Shown piece by piece: positions 1-64,000 of a stretch of 64,000 nt of DNA. The notes beneath the pieces were generated by a model. It worked only from the letters and a program-made list of their open reading frames with translations, was not told the DNA's origin and did not search any database. Source of the stretch: an uncultured bacterium (GTDB taxonomy: Bacteria; Krumholzibacteriota; Krumholzibacteriia; JACNKJ01); assembly GCA_963695095.1 (NCBI GenBank), contig CAVOFT010000001.1, positions 1,056,001 through 1,120,000 on the forward strand. The letters are read 5' to 3'. Both the position numbers and the translations under genes were made by a program. Position 1 is the stretch's first letter. Every line of letters starts with the position of its first letter.

Positions 1-520
1 TCCCGGTGTGGATGTCGTCGGGGACGTCATGGCCCCGGAGACCCTGGGCAGCCTGTCCCTGGAGATCGCGCAGGGTGTGGTGCTGGCGCTCGACTCGGAC
101 GCCACGACCCTCTTCGCCACCGTCTTCCTGCGCGATCGCAGCCACGGCGTGCCCATCCTGGCGCGCGTGAACGAGCCCGAAAATCTGGAGAAGATCCATC
201 GCGCCGGCGCGGATTTCGCGCTCTCCTTCAGCCAGGTCGCCGGCAGCTTGCTGGTGGGCAAATTGCTCGGTCGCGAGACGCTCGAGCTCGATCCCCAGCT
301 CAAGTTGCGGACGGTGGCCGGTCGGGCGTTCGGGAAGCAACACCCCTCCGCACTCGATCTGCGCACTCGCACGGGCTGCAGCATCGTCGGCGTGGAGCGT
401 GGCGAGCAGCTGTTCACCGAGTTCGACGCGGACTTTCGTTTCGAGGCAGGCGACGAGGTCTTCGTCTGCGGCAGCCAGGGCGGCATCGCCCGCTTCGAAA
501 AGGCCTACGATCTCGTTTAG
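1..520 (+). CDS. TrkA-N/TrkA-C (RCK) domain potassium transport regulator, 5' truncated
   Basis: ILARVNEPENLEKIHRAGAD (RCK-N end) and GCSIVGVERGE...GDEVFVCG (TrkA-C); runs off the window edge. Confidence 0.85.
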   Translation, partial: PGVDVVGDVMAPETLGSLSLEIAQGVVLALDSDATTLFATVFLRDRSHGVPILARVNEPENLEKIHRAGADFALSFSQVAGSLLVGKLLGRETLELDPQLKLRTVAGRAFGKQHPSALDLRTRTGCSIVGVERGEQLFTEFDADFRFEAGDEVFVCGSQGGIARFEKAYDLV

Positions 521-727
521 CGGCCCTGACCCGGTCCCGATGACATGGAGCTCTCCACACCAATCTGGTGGGAGTGGCGGCAGCGGGCTACGGCCTCCTT
601 CGCATCGCGGCCGGCGATGCCGCCGTGTCGGTGCTCTACCAGAAGCTCGACGGCAATCCTGCCTTCGGCGGCCGGCTCGCGCTCGAGCGGATCACCCGGA
701 TCGGGCGGTGGGTCATGGAAGGCGCTC

Positions 728-1186
728 TTGACAATTAGTCGGCGGGGCTGGGGCTGGATCCTCGTCCAGCTGGCGATCTTCGCGTTGATCCTGTGGGCGC
801 CGTCGAGCGGGCGGACGCGCTTTCCCGGCCCGATCCGCTGGCTGGGGCCGCTCCTGATCCTCAGCGGCGCCTGGCTGGGCGCGGGCGGCCTGCTGGCGCT
901 GGGCCCCGCCCTCAGCATCTTCCCCGAGCCGCGCGCCGGCGGCCGCCTGACCGCGGCGGGGGTCTACACGCGGGTTCGGCACCCGATGTACGGTGGTTTG
1001 GTGCTGGGATCGCTGGGCCTGGCCCTCTGGCGGGGCAGCCTGATCGGCGTGGGGCTGGCCCTCGCGCTCCTGCTCTTCTTCGATCGCAAGTCGCGCCACG
1101 AGGAGCGGCGGCTCGAAGCCCGCTTCCCCAGCTACGCCGACTACCGGCGACAGGTGGGGAAGCGGCTCCTGCCCTGGATCTACTAG
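728..1186 (+). CDS. isoprenylcysteine carboxyl methyltransferase (ICMT/PEMT) family membrane protein
   Basis: GVYTRVRHPMYGG, EERRLEARFPSYADYRRQV motifs; probable TTG start at 728. Confidence 0.85.
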   Translation: MTISRRGWGWILVQLAIFALILWAPSSGRTRFPGPIRWLGPLLILSGAWLGAGGLLALGPALSIFPEPRAGGRLTAAGVYTRVRHPMYGGLVLGSLGLALWRGSLIGVGLALALLLFFDRKSRHEERRLEARFPSYADYRRQVGKRLLPWIY

Positions 1187-1746
1187 CTCTGCTTGCCGGG
1201 CTTCGCCTTGCTCCCTGCGGCCGGCTGCTTGGCCTCGGCCTCGGCCGCGGCAATCAGGCCCTCGATCTTCGCCTTGAGCTGCGGCACGCCACGGGGGTCG
1301 AAGCCGACGGCGCTATGGGCGACCTTGCCATCCGGGCCGATCACGAAGGCGCTGGGGATGCTCTGCACGCCGAAGCGCGTGGCCACCTTGCCGCCCTCGT
1401 CAAAGACCGAGGGGAAGCCCGCCTGCTGCGCCTCCAAGAACTTGAGGCCGTCGGCGGCCTTGCGGTCCAGGCTCACGGCCAGCACGCGGAAGGGGCGGCC
1501 CTTGTACTCCTTGTGCAGGGCCTGCACCTCGGGGAAGGAGCGCCGGCAGGGTCCGCACCAGCTCGCCCAGAAGTCGAGGTAGACGACCTGCCCGCGCAGT
1601 TCCGAAAGGGTGTAGGTCTCCTTGCCGTCCAGGCTGCTGAGCGTGAAGTCGGGCGCCTGCTCGCCGACGGGCGTGAGCGCGAGCGCCGGCTGCGCCAGAC
1701 CGAGAGTCATGGCGAGGAGAGCGAGGCTGAGGAGGGTCTGCTTCAT
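1183..1746 (-). CDS. TlpA family disulfide reductase, exported
   Basis: Signal peptide, APDFTL, DFWASWCGPC. Confidence 0.92.
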   Translation of the reverse strand: MKQTLLSLALLAMTLGLAQPALALTPVGEQAPDFTLSSLDGKETYTLSELRGQVVYLDFWASWCGPCRRSFPEVQALHKEYKGRPFRVLAVSLDRKAADGLKFLEAQQAGFPSVFDEGGKVATRFGVQSIPSAFVIGPDGKVAHSAVGFDPRGVPQLKAKIEGLIAAAEAEAKQPAAGSKAKPGKQS

Positions 1747-1782
1747 CGGCGGGAGCTCCTTGGGTGTCGTGAGGTGCCGGCG

Positions 1783-2271
1783 CTACTCATTGTCGCGGGT
1801 GGCGCCGATCTCGGTCTGGGGGTTCTCTGCGGTTGCAAGGTCCGTGCTCGCGTTCAGCACGTAATGATGCTCGATGGGCACGCTCGGTTTCAACATCGCA
1901 CCCACCGAGCAGTAGCGCTCGTGGCTGAGGGCGATGGCCTTCTCGAGCTGCCGGGCCTTGACGTCGCCGCGCACGTGGACGGTCAAGTCCACCTTCGTGA
2001 AGACGCGCGGCGGCTCGGGCGCCCGCTGGGCCCTGGCCTCGATGCGGAAATCCACCACGCGGGCCCGCATCTTCTCCAGCATGCCGAGCACGTCCATCGC
2101 CATGCAGCCGGCCAGGCCGGCCAGCACGAGCTCCACGGGCGAGGGTGCGGCGCCGTGGCCGCCGCCGGCCGGCGAGGTGTCCATGCTCAGCCAGTGGCCG
2201 CTGCCGCTGCGGGCGGCCAGGCTGAGGCCGTCCATGCGGACGAGGTCGATGCTCAAGCTGTCGTTCGCCAT
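1783..2271 (-). CDS. OsmC/YhfA family protein
   Basis: SPVELVLAGLAGC ... ERYCSV. Confidence 0.92.
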   Translation of the reverse strand: MANDSLSIDLVRMDGLSLAARSGSGHWLSMDTSPAGGGHGAAPSPVELVLAGLAGCMAMDVLGMLEKMRARVVDFRIEARAQRAPEPPRVFTKVDLTVHVRGDVKARQLEKAIALSHERYCSVGAMLKPSVPIEHHYVLNASTDLATAENPQTEIGATRDNE

Positions 2272-2308
2272 GTGGCTTCCTTTCCGGGACCGGGCTGCCG
2301 AGGCCGGG

Positions 2309-3346
2309 CTAGAGCAGGGCTTCCAGCTTGGCCAGCAGCGCGGGCTTCGGCATGGCGCCCACGATGCGGTCGGCCAGCTCGCCGTTCTTGAAGACCAGCA
2401 GGGTGGGGATCGACCGGATGTCGTACTCCGCCGGCACCTGCTGGTTCGCCTCGGTATCCAGCTTGCCGAAGACCATGCGGCCCGCCTGCTCGGCGGCCAG
2501 GGCCTCGACGATGGGCCCCACCATGCGGCAGGGGCCGCACCATTCGGCCCAGCAGTCCACGACGAGGAAGGGGTACTTCGCGACCGCGGCGGCGAAGTTC
2601 TCGTCGGTGATGACCAGGGGGGTGCTCGGGTCGTCGCCGAGCTTCATCTGCTCGGCGGCGCGGGCGGCGGCCGCCGCGAGCACGGCATCGGCGTCGCTGG
2701 CGCCGTAGCGCAGCACCTGGTCCACGAAGCTCTGCTCGGGCTGCCGGCCGAGCGTGCTGCTCGCCGGATCCTCGTTGATCACCTGCTGGGGGACGCTGCT
2801 TACCTGGAAGCGCTGGGCCAGTTCCATGTTCTCGGCGGCGCTGACGGCCACCGAGCGCACGCGGCCCTTGGCCTCGATGGCGATCTTGTGGTTCTGCAGC
2901 ACCGAGCCCGGGCAGTGGGGGCAGGTGGGGGTGACGAAGGAGTAGAGGAGCACGTCCTTGTCCAGGGCGGCCAGCTTGGCCTGGCTGTCGGGCGTCAGCT
3001 CGGAAGCGCCGCTGCCGATCAAGCCCAGGGTCTCGACCAGGGCGCCCGCCTCGTGACCGGTGGGGGCGCCGTGCACCTCGATGGCGTAGCCGAGCTCGGC
3101 GCCGAGCACGAGGCTGGGCGAGACGAGGCCGCGGGCGCGCTCGCTCTCGCCGAGGGTCCGCTCGCTCAACTCGATGCGGTCGCTGAGGGCCGCCAGTTCG
3201 CGCACGAACTGGCGCGTGAAGTCCACGGCCTCGGCATTCTCCTGGCCGGCGTAGAGCGTGATGTCCACGCTGCTCTGCAGGCGCTGGCCGAAGAAGTCGC
3301 GCAGGTTCTGTTCGGTCTGCTCGTCGATGAGCGGGGCGGCGTTCAT
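2309..3346 (-). CDS. protein disulfide oxidoreductase (AhpF-N/PDO-like) fused to thioredoxin
   Basis: FVTPTCPHCP...VSSVP in N-terminal part; DCWAEWCGPC...IRSIPTL in C-terminal Trx; ATG after GGAGG. Confidence 0.88.
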   Translation of the reverse strand: MNAAPLIDEQTEQNLRDFFGQRLQSSVDITLYAGQENAEAVDFTRQFVRELAALSDRIELSERTLGESERARGLVSPSLVLGAELGYAIEVHGAPTGHEAGALVETLGLIGSGASELTPDSQAKLAALDKDVLLYSFVTPTCPHCPGSVLQNHKIAIEAKGRVRSVAVSAAENMELAQRFQVSSVPQQVINEDPASSTLGRQPEQSFVDQVLRYGASDADAVLAAAAARAAEQMKLGDDPSTPLVITDENFAAAVAKYPFLVVDCWAEWCGPCRMVGPIVEALAAEQAGRMVFGKLDTEANQQVPAEYDIRSIPTLLVFKNGELADRIVGAMPKPALLAKLEALL

Positions 3347-3390
3347 GGTGCCTCCAGGGGCGGCGCGCTGGCGCCTGCCAAGCGTTCGGG

Positions 3391-3657
3391 TCAGGACTGG
3401 GTCTCGAGGGTGGCCAGGAGCGGGCTCACCAGGGGCTCGTTGAGCTGGTAGCAGAGGGTCTGCCCCTGCCGGCTCACGCTCACCAGCCCGCAGTCGCGCA
3501 GCACGCGCAGATGCTGGCTGACGTTGGACTGCCGGAGATCGAGCTGCCTCTCGATCTCGCCGACACAGCAGCCGCTGCGGGCGAGGAGGTCGAGGATGCG
3601 CAGGCGGGTGGGATGCCCCATCGCCCTGAGTCGCGCACTGGCCAGATCGAAGTCCAC
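3391..3657 (-). CDS. ArsR/SmtB family transcriptional regulator
   Basis: MGHPTRLRIL...QSNVSQHLRVLR; start uncertain (GTG 3657 or ATG 3687). Confidence 0.9.
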   Translation of the reverse strand: MDFDLASARLRAMGHPTRLRILDLLARSGCCVGEIERQLDLRQSNVSQHLRVLRDCGLVSVSRQGQTLCYQLNEPLVSPLLATLETQS

Positions 3658-3752
3658 GCTGCCCTGCTCCCGTCTGTATGAGATCATTCGCATATGCGCA
3701 TGGAATGATATACAGCCCGGGGCCACCTGTCAAGGCCCCTGTGAAGCCGGAT

Positions 3753-4319
3753 TCAGGACTTGATGTTCCTTGAACCCCAGAGCCGCAGGAGCGCAGCGCG
3801 GCGCTCAGCGGGGGGTAGGCCGCGCACCACCATCCGCTGGGGCAGCTTCTTCGCCCGGTACTCCTCGAGGCTCATCAGCACACGCGCCGGCACGCCGGCG
3901 GCTACGGAATGGGGGGGGATGTCCGTGGAGACCACGCTGCGGGCGCCGATCACGCAGTTCTCGCCGATGGTGACGCCCGGCATGATGATCGTGCCGACGC
4001 CGATGAAGACGTTGTCCTTCACCTCGATGGGGCCGAACACGTCGAAGTCGGGGTCCTCCTGCCGGAATACCCAGGTGCCGCCGTCGTGGGTGATGAAGCG
4101 GACCTCAGCCGTCACGGTGACATGATTGCCGATGCGAACCAGGTAAGGCTCCGAGCCGAACATCTCGTAGGGATTCTTCGTGAAGATGCGGCAGCGCTCG
4201 CCGATCTGCAGGCCATACTCGCGCAGGAAGGCCGCGTTGTTCGATTCGTTGAGCCCCATTCGCCGCAGGCGGATGCCCTGATTCAGCCAGAACTGCCGTA
4301 GTTGACGAATCGCGCTCAT
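3753..4319 (-). CDS. hexapeptide-repeat acyltransferase (polysaccharide O-acetyltransferase-like)
   Basis: FGSEPYLVRIG, FITHDGG, IGENCVIGARSVV...GVPAR. Confidence 0.9.
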   Translation of the reverse strand: MSAIRQLRQFWLNQGIRLRRMGLNESNNAAFLREYGLQIGERCRIFTKNPYEMFGSEPYLVRIGNHVTVTAEVRFITHDGGTWVFRQEDPDFDVFGPIEVKDNVFIGVGTIIMPGVTIGENCVIGARSVVSTDIPPHSVAAGVPARVLMSLEEYRAKKLPQRMVVRGLPPAERRAALLRLWGSRNIKS

Positions 4320-4397
4320 GGCGGGAGTATCCGCCGCAGTTCGCTGGAGGGCAAGGCGATTCAGGCCGGCGGACCGGCGGACAGCGGAGGTGTCGCT

Positions 4398-6119
4398 GTG
4401 AGTGCATTCCTGTTGCAGCTCGGCGCTGAAGGTCACCGGGATTCCGGTCCGCGCCGGCCCCCACCCGCGTATCAAGCCCTCCTGGCCACCCGGGGCCTGC
4501 GCACCGTGAAGACCTACGAGGGTCAGAACTTCAGCCTCTGGCTTGCCGATACCGGAGCAAATGAGGGGGAGGGCTGGCTCGACCTGCCCGGCGGCTTCCT
4601 CGCCGCGCTTGGGGTGCTGCTCTACCGGGGCTACCGGGGCCGGGCCGCTCTCGAGCGGCTCGCTTCGGATCTAGCGGCAGGTGATGATCCCGAGCCTCAG
4701 CTCGCCGGTACCTTCGTGCTGATCCACTGGACCGGGGAACGGCTCACGATCCGCAGCGATCAACTGGGCTACTATCAGGTCTATGCCGACGAGCAGGGCA
4801 GCACCTTCAGCAGCTCCCTGCTCGCCTGCCTTCCGACCGGCCGACCGCCGCGAGTTTCCGCCCAGGAGCTCTACGAGTACGTCCTCTACGGCTTCTGCTT
4901 CGGATCGCAGCTGCCCTTCATCGGCCTGCGCACGCTGGCGCCGGGTAGCGTCCGGCAGTTGCTGCCCGAGCCCGGCGTCCGGCCACTCCCGCCTTCCTTC
5001 GCGCCCCTCGATCCCGCCCGCCGCTTCGAGGCCCTGCTGGAGGAAGTCCGCGCGAGCCTCCTGGACTACTTCGGCATGGTGAGCGCGGCCTTCGACGGCA
5101 GCCTCACCTGCGCGCTGTCCGGCGGCTACGACAGCCGCCTGATGCTGGCCGCGCTGCGCGCCCTCGGTATCCAGCCCAAGCTCTATGTCTACGGCGGGGA
5201 GCAGCACCCTGACGTGCGAGTGGCCAAGGCGATCGCCGCCGGCGAGGGCTTCCCGCTCGAGCACGTGGACAAGTCGGGCTGGCCCCGCGTCCCGCCCGAG
5301 CGCTGGCGCGAACTCGTCCTGCGCGACTGGGCCGTGTTCGATGGGCTCAAGGCCACGGGCATCTTCGACAACGGCTCGGACTGCGCCACGCGCAAGGCGC
5401 GAGCGACCACGGCCAAGCTACAGCTCAACGGCGCGGGCGGGGAGATCTACCGCGAGATCTGGCACCTGCCGAATCGCCGGCTCCGGATCCAGGATTTCCT
5501 GCACGCGCGCTACGATCCGGGCGACTTCAGCTTCTGCACGGACCGCTTCGATCGCCGGGAGTTCTATGCGCGGCTCGAAACGAAGGTGCGGGCCCTGCTG
5601 CGGATCGATAGGCCTTGGCTCAGGCGCGTCGAGCTGGAGATGCTCTTCCCGCTGCTTCGCAATCGCTTCGCCGGGGCCAACACGGCGATCAACAGCCAGT
5701 GGGGGCCGGCCCTGCTGCCCTTCATGGAGCCGCGCTTCGTCTTTCCCAGCTACGGGATTCCCATCCGCTTCAAGGAGCACGGTCGCTTCAACGCGGCGCT
5801 GATTCGCAGCCTGGATCCCGCGCTGGCCCGCTATCCTTCCGCCTATGGCTGGGACTTCGCGGGCGCGCCGCCGCTGATGGCGCGGCTGCGCAGCCGGGCG
5901 CAGCAGAACGTGCCGATCTCCTGGCGGCTCTCCCGGCGCCGCCAGCGCTACCTGGGCCGGCCGGTCCCCTACTATCTGGAGGCTCCCTACCTGAAGGAGC
6001 TCTTCGGGAATCGTGAGCTGGCGATCCGCGAGTACCTCGATCCCGACCGCATCCACGATCCGGTCAAGAAAGCGCGGGCGCTGACGGCCGAACTTCTCCT
6101 CGGCGGGCACCTCAGCTGA
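4398..6119 (+). CDS. asparagine synthase-related amide ligase
   Basis: LSGGYDSR PP-loop, GAGGE, PFMEP; GTG start after GGAGG; no N-terminal catalytic Cys. Confidence 0.75.
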   Translation: MSAFLLQLGAEGHRDSGPRRPPPAYQALLATRGLRTVKTYEGQNFSLWLADTGANEGEGWLDLPGGFLAALGVLLYRGYRGRAALERLASDLAAGDDPEPQLAGTFVLIHWTGERLTIRSDQLGYYQVYADEQGSTFSSSLLACLPTGRPPRVSAQELYEYVLYGFCFGSQLPFIGLRTLAPGSVRQLLPEPGVRPLPPSFAPLDPARRFEALLEEVRASLLDYFGMVSAAFDGSLTCALSGGYDSRLMLAALRALGIQPKLYVYGGEQHPDVRVAKAIAAGEGFPLEHVDKSGWPRVPPERWRELVLRDWAVFDGLKATGIFDNGSDCATRKARATTAKLQLNGAGGEIYREIWHLPNRRLRIQDFLHARYDPGDFSFCTDRFDRREFYARLETKVRALLRIDRPWLRRVELEMLFPLLRNRFAGANTAINSQWGPALLPFMEPRFVFPSYGIPIRFKEHGRFNAALIRSLDPALARYPSAYGWDFAGAPPLMARLRSRAQQNVPISWRLSRRRQRYLGRPVPYYLEAPYLKELFGNRELAIREYLDPDRIHDPVKKARALTAELLLGGHLS

Positions 6120-7038
6120 GGCTCGGCGGCGGGGCCCCCCCGGCAGCCGGCCCCGGCGCGAGCGCCGCCAGGAATCCCCGCGCCGCCGGCGCCAGCTCCG
6201 TCTCCGGGCGGTGAAGGATGCGGATCGGCCGGCTGGCGCTGAGCCCGGGCAGGCTGGGCCGCGCGAGCTCGCTCGCGCCCGGAGCGTCCGCCAGCAGCCG
6301 TTCGGGGAGCACGGCCAGGCCGAGCCCCGCCCGCACCATCTGCAAGATGGCCTCCGGGCGATCGATCTCCATCAGCACGGGAAAGGGCAGGCCGGCCGCA
6401 GCGAAGGCGGCCTCGATGAGCCCGCGCGTCACCGAGCGGCGGGGGTAGCTGATCCAGCCGAGCGCCGCGACGGCGGCGGGCGCGGGCGCGGGGCCCAGGC
6501 TCGCGAGCAGGTCTGCCGGCGCGACGACGGCCAGGGGATCATCGCGGTAGCTGCGCCCCGCCAGGCCGGTCGGCGTCTCCGCGGCCAGCACGAAGGCCAG
6601 ATCCAGCGCTCCTTCACGCAGGGCCGCCGTGAGGGCGCGGCTGCCGTCCACGCGCACGGAGATGGCGAGGCCCGGGTGGGCGCGCTTGAAGGCGCGCAGA
6701 GGATCCGGCAGATGGTAGATCGCCGCCACGTCGACGGCGCCGATGGCCAGCCGCCCACTGAGCAGGCCGCTCAGCTCGGCCACGGCCTGCCTGCCTTCGG
6801 CGAAGCGGCGCAGGATGTCCCGGGCGATGGGCAGCAGGGCCTGGCCTGCGGCGCTGAGGCGGAGCTGGGCCCCGCGGCCGCCCGCCGGGCGCAGCAGCAG
6901 GGGCTCGCCGACCTCCGCCTCCAGAGCCCGCAGGGCCTGGCTCACGGCCGACTGGGTGACGAAGAGCCGCCCCGCGGCGGCGTGGAAGCTGCCGGCGTCG
7001 ACGACGGCCAGGAAGCACTCCAGCTGACGGCGTTCCAT
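6112..7038 (-). CDS. LysR family transcriptional regulator
   Basis: MERRQLECFLAVVDAGSFHAAAGRLFVTQSAVSQ HTH plus substrate-binding domain. Confidence 0.95.
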   Translation of the reverse strand: MERRQLECFLAVVDAGSFHAAAGRLFVTQSAVSQALRALEAEVGEPLLLRPAGGRGAQLRLSAAGQALLPIARDILRRFAEGRQAVAELSGLLSGRLAIGAVDVAAIYHLPDPLRAFKRAHPGLAISVRVDGSRALTAALREGALDLAFVLAAETPTGLAGRSYRDDPLAVVAPADLLASLGPAPAPAAVAALGWISYPRRSVTRGLIEAAFAAAGLPFPVLMEIDRPEAILQMVRAGLGLAVLPERLLADAPGASELARPSLPGLSASRPIRILHRPETELAPAARGFLAALAPGPAAGGAPPPSLS

Positions 7039-7149
7039 CGCACCTCCATGATAAGCTTGGCTAATGGATACGATAACTACAATGAGATGGACTGATGGGT
7101 CAAGTCCGCCTATGCTCGGCGCCGGTCCCGACTCCCTGGAGGTCTCCGC

Positions 7150-8470
7150 ATGAGCATGAGTCCGCGCACGATCCAGCCCGCCAAGGGCAAGCTGGGGGTT
7201 CTCACGCCCGGCATGGGCGCCGTCGCCACCACCTTCTACGCCGGCGTCGAGCTGGCCAGGCAGGGCCTGGGCAAGCCCTTCGGCAGCCTGACGCAGATGG
7301 CCCACATCCGCCTGGGCAAGCGCACCGAGGATCGCAGCCCCATGATCAAGGACTTCGTGCCGCTGGTGCCCATGACCGACCTGGTCTTCGGCGGCTGGGA
7401 CATCTTCCCCGACAACGCCTACGAGGCGGCCATGAAGGCCGGCGTGCTGCCCGCCGAGCAGCTCGAACGCGGTGAAGGGCTTCCTCAGCGGCATCAAGCC
7501 GATGCCGGCCGTCTTCGACCAGAAGTGGGTGAAGAAGATCGACGGCCCGAACAAGAAGAAGGGCGCCAACTGGATGGAGCTGGCCGAGCAGCTCCGCGCG
7601 GACATCCGCAACTTCAAGAAGGCGAACGGCTGCGACCGGCTGGTGATGGTCTGGTGCGCGAGCACCGAGATCTTCCTCAAGGCGGGCGCCGGCGCACGAG
7701 AGCATCGCGAGTCTGGAGAAGGCCATGCAGGAGAACGATCCCTCGATCGCGCCGAGCATGGTCTACGCCTACGCGGCGATCATGGAGGGCGTGCCCTTCG
7801 CCAACGGCGCGCCCAACCTCACCGTCGACTATCCCGGCGATGGTGGAGCTGGCCCGCCGCGAGGGCGTGCCCATCGGCGGCAAGGACTTCAAGACCGGCC
7901 AGACCCTGATGAAGACCATCCTCGCGCCCGGCTTCAAGGCGCGCATGCTGGGCATCAGCGGCTGGTTCTCGCACGAACATCCTGGGCAATCGCGACGGCG
8001 AGGTGCTCGACGATCCCGAGTCCTTCAAGACGAAGGAGGAGAGCAAGCTCTCCGTGCTCGACACGATCCTGCAGCCCAAGCTCTACCCCGATCTCTACGG
8101 CAAGCTCTACCACAAGGTGCGGATCAACTACTATCCGCCGCGGGGGGACAACAAGGAGGGCTGGGACAACATCGACATCTTCGGCTGGATGGGCAACCCG
8201 ATGCAGATCAAGGTGGACTTCCTCTGCCGCGACTCCATCCTCGCCGCGCCCATCGTGCTCGACCTCGCGCTCTTCATGGACCTGGCCAAGCGCGCCGGCA
8301 TGAGGGGCATCCAGGAGTGGCTGAGCTTCTACTTCAAGAGCCCGCAGGCGGCCGCGGGGCTCTACCCCGAGCACGATCTGTTCATCCAGCTCATGAAGCT
8401 GAAGAACAACCTGCGCCACCTGATGGGCGAGGACCTGATCACCCACCTGGGCACCGAGTACTACGACTAG
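7150..8470 (+). CDS. ino1: myo-inositol-1-phosphate synthase (4 apparent +1 frameshifts near 7467, 7695, 7832, 7971)
   Basis: GMGAVATT, FGGWD, GKDFKTGQT, TNILGNRDG, GDNKEGWD, CRDSILAAP spread over three frames. Confidence 0.9.
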
Positions 8471-8499
8471 ACCCTGCGTGCGGCAATCGCAAGGGTGAG

Positions 8500-8530
8500 A
8501 GGGCCTCGGGGGACAGTCCCCGGGGCCTTT
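8500..8530 (+). terminator. intrinsic terminator after ino1
   Basis: GGCCTCGGGGGAC/GTCCCCGGGGCC hairpin followed by TTTGTCGTT. Confidence 0.6.
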
Positions 8531-8596
8531 GTCGTTCGGCGCCGGCCGGCCTCGCCGGCCTTGACGACGGACGGCGGCGCTCGCTAACCTGTTCGC

Positions 8597-9718
8597 ATGA
8601 TCCATCGCTCGCGCCTGCTCTGCGCGCTGGCCGCGCTACTCCCGCTCCTGGCTGCTCCGCCCGGCCACGGCGCCGAGGAGCCGCCTCGCATCGTCTTCGC
8701 CGAGACCGCCCACGATTTCGGCGAGGTCGAGGAGGGCGTGGAGCTGCAGCAGCGCTTCCGCTTCCGCAACGCCGGCGGGGGCATCCTCGAGGCCAGGGGC
8801 GGCTGAGCCTGCTCGGCCGTGCTGGTCAGCGCGGTGGACGATCCGGCGAGCGGCGGCGAGTGGATCCAGGGGCCGGTGCGTCTCGGCCCCCGCGAGGAGG
8901 GCGAGGCCCTGGTCACGCTGAAGCCCCTCGGCTTCGGCCGCTGGTCCAAGGTGGTCACCGTGGCCAGCAACGACCTCAGCCGGCCAAAGGCCCGACTCAC
9001 CTTTTCCGCCACGATTCGCAGCCGCTTCGCCGTCGAGCCCCGTGTGCTCCAGCTCGACCGGCTGCCGGCCGACAGCGACACCGTGCTCGTCGTGGCGATC
9101 ACTCCCCGCCATCCGGAGGGCTTTCGCATCCTCGGTGTCGAGGTCAATCCGCCGCCCGTGCCGGACCCGCTGGGGGAGGATGTCCGGCGCGAGCCGGCTC
9201 AGGCACGGGGCGGCGCACCCTTCACTGTTGCCCTGCGGCCGCCCGCAGTCGCCGCGCCGGAGAGCATGGACGCGCGCTGGCTGCTCGAGATCCGACTGGC
9301 GCCCGCTGCGCAGCCGGGACGGCTCAACGAGCGCATCCGCGTGATGACCAGCGACCCGGTCGTGCCGGATATCGAGCTTGCCGTCCTGGGCGAGCTGACA
9401 GGTGCGCTGGGCTTCCCGGAGCGCCTGGAGATCGCCGGCCGCTTCGCCGGCGTGCCCGCCAGCGGCACCCTGCCCATCCGCCGCCTGAGCGGGCCGCCCT
9501 TTCGGATTCTCAGCGCCACCGCCAACGACGTCCACTTGCGTATCGCCGTCGTGACGCTCACGCAGGGCGAGGCCTACGACATCGAGATCACCGTGCTGCC
9601 GGACATGCCCAGGGGGCGCCACAGCTGCCTGCTGCTCGTCGAGACCGATCGACCGGATCAACGGCAGATCAGCATTCCGCTGCTGGTGCGCCTGGGCCGC
9701 GAGAATCAGGGCGATTGA
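8597..9718 (+). CDS. DUF1573 domain secreted protein with in-frame UGA at 8804-8806 (candidate selenocysteine)
   Basis: Signal peptide, HDFGEV...FRFRNAG; ORFs 8597-8806 and 8819-9718 are in the same frame; UGA gives G-G-U-A-C. Confidence 0.75.
8816..8835 (+). promoter_or_regulatory. putative bacterial SECIS hairpin
   Basis: GCCGTGCT-GGTC-AGCGCGGT: 8-bp stem with GGUC loop starting 17 nt after the UGA. Confidence 0.65.
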
Positions 9719-9822
9719 GGCGACTTCGCGTGATTCCCGGTCCGCTGCCGTGTCCCACCGCTCATGGAGAGCCGACTCGCCGCGTCTGCGGACCGGGCCG
9801 GCGATTGCCCCAGGGAGGCACC

Positions 9823-12540
9823 ATGACCCACCAGCGCTGCGCCGCGTTCACCCTGCTCTTGCTGCTGCTCGCGCCACCAGTCGCCCACGCGGCCGACAAC
9901 AGCAACTGGGGGAGCGGCTTCCACCCGCCCGGCGTCCGCGACGGCAATTTCCCGGGCACGGTCAACGCCGTGGCTGCCAACAACGGTCAGGTCTACATCG
10001 GGGGCAGCTTCAGCGAAGTCGGTGCCGTCGAGGCGCGCAACGTGGCGCGCTGGGACGGCCATCACTGGCACGCCATGGGCACCGGCATCGGCGGGGATGT
10101 GATCTCGCTCTACGCCGCCGAGACGGCCGTCTTCGCCTCGGGCTGGTTCAGCGAGGCCGGCGGCGAGCCCGCGCTCTTCGTCGCCCGCTGGGACGGCGCT
10201 GACTGGCATCGCATGGGCGGCTCGGACTTCAACGGCATCGTCAACGGCTTCGCCTACTACAACGGCGGCCTCTACGCCTGTGGCCGCTTCAGCGAGTACG
10301 GCGGCAGCACGATGCCCCTGGTCGCCCACTGGGCAGGCTCCGACTGGGAACGGCTCAGCGGCGGCAACCTGACCTGCTACCACTGCTATCCCGCCGAGGT
10401 CATCGCGCTGGCGGCCTGGGACGGCAAGCTCTGGGCGGGCGGCCGCTTCGACTACGTCAATCCCTGGGACCTGAACGGCCTGGCCTACTGGACGCAGAAT
10501 GACGGCTGGCAGAGCGTGGATGGGGATCTGGGCGTCAGCGGCGGCGACGATGCCATCAGCTGCTTCGAGGCCCACAACTACAGCCTCTACTTCGGCGGCC
10601 CCTTCGCCTTCATCGGCTTCGACCCCTGCCAGGGCTTCGGCTATGTCTTCGGCGGCACCCTGCACACGATTGCCGGCCTTGACCCCTGGAACTACTGGGT
10701 CACCGACCTGCTCGAGTACAACGCGGCGCTCTACGTGGTCAGCGAGGAGTGGATCCGGCCCTGGCTGGGCGTGGGGGGCTGGGGCGAGGAGCTGGGCGAA
10801 CTGGACGGCGCCTTCGCCGCCACCACCGAGCATGGCGACCTCTACGCCGGCGGCACGCTCTTCTACGGCAACACCCACATCGACGGCCTCGCCCGCTGGG
10901 ATGGAGACGGCTGGCGCCGCGTGGGAGAGGGACTCGGCTTCAGCGCCAACAACTCCGATCAGGGCCGCTGCCTGCTGAGCTGGGAGGGTGACCTGTTCAT
11001 GGGCGGCTACCAGACCGGCGTCAGGGGCATCGGCGATGATGTCACCCACTGCGCCAATGTCGGCCTCTTCAACGGCGACGACTGGTTGCCCCTGGCCGGC
11101 GGCTTCGTCGACGCCGTCGAGGACGCCATCATCTACGACGGCCAGCTCCACGTTTGCGGAGCCTTCGATCACGAGGCCTATGGCGGCAACAGCATCTATC
11201 GCCTCGCCCGCTGGGACGGCGCCGCCTGGCAGCCGCTGGCGACGGGACTCAATCCGGGTACCTTCGTCGGCCATGCCTATGCGATGACCCTCTGGCAGGG
11301 CGACCTCATCGTGGGCGGCAACTTCGAGTCGGCCGGCGGCCTGGCCGTCGACAATCTCGCCCGCTGGAACGGAACGGCCTTCAGCGCCGTGGATGACGCG
11401 CTCTTCAGCGGCGAAGTGCGCGCCCTCTGCGTCTACGCGGGCGACCTGATCGTGGGGGGCACCTTCGTGAGCCTCGATGGCCAGGCCGTCGGGCGCATCG
11501 CGCGCTGGGACGGCGCGGCCTGGGACTTCCTCGACGGCGGCATGGGCGACGGCGTCGTCGAAGTGCTCGAGGTCTGGCAGGGTCAGCTCATCGCCGGCGG
11601 CAGCTTCACGACGGCCGGCGGGGTGCCGGCGGCCCGGATCGCGCGCTGGGACGGCAGCGCCTGGCAGGCTCTGGATGCGGGCCTGGGTGGCGCGGACTTC
11701 GTTACCACGGTTCGGGCGCTTCAGCCCAGCGACATCGGCCTCTTCGTCGGCGGTCGCTTCGAGACCGCGGGCGGCCAGCCGGCGGCGAACATCGCGCGCT
11801 GGCAGGCGGGCGGCTGGGAGCCCCTCGGCGACGGCGTCACCGAGGGCTATCTGGGGCAGACCGTCGTGGACGACTTCTGCATCCACGATGGCCAGCTCTA
11901 CCTGACCGGTGACTTCCTCTACGCCGGCGGCCATCTGTCCGCGAACATCGCCCACTGGCGCGAGGCTCTGACGCCGGTGACGCTACTGCGCTTCGATCTC
12001 ATCGCGGAGCCGGGTTCGGTACGGGCGAACTGGGAATTGGCCGAGGGGGAGGGTCCGGTGGAACAGCGCCTGGAGGCGGCGCGGGGGGGAGAGGTCTGGC
12101 AGCCGGCCATCGAGCCCCTGGGCGGCGGCAGTTTCCAGGCTTGCGATCTGGCTGCGCCGCTGGCCGCCGGCGGCAGCTTCAACTACCGGCTCAGCATCCG
12201 CGAGAGCGGGGGCGACTGGCAGCTCCTGCGCCAGGTGGCTGTCCAGGTCCCCCCCCTGACCCCCACGCAGCCTACCCTCGCCGCCTGGCCGAATCCAGGC
12301 GCCGCCATCTTCACGATCCAGGCCAGCCTGCCGGCGCCGGGCGCCGCCGAGCTTGCGGTCTTCGACGTCGGCGGCAGACGCCTGGCCACACTCCATCGTG
12401 GACGGCAGAGCGAGCGGAGCCTGCAGCTGACCTGGGATGGACGGGACGATGGGGGCCGGCCGCTGCCCGCGGGCGTGTACCTGCTGCGCCTGCGCACTGC
12501 AACCGGCCAGGCCAGCCAGCGCTTGGCCCTCCTGCGCTGA
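9823..12540 (+). CDS. secreted beta-propeller repeat protein with C-terminal FlgD-Ig/T9SS-like domain
   Basis: Signal peptide; ~10 repeats of GGxF..AGG...NIARWDG..W..LG.G; C-terminal WPNP...VFDVGGRRL...WDGRD...GVYLLRL. Confidence 0.85.
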   Translation: MTHQRCAAFTLLLLLLAPPVAHAADNSNWGSGFHPPGVRDGNFPGTVNAVAANNGQVYIGGSFSEVGAVEARNVARWDGHHWHAMGTGIGGDVISLYAAETAVFASGWFSEAGGEPALFVARWDGADWHRMGGSDFNGIVNGFAYYNGGLYACGRFSEYGGSTMPLVAHWAGSDWERLSGGNLTCYHCYPAEVIALAAWDGKLWAGGRFDYVNPWDLNGLAYWTQNDGWQSVDGDLGVSGGDDAISCFEAHNYSLYFGGPFAFIGFDPCQGFGYVFGGTLHTIAGLDPWNYWVTDLLEYNAALYVVSEEWIRPWLGVGGWGEELGELDGAFAATTEHGDLYAGGTLFYGNTHIDGLARWDGDGWRRVGEGLGFSANNSDQGRCLLSWEGDLFMGGYQTGVRGIGDDVTHCANVGLFNGDDWLPLAGGFVDAVEDAIIYDGQLHVCGAFDHEAYGGNSIYRLARWDGAAWQPLATGLNPGTFVGHAYAMTLWQGDLIVGGNFESAGGLAVDNLARWNGTAFSAVDDALFSGEVRALCVYAGDLIVGGTFVSLDGQAVGRIARWDGAAWDFLDGGMGDGVVEVLEVWQGQLIAGGSFTTAGGVPAARIARWDGSAWQALDAGLGGADFVTTVRALQPSDIGLFVGGRFETAGGQPAANIARWQAGGWEPLGDGVTEGYLGQTVVDDFCIHDGQLYLTGDFLYAGGHLSANIAHWREALTPVTLLRFDLIAEPGSVRANWELAEGEGPVEQRLEAARGGEVWQPAIEPLGGGSFQACDLAAPLAAGGSFNYRLSIRESGGDWQLLRQVAVQVPPLTPTQPTLAAWPNPGAAIFTIQASLPAPGAAELAVFDVGGRRLATLHRGRQSERSLQLTWDGRDDGGRPLPAGVYLLRLRTATGQASQRLALLR

Positions 12541-12745
12541 TCTCGCGCCAGCTTCTGTGCGGGCCCCAGGCAAGCGGCTCCGGCACCCCGCCGGCGGGTC
12601 CCCATGCGCCGCGACCCCGCGATTTGCCCTAGAAAATGGCCTTCCAGGCGCATTTCCGCTTCCAATCGCGGCCAGTCGCGCTATCATTCGCGGCGTGACG
12701 GAAGCGGATTTTTCCTTCCGCGCTAACGCCAAGGAGTTGGACACG

Positions 12746-13090
12746 ATGGCAGTCAAGAAAGTGACGAAGAAAGCAGCCGCGCCCGCGGGGATCAAGCCGC
12801 CGACGCGCAACGAGGTCTACCGCAGCGTTGCCGACAAGACCGGCATGACGCGCAAGGATGTGGTCTCGGTCTGCGACGCCCTGACCGAAGTGATGCTCAA
12901 GTCCGTCAAGAAGCACGGCACCTTCAATTTCCTGGGCCTGATGAAGATGACCCTGGTGAAGAAGCCCGCGGTCAAGGGCGGCAACCTGATCCGTAATCCT
13001 TTCACGGGCGAGATGGTGCCGCAGAAGGCCAAGCCGGCCTCCCGCACCGTGCGCGTTCGTCCGCTCAAGGCCGTCAAGGACATGCTCTAG
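12746..13090 (+). CDS. HU/IHF family DNA-binding protein
   Basis: Basic protein with RNPFTGE...KPASRTVRVRPLKAVKD. Confidence 0.9.
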   Translation: MAVKKVTKKAAAPAGIKPPTRNEVYRSVADKTGMTRKDVVSVCDALTEVMLKSVKKHGTFNFLGLMKMTLVKKPAVKGGNLIRNPFTGEMVPQKAKPASRTVRVRPLKAVKDML

Positions 13091-13116
13091 TCCTTCGTTC
13101 GCGCCAAGATTCCGCA

Positions 13117-13152
13117 GGGGACCCCCGGCCCGCGAAGAGCCGGGGGTCTCTT
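13117..13152 (+). terminator. intrinsic terminator after HU
   Basis: GACCCCCGGC/GCCGGGGGTC stem followed by TCTT. Confidence 0.6.
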
Positions 13153-13318
13153 GCAATCTCGCCCCCGTCCGTCCAGGACAACGGCACCCGAATTAGCGAT
13201 TAGCCGCTCTTTCCCCTTGTTTGCCTGGCCTTGTGGCGATCTCTGTGCTATGCTGCGGTTCTGCTATTCGTATCCTTGTCTACGCCTGTTCTTGCAGGTA
13301 ATCAACGGGAGGACCCCC

Positions 13319-13705
13319 ATGTTCAGAGTTGCGATAATGTTGTCATGCTTGTTCCTGCTGCCGATCGTCGCAACGGCGGCCACCTTCGTGATCGATCAGA
13401 CCGGCACGGCCTGGGTGCCCGCCGACATCACCATCGTCGTCGGCGACACGGTGGAGTGGCACTGGAGCAGCCTGACCCACACGGTGACCAGCGGCACGGG
13501 CGCCGCCGATCCCAATGCCGGATCGCTCTTCGATGCGCCTCTGGATGCGGGCAATCCCCTGTTCAGCTACACCTTCACCGTCGTCGGCGACGTGCCCTTC
13601 TTCTGCCGGCCCCACGAGGGCGTGGGCATGACGGGCGTGATCCACGTGGACGACGCGACGGCCACCGACGACTCGGCCTGGGGCAACATCAAGGCCCTGT
13701 ACTAG
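13319..13705 (+). CDS. plastocyanin/azurin family blue copper protein
   Basis: Signal peptide, HTVT, FCRPHEGVGM (C-x2-H-x4-M type-1 Cu ligands); C-terminal SAWGNIKALY. Confidence 0.88.
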   Translation: MFRVAIMLSCLFLLPIVATAATFVIDQTGTAWVPADITIVVGDTVEWHWSSLTHTVTSGTGAADPNAGSLFDAPLDAGNPLFSYTFTVVGDVPFFCRPHEGVGMTGVIHVDDATATDDSAWGNIKALY

Positions 13706-13732
13706 GACGCGGTGAACTGACCTGATGGCTCT

Positions 13733-13760
13733 GGCCCCGGCCGCCGGCCGGGGCCTTTTT
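13733..13760 (+). terminator. intrinsic terminator
   Basis: GGCCCCGGCC-GCC-GGCCGGGGCC-TTTTT. Confidence 0.85.
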
Positions 13761-13814
13761 CGTGCGCCGCGCGCGGATCGCGGCTACACTGCAGGCGACC
13801 CGCGGAGGTCTGCG

Positions 13815-14561
13815 ATGCCTGTCCGCCCGCTCTGCCTGGCCCTGCTGCTCCTCCTGCCCGCCCTGCCTCGGCCTCTGGCGGCGGCACCGCCCGAAGCCGT
13901 GGCGGCGGATCCCTACGAGGGGATCCGCCTGGAGATGGTCCGGCGGCAAATCGAGGCCCGGGGCGTCAAGGACCCGGCGGTCCTGGCGGCCCTGCGCCGC
14001 GTGCCCCGTCACCGCTTCGTTCCTGCGGCCATGGTCGGAGAAGCCTACGCCGACCATCCGCTGGCCATCGGCGAAGGCCAGACGATCTCCCAGCCCTACA
14101 TCGTGGGGCTGATGACGGAATTGCTGCAGGTCTCGCCCGGGCAGCGCGTCCTCGAGATCGGCACGGGCTCCGGCTACCAGGCAGCCGTGCTCGCCGAACT
14201 CGGCGCCGAAGTCTACAGCATCGAGATCGTGGAGACCCTCGGCCGGCAGGCGGCGGCTCGGCTCGCGGTTCTCGGCTACGAGCGCATCCAGCTGCGCATC
14301 GGCGACGGCTATCGCGGCTGGCCGGAGCGGGGCCCCTTTGCGGGCATCCTCGTCACGGCGGCCCCGGACCACATCCCACGCCCGCTGCTCGATCAGCTTG
14401 CTCCCGGCGGTCGCCTGGTGATTCCGGTGGGAGAGGACCTGCAGCAACTCGAGGTGCATCGCCGCCGACCCGAAGACGGCCCCGAGGGGCCGGTCTTCGA
14501 GCGCGAGATCGTGCTGCCGGTGCGCTTCGTGCCCATGACCGGCGAGGCTGAGCGCCGCTGA
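13815..14561 (+). CDS. pcm: protein-L-isoaspartate O-methyltransferase
   Basis: VPRHRFV, GQTISQPY, VLEIGTGSGYQAA, VRFVPM; N-terminal signal-like segment. Confidence 0.93.
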   Translation: MPVRPLCLALLLLLPALPRPLAAAPPEAVAADPYEGIRLEMVRRQIEARGVKDPAVLAALRRVPRHRFVPAAMVGEAYADHPLAIGEGQTISQPYIVGLMTELLQVSPGQRVLEIGTGSGYQAAVLAELGAEVYSIEIVETLGRQAAARLAVLGYERIQLRIGDGYRGWPERGPFAGILVTAAPDHIPRPLLDQLAPGGRLVIPVGEDLQQLEVHRRRPEDGPEGPVFEREIVLPVRFVPMTGEAERR

Positions 14562-14701
14562 TCGCCGACGGTTATCACTGGCCTCGCCTCTCGCGAGCCC
14601 ATGGCGCATAAAATCGGACAAAACACATGCGTTTATCCTGTTAAGCTTGCGGGTCCCGCTTGCCTCGCCTAGGCTTTGCTTCCCTGCGAAGGAGGTAGGC
14701 C

Positions 14702-16042
14702 ATGCGATGGATACTCGGCGCGCTCCTGCTGAGCGCGACTCTCAGCGCTGTTGCTGCGGCCCAGCCGGCGGGTGACGCAGCCCTGGGCACGCGGGACTAC
14801 GACGACTACGAGCGTCCGGAGACCTGCGCGACCTGTCACGGCGACTTCTACCAGCAGTGGCGCCAGGCCATGATGTCCCAGGCCTACACGCATCACTGGG
14901 ACGAGATCGAGTACTTCGCGCTTGCGGTGCCGCACGCCGAGATCGACGAGAAGGTGGCCGACGTCAAGGCCGGCTGCAATGGCTGTCACGCTCCCATCGC
15001 CTTCCTCGCCGGCGATGTGCCGCCGCCGCGCCCAGAAGCGGGCTCCCGCGCCAACGAGTCGGTGTCCTGCGATCTCTGCCACAGCCTGCGCGGCTTCAGT
15101 GGCGATACGCCCTACAACTTCAACTGGATCACCGAGCCGGGCCCGGTGAAGGTCGGGCGCAAGGGCGGCGTCGATTCGCCCCACCACGAGTCCGTGCAGT
15201 CGGACTTCATCAGCCAGGCCGAATTCTGCGGCACTTGTCACAACGAGATGAGTCCCTACGGCGTCTGGGTCAAGTCCACCCAGCTCGAGTGGAAGGCCGG
15301 CCCCTATGCCGCCGAGGGGGTGCGCTGCCACAACTGCCACATGCCGCGCGCGGAGGGCCTGAGCGCCGACATGGGCGAGCCCGGCCTCGTGGCGCAGCAC
15401 CTCTTCCACGGCGCCCACGATGCGGGCAAGCTGGCCGGCGCCGTCGAGATGCGGGTGCATCCCGATGAGCGGGAGCAGCCCCTGGACGGCAGCGTCGTCT
15501 TCACCGTTCAGCTCTTCAATGCGAAGGCCGGGCACAAGATCCCCACGGGCTCGGTGGAGGACCGCATCGTCTGGTTGCACGTGACCGCGCGCGACGCGGA
15601 GGGCAAGACCTATCACCTGCCGGTGGACGCCAAGGGCTTCGCGGGCGAGGAGTACACGATCGCCGCCGACGTGCTCGCCTATCAGGACATGGGCATTCCC
15701 CTCGGCAAACCTGACTTCGCCGGCGTGCAGCGGGACGGCGTGCCCTTCGGGGACCGCATCTTCCGCATGCCCTACTTCGATTCCCAGGGCCGCATGACCA
15801 TCATGCAGTGGAACACGGCCTCCCTGGGCGTGGACTATCGGCTCGGACCCCGCGAGACCAAGCTCGAGACCTTCACCTGGGAGCTGCCGGAGGACATCGC
15901 CCTCGGCCGCGTCGAGATCCTCGCCGAGCTGAACTACCAGAAGCTCGTCGCGCCGGTGGCGGCCTTCCTCGATGTGCCCGCCGATGAGGCGGAGCTTGTA
16001 CCCATCAATCGCGCCAGCACCTGGATCGAGGTCTACGACTAG
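14702..16042 (+). CDS. pentaheme c-type cytochrome (c554-like) with C-terminal extension
   Basis: Signal peptide; CATCH, CNGCH, CDLCH, CGTCH, CHNCH; GHKIPTG. Confidence 0.9.
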
Positions 16043-16056
16043 AAAGGAGCCCCGCC

Positions 16057-17238
16057 ATGAAGCTGCCTCGCCCGTTGCTCGCCCTCCTCGCCCTGGCCCT
16101 GCTGACGCCCGCGGACGCGGGGGCGATTCCCGCCTTCGCGCGCCGCCACAAGCTCTCCTGCAGCACCTGCCACGCGCCGTTTCCGCGGCTAAAGGCCTAT
16201 GGCGACGAGTTCGCCGGCGCCGGCTTCGTCATTCCCGAGCAGGAGAAGGCGCGCGACTACGTCGCCGCGGGGGACGAACTGCTCTGGCTCAACCGCGACT
16301 TTCCCCTGGCCGTCCGCTTCGAGGCCTTCGGCGTCTACACGCAAGAGGCGACCGTGGAGAACGATCTCCAGTCGCCCTGGGGTTTGAAGCTCCTCTCGGG
16401 CGGCGCGCTCGGCCGCGGGGTCGGCTACTACTTCTACTTCTACATGTCCGAGCGCGGCGAAGTGGCCGGCGTCGAAGACGCCTATCTCCACTTCAACGAC
16501 ATCGGCGGCCTCCCCTTCGACGTCATGGTGGGGCAGTTCCAGATCTGCGATCCCCTGATGAAGCGGGAGCTGCGCCTCACCTTCGAGGACTATCTCATCT
16601 ACAAGCTCAAGGTGGGGGAGTCGGGCACCGACCTCGCCTACGATCGCGGGCTCATCTTCACCTACGGCCTCGAGGCGACGGGAACGGATCTGGTCGCCAT
16701 GCTCGTCAACGGCAACGGCAAGGCCGAGGCCGGGGACGCCGGCTTCGACAGCGACAACTTCAAGAACGTCGGCCTGCGCCTGAAGCAAGGTATCGGCGAC
16801 GCGCTGGGGATCGGTGGTTTCGCCTACCTGGGGAAGGAGCGGCTCACGGCGGCAGGTGCCGCGGCAGCGGCCGACAACGAGATCCGCTACCTGGGACCGG
16901 ACCTGACCCTGGCGATCGGCCCGGCTGCCCTCACCGCGCAGTACCTGCTGCGCCGGGACAGCAATCCCGGCTTCCTCGATGTGGAGCCGGCCGCGGAGAT
17001 CGAAACGGCGGGTTGGGTGGCGGAGCTCGTGCTCTCGCCGCAGGGCGATCTGGGCAGGCACTTCATCACCTTGCTCTACAATCGCATCGATTCGGACCTG
17101 GAGGCCCACGACTACGAAACGGTGACGGGGGGCCTAACCTACCTGTTGGCTCGCAATCTGCGCCTTTCGGGGGAGTACACGCGCGATCTCGAGGCTGCGC
17201 GCAGTCGCGTCGTCGTGGGCCTCACCGCGGGCTTCTAG
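16057..17238 (+). CDS. monoheme cytochrome-porin fusion (Cyc2-like outer-membrane beta-barrel)
   Basis: Signal peptide, [22 protein letters not shown], amphipathic beta strands, terminal Phe. Confidence 0.75.
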
Positions 17239-17312
17239 CCACCGCCCTTGCGCCGCCGGCGCGGGCGGCCTATCTATCGTGGCAGGGGCCGCGGCGACAA
17301 GGAGGCGGCAGG

Positions 17313-17825
17313 ATGCGACGTTCGCTACTGCAGGCTGCGTTGCTGGCGATGGCGCTTGGGCTCTGCGGAGCCGCCCTCAGCGCCGCCCATGACGAGCCCG
17401 TACCCACGAAGGACGGCGACGTGAAGTACAATGCGCTCACCGCAGAGGAAGCCCGCGTGATCCTCCACAAGGGCACGGAGCGCCCGGGTAGCGGTCTACT
17501 CGAAGCTTTCTGGGAGAAGGGCAGCTACCTGTGCAAGCGCTGCAATGCGCCGCTGTACAGCTCCAGCAGCAAGTTCGACGCCGGCTGTGGCTGGCCCAGT
17601 TTCGACGATGAGCTTCCCGGTGCCGTGCGCCGCGTCACCGATGCCGACGGCCGGCGCACCGAGATCCTCTGCGCCAATTGCGGCGGGCACCTCGGCCACG
17701 TCTTCTTCGGCGAGGGCTTCACGGCCAAGAATACCCGGCACTGCGTGAATTCCATCTCCATGCAGTTCGTGCCGGCGGGCAAGGAGCTGCCGCCCGTGAT
17801 CGCACCGGAGGCCGCAGCCCCTTGA
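17313..17825 (+). CDS. msrB: methionine-R-sulfoxide reductase with signal peptide
   Basis: [35 protein letters not shown]. Confidence 0.93.
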
Positions 17826-18355
17826 AGCGCGTCGAGCTTCCGCTGGGTGAATTCCGGGTGGAACCCTTCCGCATCTGGGACGCCGGCTGGTTCCTGCTCA
17901 CGGCGGGGAACTTCGCCGCCGGCCGCTTCAACACGATGACGGTGTCCTGGGGCAGCTTCGGCACGATCTGGAACCGGCCCTTCGCGCAGGTGGTGGTGCG
18001 TCCCACCCGTTACACCCAGGGCTTCCTGGACGCTCACGAGAGCTTCACCCTCTGCGCCTTTGGCGAGGAGCATCGCGAAGCCCTGCGCCTGCTGGGCACG
18101 AAGTCCGGCCGCGACGGCGACAAGATCGCCGCCTCTGGCCTGACCCCCGTCGCCGCCCTGCGCGTGGCCGCCCCCGTTTTCGCCGAAGCGCGGCTGAGCA
18201 TCGAGTGCCGCAAGCTGTACTGGCAGGATCTGGATCCGGCGCAGTTCCTCGACCCCGCGATCGAGGAGAGCTATCCGCGGCGGGACTACCACCGCGCCTA
18301 CTTCGGCGAAGTGCTGGCCCTGGCCGCGGTGGAGGACGGGCGCGTGTTCCCCTGA
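17822..18355 (+). CDS. flavin reductase family (flavoredoxin-like) protein
   Basis: [28 protein letters not shown]. Confidence 0.88.
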
Positions 18356-18361
18356 ACAGAA

Positions 18362-18390
18362 AGCCCCAGGGGCCTGCAGCCCCCGGGGCT
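18362..18390 (-). terminator. terminator between convergent genes
   Basis: AGCCCC-AGGGGC...GCCCCC-GGGGCT hairpin with T-rich tail on the minus strand. Confidence 0.55.
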
Positions 18391-18425
18391 AGTCGTTGCC
18401 AGTTGCCCGCGGCGGGTGCGACCGG

Positions 18426-19484
18426 CTAGCGGCCGGCCCGGAAGCGCTCGAGCTGGCCCTGGAGGTAAGCATCCTCGGGGCTGAGTCCCAGCGCGCGGGT
18501 CATCACCGCGATCGCCTGCTCGACCTCGCCCCGCCGATAGTGCACCTCGGCCAGGGTGTCCAGGATGTTGCTGTCCTCGGGCTCCAGCGCAACGGCCCGC
18601 TCGGCGGCGACGAGGGCTTCGTCCAGGTGCAGATCGTGCGTCGCCGTGAACCAGGCCAGGGCGTTGAGGGTGCCGGCGTCGGTGTCGGTCCGCTTCAGCG
18701 TTCGCGTCAAGAGCCCGGCGACGCACTCGTTCTCGCGCTGGGCCGCTTCGGCGTCGCCCTGCGCCGTGAACCACTCGGCAAAGCGCATGTGCGCCTGCAC
18801 CAGGCCCTGCGCCTCGTAGATCGTGTAGAGCCGGCGCAGCTCGGCGATGGGCGTGGCGTGATCCTCCACGCGCACGTCCACGTAGCGCTCGGCGTACTCG
18901 GGAAAATCCGGATGGGCCCGCACGACGAGCAGGGCCGCCGACTGCTGGCCGCGGGAATCGCCGCCGGCGGCCTGTCCCGCCTCGAGGGCGGCGATCAGCC
19001 GGTCCGCCAGCTCGCGGCCGGCGCTCTCGCGATAGGCGCGGGCCATGCCGGCGACCACGGCTTCGCCGACCAGGATGTTGCCCTGGCAGCTGAAGTGCGC
19101 GCCTTGCGCATCGCCCGCCCAGTCGCTGCAGCCGGATCCCGTCCAGGCGGCGACGCGGCCCGCGGCGTCCACCAGGGCGAGCTGGCGGACCTCGCGACCT
19201 TCGTCGCCGGCAAGCAGACTGTCGCGCGCGGCGGCGGCGCTGAGGCCCGCCGCCATCAGCGCGAGCCCGCGCGGGCCGAAGGTTTCGTTGGACTGGGCCT
19301 GCGTGGCCACGGCGCCGACGCCGCCGGCCGCCCAGGCCACGCGGGGCCCGACGCCGTAGACCTTGGACTGCACGGCGACGCCCAGCTCGCCGGTCGCCGG
19401 GTCATAGGCCACGATGGAAAAGGTGGCGGCGGCCTGGCCGGCGCCGAGGACGAGGATGGCGAGTGCAAGGGCGAGGCGACGCAT
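18426..19484 (-). CDS. DUF1028 (Ntn-hydrolase-like) protein with TPR tail
   Basis: TFSIVAYD...GVAVQS, GAVATQA, GGDSRGQQSAAL; LNALAW/ILDTLAE TPR. Confidence 0.9.
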   Translation of the reverse strand: MRRLALALAILVLGAGQAAATFSIVAYDPATGELGVAVQSKVYGVGPRVAWAAGGVGAVATQAQSNETFGPRGLALMAAGLSAAAARDSLLAGDEGREVRQLALVDAAGRVAAWTGSGCSDWAGDAQGAHFSCQGNILVGEAVVAGMARAYRESAGRELADRLIAALEAGQAAGGDSRGQQSAALLVVRAHPDFPEYAERYVDVRVEDHATPIAELRRLYTIYEAQGLVQAHMRFAEWFTAQGDAEAAQRENECVAGLLTRTLKRTDTDAGTLNALAWFTATHDLHLDEALVAAERAVALEPEDSNILDTLAEVHYRRGEVEQAIAVMTRALGLSPEDAYLQGQLERFRAGR

Positions 19485-19546
19485 GGCGACCTCCGGGTGG
19501 GAGAGGACGCTAGCACAGCATAGAGCGGCCGCCTGCTGCAAGCGCC

Positions 19547-22264
19547 CTACTTGAGCATCACGAGGCGCTGCGTATCGCTGCGGCCGGCGGCGCTGAGCCG
19601 CGCCAGGTAGACGCCCGCCGCGGCCTCGCGGCCGGCGGCATCGCGGCCGTCCCAGTCCAGCTGCTGGCGCCCGGCGGGCAAGAGCCCCGCGGCGAGCACG
19701 CGCACCAGGCGACCCGCGACATCATAGACGGCGAGCTGCGCCTGCCCGGCGGCCGGCAGATCGAAGGCGATGGTCGTCTTCGGATTGAAGGGATTGGGAT
19801 AGCTGCCGGCGAGTCCGAAGGCCGCCGCCGTCTCGCCCGGAGCGCCCGTCACCGTCCAGGGCTCGGCAAAGAAGTGCTCGAGGATGAAGGCGATGTTCGC
19901 CCCGAGAGCCGTGAAGTCCATGCGATAGGGCCGGCCGGCCAGGTAGACGAACTGCCCGCCCTCGGGCCGGTGGCTGCCGCCGCCCGGCGGCTGGGCGTGC
20001 ACGCCGGTGCCCCGCGTGCCGCTGAAGCCCGATGTCGTCTGGCAGAGCAGTGTGCTGTTCGGCCCGACGCTCGTCGCGAAGACGTCGGTGTAGCTCTGCG
20101 AACCCGTGAAGGCGACGTTCACGAGGCCCGGGTAGACCGCCGTGCAGTTGCCGGGCGTGCCGCTGCCGTTGAAGGTGACGCCCAGGTAGTCCGCGAGGTT
20201 GCCGGCGAGGAAGCTCTCGCCCATGCGACCGAGCAGCAGCACGTTGCCGCCCACGGCGAGATAGGAGGCGATGGGTGTCTCCTGCCACTTGGGCAAGTCG
20301 CCCGCGTAGTTGTTGCCGACCCAGACCACGGTCGAGTACTGCCCGATCACCTCGCCGGGCACACTGCCATGGCCCAGCGGCGCGGGCAGGGTGGCCGGGT
20401 AGCCGCCGGCGGGCGCGGGGAAGGTATCCCAGAAGTCGAACTCGTTGCCGCCCCAGAAGACCTCGGCCAGGTAAGCGTTCTGGATCTCCGGTGCGTAGGT
20501 GTCCCAGTCCACGCCGTTGACCACCAGGATGCCGGCCGCAAACGTGGGGTTGCTCACCGTGGTCTGCACCTGGCGCAGGATCCAGCGATCGGGATCGAGC
20601 TGCACGCTCTCGACGGTGCCTGCCACCGAGAGCTGGTAGCTCTCGCTCGCCAGCGAATTCTCGACGACGAAGTCCGTGCTGCCCTGGTCCGTGTTCACGC
20701 GCAGGGTGATCGGCATCGCAAAGAGGCCCGTGTTCTCCTGGATCTGCTCGATGTCCACCTGGACCATGCCGGGCGTTGCCGTCCAGCCCAGGCGGTAGAC
20801 GGGGAAGTACTCGCCGTAGACCCACTGCTGGCAGAAGGCGTCCAGATCGCGGCCGCTCACGCCTTCGAGCACATCGCGGAGCTGCTCGGTGGTGGCGCTG
20901 CCGAAGCCGTACTGGGTGCGGTAGGCCGCGAGGCCGGCGAAGAAGTCCTCGTCGCCGAGCACGCCGCGCAGCATGTGCACCAGCCAGGCGCCCTTGTCGT
21001 AGCTGAGATTGCCGTCGAAGATGTTCTCGCTGTAGGGATTCTCGACGATCACCGTGCCGGGGCCGTAGTAGGCCATGCCGTCCATGTACTGGCGATAGGC
21101 CTCGGGGCCGCCGAGGGACTCGTAGTAGACGGCCTCGGTCCAACTCGCGAAGCCCTCGTTGAGCCAGATGTGGCTGAAGTCCGCGCAGGTGATCATGTCG
21201 CCGTACCACTGGTGACCCAGCTCGTGGGCGATGACGCTCTCCCACCAGCCGCCCATGCTGGTGCAGGTCTGATGCTCCATGCCGCCGCCCCAGGGGAACT
21301 GGGCATGGCCGTACTTCTCGTTGATGAAGGGATACTCGCCGAAGGCCGGGGCGAAAGCTTCGATCATGCCCACCACCTTGGCGTTGTTCTCGGCCGCATT
21401 GCCCACGTCGTCGGGATAGACGTAGAAGCGCACTTCCATGGGGTCGCCGCCGCCCATCGGCGTGTACCAGTCCGAGTTCACGGCATAGGGGTGGATGGCC
21501 AGGGACACCAGGTAGGGCACGATGGGGTAGCTGGAGTGCCAGTGGAAGCTACGCGTTCCGTTGCCATTGTCCACGTCCGCTTCCAGCGAGCCGTTCGAGG
21601 CCACGATCAGAGTGCTCGGCACCGTGACGCGGATGTCCATCGTCTCGGCCTTGTCGCTGTTCAGATCCTTGCAGGGCCACCACTCGCGAGCGCCGAAGGG
21701 CTCGCTCAGGGTCCAGATGATCGGCTGGCCCAGGTGGGTGTCCCAGCCGAAGGCTCCGCCGCTGGGATTGCCCGCGTAGCTCACGGAGGCCTGCACGGTC
21801 TCGCCCGGGCCGTAGCTGCGATCGAGATTCACGGTGAGCAGGCCCGCCGCGTGCGTCCAGGTGGTGGCGCCGCCGCCGGCCGTGCAAGCGGTCACGCTCA
21901 TGCCCGTGTCCAGATCCAGCTCCAGGGTGCTGATCGCAGCGCCCGTCACCTCGGCCGTGATGACGTTCGTGCCGGTGAGGATGTGCGTGGTCGGATTGAG
22001 GGCGAGCGTCAGGTCGTAGTGCTGGACGTCGTACTGCTCCTGATTGAAGGTGCGCTCGAAGAGCGCGAGCATCTGCCCTTCCGCGTTGCGCTGCTTGAGC
22101 TCGGCCTCCTTGGCGCGCTGTGCGCGGCTCTCGGCGAGCCGGGCTTCGATATCGAGTTCGTCGATGGGCCTGAGGCCACTGCCGGCGGGAGCCGCGAAGG
22201 CGGCGGGCGCGAGGACGAGGAGGAGGGCGAGAACGGGCACGGCAAGGCGGCGGACGCGGGGCAT
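19547..22264 (-). CDS. M1 family aminopeptidase with C-terminal FlgD-Ig domain
   Basis: GGMEH, HELGHQWYGD, WLNEGFA, YDKGA; YPNPFNP...WDGRD tail. Confidence 0.93.
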   Translation of the reverse strand: MPRVRRLAVPVLALLLVLAPAAFAAPAGSGLRPIDELDIEARLAESRAQRAKEAELKQRNAEGQMLALFERTFNQEQYDVQHYDLTLALNPTTHILTGTNVITAEVTGAAISTLELDLDTGMSVTACTAGGGATTWTHAAGLLTVNLDRSYGPGETVQASVSYAGNPSGGAFGWDTHLGQPIIWTLSEPFGAREWWPCKDLNSDKAETMDIRVTVPSTLIVASNGSLEADVDNGNGTRSFHWHSSYPIVPYLVSLAIHPYAVNSDWYTPMGGGDPMEVRFYVYPDDVGNAAENNAKVVGMIEAFAPAFGEYPFINEKYGHAQFPWGGGMEHQTCTSMGGWWESVIAHELGHQWYGDMITCADFSHIWLNEGFASWTEAVYYESLGGPEAYRQYMDGMAYYGPGTVIVENPYSENIFDGNLSYDKGAWLVHMLRGVLGDEDFFAGLAAYRTQYGFGSATTEQLRDVLEGVSGRDLDAFCQQWVYGEYFPVYRLGWTATPGMVQVDIEQIQENTGLFAMPITLRVNTDQGSTDFVVENSLASESYQLSVAGTVESVQLDPDRWILRQVQTTVSNPTFAAGILVVNGVDWDTYAPEIQNAYLAEVFWGGNEFDFWDTFPAPAGGYPATLPAPLGHGSVPGEVIGQYSTVVWVGNNYAGDLPKWQETPIASYLAVGGNVLLLGRMGESFLAGNLADYLGVTFNGSGTPGNCTAVYPGLVNVAFTGSQSYTDVFATSVGPNSTLLCQTTSGFSGTRGTGVHAQPPGGGSHRPEGGQFVYLAGRPYRMDFTALGANIAFILEHFFAEPWTVTGAPGETAAAFGLAGSYPNPFNPKTTIAFDLPAAGQAQLAVYDVAGRLVRVLAAGLLPAGRQQLDWDGRDAAGREAAAGVYLARLSAAGRSDTQRLVMLK

Positions 22265-22353
22265 GGGGACACTCCGGGTTCGAGGATGGGCAGCTAGGCG
22301 GCTGGAATGGGATGCCGCTGTCGATGCAGGCGATGCTCGCCGCGCACATCGAG

Positions 22354-23337
22354 TTACAATCTTAGCACATTACCCTGCTGATGCGCCAGTCGATGACAGG
22401 CGCTGCAGAGCGTGACCAGATTGTCGGCAGCGTTGCCGCCGCCTTGCTCGCGCGGCCTCCGGTGGTGGATCTCGAGGAAATGCGTGTTTTCGCAACCCAG
22501 GCCCGCGCAGCGATGCCCGTCGCGGGTCAGCACGGCCCGCCGCTGCGCTGGCGGAACGGAGGCGCGGTTCGGTCGACCGGGAGCATGCTCGCGGCAATCG
22601 CAGGCCGCGGCAGCCGCCGCGGCGGGGGCCAGCGCCCGGCCGTCGGGCAGTTTCGCCCTTCCGCACTCTTCGCAGCGATAGATCACGATCTGGTAGGGAG
22701 GGGCGGCCTGGTTCCGGGCCGCCCGCGACTTGTCACGTGACAAGTCGGCTGCAAGAGCCGCGAAGGCAACGAGCAGCAGCTCGGCGCGAGGGCGCTGATC
22801 GCCCGCCTTGCGCAAGCGCTCGAGCATCGCCTCCAGCTGCGCGTGCTGCTCGGGACTCAGCGTGAAGCTGACCTGCACCGGCGGCGCGGGCAGCCGGGAC
22901 GGCGGGGTCTCGGCGAGCATACTCGGCTGCGCGAGATCTGCCGGCCTCGATGCCCGCGCTACCTTGACGGCCTGCTCCAGCTGCCGATTGCTTGCCTGCT
23001 TGGCAGCCTCCACCCAGCTGCGCTCGGATTGTGGAGTGGCCACTCTGGCGAGCGTGCGGGCTTTGGTCCAGCTCAACTCGCCCGCCGCGAGCGAGGCCTT
23101 CACCGCCGGCAGCGCCTCGAGCGCCTCGGCCAAGCGCATAAACTGCCAGGTCTTGTTGGCCGAAAAGCCCAACTCCACCTCCGCGTAGGCGTGAATGCTC
23201 GAGTAGCCCAGCTCGCGGTAGAGCTTGCGACACAGGATCTCCGCGAAGCAGCCGACGGCGTCGGCCTCGGCGGCGCGCAGGCGGGCGAGCGCCGCCTTGA
23301 GCGCGACGTGCAGCGCGGTCGCGGATTGCTCTGGCAT
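22354..23337 (-). CDS. DUF222-like HNH endonuclease (paralogue 1)
   Basis: LYRELGYSS N-terminus; CEECG...CDC; RDGHRCAGLGC...EIHH...GGGN..NLVTLCSACH. Confidence 0.9.
   Translation of the reverse strand: MPEQSATALHVALKAALARLRAAEADAVGCFAEILCRKLYRELGYSSIHAYAEVELGFSANKTWQFMRLAEALEALPAVKASLAAGELSWTKARTLARVATPQSERSWVEAAKQASNRQLEQAVKVARASRPADLAQPSMLAETPPSRLPAPPVQVSFTLSPEQHAQLEAMLERLRKAGDQRPRAELLLVAFAALAADLSRDKSRAARNQAAPPYQIVIYRCEECGRAKLPDGRALAPAAAAAAACDCREHAPGRPNRASVPPAQRRAVLTRDGHRCAGLGCENTHFLEIHHRRPREQGGGNAADNLVTLCSACHRLAHQQGNVLRL
22726..22747. repeat. 22-bp perfect palindrome CGACTTGTCACGTGACAAGTCG inside HNH1
   Basis: Read directly; encodes DLSRDKS. Confidence 0.95.
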
Positions 23338-23374
23338 GGGAACCCCCGACGGGAAGGCGGGGGAGGATGCTGAT

Positions 23375-23403
23375 ATTATAATGACTCGATGTGCCGATGT
23401 CAA
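23375..23403 (-). promoter_or_regulatory. consensus sigma70 promoter of HNH1
   Basis: TTGACA (23403-23398), 17-nt spacer, TATAAT (23380-23375). Confidence 0.85.
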
Positions 23404-23460
23404 GAGGAGGCCTGAAATCGAGCAGTATTGCGCGATGGCGTTTCGCGCGGCGCTCGCAAG

Positions 23461-23480
23461 GACTTGTCACGTGACAAGTC
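23461..23480. repeat. 20-bp palindrome GACTTGTCACGTGACAAGTC
   Basis: Read directly; between the AKR stop and the HNH1 promoter. Confidence 0.95.
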
Positions 23481-23512
23481 GCCGGGCGCCCGCCGCTGCG
23501 CAGGCGCTGCGC

Positions 23513-24505
23513 CTAGCGGAATTCCCCCGGTGGCTCGGGCCGATTGTCCAGGATCGATTCGATGCGCTCCATCATCGCCGGCGTCAGCTTGGCCGCCACC
23601 GCCAGCGCGCCCATGTTCTCCACGACCTGCTCGGGGCGGCTGGCGCCGGTGATCACCGAGCTCACCTGCGGGTTCTTGAGGCACCAGGCCAGGGCCAGCT
23701 GCGCGCGCGTGCAGCCCAGTTCCCCGGCCAGGGGCACGAGGCGCTTGGCCTTGGCCAGGCGCTGGGCCGCTTCCTCGCCCTCGAAGCTGGGCTTGAGCCA
23801 GGCGTACTGGGGCAGCGTGGATCGGCTGCCCGCCGGCACGCCCTTGTCGTACTTGCCCGTGAGCAGACCGCCGGCCAGCGGACTCCAGATCGTCGTGCCC
23901 AGACCGGGGTCTTCATAGAGCGGCGCATACTCGCGCTCCACCCGCTCGCGATGGAACATGTGGTACTGCGGCTGCTCCATCGTGGGCGGCACCAGGTGCT
24001 CGCGCCGCGCAACAGCGTGCGCATGGCGAATCTGCTCGGCGCTCCACTCGCTCGTGCCCCAGTAGAAGGCCCAGCCCTGGTCGACGACCCAGCTCATCGC
24101 GCGTACGGTTTCTTCCATCGGCGTGCGGGGGTCGGGACGGTGGCAGAAGACGAGATCCACGTAGTCGAGCTGCAAGCGGTCCAGCGCCGCCCGCGTGCCT
24201 TCGACGACGTGCTTGCGGCTGAGCCCGCGGTCGTTGGGGCCGCGCCCGCCCCAGAAGACCTTCGTGGAGATCACCAGGTCCCTGCGCTTCCAGTCCAGGC
24301 TCTTGAGCACGCGGCCCATGATCAGCTCCGACTCGCCGCCGGCATAGGCCTCGGCATTGTCGAAGAAGTTCACGCCGGCCTCGCGGGCGGCCTCCATGCA
24401 GGCGCAGGCCTCGGCCTCGCCGAGCTGCGTGCCGAAGGTGACCCAGGAACCGAAGCTGAGCGCTGAAACCTGCAGGCCGCTCTTGCCCAGGGCGCGGTAC
24501 TCCAT
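23513..24505 (-). CDS. aldo/keto reductase (Kv-beta-like)
   Basis: [40 protein letters not shown]. Confidence 0.93.
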
Positions 24506-24676
24506 GATCACTCTCCTTGCCTGCGGCGCCGCGGCGCCAAGTCCGAGTCGAACGGCGCAGTTTAGGGCAAGGCGAGCCGGGAATCCAGATGCCCGCCGCT
24601 TTTTGTGCTTCGCAAGGAGCCGCGGGCAGGGCATCTTGAGCGCAGCGCGCTCCGCCGGCGCCGCGAAAGGACAGCG

Positions 24677-25666
24677 ATGCCCGCCGCCAGCCTCCTCGAC
24701 CTCATCGGCAACACGCCGCTCGTGGAGCTCACGCGCCTGGATGCGGGCCGCTGCCGGCTCTTCCTCAAGCTCGAGCTGGCCAATCCGGGCGGCTCGATCA
24801 AGGACCGCATCGCGCTGTCCATGATCGAGGCGGCCGAGGCGGACGGCAGCCTGCGCCCCGGCATGCGCTTGCTCGAGGCCACGGCCGGCAACACCGGCCT
24901 CGGCCTGGCCCTGGTGGGAGGGGCCAAGGGCTATGGCTGCAGCATCGTCATTCCCGACAAGATGAGCGGCGAGAAGATGGCCCACCTGCGCGCCCTGGGC
25001 GCCGAGGTGATCGTCACGCGTAGCGACGTGGGCAAGGGCCACCCGGAGTACTACCAGGACCTCGCGGCGCGGCTCGCCGCCGAGCGGCCGGATAGCTGGT
25101 TCGTCAACCAGTTCGCCAACCCCGCCAACCCGCGCGCCCACGAGCTGGGCACCGGCCCCGAGATCCTCGACCAGATGGAGGGCCGCGTGGATGCGGTGGT
25201 CTGCGGCGTCGGCTCGGGCGGCACGGTCACCGGCCTCTCCCGCTGCTTCGCCGAGCGCTCGCCGGCCACCGAGTTCGTGCTGGCCGACCCGGAGGGCTCG
25301 GTGCTCGCGGCCGCGGTCGCCGGCCGCCCGCTCGGCGAGGCGGGCAGCTGGCAGGTGGAGGGCATCGGCGAGGACTTCCTGCCGCCCATCCTCGATCTCG
25401 GCCGGGTGAAGCGCGCCTTCACCATCGGCGACGCGGAGAGCTTCGCCACCGCGCGCCGCCTGCTGCGCGCCGAGGGCATCCTGGCCGGCTCCTCCACGGG
25501 CTGCCTGCTGGCCGCCGCCCTGCGCTACTGCCGCGAGCAGACCAGGCCGCAGCGCGTCGTCACCTTCGCCTGCGACACCGGCAACAAGTACCTGTCCAAG
25601 TTCTACGACGACGCCTGGCTCGCCGCCCGCGGCCTGCCCATCGATGAGGAGGACTCCCGCGCATGA
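24677..25666 (+). CDS. PLP-dependent cystathionine beta-synthase/cysteine synthase (no CBS domains)
   Basis: [44 protein letters not shown]. Confidence 0.9.
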
Positions 25667-26829
25667 CTCGCGACGAGCGTCACCTGCGCTTCGAAACCCT
25701 GGCCGTCCACGGCGGCCAGCGGCCGGACCCCCTCACGGGCGCCGTGAGCGTGCCCATCTACCAGACCTCCACCTACGCGCAGCGCGCGCCCGGCGAGCAC
25801 CTGGGCTTCGAGTACTCGCGCACGGACAACCCGACGCGCAGCGCCTTGCAGGCGGCCCTCGCCTGCCTCGAGGGGGGCCGCTACTGCCGCGTCTTCGCTT
25901 CGGGCATGGCCGCCACCGATGCCGTGATCCGCCTCCTCGCGCCCGGGGCGCACGTCGTCTGCTGCGACGACCTCTACGGCGGCAGCTACCGGCTCTTCGA
26001 CAAGGTGCTGGCCAGGCAGGGCTACGACTTCAGCTTCGTCGACCTCACGGATCCGGCCGCGCTCGAGGCGGCGCTGCGCCCCGAGACGCGCCTGCTGTGG
26101 ATCGAGACGCCCACCAATCCCCTGCTCAAGGTGCTCGACCTCGCCGCGCTGGCCGCCCGCTGCCGCGAGCGCGGCGTGCTCGTCGCGGTCGACAACACCT
26201 TCCTCTCGCCCGCCCTGCAGAACCCGCTGGCCCTGGGCGCGGACTTCGCCGTGCACTCGACGACCAAGTACATCAACGGCCACGCGACGTGGTCGGCGGC
26301 GCGGTGGTCCTGAACGATGCCGCGCTCGACGAGCGCCTGGGCTATCTGCAGAACGCCGCCGGCGCCGTGCCGGGGCCCATGGACTGCTACCTCGTCCTGC
26401 GCGGCGTCAAGACCCTGGCCCTGCGCATGCGCCAGCACGAGGCGGGGGCGCGGGCCGTCGCCGAGTACCTCCAGCGGGCACCCGGCCGTGGAGCGCGTGC
26501 TCTGGCCCGGCCTGCCGGCGCACCCCGGCCACGCGGTCGCGGCGCGGCAGGCCCGTGGCTTCGGCGGCATGCTCTCCTTCGTGATCGCGGGCGGCCTGCC
26601 GGCGGCCAGGCGCTTCATCGGCGCGCTCTCGCTCTTCACCCTGGCCGAGAGCCTGGGCGGCGTGGAGAGCCTCGTCGAGCTGCCGGCCATCATGACGCAC
26701 GCCAGCGTCGAGCCGGCGATCCGCGCGCGGCTGGGGATCGTGGACGGGCTGGTCCGCCTCTCGGTGGGCATCGAGCATCCCGATGACCTGATCGCCGATC
26801 TGGACGCCGCCTTCGCGGCGCCGGCCTGA
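25663..26829 (+). CDS. cystathionine gamma-lyase/synthase (frameshifts near 26285 and 26476)
   Basis: [57 protein letters not shown]. Confidence 0.9.
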
Positions 26830-26838
26830 GGGGCGGCC

Positions 26839-28020
26839 GTGCCTGCGCTACCGCCGCTCTCCGCCGCCGAAGGGGCCCGCTATGCGCGCCACCTCAGCCT
26901 GCCCGAAGTGGGGGAAGCCGGTCAGCGGCGGCTCAAGGCGGCGAGCGTGCTGCTGGTGGGCGCGGGCGGTCTCGGCTCGCCCGCCGCGCTCTACCTGGCC
27001 GCCGCGGGCGTGGGGCGCCTCGGGCTCGTCGATCCGGACCTCGTCGAGCTGAGCAATCTCCAGCGCCAGATCCTGCACGGCACGGCGGCCCTGGGCGCGC
27101 CGAAGGTGGAATCCGCCCGCGCGCGGCTGGCCGACCTCAATCCCGAGATCCGGCTGGAGACGCACGCGCTGCGCCTGGGCCCGGCCAACGCCCGCGCGCT
27201 CGTGGCCGACTACGACCTGGTCCTGGACGGCTCGGATTCCTTCGCCACGCGCTACGTGGTGAACGACGCCTGCGGGCTCGAGGATCGCCCCCTGGTCTAC
27301 GGCAGCATCTTTCGCTTCGAGGGCCAGGTGGCCGTGTTCCACGCGGGGCGGGGGCCCTGCTACCGCTGCCTCTTCCCGGAGCCGCCGCCGGCAGGCGAGA
27401 TGCCGAACTGCGCCGAGGGCGGCGTGCTGGGCGTGCTGCCGGGCATCGTCGGCACCCTGCAGGCCACCGAAGCGCTCAAGCTGTTGCTCGGCATCGGGGA
27501 GTCGCTGCTGGGGCGGCTGCTGCTGGTCGATGCGCTCGAGCTGCGCTTCCGCGAGTTCCGCGTCGCCAGGGATCCGGGCTGCGCGCTCTGCGGCGAGACG
27601 CCCACGATTCGCGAGCCGATGGAGCTGGTCGAGCCTGCCTGCGCGGTGCCGCCGGACGCCGCGCCACCGGCCGCGGCGCGCGGCGGCGATGAGCCCGCCC
27701 CGGTACTGCACCTGACGCCCCGCGAGCTGGCGGCCCGCCTCGCGGCGAGCGAGGCCCCGCTCCTGCTCGACGTGCGCAACGATTTCGAGTGGCGCCTGTG
27801 CCGCCTCGAGGGCGCGCTGCTCCTGCCCCTGGACGAGCTGCCGGGGCGTCTGGCCGAGCTCGATCCGCAGCGCGAAACCCTCGTGTATTGCCACACCGGC
27901 GTGCGCAGCGCCTACGCCGCCGAGTACCTGCGGCGCCAGGGCTTCCGCCGCGTGGGCAACCTGCTGGGCGGCATCCACCGCTGGGCGCTCGACGTGGATC
28001 CGAGCCTGCCCACCTACTGA
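26839..28020 (+). CDS. moeB: molybdopterin-synthase adenylyltransferase MoeB/MoeZ (ThiF plus rhodanese)
   Basis: RYARHL, GAGGLG, SNLQRQ, PCYRCLF, YCHTGVRS rhodanese. Confidence 0.9.
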   Translation: MPALPPLSAAEGARYARHLSLPEVGEAGQRRLKAASVLLVGAGGLGSPAALYLAAAGVGRLGLVDPDLVELSNLQRQILHGTAALGAPKVESARARLADLNPEIRLETHALRLGPANARALVADYDLVLDGSDSFATRYVVNDACGLEDRPLVYGSIFRFEGQVAVFHAGRGPCYRCLFPEPPPAGEMPNCAEGGVLGVLPGIVGTLQATEALKLLLGIGESLLGRLLLVDALELRFREFRVARDPGCALCGETPTIREPMELVEPACAVPPDAAPPAAARGGDEPAPVLHLTPRELAARLAASEAPLLLDVRNDFEWRLCRLEGALLLPLDELPGRLAELDPQRETLVYCHTGVRSAYAAEYLRRQGFRRVGNLLGGIHRWALDVDPSLPTY

Positions 28021-28038
28021 AGCCGGGAAGGGGGGACT

Positions 28039-28803
28039 TTGCAGCCCGGATGGGCCCAGGCGCGCGGTGCCTTGCTCGGCTGGCTCTGTCTGGAGCTGCT
28101 GGCGCCGCCTGCCGTCCAGGCCAATCTCTCGCGCAACGCGGCGGGCCCGCAGGCCATGGGGGATGCCGGCGCCTTCACGCTCGACGCTGCCGTCCAGCAC
28201 GAACGCGACAGCGATGCCAGGACCTGGACCCTCGAAACGGGGCTGCAGTACGAGCTCTCCGGCCGCCTGCAGTTGCTCGCCGAGGCAATCTGCTTCGAGC
28301 GGCAGTCGCCCGCCGCGGGCGATCCCGTCAGCGGCATGGGCGACACGGATCTGACGCTCTCCTGGTTGGCCCGCGCGGAGCGGGAGCTGCTGCCGCCGCT
28401 CGTACTGGCCTTGAGGGTGAAGCTGCCCACCGCCAGGCAGGAGGAGCTCGGCACCGGCAGGGCCGACTTTGCCGCGCTGCTCGTCCTGGCCAAGGAGTTC
28501 GGCGAGTTCGAGCTGGCGCTCGAAGCGGAGTACGAGACCCTCGGCTCGCCTGCAGGGGAGGCGCTCGCCGACCAGTTCATCTACACCCTCGCCGTGGACT
28601 ACGGCGTGAACGACTACCTCTCCGTCTACGGCGAGCTCTTCGGCAACAGCGCGCCCAGCGCCCAGGAGTCGCGCAGTGACGCCGCCCTCGCCGGCGTCGA
28701 GCTCGAGTGGCCGCTCAGCGAGGCCGCGGCGCCCTACTTCTCCTTCGAGGTCGACACGGAGGGCGTGGCCTCCGCGCGGGCCGGCATCGAGTGGAGCTGG
28801 TAG
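28039..28803 (+). CDS. putative outer-membrane beta-barrel (MetA-pathway/transporter-like)
   Basis: SGMGD, VKLPTA..LGTG motif; terminal IEWSW. Confidence 0.6.
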   Translation: MQPGWAQARGALLGWLCLELLAPPAVQANLSRNAAGPQAMGDAGAFTLDAAVQHERDSDARTWTLETGLQYELSGRLQLLAEAICFERQSPAAGDPVSGMGDTDLTLSWLARAERELLPPLVLALRVKLPTARQEELGTGRADFAALLVLAKEFGEFELALEAEYETLGSPAGEALADQFIYTLAVDYGVNDYLSVYGELFGNSAPSAQESRSDAALAGVELEWPLSEAAAPYFSFEVDTEGVASARAGIEWSW

Positions 28804-28906
28804 CGGCTCCGCCCGCGGCGCAGCGCGGGCCGGTGCTGTCAAAGGCGGGCGCGTCTCGCCTATACTGGCTTCGCCGCCACGAAACGCCGCCCATTGGAGG
28901 TATTGC

Positions 28907-30409
28907 GTGCGCCCGCTCGCGCTGCTGCTGATCTATCTCGCCCTCGCGGGTCTGCTGCTGGCGAAACACGAACCCTGGCGCGACGAGCTGCAGTCCTGGT
29001 CCATCGCCCAGGAAAGCGCGAGTCTCGGCGAGCTGCGCGCCAACACGCGCTACGAGGGGCACCCCAGCGGCTGGTACCTGCTGCTCTTCGCGCTCACGCG
29101 CGTGAGCGGGGACTTCCGCGCGGTCCAGCTTCTCCACCTCGGTCTGATCGCGATCGCCGTGGCCATCCTGCTCTGGCGCGCGCCGCTCAGCGGCTTGCAG
29201 AAGGGCCTGGCGCTCTGCGGCTACTTCCTCTGCTACGAGTACGCCGCGCTCGCGCGGAACTACGCCCTCGGGGTCCTGGCGCTCTTCGCCTTCTGCGCGC
29301 TGGCGCGCAACTGGCGGCGGCACTGGTTGCCCATGGCGCTCTGCCTGGTCGCCATGCTGCAGGCCAATCTCTTCGCGGCCCTGCTCGCCTGCGCGCTCTT
29401 CCTCGCCGTCGGCCTGCACGTGTTCCGCGCGACGCGGCAGGAAGACGCGCTGCGCCGCCGGCTGGCGCTGGGCGCGCTCCTCGTGCTCGGCGGCCTGGTC
29501 CTCAGCGTCCTGGACATGCGGGTGCCCGCGGATTCCGCCTTCATGCCGGACTGGCACTGGCGCGATCCCGCGCTCGCGACCCTGCTGCGCTCGCTGGCCC
29601 ACGCCTTCCTGCCGCTGCCGCGGCTCGAGCTCCACTTCTGGAACACGGGCCTGCTGTCGGCGGCCGGCGGGTCGGCCTGGTTGGAGGTAACCGTGGCGCT
29701 GCTGGCCTTGCCGGCGGCCTTCCTCATCCTGCGCCACCGGCCCATCGCCCTGCTCGCCTTCGGACTCGCCGCCGGCGCCATCTCGCTGTTCCTGGCGGTG
29801 AAGTACACGGGCTTCCTGCGCCACCACGGCCACCTCTTCCTCGCCCTGCTCGCCGCCTACTGGCTGGGGGAAAGCCTGAGCGCTGCTGATGAGCGTCCCG
29901 CCGCGCATCCGAGCGGGCGTCTGCCGCGCCCCGCCCTGCTCACCCTGTTGCTGGCGATCCAGGCGGCCGCCATGCTGCCCGCCGCCTGGTTCGAGCTGCG
30001 GCAGCCCTTCAGTCGCGCGGGCGAAACGGCTGCCTTCATCCGCGCAGGCGGCTGGGAGCGTTGCTTCCTCGTGGGGCAGCCAGACTACGCCGCTTCCTCG
30101 GTGGCCATGCAGCTCGGCCGGTCCATCTACTATCCGGAGAGCGGACGCGCCGGCAGCTACCTGATCTGGGACGCGCAGCGCGACCCGGAGTCGCCGCCGG
30201 ACATCGTGGACGCGGTGACGGCGCTGGCGCGCGAGCAGGGGCGAACCCTGCTCATCACGAACCATCCCTTGCCGACGGAGCGCCTCGGCGCTCGCCTCGA
30301 GGCGGTGGCGAGCTTCGCGCCGGCCATCGAGGCCTCGGAGCAGTACTACCTCTACGCCACCTCCGCGGTCGACTGCGCAGGCGACAGGCGCGACTGGTCT
30401 GCGCTATAA
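28907..30409 (+). CDS. polytopic membrane protein, GT-C-like
   Basis: HEPWRDE, YEGHP, YEYAALARNY; many TM segments. Confidence 0.65.
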   Translation: MRPLALLLIYLALAGLLLAKHEPWRDELQSWSIAQESASLGELRANTRYEGHPSGWYLLLFALTRVSGDFRAVQLLHLGLIAIAVAILLWRAPLSGLQKGLALCGYFLCYEYAALARNYALGVLALFAFCALARNWRRHWLPMALCLVAMLQANLFAALLACALFLAVGLHVFRATRQEDALRRRLALGALLVLGGLVLSVLDMRVPADSAFMPDWHWRDPALATLLRSLAHAFLPLPRLELHFWNTGLLSAAGGSAWLEVTVALLALPAAFLILRHRPIALLAFGLAAGAISLFLAVKYTGFLRHHGHLFLALLAAYWLGESLSAADERPAAHPSGRLPRPALLTLLLAIQAAAMLPAAWFELRQPFSRAGETAAFIRAGGWERCFLVGQPDYAASSVAMQLGRSIYYPESGRAGSYLIWDAQRDPESPPDIVDAVTALAREQGRTLLITNHPLPTERLGARLEAVASFAPAIEASEQYYLYATSAVDCAGDRRDWSAL

Positions 30410-30444
30410 TGAAAGCCCGCCCCAGCCCTGATCGGAGGATCCCC

Positions 30445-32148
30445 ATGCGCCGCCTCGCCCTCGCCGGCCTTCTGCTCATGCTTGCCGCCGCCGCCCACGC
30501 TGAAATGCCTCTCGGCACTGCGCCCGCCTGGACCAGCACTGCGCTCGGGCACGTCGCCACGGGCGGTGGCTGGGCGGACCTCGACGGCGATGGCTGGGTG
30601 GACCTGGTGGCCGCCAACGGCAACGACATCTACCGGCAGAGCGTGGTGGTCTACCGGAACGACGGCTTCGGCAATCTGCCGCTGGCGCCGAGCTGGAGCT
30701 CCAGCGATGTGGACTACCACGGGCACCTGGATCTGGGCGACGTGAACGGCGACGGCCTCATCGACCTGGTGGTGGGCGTCTACCTCGGCCCGGCGGGCTT
30801 CGGCGACCCGGGCAAGGCCAAGCTCTATCTCGGCAACGGCACGGGCGGCTTCAGCGCGACGCCGACCTGGACGGCGGCCACGCCCTTCTACTGCTTCCGC
30901 GTCGCCCTGGGCGACGTGAACGGCGACGGGCGCCTGGATCTGGCCTGCTCGGCCGGCGAGTCCTACGATGGCCACCCCGAGCGCCTGCGCGTCTACTTCA
31001 ACACGGGCGGCAGCTTCCCGGCGACGCCGAGCTGGCAGAGCGACGACAGCGGCTACGCGCTGGACGTGACCTGGGCGGACGTGGACCTCGACGGCGACCT
31101 CGACCTCGCCGCTTCCGGTGAGATCAGCCCGAACCGAGTCTACTTCAACCAGCTCACCGAGGGCGGCGGGCTGGACACGACCGCCGGCTGGACGAGTGCG
31201 GACGCGCCGAGCTACGCCAACACCATCGCCTTCGGCGACTGGAACGGCGACGGCTATCCCGACCTCGCCGTGGCCGACAACAACCAGCTCGGCGGCGTGG
31301 GGCGCTTCAAGGTCTACGCGAACACGCTGGGCACGCTGGCGGGCACGCCGGCCTGGCTCAGCAGCAACGGCGGCTACGGCTCGCACGTGAGCTGGGCGGA
31401 CCTCGACCTCGACGGCGACCCGGACCTCGCCGCCGGCCGCTGGTGGGGCGCCGTGCGCCTGTACGAGAACACCGGCGGCGGCCTGACGGCGGCCCCGGTG
31501 TGGACGAGCAGCACGAGCAGCGTGATCGAGAACCTCTTCTGGGAGGACGTGGACAACGACGGCCTCGCCGCCGACGGCCTGACGACGGCCCTGGGCGACG
31601 GCGCGCGCCAGGGCGTGCAGCTCGCCGCGGCGCCGGTGCGCGAGGTGCTGAGCGTGACGGTGGACGGCGCGCCGCTGGCCGCGAGCGACTACGTGCTGCA
31701 CCCGGCCACGGGCTGGCTGGCCCTGGCCGCTGCGCCCGCGCCGGGCGCCCAGATCGCCGTGGCCTTCCGCTACTCGCGCGACCTCGACCTCGGTTGCACC
31801 AACTGGGACTCGAACGTGGGCAACTACCTCTTCCTCAACACGGGTACCCTCGTGAGTGCGCCGGAGGCGACGCCGCTGGGCTTCAGCCTGGCCGCCTCGC
31901 CCAATCCCCTGCACACGCGCACGGTCTTTCGCTACCGCGGCGAAGGGGCCAGCCGGGCTGCGCTGGACGTCTTCGACCTGCAGGGCCGCCGCGTGCGCAG
32001 CCTGCACGCGGGCGCGCTGGCCGGCGGGCTGCTGAGCTGGGAGTGGGATGCGCGGGACGAGCGCGGCGTTCGCATGGCGGCCGGCGTCTACTTCGCGCGC
32101 TTCGTGGCCGACGGCCGGCAGGCGAGCGTGAAGCTGATCCTGCTCTAG
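30445..32148 (+). CDS. FG-GAP/VCBS repeat secreted protein with FlgD-Ig tail
   Basis: Repeated (W/G)D(L/V)(D/N)GDG..DL; SPNP...VFDLQGRRV...WDARD. Confidence 0.88.
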   Translation: MRRLALAGLLLMLAAAAHAEMPLGTAPAWTSTALGHVATGGGWADLDGDGWVDLVAANGNDIYRQSVVVYRNDGFGNLPLAPSWSSSDVDYHGHLDLGDVNGDGLIDLVVGVYLGPAGFGDPGKAKLYLGNGTGGFSATPTWTAATPFYCFRVALGDVNGDGRLDLACSAGESYDGHPERLRVYFNTGGSFPATPSWQSDDSGYALDVTWADVDLDGDLDLAASGEISPNRVYFNQLTEGGGLDTTAGWTSADAPSYANTIAFGDWNGDGYPDLAVADNNQLGGVGRFKVYANTLGTLAGTPAWLSSNGGYGSHVSWADLDLDGDPDLAAGRWWGAVRLYENTGGGLTAAPVWTSSTSSVIENLFWEDVDNDGLAADGLTTALGDGARQGVQLAAAPVREVLSVTVDGAPLAASDYVLHPATGWLALAAAPAPGAQIAVAFRYSRDLDLGCTNWDSNVGNYLFLNTGTLVSAPEATPLGFSLAASPNPLHTRTVFRYRGEGASRAALDVFDLQGRRVRSLHAGALAGGLLSWEWDARDERGVRMAAGVYFARFVADGRQASVKLILL

Positions 32149-32456
32149 CTTTCGTCGATCGTGTACATCCACCAGCGCGGGCCGCGGCCGGCGTCGCGGG
32201 CCCGGCGCTGGAAGTAGAGCACGACCGTGGCGCCGCAGGCCGTGCGCAGGCGGAACCAGTGCCGGCGCAGGTACTGCTCGCTCTCGAAGCTGCGCGGAGT
32301 GAGTTCGCGCCAGCGCTCCAGCTCCGCGACGACGCTGAAGTCCCGGTTCCGCCAGCGAAAGCGGGCGGGCGGCGAGGGCTCTCCAGACGCCATGGCCGTG
32401 GCGTCGAAAGTTGCCGCGTCGGGGGAGATGGCCTCGCTGATGAAGCGCTCTGGCAT
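32145..32456 (-). CDS. DUF6504-like small protein
   Basis: FISEAI...MASGEP..P.RFRWR...YLRRHWF...WWMY. Confidence 0.7.
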   Translation of the reverse strand: MPERFISEAISPDAATFDATAMASGEPSPPARFRWRNRDFSVVAELERWRELTPRSFESEQYLRRHWFRLRTACGATVVLYFQRRARDAGRGPRWWMYTIDES

Positions 32457-32482
32457 GGCGACAGACTAGCAGACGGCAGCGC

Positions 32483-33376
32483 TCAGCGGCCCAGGAAGAT
32501 CCCGAGGGCGAGCAGGAGGGGCGTCGCCAGGTTCAGCAGCACGTTCTGGCCCATGGCGGGGATCAGCGCGGGCGTGTTCGCGTGGTGGCGCCGCGCGCCG
32601 CGCCAGGCGGCCAACGCCAGCGGCGCGGTCAAGAGCCCCAGCAGCGCCAGCCAGGGCAGGATACCAAGAGCAACGCCGGCGAGGATGCTCAGGTAGGCCC
32701 CGGCCAGGAAGAGCCCGTAGACGCGCACGCCGGCCTCGGGCCCGTGGACGATGATGAGGTGCCGCCGGCCCGCCGCCGCGTCGGCCGCGGCATCGGGGAA
32801 CTGGTTGAGCAAGAGCAGGTCGCTTACGAGGAAGAAGGGCGTCAGCGAGGCGAGCGCGGCGGCGATGCTATACGAGCCGGTCAGGGCGAAGTCCGTGCCC
32901 ATCACCATGCAGGGGCCGAAGCCCAGGCCCGGCGCCAGCAGGCAGAGCAGCGGCGAGCGCGTGAGCCAGCGCGTGTAGAGCAGGATGGCGAGCAGGCCGA
33001 GCAGGCCGAGGGGCAGCAGGTCCCAGCCCCAGCGCAGCAGGAAGCGCAGGCCCACGGCGGCGGTCACCGCCACCGCCACGAGCGCCACGGCCAGTGCGCC
33101 GCGGCTGGCCTCGGGGTGCGCGGGCAAGGTCCCGCTGCCCCCGCTGAAGGGCGTGCGCTCGGTGCGCAGGTCGACGCCGCTGCGGAAGTCATCCCATTCG
33201 TTCAGCGCATTCACGGCGACATGCGCCGCCAGCCCGCCGAGGAGGGCGAGCAGGCCGTCCGCCCAGGCGAGGGGGCTGCTGTGGAGCGCAGCGCAGGCGG
33301 CGCCGAGCAGCACGCAGGCCGGCACCAGGGCGAGGAAGGGCACGCGCATGGGGCCGAGGAGGGTGGCCGCGCTCAT
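32483..33376 (-). CDS. UbiA/MenA family prenyltransferase
   Basis: NALNEWDDFRSGVD, FSGGSG, NQFPDAAAD. Confidence 0.88.
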   Translation of the reverse strand: MSAATLLGPMRVPFLALVPACVLLGAACAALHSSPLAWADGLLALLGGLAAHVAVNALNEWDDFRSGVDLRTERTPFSGGSGTLPAHPEASRGALAVALVAVAVTAAVGLRFLLRWGWDLLPLGLLGLLAILLYTRWLTRSPLLCLLAPGLGFGPCMVMGTDFALTGSYSIAAALASLTPFFLVSDLLLLNQFPDAAADAAAGRRHLIIVHGPEAGVRVYGLFLAGAYLSILAGVALGILPWLALLGLLTAPLALAAWRGARRHHANTPALIPAMGQNVLLNLATPLLLALGIFLGR

Positions 33377-33524
33377 CTGAAGAGAGAGCAGGCGCGATCG
33401 CTGCCGTGGCCGGGCTGCTTCATCGTCATCCTCCCGCTGGCCGGCGGAGCGCGGGAAGCGCCGCTGCCGGAGACGGAGCGAGTATAGCGTCGCGGGCTAT
33501 GGCTGTCATGCAGCGATGGGCCTC

Positions 33525-33590
33525 GGCCCAGCCGGCTGGACAGCCCAGAACCGAGGCCGCGCGCCGGGGCCCTTGTCACGTGACAAGAGC
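33525..33590 (-). repeat. bipartite repeat element: CTTGTCACGTGACAAG (33572-33587) plus CCAGCCGGCTGG (33528-33539)
   Basis: Read directly; collinear with 42531-42593. Confidence 0.85.
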
Positions 33591-33593
33591 CCG

Positions 33594-34682
33594 CTAGCCG
33601 CCGAGGAAGAAGCTGCGCCCCGCGTCCATGATGCGGCGGAAGGCCTCGCGATCGCCGCCGGCGACGGCGCCGAGGATCTCGTCGAGGGCCCTGTGCAGCT
33701 CCGCGGCGAGGGCGGGCGTGTTCGCGTTGAGCTGCTGGATCTCGAAGTAGAGGTCCGGGTTCTCGCGCAGCACGTCGCGGGCGGTGGCGTTCTGCTTGCC
33801 GAAGGTGGTGGAGGCCACCTCGCCCAGGCGGCGGTAGTCCAGGCCGCTCGCGCCGAGCACGCGGCCGTAGAGGATGTTCACGAGGTGGGCGAGGCCGAGC
33901 ACGTAGCCCATGTGGCGGTCGTGCTCCTCGAGCGGCAGCTCCACGAGATGCGCGCCTACGCCCACGAAGAGCTGCTTCGCCTGGGCGAGGGCCGCCCGGT
34001 TGCCGCAGTCGCAGAAGAGCACGTTGCGGCCGATGAGGTGGGCCGCGTCCGGCCCGAACATGGGATGCAGGCTGGCCACGCGCAGGCCACGGGCGGCCGC
34101 CGCGCGCAGGGGCGCCACCAGGGGCGATTTCAGCGAGGCGATGTCTAGAATCAGCCCGCGGTGCCGGGCGGGGTCCAGCGCCTCGAGCAGGCCGGGGATG
34201 CTCGCGATCGGCGTGGAGAGCACGAGCAGCTCGGCGCCCGCGGCCGCCGCGAGATCGGGGATGCTCTCGTAGGCGCCGCCCCCGGGGGCGGGGTCGAGCA
34301 CGCGCACGCGGTGGCCGCCCGCGTGGAGGTAGTCGCAGAGCCAGCGGCCCATCTTGCCCTTGCCGCCGACGACCACGGCCTCGCCCCGCTCACCGCCGCC
34401 GCCGCGGTCGGCGAGCCCGGCCTGCAGCTTCACCGCGTGATCGATGAGCAGGCCGGCCAGGGCGTCGCCGAACTCGGGATCCACGCCCCGGGCGGCGCAG
34501 CCGGCGCGCAGGCGCTCGAGCACCTGGGCCTCCACGGGGAAGTTGCGCACGGGCAGGCCGCGCGCGCTCTTGATGCGGCCCAGCTCGGTGGCGGCCTCCA
34601 GCCGGCGGGACACGGCGGCGAGGATCTCCTCGTCGCAGCGGGCGATCTCGTCGCGGAGGGCGTCGAGGCGGGGGTCGGTCAT
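33594..34682 (-). CDS. tyrA: chorismate mutase/prephenate dehydrogenase
   Basis: CM domain LRDEIARCD..RR; GGKGKMG, DIASLK, SLHPMFGP, EEHDRHM. Confidence 0.88.
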   Translation of the reverse strand: MTDPRLDALRDEIARCDEEILAAVSRRLEAATELGRIKSARGLPVRNFPVEAQVLERLRAGCAARGVDPEFGDALAGLLIDHAVKLQAGLADRGGGGERGEAVVVGGKGKMGRWLCDYLHAGGHRVRVLDPAPGGGAYESIPDLAAAAGAELLVLSTPIASIPGLLEALDPARHRGLILDIASLKSPLVAPLRAAAARGLRVASLHPMFGPDAAHLIGRNVLFCDCGNRAALAQAKQLFVGVGAHLVELPLEEHDRHMGYVLGLAHLVNILYGRVLGASGLDYRRLGEVASTTFGKQNATARDVLRENPDLYFEIQQLNANTPALAAELHRALDEILGAVAGGDREAFRRIMDAGRSFFLGG

Positions 34683-35341
34683 TACACGCCCCGCGGGGGG
34701 ACTGCGCCGAGGAGCACCAGCGCTTCCGCAACGAGCGTCGCCGCGAGCACGCTCGCCAGCGTGCCGAGCAGGAAGTACTCGGCGAACTCGGGATCCTTCT
34801 CGAAGCGCTCGTGACGAGCGAGGGCTTTAGCCGCCATGAGGAAGGCCATGGCCGCATACTCGCCCCGGGCCAGCACGACGAGCAGGATCCAGCGCTCGAG
34901 GATGCCGATCGCCTCTCCGCGGCCGTGGCTGGCGACGGCCGCGGCGTAGGGCTTGCCCATCAGCTCCATGCCCCAGCGCAAGAGGCGTGTGGTCGGATCG
35001 GCCAGCAGCAGGAGGGCCACCAGCCAGGGCCAGACGCCCGCTGCGGCCGGGCCGTTCGCCTTCGTCGTCAGGAGCTGCAGGACTGCAGTTGAACCCAGGG
35101 CCAGCAGCGCCAGCAGGTGCCAGCCGCTCTTGCGGGGCGCTCGCCACCACAGGAGGATGGCGACGCCGCCACCCAGGAGCGCCGCTGTGAATGCGGACCA
35201 GCTCTCAACCTGGATGCCGCCCAGCCAGGCGATCAGTGCCAGCGCGGCCAGCATGACGCCGGCGAGCGCCAGGCCATGCCGCCAGATGCGCACGAGGTTG
35301 GCGCCGGCCAGCGTGGTGGTCAGCAAGATCCATCCGGTCAC
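34682..35341 (-). CDS. DUF3307/SatE-like membrane protein
   Basis: GEAIGILER, FLMAAKALARH, AEYFLLGTLAS. Confidence 0.75.
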   Translation of the reverse strand: MTGWILLTTTLAGANLVRIWRHGLALAGVMLAALALIAWLGGIQVESWSAFTAALLGGGVAILLWWRAPRKSGWHLLALLALGSTAVLQLLTTKANGPAAAGVWPWLVALLLLADPTTRLLRWGMELMGKPYAAAVASHGRGEAIGILERWILLVVLARGEYAAMAFLMAAKALARHERFEKDPEFAEYFLLGTLASVLAATLVAEALVLLGAVPPRGV

Positions 35342-35356
35342 GCTCCGCCTCCCAGT

Positions 35357-36004
35357 TCAAGGCATCAGTTCCAGAAGACCCTTTTCGAGAGCCTGCGATG
35401 CGCGCTCATAGAGGCTCCAGCCGGCGGCCTTCTGGCGCAGGCTCACGGCGCTGGGGCTGATCTTCAAGACCTCGGCCACTTGCTTCCAGGATCGTCCACC
35501 TTCGAAGAGCGCGATGGCTTGAGCTTGCGCCGATGTCCAGCTCATCCGTTGGCGCAGCACATAGGAGGCCAAGGTGCTCCAGAGGATGGCGTCGCCCTGT
35601 TGGGTGTCGAGTTGGCAGGGCAGATCGAGCGCGCGGGCACGCTCGAGCGCCGCGCGCGCGCGGTGGAAGCAGGGACCGTCCATGCCTAGAGCCTCTTCGC
35701 GGAGCTCTGTGCTCAGAGCCCCGAGGCCGAGTCCGAAACGCACGGCCGTGGGCCTGGCCAAGTCCAGGACTTCAGGGATGAAAGCCAGTAGCGCGCGGCA
35801 TCCCGCGGCGTCAGCAGGGAAGAGCGCCTGGAACTCATCCCCGATGGTGACCAGTGGCCAGGCCGCGAAGCCTGTGCGCGTCTCGGCTCTGACGGCGGCG
35901 AAGTGCCGGCCAAGCTGTGCCTGGAGCCGGCCCCGCGCATCCGGCTTCAGTGCCCGGGAGGCGACGAGGTCTCCGATGAGGGCGATGTAGGCTGGATCGC
36001 TCAT
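35357..36004 (-). CDS. satD: SatD family protein (nucleotide-cyclase-like fold plus C-terminal HTH)
   Basis: ALIGDLVAS, TIGDEFQ, RFGLGLG, DGPCFHRAR, KQVAEVLKISPSAVS. Confidence 0.85.
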   Translation of the reverse strand: MSDPAYIALIGDLVASRALKPDARGRLQAQLGRHFAAVRAETRTGFAAWPLVTIGDEFQALFPADAAGCRALLAFIPEVLDLARPTAVRFGLGLGALSTELREEALGMDGPCFHRARAALERARALDLPCQLDTQQGDAILWSTLASYVLRQRMSWTSAQAQAIALFEGGRSWKQVAEVLKISPSAVSLRQKAAGWSLYERASQALEKGLLELMP

Positions 36005-36010
36005 GGACTT

Positions 36011-36125
36011 AGTTAAGCCTTTGGACTTAATTCCGTCAAGTTGATTCAATAGGCTCAACTAACTTCGATTGCAAGAATTAAGTCTCAAAGCTCAATTCTT
36101 TGAAGTTGAGCCTAGAGGCTAAACT
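36011..36125. promoter_or_regulatory. array of four 22-bp imperfect palindromes (operator-like)
   Basis: Units at 36011, 36039, 36076, 36104; consensus ARTTRAGYCT-N2-AGGCTYAAYT. Confidence 0.75.
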
Positions 36126-36317
36126 CCCGACCTTCCCTGGCGCGCGGAAGAGCCTAGCCAGCGACCACCCGCCGCCAGGGCTACCGCGCGCGGTAGGCCA
36201 TGCTGCGCCAGAGCCGCCAACGCCGAGCCGCATTGCGCCGGTGACGCGGCGGAGCGTGAAGAAGGGGAAGGCTGCGAGCGGCCCCGGCGGTCGTGACCCG
36301 CGCAGGGTGGCCCGGGC

Positions 36318-36337
36318 GACTTGTCACGTGACAAGTC
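36318..36337. repeat. 20-bp palindrome GACTTGTCACGTGACAAGTC
   Basis: Read directly; identical to 23461-23480. Confidence 0.95.
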
Positions 36338-36358
36338 CCGCAGGTTGCCGGCGCTCTA

Positions 36359-36964
36359 CTAGTCCCAGAACGCCAGCCCGACTTGCAGCGAATAGCCAGG
36401 GCAGTACGGAAAGCTGTCGGGGCCAACGCTCCAGGCATCCAGCGCTTCGGCGCGCAGGGTGAAACCGAGGGAGCGCCGAAAGCGCCACTGAGCGCTGAGG
36501 CCGAGGCTGGCCAGCCCCCCGCCATCCCACATGGAGCCTAACCCGAAGCTGGCCAGGCCCAGGCCGCACTCCACGCGGACTCCCCAGTTCCTTCCCACTA
36601 GGACCGGCGCGCCGAGCAGGAGGCTCAACGAGAAGCACCCGCTCTCGATCCTGGCCGTCGCGCCTGGAGGCGGCTCGCCGCTGGGATCCAGTTCCACCGC
36701 GCCCGAGGCGGTGCTTCCGGCGATTCCCCAGCGAACTCCGCGATCGTCGGGGCCGCGAAAGCCTGGCCAGAAGGCAAGCCGGGCGCCGTGGTAGGGCCTT
36801 GCGATGTAAGCGGCGCCGCCGGGGAAGGGCGCGCTCTCGGTGTCGAAGGCCGCGCCGCGCAGGGCGAGCAAGCTGACTTCGCTGGCTCGGACCTGAGTGG
36901 CGGCGAGGAGGGCCGCCCCGACCAGCGCCAGGATCAGGAACCCTCGCAGCCCTCTGCTCGCCAT
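36359..36964 (-). CDS. hypothetical exported protein, possible small beta-barrel
   Basis: Signal peptide; alternating strands; C-terminal [11 protein letters not shown]. Confidence 0.55.
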
Positions 36965-37196
36965 CCCCTTGCCTCCTCCTGAACCTCGAGCTCCCCAGGG
37001 GCCGACCCGAGGAGTCTCCGCCACTGCTGCTCGTGCGTCAACCTCAACCCCTGCCTGGACTTGCGCCAGCCGTCCGCCGGCGGCAGGGCCAGCCCCCGGG
37101 GGCGGGTCGGCGCGCTTGCATCCCCTTTGCCTTGCCTTCATAATGCCGCCTTCCGGCGCCACGCCGGCCGGCGGAGCTGTGCACAAAGGCAGGGTC

Positions 37197-38811
<1,615 letters not shown>

Positions 38812-38816
38812 CGGCG

Positions 38817-39599
38817 ATGAGCGAAGCCCTTACTTGGACCCTCGCGGATCACGTGGCCACGGTCACGCTGAACCGGCCCGAGCTGCACAACGCCTTCGAC
38901 GACGCGCTGATGCAGGCGCTCACCGCGCGCTTCCAGGCGCTCGCCGCCGACAGCGTCGTGCGCGTCATCGTGCTGGCCGCCGCGGGCAAGAGCTTCTCGG
39001 CCGGCGCCGACCTGGCCTGGATGAAGCGCATGGCGGGCTACTCCTACGCCGAGAACCTGGCCGACGCTGGCCTCCTCGGCGACATGCTCGAGGCCATCCA
39101 CGCCGCGCCGCAGCCCGTGATCGCCCGCGTGCAGGGCGCGGCCTTCGGCGGCGGCGTCGGCCTCGTGGCCGCCTGCGACATCGCCCTGGGCACGGAGCGC
39201 GCGAGCTTCTGCCTCAGCGAGGTGAAGCTGGGCATCGTGCCGGCGATGATCAGCCCCTATCTTGTAGCGCGCATCGGGCCCGGCGCGGCGCGGCGTTACT
39301 CGCTCACGGCCGAGCGTTTCGACGCTGCCACCGCCCAGCGCCTCGGCCTGCTCGCCGAGGTCTACCGGGACGAGGCGGCGCTGGACGCCGCCCTCGCCGC
39401 CCTCTGCGCGCAGCTCAAGCAAAACGGCCCCGCCGCGCTGGCCGCCTGCAAAGACCTCTACGACTGCGTCAGTGGCGCACCGGCTCTCCACCGCGAAGAG
39501 ACCCAGCGCCGCATCGCCGAGATCCGTGTGTCCCCCGAAGGCCAGGAGGGCATCGCCGCCTTCCTGGCCAAGCGGCCGCCGAACTGGCAAGGGGATTGA
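38817..39599 (+). CDS. liuC: methylglutaconyl-CoA hydratase (crotonase family)
   Basis: [31 protein letters not shown]; operon context. Confidence 0.88.
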
Positions 39600-39601
39600 G
39601 C

Positions 39602-41094
<1,493 letters not shown>

Positions 41095-41095
<1 letters not shown>

Positions 41096-41631
41096 TGGCG
41101 ACGATCAAGCTCAGACCCGCCGCGGGCGGCGAGGCGACCAGCGTCAGCCTGGAGCGCGCGGACCAGAAGCCCGGCGTCAGCCACTTCGCGCAGATCAACG
41201 GCAAGCGGCAGCCCGTGGAGCTGGAGCTGCTCGGCACGGGCGAGGGCTGGCTGCGCGTGGGGGACCGCGTGCAGCCCTTCTTCTGCCATCGCGAGGGAGA
41301 CCACCTGCAGCTCTGGCTGGCCGGCCGCGTGCATGCGGTGGAGATCGTGAGGGATACGCCGCAGCGATCCAGCGCCGAAGCGGGCGCGCCGCGCAGCGCC
41401 TCGCTCACCGCGCCCATGCCGGGGGCCGTGCTGAAGGTGCTCACCGCGCCGGGCAAGCGCTTCAAGGCCCACGAGCCGCTCGTGATCATGGAGTCGATGA
41501 AGATGGAGCTGACGCTCTCGCTGCCCCATGCCGGCCGCGTGCGCAAGCTCTCCTGCGAGGTGGGCGAGCTGGTGGAGCTGGGCGCCGTGCTCGTCGAACT
41601 GGAGGAGGCGGCGGCCGCCGCGCATGCCTGA
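41095..41631 (+). CDS. biotin carboxyl carrier protein (BT-like plus biotinyl domain)
   Basis: APMPG...ESMKME; start overlaps the previous stop (TGATG). Confidence 0.88.
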
Positions 41632-42523
41632 GCGCATACGCATCCTCGAGGTGGGGCCGCGCGACGGCCTGCAGAACGAGGGGCGCATCGTGCCCACGGC
41701 CGAGAAGCTGCGCTTCATTGCGGCCCTCGCGGAGTCAGGGCTGCGCGAGATCGAGGTCAGCAGCTTCGTCCACCCCGAGCTGATCCCCCAGCTCGCCGAT
41801 GCCGAGGATCTGGTGGCGGGCCTGCCGGCGGCGGCCGGCCTCACCTACTCGGCCCTCGTGCCCAACGAGCGCGGCCTCGACCGGGCGCTGGCCACGGGCA
41901 TCGGACGCATCGCGGTCTTCACCGCGGCCAGCGAGACCTTCACCGAGCGCAACATCCGCATGAGCATCGAGGAGAGCTTTTCGGTGTTTGGCCCGCTCAT
42001 CGCGCGGGCCAGGGCGGCGGGACTCAGCGTGCGCGGGTACCTGTCGGTCTGCTTCGTGTGCCCCTACGAGGGGGATATCCCCAAGGAGCGTGTTCGCCCC
42101 CTGGTCGAGCGCCTGCTCGAGCTCGGCGTGGACGAGGTGGGGGTCAGCGACACCATCGGCGCCGCGGCGCCGCGCGAGGTGGCCGAGACCACGGCCTACC
42201 TGCTCGAGCGCGTGCCGGCCGAGCGCCTCGCCCTTCACTTCCACGACACCTACGGCACGGCGCTGGCCAACGTGCTGGCGGGGCTCACGCTCGGCATCCG
42301 CAGCTTCGATGCGGCGACTGCCGGCCTCGGCGGCTGTCCCTACGCGCCCGGCGCGGCGGGCAACCTGGCCACCGAGGACCTCGTCTACATGCTGGGGCGC
42401 ATGGGCTACGAGACGGGCGTGGATCTGGAGGCGCTGGTCGCCGCGGGCGCGGGGATGGCCGGCTTTCTCAGCCGCCAGCCGACGAGCCGGCAGTGGCGGC
42501 GGCTGGGGGGCGGGAAGCGCTAG
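41624..42523 (+). CDS. liuE: hydroxymethylglutaryl-CoA lyase
   Basis: EVGPRDGLQNE, SDTIG, HFHDTYG, GLGGCPYAPGA.GN. Confidence 0.95.
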   Translation: MPERIRILEVGPRDGLQNEGRIVPTAEKLRFIAALAESGLREIEVSSFVHPELIPQLADAEDLVAGLPAAAGLTYSALVPNERGLDRALATGIGRIAVFTAASETFTERNIRMSIEESFSVFGPLIARARAAGLSVRGYLSVCFVCPYEGDIPKERVRPLVERLLELGVDEVGVSDTIGAAAPREVAETTAYLLERVPAERLALHFHDTYGTALANVLAGLTLGIRSFDAATAGLGGCPYAPGAAGNLATEDLVYMLGRMGYETGVDLEALVAAGAGMAGFLSRQPTSRQWRRLGGGKR

Positions 42524-42530
42524 CCGACGC

Positions 42531-42593
42531 GCTCTTGTCACGTGCCAAGGCGCCTGGCGATTCTCCCGCGCGGCGCGTGCAGCCGGCTGGGCC
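42531..42593 (+). repeat. bipartite repeat element: CTTGTCACGTGCCAAG (1 mismatch) plus CAGCCGGCTGGGCC
   Basis: Fills the gap between convergent stops at 42523 and 42595. Confidence 0.8.
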
Positions 42594-42594
42594 T

Positions 42595-43848
42595 CTACTT
42601 GCCCTCGTCCTTGCCGCGGACGTAGTACTCGATCGGGTGCACCTGTCCCTGGAAATCGACGAGATTGATCAGCAGCGTGCCGCTGCCATAGGCCTGCTCG
42701 TAGCGGATCCTGAGTGGGCTGAGGTCGAAGTGCTCGTTCGTCGTGAAGGCCGCGTCGCAGTCCTCTTCCAGCTCGTGGACCAGCACCGCGCGCACCTGCA
42801 CCGGGTTCGACTCCATGAAGCCGCCCGAGATGTAGCAGGTCCAGGGGTGCTCGGGCTGGCAGCCGCTGAAGGCCACGCGCAGGGCCAGGCAGTCCTCCTC
42901 GATGCGCGCCGCGATGAACTGCCAGTGGGCATCGTGCAGCGAGTCGGGCGGCAGGTCCGTGAAGACCACCGGCTCCGCGTTCGGCGCTCCGCCCCAGTGG
43001 ATGCCGAAGTCCGCGTGCAGGAAGCTCTGCGGATCGCCGTCGGGGCCCGGCGCGATGAGCACGCTGAGCGGGTTGGGCGTCGTGAAGAGGGGCGGGATCA
43101 TGTCGAAGATGGAGAAGTCGCAGGTGACCTGGTAGATGCCCACGGACGCGATGGGCAGAGCCCAGCGGCCCTCAGCATCGCTGTAGGCCAGGAGCAGGTC
43201 GCCGCCGGGCGTCTCCACGATGATCGGCGCGCCGTGCCAGCCCGGCTCGCCCTGCTCCGGCAGCCCGTTCGCGTTGCGATCCACCCACACGCGGCCGCCC
43301 AGGCGGGCGAGTCCGGGCGCGAGCCCCGCGTCCAGGCGCGCGCCGAAGGCGAAGGAGCCGAGGCCGGGATCGTGGAAGACCCAGAGCTTGGCCCGCGAGG
43401 TCTCGCCCGTCTCGAGCACGCCGTCCTCGCCGAGCAGCTCGGAGTAGTCGAAGCCGTAGGCCGGCGGCAGCACGTCCGCCAGGCCGCCCGACATGGCCAC
43501 CGCGTCCGGGTTCACCACGCTCACGACCGGCGGCCGGAAGGCGCCCAGCCAGATCATCACCGGCGGATGGATGTCGGCGCCGACATTGCGGATCGAGACC
43601 TGGATGGAGAGCTCCTCGGACTGGGGATCGATCTCGAGTCCGCCGCCGATCAGCTCGACGACCAGCGGGTTGCCGGGCAGGGTGTCCGTGACGCCGAGCA
43701 GGAACTCGCCGCCGTCGGCGTCGAAGCTGCCGCCCAGGGCCAGGTTGCCGGCGCCGGGGCCGCCCCCGGGGGCGGTGCCATCCGAGCAGCCGGCGAGGAC
43801 GAGCAGCGCGAAGGGCAGCAGGCGCAGGGAGCGCGGAAGGGCGATCAT
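42595..43848 (-). CDS. lipoprotein with SdrD-B-like domain
   Basis: LAGC lipobox; GRVWVDRNANG..EQGEPG; ADFG. Confidence 0.7.
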   Translation of the reverse strand: MIALPRSLRLLPFALLVLAGCSDGTAPGGGPGAGNLALGGSFDADGGEFLLGVTDTLPGNPLVVELIGGGLEIDPQSEELSIQVSIRNVGADIHPPVMIWLGAFRPPVVSVVNPDAVAMSGGLADVLPPAYGFDYSELLGEDGVLETGETSRAKLWVFHDPGLGSFAFGARLDAGLAPGLARLGGRVWVDRNANGLPEQGEPGWHGAPIIVETPGGDLLLAYSDAEGRWALPIASVGIYQVTCDFSIFDMIPPLFTTPNPLSVLIAPGPDGDPQSFLHADFGIHWGGAPNAEPVVFTDLPPDSLHDAHWQFIAARIEEDCLALRVAFSGCQPEHPWTCYISGGFMESNPVQVRAVLVHELEEDCDAAFTTNEHFDLSPLRIRYEQAYGSGTLLINLVDFQGQVHPIEYYVRGKDEGK

Positions 43849-44007
43849 GGCGGCCTCCGGGGATGGGCCACGGTGGGGGCGGGCCCCCGAAGTATAGCGG
43901 AAGCCGCGCCTCGCAGGCAATCGGGCGGCTCCGCCCGCGCTCGCGAATCCAGGCGCCGGCGGGCCTTCCGGCGGCCTGGGGGCGGCGTGCGGTGGTCCCA
44001 GCCGCAC

Positions 44008-44073
44008 TGTACACGTGTACAATCGACCGGCGATCCGCCCCCGGGGGCGGGAACCGGGTCCAGCCGGCTGGCC
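44008..44073 (+). repeat. bipartite repeat variant: TGTACACGTGTACA (44008-44021), GC hairpin, CCAGCCGGCTGG (44060-44071)
   Basis: Read directly; palindrome identical to the one inside HNH2. Confidence 0.8.
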
Positions 44074-44202
44074 TTGCAGCCAGCCTCCTCACCAAACCCG
44101 CTCGCGATCGATTTCACGCTTGGCCGCCCCCGCGCCGGCGAGGATACTCCGCCACGAGGGCGGCAGTGCGCCCGTCCGACACCGCGCAGGAAAGGGCAGA
44201 GG

Positions 44203-45723
44203 GTGGCCGCGAGAAAGGCAAAGACAGCGCGGCGGGCCGCTGGAATCGGCGGTTCCCATCAGGAGAGGGGCTCTCTCGATCGCTTCTTCGCTGCTTCGCA
44301 AGGCCGTCCGCGCCGCGCCGTGGCAGAGCTGGTCGTGGCGGCGATCCTGCTCATCCTCTGCCTGATCAACTTCCGCGGCATCGCCGACAACGGCCTGGTC
44401 AACGACGATTTCGTCTGGCTGCACGATGCCCGCCAGGTGATGGAACCGGGCAATCTCGCCACGCACCGCGTCATCGGCTTCTTCCGGCCGCTCGTGAACG
44501 TCTCCTTCTGGGCGCAGGAGCAGCTCCTGCCCGGGCAGATCGAGTACTACAACCTGTTCAACCTGCTCGTGCACTGGCTCAACACCCTGCTGGTCTTCCA
44601 GCTCATCGCCCGCCTGGTCCCGGGCCGGCTCCACGCGCTGGCGGCGGCAGCGCTCTTCGCGATCTCGGACGATCACATCGGCGCCGTCCTGTGGATCAGC
44701 GCCAGGACGACCCTGCTTGCCGCCTGCTTCCTTCTCGCCTCCCTGGTCGTGTTGCTGTCGCCGGCCAGGCGGCGGCGGCTGGCGCTCGCCGCCGCGCTTC
44801 TCCTCTACTGCCTGGCCCTGGCCGCCAAGGAGACGGCCACCGTGGGTGGCCTGCTGGTGCTCCTGATCTTCCTGCTCACGCGCCGGCGCCAGGAGGGCGC
44901 ACTGCTGTCAGGCAGCGCCGTCATCGCCTACTTCGCCACGACCGCGCTGTATCTGGCTCTGCGCATGGCGCTCATGGGCGGCTTCGCGCAGGACACCTGG
45001 GGTCCGGGACCGCACGGCTTCCGCAACCTGGCCGCGGGCGCCTTCAACCAGCTCTACCCGCAGGCCCTCTTGCACAGCCTCTATCCCCCCGCCGTGCGGA
45101 TGCCCCAGTTCGCCAACCCCTGGATGCCGGAGCTGCTGGCGCTGCCGGCGCTGGGCCTGCTGCTCTGGCTGGGCCGGCGACTCGGTCGGGCCTACCCCGT
45201 GCTGCTGGGCATGGGCTGGATGCTGATCGCCCTCATCCCGGCGTCCTTCTTTCGCTACCGCTTCCAGCACTTCGAGTCGATCCAGCAGACCCGCTACTAC
45301 TACCTCGCCACGATCGGCGCCGTGCTCGTGTTCACCAGCCTGCTCGCCGTGCTGTGGGACTCGAAGTCGGCGCGGCGCCGCGTTGCCGCGGCCGCGATCG
45401 TTCTCCTTGCCGGCCTGGCCTGCCTGCGCTTCAACGACCGGGCCAGGGAGAAGTGGAGGGCGACGGGCGAGATCTACCGACCCTACATCGCCTCCGTCAT
45501 GCGCGCGCCGCTGCAGCACCCCGGGTTCTCGACGGTCGCCGTGGAAATCGCCGCCATGCCCTTCCCCTTCCTCCAGGCCGCCGTCAACTACGACATGCCC
45601 GGGCTCGAGCTGCGGGAAGTCGTCGGCGGCAGAGAGGTGGCAGCGGCCTGGCGGCCCTGCGTCTACGTCTGGTACTCCCAGGAAGGCGGCAGGGTGCAGG
45701 TGCACTACGAGGCGCTGCCCTGA
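44203..45723 (+). CDS. GT-C fold (TMTC/ArnT-like) membrane glycosyltransferase
   Basis: DDFVWL, FFRPL, NLLVH, AVLWISAR, KETA, RYYY; start uncertain. Confidence 0.7.
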   Translation: MAARKAKTARRAAGIGGSHQERGSLDRFFAASQGRPRRAVAELVVAAILLILCLINFRGIADNGLVNDDFVWLHDARQVMEPGNLATHRVIGFFRPLVNVSFWAQEQLLPGQIEYYNLFNLLVHWLNTLLVFQLIARLVPGRLHALAAAALFAISDDHIGAVLWISARTTLLAACFLLASLVVLLSPARRRRLALAAALLLYCLALAAKETATVGGLLVLLIFLLTRRRQEGALLSGSAVIAYFATTALYLALRMALMGGFAQDTWGPGPHGFRNLAAGAFNQLYPQALLHSLYPPAVRMPQFANPWMPELLALPALGLLLWLGRRLGRAYPVLLGMGWMLIALIPASFFRYRFQHFESIQQTRYYYLATIGAVLVFTSLLAVLWDSKSARRRVAAAAIVLLAGLACLRFNDRAREKWRATGEIYRPYIASVMRAPLQHPGFSTVAVEIAAMPFPFLQAAVNYDMPGLELREVVGGREVAAAWRPCVYVWYSQEGGRVQVHYEALP

Positions 45724-45824
45724 AGGGACGTGGTTGCCTCGATGGCGCCTCATGATCTGCTAGAGTCAGCCTCTCCGCTGCTTGGCCGAGCAATGGACAT
45801 CCGATCGGAAAGAGGAGGAGCGTG

Positions 45825-46736
45825 ATGATGAGGCCGAAGATGAACCGACTACTGGTGACAACAGCGGCGCTCGCCGGATTTGCGCTGTGTCTCGTGGCGG
45901 TGGCACCGCAGGCACTGGCAGAGCCGACCCAGCTCACCAGCACCGGGGGAGCGCATCCCGCAGCCTCTCCGGATGGAAACTGGGTGGCCTTCGCGGTGCC
46001 GGGCGGCGGCATTGCCCGGATTTCAGCCGCTGGCGGAGCGCCTGAGCTGTTGTGCGCGAGCGGCGGCGAGCCGGACTGGGGACGTGCAGGGAGTCTGATC
46101 GTCTTCCGTGATGGTGAGGAGCTGTTCACGATCGATGCGGAAACGCAGGAGATCCAGCCGATCCGGCAGGGAGGTTTCGACGATGACCCAGCCTGGTCGC
46201 CAGCGGGAGATGAGATTGCCGCCCAGGGAACGTCAACGAGCATTGCCCTCATCGCATACCCAGGCGGGCAGGTGACGACGATTCCCTGCACCGACCCGGA
46301 TGGCAGCGGCTGCGAAGGCGAAGGGCCGACCTGGTCGCCCAATGCAGCACAGCTGGCGTTCGAGGATGGTCTGGACCTGCTGAAGGTCGCCCGCAACGGC
46401 GGTACCGCCGAGCTCATCTACCACTGCGAGTGGGATCTCGCCCAGCCTGCTTGGTCACCGGCTGGTCGCTGGATTGCCATCACGCGCGGCGATGCCGCTT
46501 CGTGGGAGAATAGTCACATCTGGATCGTCGACCAGGCAGGAGACGCTTTCGGACTCGTCCAGCAGACCATGGGCGATGCCGAGGACTACCACCCGGCATG
46601 GTCACCCGATGGCAGCCGGATCTACTTCCAGTCCAATCGCTCCGGGAGTACCGAGATCTGGGTGGTCGATGCCCAGGAAACGACGGCCACGGCCGCCTCG
46701 ACCTGGAGCCAGGTGAAGAGCTTCTACCGCGATTGA
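45825..46736 (+). CDS. TolB-like (PD40) beta-propeller secreted protein
   Basis: Repeated PAWSP; FQSNRSGSTEIW; C-terminal STWSQVKSFYRD. Confidence 0.85.
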   Translation: MMRPKMNRLLVTTAALAGFALCLVAVAPQALAEPTQLTSTGGAHPAASPDGNWVAFAVPGGGIARISAAGGAPELLCASGGEPDWGRAGSLIVFRDGEELFTIDAETQEIQPIRQGGFDDDPAWSPAGDEIAAQGTSTSIALIAYPGGQVTTIPCTDPDGSGCEGEGPTWSPNAAQLAFEDGLDLLKVARNGGTAELIYHCEWDLAQPAWSPAGRWIAITRGDAASWENSHIWIVDQAGDAFGLVQQTMGDAEDYHPAWSPDGSRIYFQSNRSGSTEIWVVDAQETTATAASTWSQVKSFYRD

Positions 46737-46835
46737 GATGGGCGTGGTCGCCCTGCCATGGCGGACGGAGCCACTCACAGACACGAAGCGGCTGCGGGAA
46801 AGCCCGCAGCCGCTCGCGTTTCCGCTCTCGCCCAC

Positions 46836-49295
46836 CTACTCGATGCCGATGCCGTCGATGAGAATCGCCGAGTCGAAGATGCTGTCGCCGATGTCGCCCG
46901 CCGCGAAGCGCAGGGTCACGGTCTGGCCGGCCCAGGGGGCGATGTTCAGGCTCAGCGCCCGCCAGCCCGTGCGGTAGACGCCGGCGTCGTCGCCCAGCGG
47001 GCCCTGATCGAACTGGATGCCCGCCGGCGTGACGTCGTCGCACATGTCGTCGATCTCGATCAAGAACAGCACGGTCTCGGTCTCGTCGGCCGCGATCACG
47101 CTCACCTGGAAGAAGTCCTGGAAGCCGCTGCCGCACCACTCGAGGAATTCCTCGGAGAAGAAGTTGTAGTTGAGGGCCAGCGTCGTCGCCCCGATCGGCA
47201 CGCAGACCACCTGGTTGATCTCGCCCGTGTTCAGCGTGTAGCCCAGGCCCGTGGAGACGATGCCCATCGCATTGCCGACGACGGGGCTCTGGTCGCCCAG
47301 CCGGGAGATCACGCGGCCGTCGCCCACGACATCCCAGGCCGCCAGCGTGCCCAGCGCGAAGTCGCCGTTCTGCAGCTCGGTGCCGTAGCTCAACTCGGCG
47401 TTGCCCGCCGCCGTGAAGGCCGCGTGGCGATGGCCGGGGTCCGTCTGCGGCGCGGCCGCGTGGGCCGGACCGCTGCGCAGGCCGCTCTCGAGGATGCCGC
47501 TCCAGAAGCTCAGCGAGGCCTCGTTGGCGAAGTCCACGCTGACGCTGGCGTCGAAGCCCGCCACGAACCCGGCGCCGCTGCCGAGCAGGGCCACGGGCCA
47601 GATGTTGTTGGTCGTCACGTCGCAGGCGGCGATCTGCAGCAGGGTGTCCGGGAAGCGCGTGTTGTACTTGGCGATGAAGGCCGCCTTCACCGCGAAGACG
47701 CTGACCCCCTCCACGCGCACGATGCACATGGCCGGGTTGGCGTCGAAGAGATCCCAGGCGTGGGCGAGGCAGCGCTGGTAACTCACGGTCTCGCCCGTGA
47801 GCAGGGCTACCTGGCCGCCGGCCAGCTGCGCCGAGTGCGTGAAGATGCTCACCGCGCCGTAGCGCTCCAGCGAGCGCAGGGCGTCCACCGTGGCCTCGTC
47901 GTCGGCGAGGAAGCGCAGGCCGAAGCTGGGGCAGTGGGCCGCCTCGAACATGGCCGCGACCGCCGCGCCGGGCTCGTCCACGCCGGGCAGTCCGGCCAGC
48001 CAGCTCGCGAAGGGGCTGTAGACGAGGGCCAGGTTCGAGTCCACCTCGTTCAGGTTGCCGAGATTGCGGTCCCCGGGCGCGCGGGGCAAGGCCGGCTCGC
48101 CCACGCTCATCAGATGCCGGGTGGTCGCCGGATCGCGGTGGGGCCGCGCCGCGCGCGGCAAGGGGGCCGGCTTGGCCGCGGCGCTCGCGCCGTAGACCGG
48201 GCCCAGGGCCGGGTCCACGAGGAGCACGCCCGCCTCGAAGCCGTTGTTGTAGACCGCCCAGATGCTGCCGCCGTCCGGCGACAGGTAGGCGTCCACGACG
48301 TGGTCCTTGGCATCCAGCCAGACCACAAGGGCCTCGCGCGCGGCATCCAGATCGCCGGCCCCGTTCGAGGAAGTTCTCCCAGCGCGCTTCCACGGAGTCC
48401 TGGTAGGCCAGGGCCACGTTGACGATGCCCTCCGTGGGCGGCAGGCGCACGGGCAGCTCGGTGATCACCGACCAGCTCGCATGCGGCAAGCCGGTCACGT
48501 TGGAGACGGCCCGGGCCAGGGCGCGCAGGTAGACCGTCTGCGGCGCCACGATGAAGAGGTTCTCGACGATCGCCGAGTAGTTGCCGTCGGCCATGATCTC
48601 GTCGCCGTTGTCGAGGTCGCCGTTGTCGGCGAGCGGCGAGAGCACGCTCACGCTGTCGCCGCTGTCCGTGACGCGGTAGAGCGCCACGCTCTGCACGTCG
48701 AGCGAGTCGGCCACCATGAGCTCGGCGACGACGCGCAGGTCCGTGGGGTCGGAGGCGGTGAGCCCCTGCGGCACCGCCACCGGCCCCCGCGTGAAGACGA
48801 GGTCCGTGCTCTGGATGGGCAGCTCGATGGCCGGCGTCCAGAGCGTGAGCGTGGCGCTGAGCGGCATTGCGGGCCGTGAGCAGGGCGGCGATGTGGAGCA
48901 GGCCCGGCTCGCCGTAGCTGAGCTCGGCCGCCACGCCCGAGTAGATCTTGTCGGCGGCCACCATGTCGGCGTCGCCGGCGTCGCCCGTGTCGGTGAGCGT
49001 GGCCAGGGTGCCGAGCGAGGCGCCCGCTCGCGCTCACGCTGTGCAGGACGACGCTCTCGAGCGCGTAGCCCGCCGGCGCTTCGGCCTTGAGGCGAGCGAC
49101 GAGGTCCACGGGGGTGTCCACGAGCAGCACCTGGCGGTCGATGCTGAGCGCCTCGAGCAGGGTGATCGCGGGGGCCTGGGGATCGTCGCCCGGGCCCTCG
49201 GTGCCGGGACTCGTGCTCTTCGAGCAGCCGCCGGGAATGAGGGCGGCGAAGAGGACCAGGGCTGCCAGGGCCCGGCCGGTATCCTGCAGGCGCAT
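46836..49295 (-). CDS. large lipoprotein with tandem choice-of-anchor-X-like domains (frameshifted)
   Basis: PGGC lipobox; LTDTGDAGDADMVAADKIYS and LADNGDLDNGDEIMADGNYS; C-terminal NGDF...DIGDSIFDSAILID; pieces in several frames. Confidence 0.65.
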
Positions 49296-49422
49296 GCGGA
49301 TCTCCTTCTGTAGCGCGTGAGAGCGAAGGCTCTATCAGCTATCGGAAGGACGCGGGCGCCGCTTGAGGACAATGGAAAGCCCGGGCGGCGAGGGCCGGCC
49401 CGGGCGGGAGCTTGTCGACTAA

Positions 49423-51180
49423 CTAGCGCAATTTCATCAACTTGCCCGAGTGCACGGCCTCGCCGGCGGCGAGGCGGTAGAGGTAGAGCCCGGCCGGGAG
49501 TGCCCGGCCGGCCGCGTCGCGGCCGTCCCAGGCCAGGCGCTGCTCGCCGCCGGCCACGAGGCCGGTGGCGGGCGTCGCCACGCGGCGGCCGGCGCAGTCG
49601 AAGATCTCGAAGCGCAGCGTGGCGGGTCCGGCGAGCGCGAAGACGAGGCCCGTCTCGGCGCGGAAGGGGTTCACCAGCACGCGCGGCGCGGCGGCGAAGG
49701 CATCCAGCGCGGGCACGCCCACCGGCCAGTCGTAGTGGATCGTGATGCTCAGCTCGTCGTTGGCGGGGTTCTCGTCGCCGGCGAGCAGCGTGCGCGCGGT
49801 GAGCGTGTAGCTGCCGGGCGCAGGCGGCAGCCAGGCGGGATCCACGACCAGGGTGTCGATGGCCGCGAAGGGCAGGCTCCGCGTCCAGCTCCCCGCGCCC
49901 CAGCCGCCCTCCAGCTCGACGGTCACGCCGGCCTGGCCGGCGAGGCCGAAGTTCGTCGCCTGGATGATGAGGGGAATCGGCTCGCCGGCGCCGAACTGCT
50001 GGCCGTCTACCAGGCCGCCGAAGCGCAGGATGCCGGTGTCGTTGGCGTACACCGTGCCCAGCAGCCGATCGACGCCGAACTTGCAGAGGTAGTTGGTCAC
50101 CCAGGTCATGTCCTCGGTGACGGGGTCCGTGCTCTCGGCGAGGATGCCGCCGTCGTCGTCGGTGTCGTAGGAGAGCAGGGCGTCGGTGACGAGCTTGCCG
50201 TTGGCCCAGTAGGAGGCGTCGCCGGTCAGATCCCAGACGGCGAAGTGGGCGTTGGCGTAGGCCACGTTCCAGGAGGAGTCCCAGTCGTAGCCGGGCACGC
50301 TGTACCAGTCCTGCCAGATCTGGAGATACTGGCCATTCGTGGCGAGCCAGCTCTGCCCGAACGCCGGATCGTCCCGGAAGACCGAGTTGCAGACGCCCCA
50401 GAGCGCGGTGCCGCTGCTCATCGCCCAGTACTCCTCGGCCAGGCGCGTCGAGGGGTTGACGTTGATGTAGTTGAGCACGTCCGTGCCCTGCGCGACGGCC
50501 GCGTTCATGTAGACGCGCGTTGCCCACGGCCTCGCCGTAGAGGTAGAGGTTGCCGGCCGCCCAGCCCTTGCAGAAGGCGTCCAGGCGCTGGGCCCAGATC
50601 GTGCCGTCGATGACGAGCGGGTTGTCCACGATGTACTGCGCGCAGGTCTCGGCGTAGGCGTCGAAGCTCGGGTCGCCCGTGGCCGCCTTGTACATGAGCA
50701 CGGCGGTGAGGCCCCAGGCGCAGTTGTGCACGCGGTAGTAGTTGTCGTTCGCGGCGCCTTCCTCGAGCCAGGCCGGGTAGTTCGTCGAGTAGATCCAGGC
50801 GGCGGCCATGTTGTCGTCGTAGGCCGTGCTGCCGGTGAGCTGCTTGTAGCGCGACCAGCACCAGATGGCCTCCAGCGTGTTGTCGGTCTGGATGACGTTG
50901 CCGAGGTAGCCGCCCTCGGCCTCGATCTCGCCGCCGTAGTCGCTGGAATCGGGGTCGCTCACCTGCCAGACGGCGAGGAACTCGACGATCTGGTCGAACT
51001 CGCGCAGGTAGTTGAAGGGGCGCGAGCGCTCGGCGGCATCGCGCGCCCGCCGGCGGGGCCACCCTCGAGCCAGAGCTGCCAGTCGGCGTCCCCGTCAAGG
51101 GCAGGGTCGGGCGCCGGTGCGGTGGCGAGGGCGAGTGCGGGCAGGACGAGCAGGCAAAGGGCGACGGCGAGACGGCGCAT
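49423..51180 (-). CDS. secreted (alpha/alpha)6-barrel-like protein with CARDB-like and FlgD-Ig domains (frameshifts near 51020 and 50512)
   Basis: Signal peptide; Trp/Tyr-rich helical repeats; DENPAND; NPF...IFDCAGRRV...WDGRD. Confidence 0.65.
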
Positions 51181-51311
51181 GGCGGACCTCTCGGGCTGGA
51201 GACAGGCGGAACTCCATTATAGACCGAGCGCCCGACCCTCAACAAGCGGCGCTCTTGCAATCCTACGCCAACCGGGGCATCCTGCGGCCTTCCCTGACAG
51301 CATGAGGCGGC

Positions 51312-52187
51312 ATGGGCGAGCTTTACGCACTCGGCGCGGCCCTGGTCTGGGCCTTCGCGGTGATCTTCTTCAAGCGCTCGGGCGAGACGATGTCGCCCTT
51401 CGCGCTGAATCTCTTCCGCGTGGGCATCTCCCTGGTGGTGCTGGTGCCGATCCTGCTCCTGAGCGGCCAGCAGCTCTGGCGCCCCCTGCCCTGGCGCGAC
51501 TACGCCGTGCTGGCCGCCAGCGGCGTGCTCGGCATCGCCATCGCCGACACCTTCTTCCACCGCGCGCTGTTTCGCCTGGGCGCGGGCCTCACCTCCATCG
51601 TCGACTGCATGTACTCGCCCTTCATCGTGGGTTTCGCCTTCCTCATCCTCGGCGAGCGGCTGAGCCCCTGGCAGCTCGCGGGCATGGCCCTGGTGATCAT
51701 CGCCGTGTTGCTCACCACGCGGGCGCGCCTGCCAGAGGGCGTGGACCGCCGTGGACTGCTCGTGGGCATCGCCTACGGCGTGGCGGCGATGGGCACGATG
51801 GGCCTGGCCATCGTCTGGGTGAAGCCCGTGCTCGAGCGCACGCCCGTGCTCTGGGCGACCACCGTGCGCCAGATCGCGACCTTCGCCTTGATGGTCCCCG
51901 CGGCCCTCCTCCACCCGCGGCGCCGCCACCTGCTCGGCGTCTTCCGGCCCGCCGCGAACTGGCGCTTCAGCCTGCCGGGCACCCTGCTCGGCTCCTGTCT
52001 CGCCCTGCTGCTCTGGATCGGCGGCATGAAGTACACGCAGGCGGGCGCGGCGGCCATCCTCAATCAGACGAGCACCATCTTCATCCTGCTCCTGGCGACG
52101 GTCTTCCTGCGCGAGCCGCTCACGAAGCGCAAGCTCGTGGCCGTGCTGCTCGCCTTCGGCGGCATCGCCCTGGTGACGCTCGGCTAG
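51312..52187 (+). CDS. DMT/EamA family transporter
   Basis: 10 TM segments, two EamA repeats (LGERLS, FLREP). Confidence 0.9.
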   Translation: MGELYALGAALVWAFAVIFFKRSGETMSPFALNLFRVGISLVVLVPILLLSGQQLWRPLPWRDYAVLAASGVLGIAIADTFFHRALFRLGAGLTSIVDCMYSPFIVGFAFLILGERLSPWQLAGMALVIIAVLLTTRARLPEGVDRRGLLVGIAYGVAAMGTMGLAIVWVKPVLERTPVLWATTVRQIATFALMVPAALLHPRRRHLLGVFRPAANWRFSLPGTLLGSCLALLLWIGGMKYTQAGAAAILNQTSTIFILLLATVFLREPLTKRKLVAVLLAFGGIALVTLG

Positions 52188-52259
52188 TCTTGATTCGTCA
52201 AGAGGCCTGCGCATCAGCGGCCCCTGCGTGCGCCGATGGCTTTTCTCGTTGCGATGCAC

Positions 52260-52288
52260 TTGACCTATGCTCAGGTCCATAGTATAAT
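52260..52288 (+). promoter_or_regulatory. near-consensus sigma70 promoter of HNH2
   Basis: TTGACC (52260-52265), 17-nt spacer, TATAAT (52283-52288). Confidence 0.82.
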
Positions 52289-52336
52289 ACTGGCCTCTCC
52301 CCGCCTCCCGCGTCCTCGATCCTGCGAGGACTTTCC

Positions 52337-53350
52337 ATGGCCGAGTTCGTGCCGAATCTCCCCGCCGCCAAGGTTGATGCCCACCTGCGTGCGGCCGTCG
52401 CCGAGCTGCGCCGCGCCGAACAGAGCGCCGTACTCTGGTTCGCCGAGCTGATGCGCCGGCGCCTCTACCGCGACTGCGGCTACTCCAGCATTCATGCCTA
52501 CGCCGAGGCCGTGCTTGGCTTCGGGCAGGCGAAGACCTACCAGTTCGTCCGGCTGGCGGAGTCGCTGGATGGCCTGCCCGAATTGCGTGCCTCCGTGGAG
52601 GCTGGCGAGTTGCCCTGGACCAAGGCCCGCAGCGTGGCGGCGGTCGCCACGCCGCGCTCCGAAGGCAAGTGGATCGCCCTCGCGAAGGCGAGCAGCGCGC
52701 GTCAGCTCGAGTCGCAGATCCGCGAGAGTCGCCGCGAGGCGCAACGCCTTCCCGGCCAGGGAGACCTGCTGGGACCTGCCGCCGAGCCGCTACCCGCACC
52801 AGTGGCCAAGGTGCAGGTCAGCTTCACGCTCGAGCCCGAGCAGCACGCCCGCTGGCTGGCCATCGTCGAGCGCCTGCGCAAGCAAGGGCAGACCGGGACG
52901 AAAGAGGAGCTGCTGCTGGCTGCCTTCGCGGCACTGGCCGAGGCGGAGTGTACACGTGTACAAAGCGAGGCGCCGTATCAGGTCGTGATCTACCGCTGCG
53001 AGGACTGCGGCGCCGCCCGCCTGCCCGACAGGCGCTCCCTGGCGCCGGCGGTGGCCGCGCAGGTGGCCTGCGACTGCCGAACGCAGCGGGAAGACGCGCC
53101 CAATCGGGCATCGATCCCGCCGTCTCTTCGACGGCAAGTGCTTGCGCGCGACGGCCACCGTTGCCAGGCGCCGGGCTGCCGAGCAACGCGCTTCCTGGAG
53201 GTGCATCACCGGGAGCCACGCCGGCGGGGCGGGCGCAATAGCACGGCGAACCTGATCACCCTCTGCGCGGCCTGTCACCGCCTGCTGCACGAAAGCGGCG
53301 TAGGGCTTGACGCCGCGCTGCCGGTAGCGGCCTTGCCGAAGCCCGGCTGA
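52337..53350 (+). CDS. DUF222-like HNH endonuclease (paralogue 2)
   Basis: LYRDCGYSSIHAYA; CEDCG...CDC; RDGHRCQAPGC...EVHH...GGRN..NLITLCAACH. Confidence 0.9.
   Translation: MAEFVPNLPAAKVDAHLRAAVAELRRAEQSAVLWFAELMRRRLYRDCGYSSIHAYAEAVLGFGQAKTYQFVRLAESLDGLPELRASVEAGELPWTKARSVAAVATPRSEGKWIALAKASSARQLESQIRESRREAQRLPGQGDLLGPAAEPLPAPVAKVQVSFTLEPEQHARWLAIVERLRKQGQTGTKEELLLAAFAALAEAECTRVQSEAPYQVVIYRCEDCGAARLPDRRSLAPAVAAQVACDCRTQREDAPNRASIPPSLRRQVLARDGHRCQAPGCRATRFLEVHHREPRRRGGRNSTANLITLCAACHRLLHESGVGLDAALPVAALPKPG
52949..52962. repeat. 14-bp palindrome TGTACACGTGTACA inside HNH2
   Basis: Read directly; encodes CTRVQ. Confidence 0.9.
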
Positions 53351-53442
53351 TGGCCGCTGACAGCGAGACCATCGGCAGGGGGACAAGGCGTCTGGGATGA
53401 GTCAGCGGAGGCGCTTGTGCGCATCTTCGTGCCGGATCGAGC

Positions 53443-54306
53443 CTAGTCCCGCGACTGGATGGCCAGCCCGCCCACGATGAGGGCGAGGCCGACCAGGGTG
53501 CCCGCGCGGATGGGCTCGTCCGCCACGCGGGCGATGAAGACCAGCGACAGGAAGGGCGCCAGGAAGATGAGGTTCGCCACGCGCGCCGCGCTGTCGGCCA
53601 GGCGCAGGGCGGTCAGCCAGAGCACGAAGGCAACGCTCATCTCGACGATGCCCACGTAGAGCGCGCCCCAGAGGCCCCGCCAGTCGGCGGGGACGAGCCC
53701 ATCGCCCAGGGCGCAGACGAGCAGGATGACGGGCAGGCCGCCGGCGAAGTTGAGGAAGAGGCTCGCCACCGGCGGCAGGCTGCCCCGCGTGTTGCCGATC
53801 CAGTAGAGCGCCCAGAGCAGGGTGGAGCCGAGGGCGAGGGCCACGCCGAGTCCGTCCGCCGGCCCGCCCTCGCCCTGGCGCGAGATGACGAGCACGCCGG
53901 CGTAGGCCACCAGGCCCGCCGCGAGCAGACGCGGGCGGAAGCGCTGGCCGAGCAGGGGGATGGACAGGATGCCCAGCGTGAGGGCCCAGGTGTAGTTGAG
54001 CGGCTGGGCCACCTGGGCGGGCAGGCGGTCGTAGGCGGCGAAGAGCACGAGGTAGTAGGCCGCCGGGTTGAGCAGGCCCAGCGCGAGGCCGCGCAGGACA
54101 GCCCCGCGCGGCGCGCTACGCAGCACGCCCAGCTCGCCGCGCGCGAGCAGTAGCCCGCCCAGGATGAGGAAGGCCACCGCCGCCGAGTAGGCGAGGAGCT
54201 GCGCCGGAGTCAGCGCGCGCAGGCTCAGCTTGAAGGCCGTGGCCACCGTGGACCAGAGCAGCACCGTGGCCAGGCCGAGGAGGGTGGCGCGGCGCTGCGC
54301 GTGCAT
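53443..54306 (-). CDS. DMT/EamA family transporter
   Basis: LLWSTVATAFK, YYLVLFAAYDRLPAQ, two EamA repeats. Confidence 0.9.
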   Translation of the reverse strand: MHAQRRATLLGLATVLLWSTVATAFKLSLRALTPAQLLAYSAAVAFLILGGLLLARGELGVLRSAPRGAVLRGLALGLLNPAAYYLVLFAAYDRLPAQVAQPLNYTWALTLGILSIPLLGQRFRPRLLAAGLVAYAGVLVISRQGEGGPADGLGVALALGSTLLWALYWIGNTRGSLPPVASLFLNFAGGLPVILLVCALGDGLVPADWRGLWGALYVGIVEMSVAFVLWLTALRLADSAARVANLIFLAPFLSLVFIARVADEPIRAGTLVGLALIVGGLAIQSRD

Positions 54307-54777
54307 CTAGGGCTTGCCGCTCTCGCGGGCCGCCACCGCCGCGCGCGCCCGCTCGATGCTGTCGCCTGGGCTCACCTTCACCTGCGCGTCGAGGATGCGG
54401 CCCTCCTCGTCGACGAACCAGTGCGAACGGATCACGCCCATGTATTTCTTGCCGTACATGGACTTCTCGCCCCAGGCGCCGAGGGCCTCGAGCAGCTTGT
54501 GCTCCGGGTCGGAGAGAAAGTCGAAGGGGAAGCCCTCCTTCGCTTTCCAGCGGGCCAGGGTCTCCGGCGCGTCGGGGCTGAGGCCCAGCACCTCGACGCC
54601 GCGGGCGGCGAAGGCGCGCGCCTGCGCCTTCATTCCCTGCGCCTGCACGGTGCAGCCGCTGGTGGCGGCCTTGGGGAAGGCGAAGAGCAGCCAGGCCCTG
54701 CCGCGCAGGCTCGTCTGCTTCACGGTGGCGCCGTCCTGGTTCTTGAGGCTGAAGGCAGGCAGCTTATTGGCGGCCAT
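54307..54777 (-). CDS. bcp: peroxiredoxin Q/BCP
   Basis: FPKAATSGCT, GEKSMYGKKYMG, RSHWFVDEEG. Confidence 0.9.
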   Translation of the reverse strand: MAANKLPAFSLKNQDGATVKQTSLRGRAWLLFAFPKAATSGCTVQAQGMKAQARAFAARGVEVLGLSPDAPETLARWKAKEGFPFDFLSDPEHKLLEALGAWGEKSMYGKKYMGVIRSHWFVDEEGRILDAQVKVSPGDSIERARAAVAARESGKP

Positions 54778-54810
54778 GGCAGCTTCCTTTCGTGGACGCG
54801 CGCAGCGCGG

Positions 54811-55701
54811 CTAGGGCTGGGCGGGCTCGCTCGCGGCCGCGGGCGGCACGGCGAGCAGCAGCGCGGGATCGACGAGCTGTCCCTGCGCGCTCGCGCCCAG
54901 GTGCAGGTGGGGTCCGGTGACGCGCCCCGTGGCCCCCGCGCGGCCGATGATCTGGCCGCGCGCCACCCGCTCGCCCGGCTTCACCTCGATCGCCGACAGG
55001 TGGAAGTAAAGCGTGAGGAAGCCGTCGCCGTGATCCAGGTAGACCGAATTGCCGGCGTAGAAGTGCTCCTCGGCGAGGGCAACCACGCCGTCCGCGCAGG
55101 CGGCGATGGGCGTGCCCGTCGCCGCGCGCAGGTCGAGGCCGCTGTGCGGGCTCTTGGCCTCGCCGTTGAAGAAGCGGCGCAGGCCGAAGTCGCTGCTCTT
55201 CTCGCCGGCCACCGGCGAGCTGAGCGGCAGCGGCCAGTCACCCGATGCGCTGACGCGCGCGAGCGCCGCGCGCGCGCGGAGCTGCTCGCGCTCGGTGCGC
55301 TCGAGGTCCTCCGCGGACAGCTCGCTGTACTTGCTCGCCACCGTGAGATGCTGCTCGGGGTAGGCGCGCGGCTCGCGCGCGATGGGGCGCACGAGAATGG
55401 TCTCGACGCCATCCCGCCAGGAGCGCACGCGCAGCGTGTGCTCCTCGCCCTCCAGGCGCTCGCGCATGCCGAGGCCGAGCACGAGGCGGGCCACCTTCGC
55501 CTTGGGATTGGCCACGAGCGCCGGGCGCAGGGTCTTGCCCAGCCAGTCCACGAGGATCGAGTCCGTGTCCACCGCGGCGCGCAGGGTGACGACGAAGGCC
55601 GTGCCCTCGGGCACGCGCTCGGGGCAGTCGATGCCGAGCGCCTGCGCGGCGCAGGGCGCGAAGAGGGTGAGGGCGGCGAGGGCGAGCAGATGGCGCAACA
55701 T
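54811..55701 (-). CDS. M23 family metallopeptidase
   Basis: HSGLD, GNSVYLDHG, YFHL, TGPHLH. Confidence 0.92.
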   Translation of the reverse strand: MLRHLLALAALTLFAPCAAQALGIDCPERVPEGTAFVVTLRAAVDTDSILVDWLGKTLRPALVANPKAKVARLVLGLGMRERLEGEEHTLRVRSWRDGVETILVRPIAREPRAYPEQHLTVASKYSELSAEDLERTEREQLRARAALARVSASGDWPLPLSSPVAGEKSSDFGLRRFFNGEAKSPHSGLDLRAATGTPIAACADGVVALAEEHFYAGNSVYLDHGDGFLTLYFHLSAIEVKPGERVARGQIIGRAGATGRVTGPHLHLGASAQGQLVDPALLLAVPPAAASEPAQP

Positions 55702-55758
55702 GCGGAGCCTCCGGCTGGGCGGACAGTCTAGTCGGCGCGCGGCCCGGCGGCAAGCGGC

Positions 55759-56681
55759 CTAGTGCTCCACCCGGGATTTCGCGTAGAGCTGCACCGGCTC
55801 GAGCAGGGCATCGCTGAGGCCGAAGCGCCAGATGGCCGTGTTGCCCTCCACGCGCTCGGCGTTGGTCTCGAGCACGGGACCGGGCAGCGTGAGCCGGAAG
55901 CTGAGGTCGGTGGAGGCGACCAGGTCCAGCCCCGGCAGGCGTTCGGCGAAGGCGGCGTCGCTCCCCTCGCCGGCCCCGCGCAGGACGCCGTGCAGACGCT
56001 CGCCGATGGCCGCTGCTGTCGCCTCCGGATACTGCCGCGCGATCACTGCTCGGGCCTGCTCGGCCAGGGCGGCGAGGAAGGTGGCATAGGCGGGCTCGGC
56101 CGCGTCCTCCTGCTCGAGGGCGATGTAGCGCAGGGCGGCGCCGCCGACGAGGCCGCGCAGCTCGGCGCGCGCGGGCTCGTCCAGCGCCGGGTAGTCGAGG
56201 GCCAGCGCCGCGGCGCCCAGCTCGGCGATCAGCGCCGAGGCGGCGGGCAGGATGCCCTGCCACTCGAAGCGCTCGCGATAGCTGAGCGTGCGCTCGTCGC
56301 CCTCGCCGGCCGTCTCCACCCGCACGCTGTTGGCGTAGAGGACGCCGGCGGCCCGCCCGTCCGCGCGGCCGGGGACGGCGATCTCGCCGTCGAGGCGGGA
56401 CCAATCGGCCGCCCCCGCCAGCTCCTGCTCGCGCCTGAAGACGAGGCGCTGCGGCTCGCCGCCGCGTCGATGCGGCGCCAGCCGGCGGCCTCGGCGAGGG
56501 CGAAGCGCTCGCGGAAGTGGAAGACAGCGGCCTCGGGCGTGGGGCCCGGGGCATCGCAGGCCAGCTCGCAGACGCGGCGGCCGCTGCCGTCGGCCTCCAG
56601 GGTCACTTCCACGCTGTAGTGCTGGCAGCCGGCCAGGCCGAGCAGCAGGGTCAGCATGCCGGGCAGGAAACGACGGGACAT
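55759..56681 (-). CDS. hypothetical lipoprotein (LppM-like; frameshift near 56455)
   Basis: LAGC lipobox, VTLEADGSG, LTLPGPVLETNA..VEG..AIW. Confidence 0.6.
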
Positions 56682-56806
56682 CGCCCACACCTCCTCGACG
56701 CGCCCGCGCCGGGCGCCGTCGCAGCATAGCGCGAAGCCGCCGCCTGCGCCAGAGGGCGATCGCGGGTCAAGCGATGGAGTCCGCCTGCCCGAGGCACCCG
56801 ACAAGA

Positions 56807-56833
56807 AGGCCCGGCGGCATCGCCGCCGGGCCT
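56807..56833 (-). terminator. intrinsic terminator
   Basis: AGGCCCGGCGGC/GCCGCCGGGCCT 12-bp stem followed by TCTTGT on the minus strand. Confidence 0.7.
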
Positions 56834-56940
56834 CGGCTGTCGGAGTGCTGCCGCGTGCAGGCTGCCCTGCCCGGGTGGCGCTGGCTCGGGTCCGGGTCGC
56901 GCGCGTTGTTTCGCGCGCGAGAGGACCCGAGCCAGTGCCT

Positions 56941-59424
56941 CTACTTGAGCAAGGTCAGCTTGCTCGTGTCGACCGTGCCGTCAGCGGTGATCAGATTCAG
57001 CCGGGCGAAGTAGATGCCCGAGGACACCGGCTGGCCGGCATCGTCCTGGCCGTTCCAGGTCACCGCGTGCTGGCCCGCCTCCTGGCGGCCTGCGAAGAGC
57101 GTGGCCACCTGCCGGCCCGCGACGTCGTAGACGGCCAGGCGCAGCTCGCCGGCCGCGGCCAGCGCGTAGCGGATCTCCGTCGTCGGGTTGAAGGGGTTGG
57201 GCACGTTGGCGAGCAGGGCGCTCTTGGCGGGCAGCGGGGCGTCGCCCGCGGCCGTCAGATCGCCGCCCAGGCCCCAGATCTCCACGTCGTCCAGGTTCCA
57301 GCCGCTGTAGAGCCAGCTGCTGTCCGTGGTGCCCATCGTCCAGCGCAGGTAGACCGTGCTCTGGCCGTCAGCCACCGCCGAGATGTCGTAGTCCAGGTAC
57401 TGCCAGCTGTTGTCCGTGATCTCGCTGCCGTTGGTCCAGACCTGGGTCCAGGTCGTGCCGTTGTTGCTCACGCGCAGGTAGGCGTGGTCGTAGCTCGGCT
57501 GCTCGACGTTGAGCCAGCGGCGGAACTTCACGCGCGTGCCCGTGAAGGTCGTGCAGTCGAAGGGCGTGCTGGTCAGGTGGTACTCGGGCATGTTGTTCGT
57601 GTAGGCGCCGTTCAGATTGTAGCCGTAGACGTTGGGGCCCGTGTAGCCGCCGGTGGGATCGGCGTAGCCGTGGTCGCCGTTGCCGCCCGTGGGCTGGCCG
57701 AAGGCCCACTGGCCCTGGACGCTCCAGCCCGGGTTCGTGTCGAAGGTCTCGCTGATCTGCAGCGAGGGCACGCCCACCTGCAGGCTGACCGGCCGCTGCG
57801 TGTCGCCGTCGCCATTGGTGGTGTTCGTGAACTGCACGATGGCGCTGTGGAGCCCCTGGGGCAGGCCGTTGGCCGCCGCGTTGAGGCTGACGGTCACGCT
57901 GGCCGTCGCGCCGGGCGCCAGCGTGCCGCTGCCGCCGGTCACGCTGACCCAGGCCGCGTCGTCGCTGACGCTGAAGCTGAAGGACGTCTCACCGGCGTTC
58001 TCCACCGTGTAGGCAATGCTGGTCGGCGTGAAGGGGCCGCCCTGGTCGCCGCTGGAGACGAGGCCCGTGCCGGGGGTCACCTGCATGCCGGTGGCGTAGG
58101 GATCGTAGGTGTCCAGGGTGATGACGCCGCTGGCCGTGGGGTCGAGGTAGGCGCTGAGGCCGTGCGTCCAGGACACCGAGAAGCGGCCGTACCAGTCGGA
58201 GGTCTGGCTGGTGCAGGAGGCGTAGCCGCCGTGGAGCTGCCCGACCACGTGGTGGTTGGGGCTGAAGAGCGGCGAGCCCGAGGAGCCGGGCTCGGTGGTG
58301 CCGAGATCCCAGTCGGTGATGCGGACGTGCGTGCCGTCGCCCGGTACGGCGGTGCCCAGGTAGCTCGTCGTGCTCGTGGGGTCGTACTCGAAGCTGATGC
58401 TCTTCTCGTCCGTGCTCGGATGGTGGATGGCGATGGCGCTGGGCGGATCCGCGCTCGACTTGTCCCAGCCGGCGTAGGTGACGCCCCAGGCCGGGTTCGG
58501 CAGCTCGTCCAGCTCGACCAGCGTGAAGTCCGAAGCCGAGTAGGAGGAGCGGAAGAAGGAGCCGGTCTGGTTCTGGGCGAGGGAGCCGCCGCCGTGCTGG
58601 CCGCAGGTGGGGCTCTCGAAGTTCCAGTAGACCACCAGGGAGGCCGCGTTGCCCGTGTTGATGCCGCAGTGGTTGGCGGTCATGAAGTAGGGCGTGGCGT
58701 CCTGGGCGGTGTTGTTCACCATGAAGCCGGTGCAGAAGGTGCTGCCGCCGGTGGAGATGACGCCGATGGCCGGGATCTCGCTGCGCCAGTCGTCGCCCTC
58801 GGGGCAGATGACGTCGACGTTGCAGGCGCCGGAGCGATCGCCGGGCGGCAGCAGCTCGCCGAAGCCGCGATAGCCCACGTTGATGGAGCCGATGGCGAGT
58901 TCCACGCGGCTCTCGGCCTTGGCCGGCACCGTCAGCTCGATGACGATATCGTCGGCCAGCACCACGGGCGTCCACAGCTCGCCGTGGGCGGCGTTGTCGG
59001 CCGCGGTGTAGGCGCGCGTGCCGTAGCTGTAGTCCGCCGCGTGCGCGATGAGCTGCGCGCCCTCGGGCAGGGCGAAGCGGGTGAAGCCGAGATTCAGCGA
59101 GACCGCGCCGGGCGAGTCCACGCGCAGGCGCCAGACGCGATTGCCGCCCGGGATGTCCTCCCAGGTGCCGCGCGTGGCGGGGTCGATCTCGACCGGGTAG
59201 GGGATGGCGAAGCGGGGCGGCAGGCCCTCGGCCTCGCGGTCCTCGTCCTCGAGCCGCGCCAGGGCGGCGTCGACGACGGGCGCTGCGTAGTGATCGACGC
59301 TCTCCAGGGCGAGCAGGGAGTGGGTCTGTGAACTCGGCGTGGCCGGCAGCGGCTCGGCGGCGAAGGCGACGCCGCAGGCCAGGGCAAGCAGAGCGAGCCC
59401 GAACAGGAGTCTCGGCAGGCGCAT
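56941..59424 (-). CDS. lysyl-endopeptidase-like S1 protease with BACON-like and FlgD-Ig domains
   Basis: CTGFMVNN, TANHC, DFTL, HHP, GSSGSPL, GQLHGG; PNPFNP tail. Confidence 0.9.
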   Translation of the reverse strand: MRLPRLLFGLALLALACGVAFAAEPLPATPSSQTHSLLALESVDHYAAPVVDAALARLEDEDREAEGLPPRFAIPYPVEIDPATRGTWEDIPGGNRVWRLRVDSPGAVSLNLGFTRFALPEGAQLIAHAADYSYGTRAYTAADNAAHGELWTPVVLADDIVIELTVPAKAESRVELAIGSINVGYRGFGELLPPGDRSGACNVDVICPEGDDWRSEIPAIGVISTGGSTFCTGFMVNNTAQDATPYFMTANHCGINTGNAASLVVYWNFESPTCGQHGGGSLAQNQTGSFFRSSYSASDFTLVELDELPNPAWGVTYAGWDKSSADPPSAIAIHHPSTDEKSISFEYDPTSTTSYLGTAVPGDGTHVRITDWDLGTTEPGSSGSPLFSPNHHVVGQLHGGYASCTSQTSDWYGRFSVSWTHGLSAYLDPTASGVITLDTYDPYATGMQVTPGTGLVSSGDQGGPFTPTSIAYTVENAGETSFSFSVSDDAAWVSVTGGSGTLAPGATASVTVSLNAAANGLPQGLHSAIVQFTNTTNGDGDTQRPVSLQVGVPSLQISETFDTNPGWSVQGQWAFGQPTGGNGDHGYADPTGGYTGPNVYGYNLNGAYTNNMPEYHLTSTPFDCTTFTGTRVKFRRWLNVEQPSYDHAYLRVSNNGTTWTQVWTNGSEITDNSWQYLDYDISAVADGQSTVYLRWTMGTTDSSWLYSGWNLDDVEIWGLGGDLTAAGDAPLPAKSALLANVPNPFNPTTEIRYALAAAGELRLAVYDVAGRQVATLFAGRQEAGQHAVTWNGQDDAGQPVSSGIYFARLNLITADGTVDTSKLTLLK

Positions 59425-59611
59425 GGTTCTCTCCATTCCTAGGGTGGCGATGTCGTGCAGGGGATGGCGGCCTGGTCTCGGCGACCGGCGCTGGCATTTC
59501 GGATTTCATCATACCACAGTTCCGATGCTATCTGCAGCATTTCCTTGCGATCGGGGGCCGCATCCGGGACAATTGACGGCTCCCCCTCACCGTTCCCCGG
59601 AGGTCCGCGGC

Positions 59612-61888
59612 ATGTCACGCTCGCTCATCGTCATTCTCGCAGGCAGCCTGCTGCTGCTCCTGGCCTCCGGGCTTCCCCTGGCCGCCGCCGAGGCCCAGCG
59701 CATCGAGCTGGCGGCCGGCGCCATCGATCCGGCCGCCGCCACCTTGCCCGCCGACCCGGCCCTGCGCGCCGCGGCGCCCGATGCGGACGAAAGCGCCCAC
59801 TGGATCGTCCACTGGACGGAGCCGATCACGCCCGCGCTCACGGACGAGCTGCGTGCCCTCGGCGCCGAGCTGCTCGGTTACCTGCCCCAGCAGGCCCAGC
59901 TCGTGCGGATGACGGGCGCCCAGGCCGAGGCCGCGCGCGGATTGAGCGCGGTGGACTTCGTCGGCCTCTGGCATCCGGCCTATTCGCTGAGTCCCGCGAT
60001 CGGCCAGCGCGTCTGGCAGGATCCGGCCCGCGCCGCCGACGGCCGGCTCTTTCTCACCGTGCAGCTCTTCGCCGGCAGCGATGCCGAGCGCGCCGCGGCC
60101 GGCGCCCGCAAGCTGGACGCGGAGATCCTCGCCCTCAGCGAGGACCCGGCCTCGCCCCGCCTCGAGCTGGCCCTGGCGCCGGCGCGCCTGCACGATCTCG
60201 CGCGGCTGGCCGCCGTGCAGTGGATCGAGGACGCGCCCGAGCTGAGCGAGCGCAACAACAACGTCGTCTGGGTCGTGCAGACGGCCCTGAGCGGCAACGA
60301 GGCGCTCTGGGACCAGGGCCTCCACGGCGAGGGTCAGGTGCTCAGCCACATCGACAGCGGCATGGCCGAGTCCAGCTGCTACTTCAACGATCCGGACGGC
60401 GACCCGGCGGGCCCCGACCATCGCAAGGTGCTCTACCAGACGGGCGGCTCGAGCACGCACGGCACGCACACGGCCGGCACGGCCGTGGGCAACCAGACGC
60501 CGGTGACGGGCGTCTCCGACTACAACGGCGTGGCCTACGAGGCCAAGATGGCCATCAGCACCTACAATGCCGGCGGCTTCAACATGTACACGACGCTGGT
60601 CACGCACCACGGCTTCGGCGCCCGCGTGTCCACCAACTCCTGGGGCGACGACGGCACCACCAGCTACACGGCGCTCTGCCGGGACATCGACCGCTACAGC
60701 CACGATTACGAGGAGGGCATGGTGGCCTTCGCCGTCACCAATCTCTCCACGCTGAAGACGCCCGAGAACGCCAAGAACGTGCTCGCGGTGGGGGCGACCA
60801 ACAACCCGAACTTCGAGAATCACGCTTCCGGCGGCACCGGGCCCACGGCCGACGGCCGCCGCAAGCCCGAGATCTACGCGCCCGGCTGCAACAACCGCTC
60901 GGCCTCGACGGCGAGCTGCGCCACGACCACGCTCTGCGGCACCTCGATGGCCTGCCCGGCGATCGCGGGCTCCGCCCTGCTCGCGCGGCAGTTCTACACG
61001 GAGGGCTGGTACCCGAGCGGCAGCCCGACGCCCGCCGACGCCCTGACGCCCTCGGGCGCGCTCCTGCGCGCGACCCTGCTCAACGGCAGCGATGACATGA
61101 GCGGCGTGCCCGGCTACCCCTCCAACCGCGAAGGCTGGGGGCATCTCATCCTCGACGAGTCGCTGGCCTTTGCGGGCGACGCGCGGGGGATGTGGGTAGA
61201 GGACCTGCGCAACGCCGAGGGCCTCGGGACCGGCGAGTCCGTGGACTACCAGCTCCTGGTGAACAGCGCGAGCGAAGCGCTCGCGGTGACCCTCGTCTTC
61301 ACAGATCCGCCGGCCACGGTGGGCGCCGCGACGCCGATCATCAACAACCTGGACCTGGAGCTGATCGCGCCCGATGCGACGAGCTACAAGGGCAACGTCT
61401 TCAGCGCCGGCCAGAGCGCGCCCGGCGGCAGCTTCGATGCGCTGAACACCGTGGAGCGCGTGCTGCTCGCGAGTCCCGCGCCGGGCCAGTGGACCCTGCG
61501 CGTGCACGGGACCAGCGTGCCCGAGGGTCCCCAGGGCTTCGCCCTCGTGGCGAACGGCGACGTGACCGGCACGCTCACCGCGGTGCCGGCCGAGGCGACG
61601 CCGCTGGCGGCGCTGCCGCGCCTGGCCGCGCCCGTGCCCAACCCCTTCAACCCGAAGACCACCCTGAGCTTCACGCTGCCGTCGGCTGGCTCAGCGCGGC
61701 TGGCGATCTACGACCTCAGCGGCCGCCGGCTGGCGACCCTGGTGGATGCGCGGCTCGAGGCGGGCAAGCACGTCGCCGAGTGGGACGGCCGCGATGCGAC
61801 GGGTCAGGCACTCGCGAGCGGCATCTACCTGGCGCGCCTGGAAGCTGCGGGCTACGCTGACATGCGCAAGCTCACGCTGCTCAAGTAG
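59612..61888 (+). CDS. S8 subtilisin-like protease (KP-43-like) with FlgD-Ig domain
   Basis: IDSG, HGTHTAGT, AKNVLAVGA, GTSMACP, NNLDLE; PNPFNP tail. Confidence 0.92.
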   Translation: MSRSLIVILAGSLLLLLASGLPLAAAEAQRIELAAGAIDPAAATLPADPALRAAAPDADESAHWIVHWTEPITPALTDELRALGAELLGYLPQQAQLVRMTGAQAEAARGLSAVDFVGLWHPAYSLSPAIGQRVWQDPARAADGRLFLTVQLFAGSDAERAAAGARKLDAEILALSEDPASPRLELALAPARLHDLARLAAVQWIEDAPELSERNNNVVWVVQTALSGNEALWDQGLHGEGQVLSHIDSGMAESSCYFNDPDGDPAGPDHRKVLYQTGGSSTHGTHTAGTAVGNQTPVTGVSDYNGVAYEAKMAISTYNAGGFNMYTTLVTHHGFGARVSTNSWGDDGTTSYTALCRDIDRYSHDYEEGMVAFAVTNLSTLKTPENAKNVLAVGATNNPNFENHASGGTGPTADGRRKPEIYAPGCNNRSASTASCATTTLCGTSMACPAIAGSALLARQFYTEGWYPSGSPTPADALTPSGALLRATLLNGSDDMSGVPGYPSNREGWGHLILDESLAFAGDARGMWVEDLRNAEGLGTGESVDYQLLVNSASEALAVTLVFTDPPATVGAATPIINNLDLELIAPDATSYKGNVFSAGQSAPGGSFDALNTVERVLLASPAPGQWTLRVHGTSVPEGPQGFALVANGDVTGTLTAVPAEATPLAALPRLAAPVPNPFNPKTTLSFTLPSAGSARLAIYDLSGRRLATLVDARLEAGKHVAEWDGRDATGQALASGIYLARLEAAGYADMRKLTLLK

Positions 61889-61901
61889 GGCGCTCGCTCT
61901 T

Positions 61902-61917
61902 CCTGTCACGTGACAGG
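61902..61917. repeat. 16-bp palindrome CCTGTCACGTGACAGG
   Basis: Between convergent stops; compensatory T/A to C/G change relative to the other copies. Confidence 0.9.
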
Positions 61918-61925
61918 TGGGCGGG

Positions 61926-62657
61926 CTAGCCGGCAGCCGCCAGCGACTGCGTTTGGCGGGCGTAGCGCGTGGCCGTCAGGGTCATCGTCAGCGGCAGGCT
62001 CGCGTAGACGAAACCGGCCCAGATGCCCAGCGCCGTCGGCAGCAGCCCGGCCGCCAGAGCCGACAGCAGGCCGGTGAGCGCCAGCACCGCGTTGAGGGCG
62101 ATCCCCTGCCGCGTGCGCAGCGCCTCGAGGGCATCGAGCCGCAGCGAGGCCGCGGCCTTGAGCGCCCGCAGGTGCAGGAGGGCGAGCAGGGCGGTCTGCA
62201 GGGCGAAGCCGACGCCGTAGACCACGAAGAGCCCCGTGAGGTCGCGCCCGCTGTCGATCACGAAGGCGCTGGGCAGGCGGCCGCCGCTCGCGAAAGCCAT
62301 GAAGGCGGAGGCGACCATCCGCAGCGGGTAGACGTAGATCAGCATCACGAAGACCATGCCCAGGCTGATGAGGGTGGTGGGGCCGTCCTCCAGGCCGAAG
62401 CGGCGGCTCCATTCGCGATGGCCGTACCAGATCGAGGCGATGGCGGTGAAGCTCGCGAGGAAGGCCGGCGCGTCCTTGAGGGCCGCGAGCAGGGCGGCGT
62501 AGCTGTTCGGGATGCTGCCGCCGGCGATGACGAGCAGGGTCACCGCGAAGGCGAAGGCCGCGTCGCAGAAGGTCTCCAGGCGAGTCATTTCGAGCCCGCG
62601 CAGGCGGACGCCCTGCTTGACGGGCAGGGTGGCCAGCGCCTCGTCGGTCCAGTTCAT
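61926..62657 (-). CDS. TMEM175 (DUF1211) family channel
   Basis: RLETFCDAAFAFAVTLL, SF..I..IW..H. Confidence 0.85.
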   Translation of the reverse strand: MNWTDEALATLPVKQGVRLRGLEMTRLETFCDAAFAFAVTLLVIAGGSIPNSYAALLAALKDAPAFLASFTAIASIWYGHREWSRRFGLEDGPTTLISLGMVFVMLIYVYPLRMVASAFMAFASGGRLPSAFVIDSGRDLTGLFVVYGVGFALQTALLALLHLRALKAAASLRLDALEALRTRQGIALNAVLALTGLLSALAAGLLPTALGIWAGFVYASLPLTMTLTATRYARQTQSLAAAG

Positions 62658-62853
62658 CGGCCCTCCTCGCCGGCGCTCCCGGGGCCGGCTCTTCGTGCTT
62701 TTCGTGTGCGCCGCCTTGCACTATGATCGGCCTATTCCGTGATTGCCAGTGAAAGGAGCCCGCCGATGCCGCATTGCCAATCTTGCGCGACGTCCCTGGC
62801 GCGGGCCGAAAGCACCATGAAAACAACGCCAGCGTGGGCGGAGTGAGGTTGGA

Positions 62854-64000
62854 GTGAGTTTCGCCGAATTCGAGCTCGATGCCCGGCTGGCGCGGGCCGT
62901 GGAAGAACTGGGCTTCATTGCGCCCACCCCCGTGCAGGAGAAGGCCATTCCCCCGGCCCTGGCGGGCCGGGATCTGATCGGCCTCGCCCAGACGGGCACC
63001 GGCAAGTCGGCCGCCTTCATCCTGCCCATCCTCCAGCGGCTGCTGGGGCGGGAGCGGGGCCACACGCGCGCGCTGATCGTGGCGCCGACGCGCGAACTCA
63101 CCGAGCAGCTCAGCGAGCACGTCGCGGCCCTCGGCGTCCACACGGACCTGCGCTGCGCCACCGTCTACGGCGGCGTCAAGTACAAGGCCCAGATCGACGC
63201 CCTGCACAAGGGCGTGGAGGTGGTCGTCGCCACGCCGGGCCGCCTGCTCGATCTCATCGAGCGCGGCAGCGCCAAGCTCGGCGAGCTGGACGTGTTCGTG
63301 CTCGACGAGGCGGACCGCATGCTGGACATGGGCTTCCTGCCCGACATCAAGCGCATCCTGCGCAAGTTGCCCCGCGGCCGCCAGACGATGATGTTCTCGG
63401 CCACGATGCCCTACGACATCCGCCGCCTCTGCACGGAGATCATGCAGGACCCGGTGACCATCGAGATCGGGCTGCGCGCTCCGGTGGAGACGGTGAGCCA
63501 CGCGCTCTACGCCGTGGCGCCCGCGCACAAGAACGCCCTCCTGCTGGCGATCCTGCGCCAGACGGACACCGAGTCCGTGCTCGTCTTCACGCAGATGAAG
63601 AGCGCGGCCCGGGCCGTCTACCTCGCGCTCCGCAAGGAGAAGTTCAAGGTGGCGGTGATCGAGGGCGACATGCCCCAGGGCGAGCGGCAGGAGGCGCTGG
63701 ACGGCTTCCGCGCCGGCAAGACGCAGGTTCTCGTCGCCACGGACATCGCCGCCCGCGGGCTGGACATCTCGCAGGTCTCGCACGTGATCAACTTCGACAT
63801 GCCGGAGTCGGTGGACGACTACACGCATCGCATCGGCCGCACGGGGCGGGCGCTGCACACGGGCGACGCCTTCACCTTCGTCACCCACGAGGACCTGGAG
63901 ATGGTGGTGCGCATCGAGAAGGTGCTGGGCATGTCCCTCGAGTACAAGCACGTGACGGGCCTGCCCTTCCCGCCGCCACCCTGGGATCCCCTCGGCCGGC
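62854..64000 (+). CDS. DEAD-box RNA helicase (RhlE-like), 3' truncated
   Basis: GTG start; PTPVQ, AQTGTGKS, PTREL, TPGR, DEAD, SAT, ARGLD, HRIGRTGR read from the DNA; absent from the ORF track because it has no stop in the window. Confidence 0.95.
   Translation, partial: MSFAEFELDARLARAVEELGFIAPTPVQEKAIPPALAGRDLIGLAQTGTGKSAAFILPILQRLLGRERGHTRALIVAPTRELTEQLSEHVAALGVHTDLRCATVYGGVKYKAQIDALHKGVEVVVATPGRLLDLIERGSAKLGELDVFVLDEADRMLDMGFLPDIKRILRKLPRGRQTMMFSATMPYDIRRLCTEIMQDPVTIEIGLRAPVETVSHALYAVAPAHKNALLLAILRQTDTESVLVFTQMKSAARAVYLALRKEKFKVAVIEGDMPQGERQEALDGFRAGKTQVLVATDIAARGLDISQVSHVINFDMPESVDDYTHRIGRTGRALHTGDAFTFVTHEDLEMVVRIEKVLGMSLEYKHVTGLPFPPPPWDPLGR

Follow-up and report, generated by a model that had tools for sequence, protein, structure and literature searches.

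Several described systems pair a nuclease or DNA-binding protein with scattered sites. Homing enzymes cut alleles that lack their gene and destroy their own site upon insertion, and Noc sites avoid the chromosome terminus. The latter are described as scattered and lowest at mid-cell (PMC8429893), REP repeats co-occur with their RAYT enzyme in the account given in PMC2817692, and the cyanobacterial HIP1 sequence is presented in PMC4390886 as a case of ratchet-like palindrome creation by point change. Among multicopy HNH genes, 13E12 is named as a repeat class (PMC10589994), and REP13E12 is characterized in PMC13061034 as a gene-conversion hotspot without a defined function. The locus analysed here, HNH1, shares features with each of these systems. 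It lies in a stretch of 64,000 nucleotides (hereafter the window) from a genome of 3.64 Mb, 93.5% complete (G000). HNH1 is a mobile nuclease gene that carries a palindrome which, judging from the structural models, its protein most likely binds. Genomes holding a given gene variant have gathered perfect copies of its palindrome, a pattern that points to a so far undescribed route by which selfish DNA may furnish a chromosome with sites for itself; a literature search, conducted mostly on freely accessible main texts, found no description of this system, and PMC3632139 concerns other ParB-like domains.

The HNH1 coding sequence (22354..23337, minus strand; ATG at 23337, stop codon at 22354-22356) specifies 327 amino acids and is preceded on the same strand by a presumably functional consensus sigma-70 promoter (23375..23403), with a TTGACA -35 box at 23398-23403, TATAAT at 23375-23380 and a spacing of 17 bp. 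The preliminary description had reported a 22-bp perfect palindrome inside the gene (variant A, half-site TTGTCAC; 22726..22747), which indeed lies in frame, encoding D198-L-S-R-D-K-S204, in the linker between the second predicted dimerisation region (residues 150-199, codons at 22741..22890, minus strand) and the CxxC zinc segment. The second copy claimed upstream of the gene is likewise present (20 bp, 23461-23480), 57 nt from the -35 box, and its flanks do match the in-gene linker, over ~18 bp to one side of the palindrome and 15 bp to the opposite side, within a ~47-bp inverted match (23446..23492). By flank similarity to the gene this copy scored highest of the seven orphan A sites, three of which exceeded the 99th percentile of random flanks.

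HNH1 is an insertion. The peptidase and aldo-keto reductase genes that flank it are directly adjacent in the relatives G006 and G034, leaving the syntenic site empty, and neither of these two empty sites contains any of the four over-represented G000 palindromes described below, the outgroups being distant. Since the copy at 23461-23480 lies about where the spacer of the relatives' empty site ends, it probably marks the 5' junction of the insertion. At the opposite end, the last HNH1 codons overlap what is probably an extended -10 box belonging to the host peptidase gene downstream (22359..22369, minus strand), an overlap that probably represents the ragged 3' junction.

A CCTCCC motif is kept in the short leader (23338-23372) of HNH1 and most homologues, behind the near-consensus promoter; able to pair inside the leader, it is a possible translational throttle. 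In the genus g10 copies L064, L066, L072, L074, L084 and L030, a recurring TATACAGTA-like motif, which we take to resemble half of an SOS box, lies upstream of the -35 box; it was not seen upstream of HNH1. As regards SOS control, the stretches upstream of recA and lexA, the only two considered, held no motif to test. Elsewhere in the window (25663-26829), a cystathionine gamma-lyase-like gene is seemingly split into two ORFs by a frameshift near 26300, either real or an assembly error.

Pfam searches assigned HNH1 an HNH domain (E 2e-8) and, below the cut-off, HTH_ParB (E 0.008), and the AlphaFold model of the protein has a mean pLDDT of 89. Foldseek with this model returned no match at E<=0.001, ParB ranking first with a best E of 0.015, and structural re-alignment put ParB/Noc/Spo0J DNA-binding domains in all of the first 11 rows, covering residues 23-133 (codons at 22939..23271, minus strand). 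The best ParB/Noc-type match had a Z of 9.7, which for a helical domain falls below the tool's caution line of ~13, with an rmsd of 2.5 over 103 aligned residues. At the sequence level, similarity to ParB was not significant (hhalign probability 0.4%; no PDB match). The structural register equates Q65, T91 and R94 of HNH1 with N178, G201 and R204 of ParB, residues described as contacting parS (PMC7383237). Homodimer prediction scored 0.65 against 0.00 for the best control, a mark that 20 of 30 solved dimers but just one of 23 single chains attained in calibration; the partner pLDDT was at least 70, the runs agreed in at least 76% of contacts, and the interfaces comprised residues 4-34 (the N-terminal helix) and 150-199. 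The zinc-binding HNH nuclease domain (residues 253-327, codons at 22357..22581, minus strand), delimited by Pfam, residue conservation and a structural match to McrA-type HNH, retains H291, N306 and H315 in 130 of 130 homologues, H292 in 128 and H319 in 129, and its active site is, judging by these residues, intact.

From these models we consider it highly probable that HNH1 acts as a homodimer whose ParB/Noc-type helix-turn-helix domains read two 7-8-bp half-sites in the duplex palindrome, as ParB reads parS. The recognition module is predicted to be a ParB/Noc-like binder of duplex DNA, not a hairpin reader; hairpin recognition was considered and discarded, the palindrome strands folding but not unusually (z -1.9, -1.6). 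The N-terminal CTPase domain of ParB (PF02195) was found in none of 95 family members, its sole match in G000 being the host parB.

The further palindrome copies that had been noticed elsewhere in the window are real and form part of a larger pattern. Five exact 12-mers and one with a single mismatch occur in the window, against 0.02 expected from shuffles, and these five are among only eight exact copies in all of G000; this excess, with the over-representation of 14-mers in the genome described below, rules out a chance origin. Orphan A sites are intergenic at 33572..33587 (16 bp; missing at the aligned place in G006) and 36318..36337 (20 bp), and the copy at 61902..61917, also intergenic, proved to be a symmetric variant in which the first base of the half-site is altered in both arms. 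When all 14-bp palindromes of G000 were scored against an order-5 Markov model, four stood out with ratios of 140-650, the next reaching 7: B (33 copies), C (94), D (11) and A (7). G000 holds 15 matches to the HNH1 protein, namely nine near-full-length loci and fragments, the former comprising HNH1, seven members of subfamily B (two of them frameshifted) and one of subfamily C. Subfamilies A, B and C each carry another palindrome at the same linker position, and three of the four most over-represented palindromes (A, B and C) are the in-gene sites of these three paralogues. The window contains one subfamily B paralogue (52337..53350, plus strand), with half-site TGTACAC at the homologous linker position (52949-52962), and three variant C sites (half-site CGCCCCC) in host genes, at 34277..34290 (an equal-length replacement relative to G034 and G001), 41002..41015 (orthologue alignment ambiguous) and 43761..43774. 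An orphan B site (44008-44021) and an orphan C site (44036-44049) lie together at 44008..44049, their centres 28 bp apart.

For variant D, with 11 perfect copies, no D gene was found in the G000 assembly, which is 93.5% complete; in a relative, the linker of one gene (L038) contains D with a single mismatch, and two further copies of D lie close to that gene. Variant D (e.g., C1:251999 and C1:3329185) is one base away from A in each half-site; its arms are unusually long, site-specific and up to 34 bp (p 0.003).

Palindromes of different variants adjoin within 40 bp in seven G000 pairs versus 0.36 expected, mostly 24-28 bp apart (centres on C1 at 233778/233802, 388672/388708, 772927/772954, 1100014/1100042, which is the pair at 44008-44049 of the window, 2808061/2808076, 2950910/2950936 and 3281988/3282014). 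Mixed arrays exist elsewhere, as a triple array in G001 and alternating arrays in G009, and chimeric sites composed of two different half-sites were absent from G000. Such neighbouring variants may be traces of earlier specificities or may reflect a set cutting distance. At C1:860255-860295 and C1:431722-431762 of G000, and in proteins P0004, P0028 and P0094, the 27-bp linker unit that bears the palindrome is duplicated in tandem, with two or three copies, which is a possible route for specificity drift. The linker sites of L059, L062, L063 and L069 (genera g53 and g30) are CACGTG-centred, asymmetric and non-palindromic, possibly decayed or hybrid specificities.

The family comprises 1,726 clusters at E<=1e-30 and is present in 67 of the 151 genomes of the phylum sample, the DNA-level tests covering one phylum-level group. 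A perfect 14-mer palindrome was found in 55 of 73 genes versus 144 of 872 flank windows of equal size. In an enlarged set, 95 of 130 genes had a perfect palindrome at the linker or at two lineage-specific positions, and removal of four genes with non-CG-centred palindromes left 91 of 130, with 27 variants; the other 39 had no perfect CG-centred site at the scored positions. Some lineages have shifted the site elsewhere within the gene, by an equal-length change.

The expectation that a gene's variant would predict the repeat of its genome held as well. The flanks contained own-genome variants 38 times in 1.32 Mb and foreign variants six times in 17.8 Mb, and for 13 of the 18 variants no orphan turned up in the flanks sampled from their own genomes. 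Genome-wide, the variant A 14-mer occurs in 3 of 151 genomes (7, 5 and 3 copies), all with an in-gene copy; variant B occurs in eight of the 151, each of which has the family, and reaches 26-33 copies in three of them. Counts in chosen genomes gave, for variant C, 123 and 24 copies in the two relatives out of 19 that have C genes and 0-2 in the remaining 17; 96-296 copies of the g10 variant in all seven g10 genomes and 0-1 in 20 family-negative ones (58 genomes chosen); and 10-26 copies of a fifth variant in five of 45, with at most one in 15 family-negative genomes. Gene presence, in genomes that as kin are not independent, tracks the abundance of the cognate repeat, the exception being G060, which has only two copies of the fifth variant though its gene carries that variant. 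Sites are also enriched near the cognate gene for A (three of six within 50 kb, 0.2 expected) and C (six of 90 within 20 kb, 1.0 expected), with no such enrichment for B, and the density of cognate sites is 0.72 per kb at gene ends versus 0.032 per kb further out.

Across 29 representatives, similarity at residues 59-66 and 90-95, a set of recognition residues picked after the data were seen, tracks half-site similarity once overall identity is removed (partial r -0.42, 0/500 permutations), while the dimer region and the HNH domain do not (r 0.00 and 0.06), nor does the N-terminal helix. R94 accompanies C at half-site position 5 in 65 of 68 genes versus 3 of 23; only four phylogenetically independent pairs were available for this rule, none opposite, and the underpowered comparison was not significant (median p 0.25). 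Rules at residues 64, 65 and 95 gained no support from independent pairs and were abandoned, and raw residue-base mutual information, dominated by phylogeny and by the site's own codons, was not used.

The mobility seen at HNH1 extends to other members of the family. Reciprocally, 6 of 17 distinct copies in relatives have an empty orthologous site in G000, and none of these six holds any of the four G000 palindromes, leaving pre-existing targets without support. Among the C copies of G006, six of seven share sequence that starts exactly at the palindrome, the other end being ragged; in g10, a site lies in the 3' tail of 10 of 15 copies, which diverge beyond it, and in g2 five of seven copies have one there, exact or with a single mismatch. 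At 14 of 39 loci an additional cognate site lies near at least one end (six upstream, 10 at the 3' end), an arrangement that is thus common but not universal. Subfamily B copies of G000 have imperfect ~40-bp inverted ends beside the stop codons of neighbouring genes, with CTAG-like flanks (e.g., C1:903716-905045), an end structure that, unlike the palindrome junctions, perhaps derives from capture by a MITE. Carriage by phages was also considered and rejected: all 24 viral-contig matches were to the HNH domain only, with no full-length member.

The orphan sites differ among variants in their setting. As delimited by our own gene caller, A, B and D sites are mostly intergenic, and 57 of 94 C sites fall within called genes, two of them in the C gene itself. 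Eighteen in-gene sites were examined, of which four had no orthologue, two were in an HNH gene and 12 were in host genes with an aligned orthologue. For ten of these 12, alignment with at least one orthologue that has no site shows equal length, a coarse call since the orthologues are 42-85% identical; one lies in an insertion found only in G000 and one is ambiguous. Exact palindromic codons were used in 39 of 138 APGG peptides (4.1 expected) and 16 of 67 PPGA peptides (0.8 expected). The conserved PAPGGGS motif is encoded by the exact palindrome in three C-gene genomes, and in G009, with one copy genome-wide, the same peptide is encoded by other codons. Perfect copies outnumber those with one mismatch (7:2 for A, 33:2 for B, 11:1 for D and 94:32 for C). 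An origin of the sites by fold-back of a single half-site was rejected as a general route: arms beyond the core totalled 275 versus 219.5 permuted (211 sites, p 0.002), a signal driven by variant D and the TCC variants and missing from B and the g10 variant, and only a minor contribution is retained.

We lean, by slightly more than an even chance, towards a selfish, transposase-less unit in which cutting and templated repair write and maintain the sites and copy the gene. The tethered HNH domain would nick or cut at or near bound sites, and host repair would then copy from a second cognate site or from the opposite arm. Where the repair tracts are short, near-matches would become perfect sites and stay perfect, also within host genes; longer tracts would copy the linker and occasionally the whole gene, with one junction at the palindrome and the other ragged, and old gene copies would erode to the protected palindrome. 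In this proposal, gene and site would change in step, since the gene has to retain a site that can be read, either internally or next to it. We prefer cutting and templated repair because they cover the rewrites, the copied tracts, the one-sided junctions and the local clustering alike. Free cutting of a perfect site would be lethal with 94-296 sites per genome, so this model needs some restraint on cutting. More tentatively, and a little short of an even call, the model may be generalized: a widespread class of selfish ParB-fold/HNH nucleases would spread, with no transposase, by converting near-matches, even conserved host codons, into their own palindrome, and these sites would serve to prime gene copying.

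The best-surviving alternative, which we nonetheless regard as unlikely, is that the protein binds sites without making them, the sites arising by ordinary mutation and being selected, for self-repression near the gene and for a Noc-like nucleoid or chromosome-cycle role elsewhere. In its favour is the position of the sites on the chromosome. With the origin of G000 placed by dnaA and parAB, the terminus-proximal third holds only 6 of 146 sites, while one-mismatch C copies are spread evenly and perfect copies are not; the exact palindromic codons were used in 53 of 142 peptides near the origin versus 2 of 63 far from it; and G047 repeats the gap, with 6 of 103 sites in 0.92-3.25 Mb and dnaA at 4.60 Mb. 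Three sites are common to different genera, and sites cluster near the promoter. Terminus avoidance and cross-genus sites fit selection equally well. Selection, however, explains these two features and not the turnover or perfection of the sites: binding sites under selection are usually degenerate, as with the two host parS-like sites, which differ by one base, whereas almost no one-mismatch sites were seen. It is also at odds with the 27 variants, the patchy presence of the family and the three specificities in one genome, with the amino-acid changes that some sites impose on host proteins, with the near invariance of the HNH residues and with linker tracts copied together with their flanks.

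Cumulative GC skew did not locate the origin of G000, whereas dnaA, parAB and the gene-strand switch did. The interval C1:1.4-2.6 Mb is avoided by all site families and by near-full-length family genes. Beside the gidAB-dnaA region lies the host parAB locus (C1:149593-152189), with two parS-like sites (151328 and 151852) that differ from each other by one base; the host site is not among the amplified variants.

Rather less probable, in our judgement, is a REP/REPIN-like arrangement, in which the palindromes are element ends and the orphans inserted non-autonomous units, excision footprints or eroded copies. The preliminary description had drawn this analogy and proposed the orphans as non-autonomous derivatives or cognate sites. 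The junctions at palindromes and the co-occurrence of enzyme and repeat speak for such an arrangement, as do about 12 remnants of subfamily B, several of which retain the palindrome along with both ends; coverage by partial B copies peaks at the palindrome, averaging 10.3 in that bin and at most 4.4 elsewhere. Flanks in common with the gene were found at 19 of 32 other B sites (seven of them in gene copies) but at only three of seven A and 7 of 93 C orphans, and the orphans have no common unit length; in G009, a linker-like two-site tract lies upstream of a gene. Neither a Y1 transposase (PF01797) nor DDE_Tnp_1 (PF01609) was found in G000 at 93.5% completeness, and the equal-length or synonymous creation of sites within host genes would be left unexplained. 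The derivative reading covers the dozen or so B remnants and not most orphans. What carries over from REP is the logic, in which enzyme and cognate repeat co-evolve, but not the parts, an HUH transposase and uniform repeat units being missing. The weakest account, that a host process (HIP1-like methylation-directed repair, or host ParB) makes palindromes that the gene merely collects, has the HIP1 precedent and the parS resemblance and origin-proximal preference of all sites in its favour, yet is already strained and very improbable, since the variant follows the gene subfamily and not the host, three variants sit in three paralogues of G000, family-negative genomes have near-zero counts, and A and C (although not B) are enriched around their cognate gene.

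If the preferred reading of cutting and templated repair is true, selfish DNA can spread with neither a transposase nor a guide RNA, a mobile gene edits host codons to make its own sites, and the source of the lineage-specific over-represented palindromes in these genomes is accounted for; a large HNH family related to DUF222/13E12 would gain a function. On the broader, more tentative reading, the DUF222/13E12 repeats would gain a mechanism as well, and the family would amount to a natural collection of 27 or more HTH-palindrome pairs. Should the sites only be bound, every gene would still display its own target, making the family a convenient source of ParB-type recognition codes for orthogonal parS-like labelling and for studying the evolution of specificity.

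As to known systems, the features looked for in comparison with DDE insertion sequences and MITEs gave imperfect inverted ends with CTAG-like flanks in subfamily B of G000 only, and PF01609, the DDE family searched for there, was not found. Free-standing HNH homing endonucleases resemble HNH1 as selfish nucleases that would spread via host repair, but HNH1 keeps an intact site within the gene and has copies at unrelated loci, and the empty counterparts of family insertions, in distant outgroups, lack the four G000 palindromes. HIP1 shares with the HNH1-family sites an over-represented palindrome in coding and non-coding DNA and a proposed mutational ratchet; the family sites, however, measure 14-16 bp instead of 8, number tens to hundreds of copies and are tied to a mobile HTH-HNH gene, HIP1 being associated with methyltransferases. 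With REP/BIME/REPIN-RAYT the family has in common enzyme-repeat co-evolution, a correlation of gene with repeat abundance and sites that often flank the gene. It differs in having HNH and HTH domains in place of the HUH Y1 transposase of RAYT, and a duplex-type perfect palindrome, in frame in the gene and present in many coding copies without length change. Moreover, REP repeats are extragenic, in contrast to the mostly in-gene variant C, and the REP/RAYT gene is flanked by two inverted repeats, compared with the end-proximal site of a minority of our loci. DUF222 (PF02720)-HNH/REP13E12 genes, like those of the family, are multicopy and dispersed, with a C-terminal HNH and no known mover. Weak DUF222 matches were obtained for 22 of 95 family members at E<=0.01 (best E 1e-7) but not for HNH1, which is shorter than DUF222/13E12 proteins; the nearest Atlas cluster (0.96) has DUF222 on 15% of its members, and the family is, on these similarities, probably a distant relative of DUF222/13E12. 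ParB-parS and Noc-NBS share with the HNH1 family the DNA-binding fold, a loop-less CG-centred palindrome of 14-16 bp, the register of contact residues and scattered sites, whereas the family dispenses with the N-terminal CTPase domain, is fused to HNH, is mobile and multicopy, places the site within the gene and has 27 specificities where ParB and Noc have one conserved site. The contributions of the present analysis are the genome-wide match between gene and site, the replacement of host codons at constant length, the structure of the junctions and the avoidance of the terminus.
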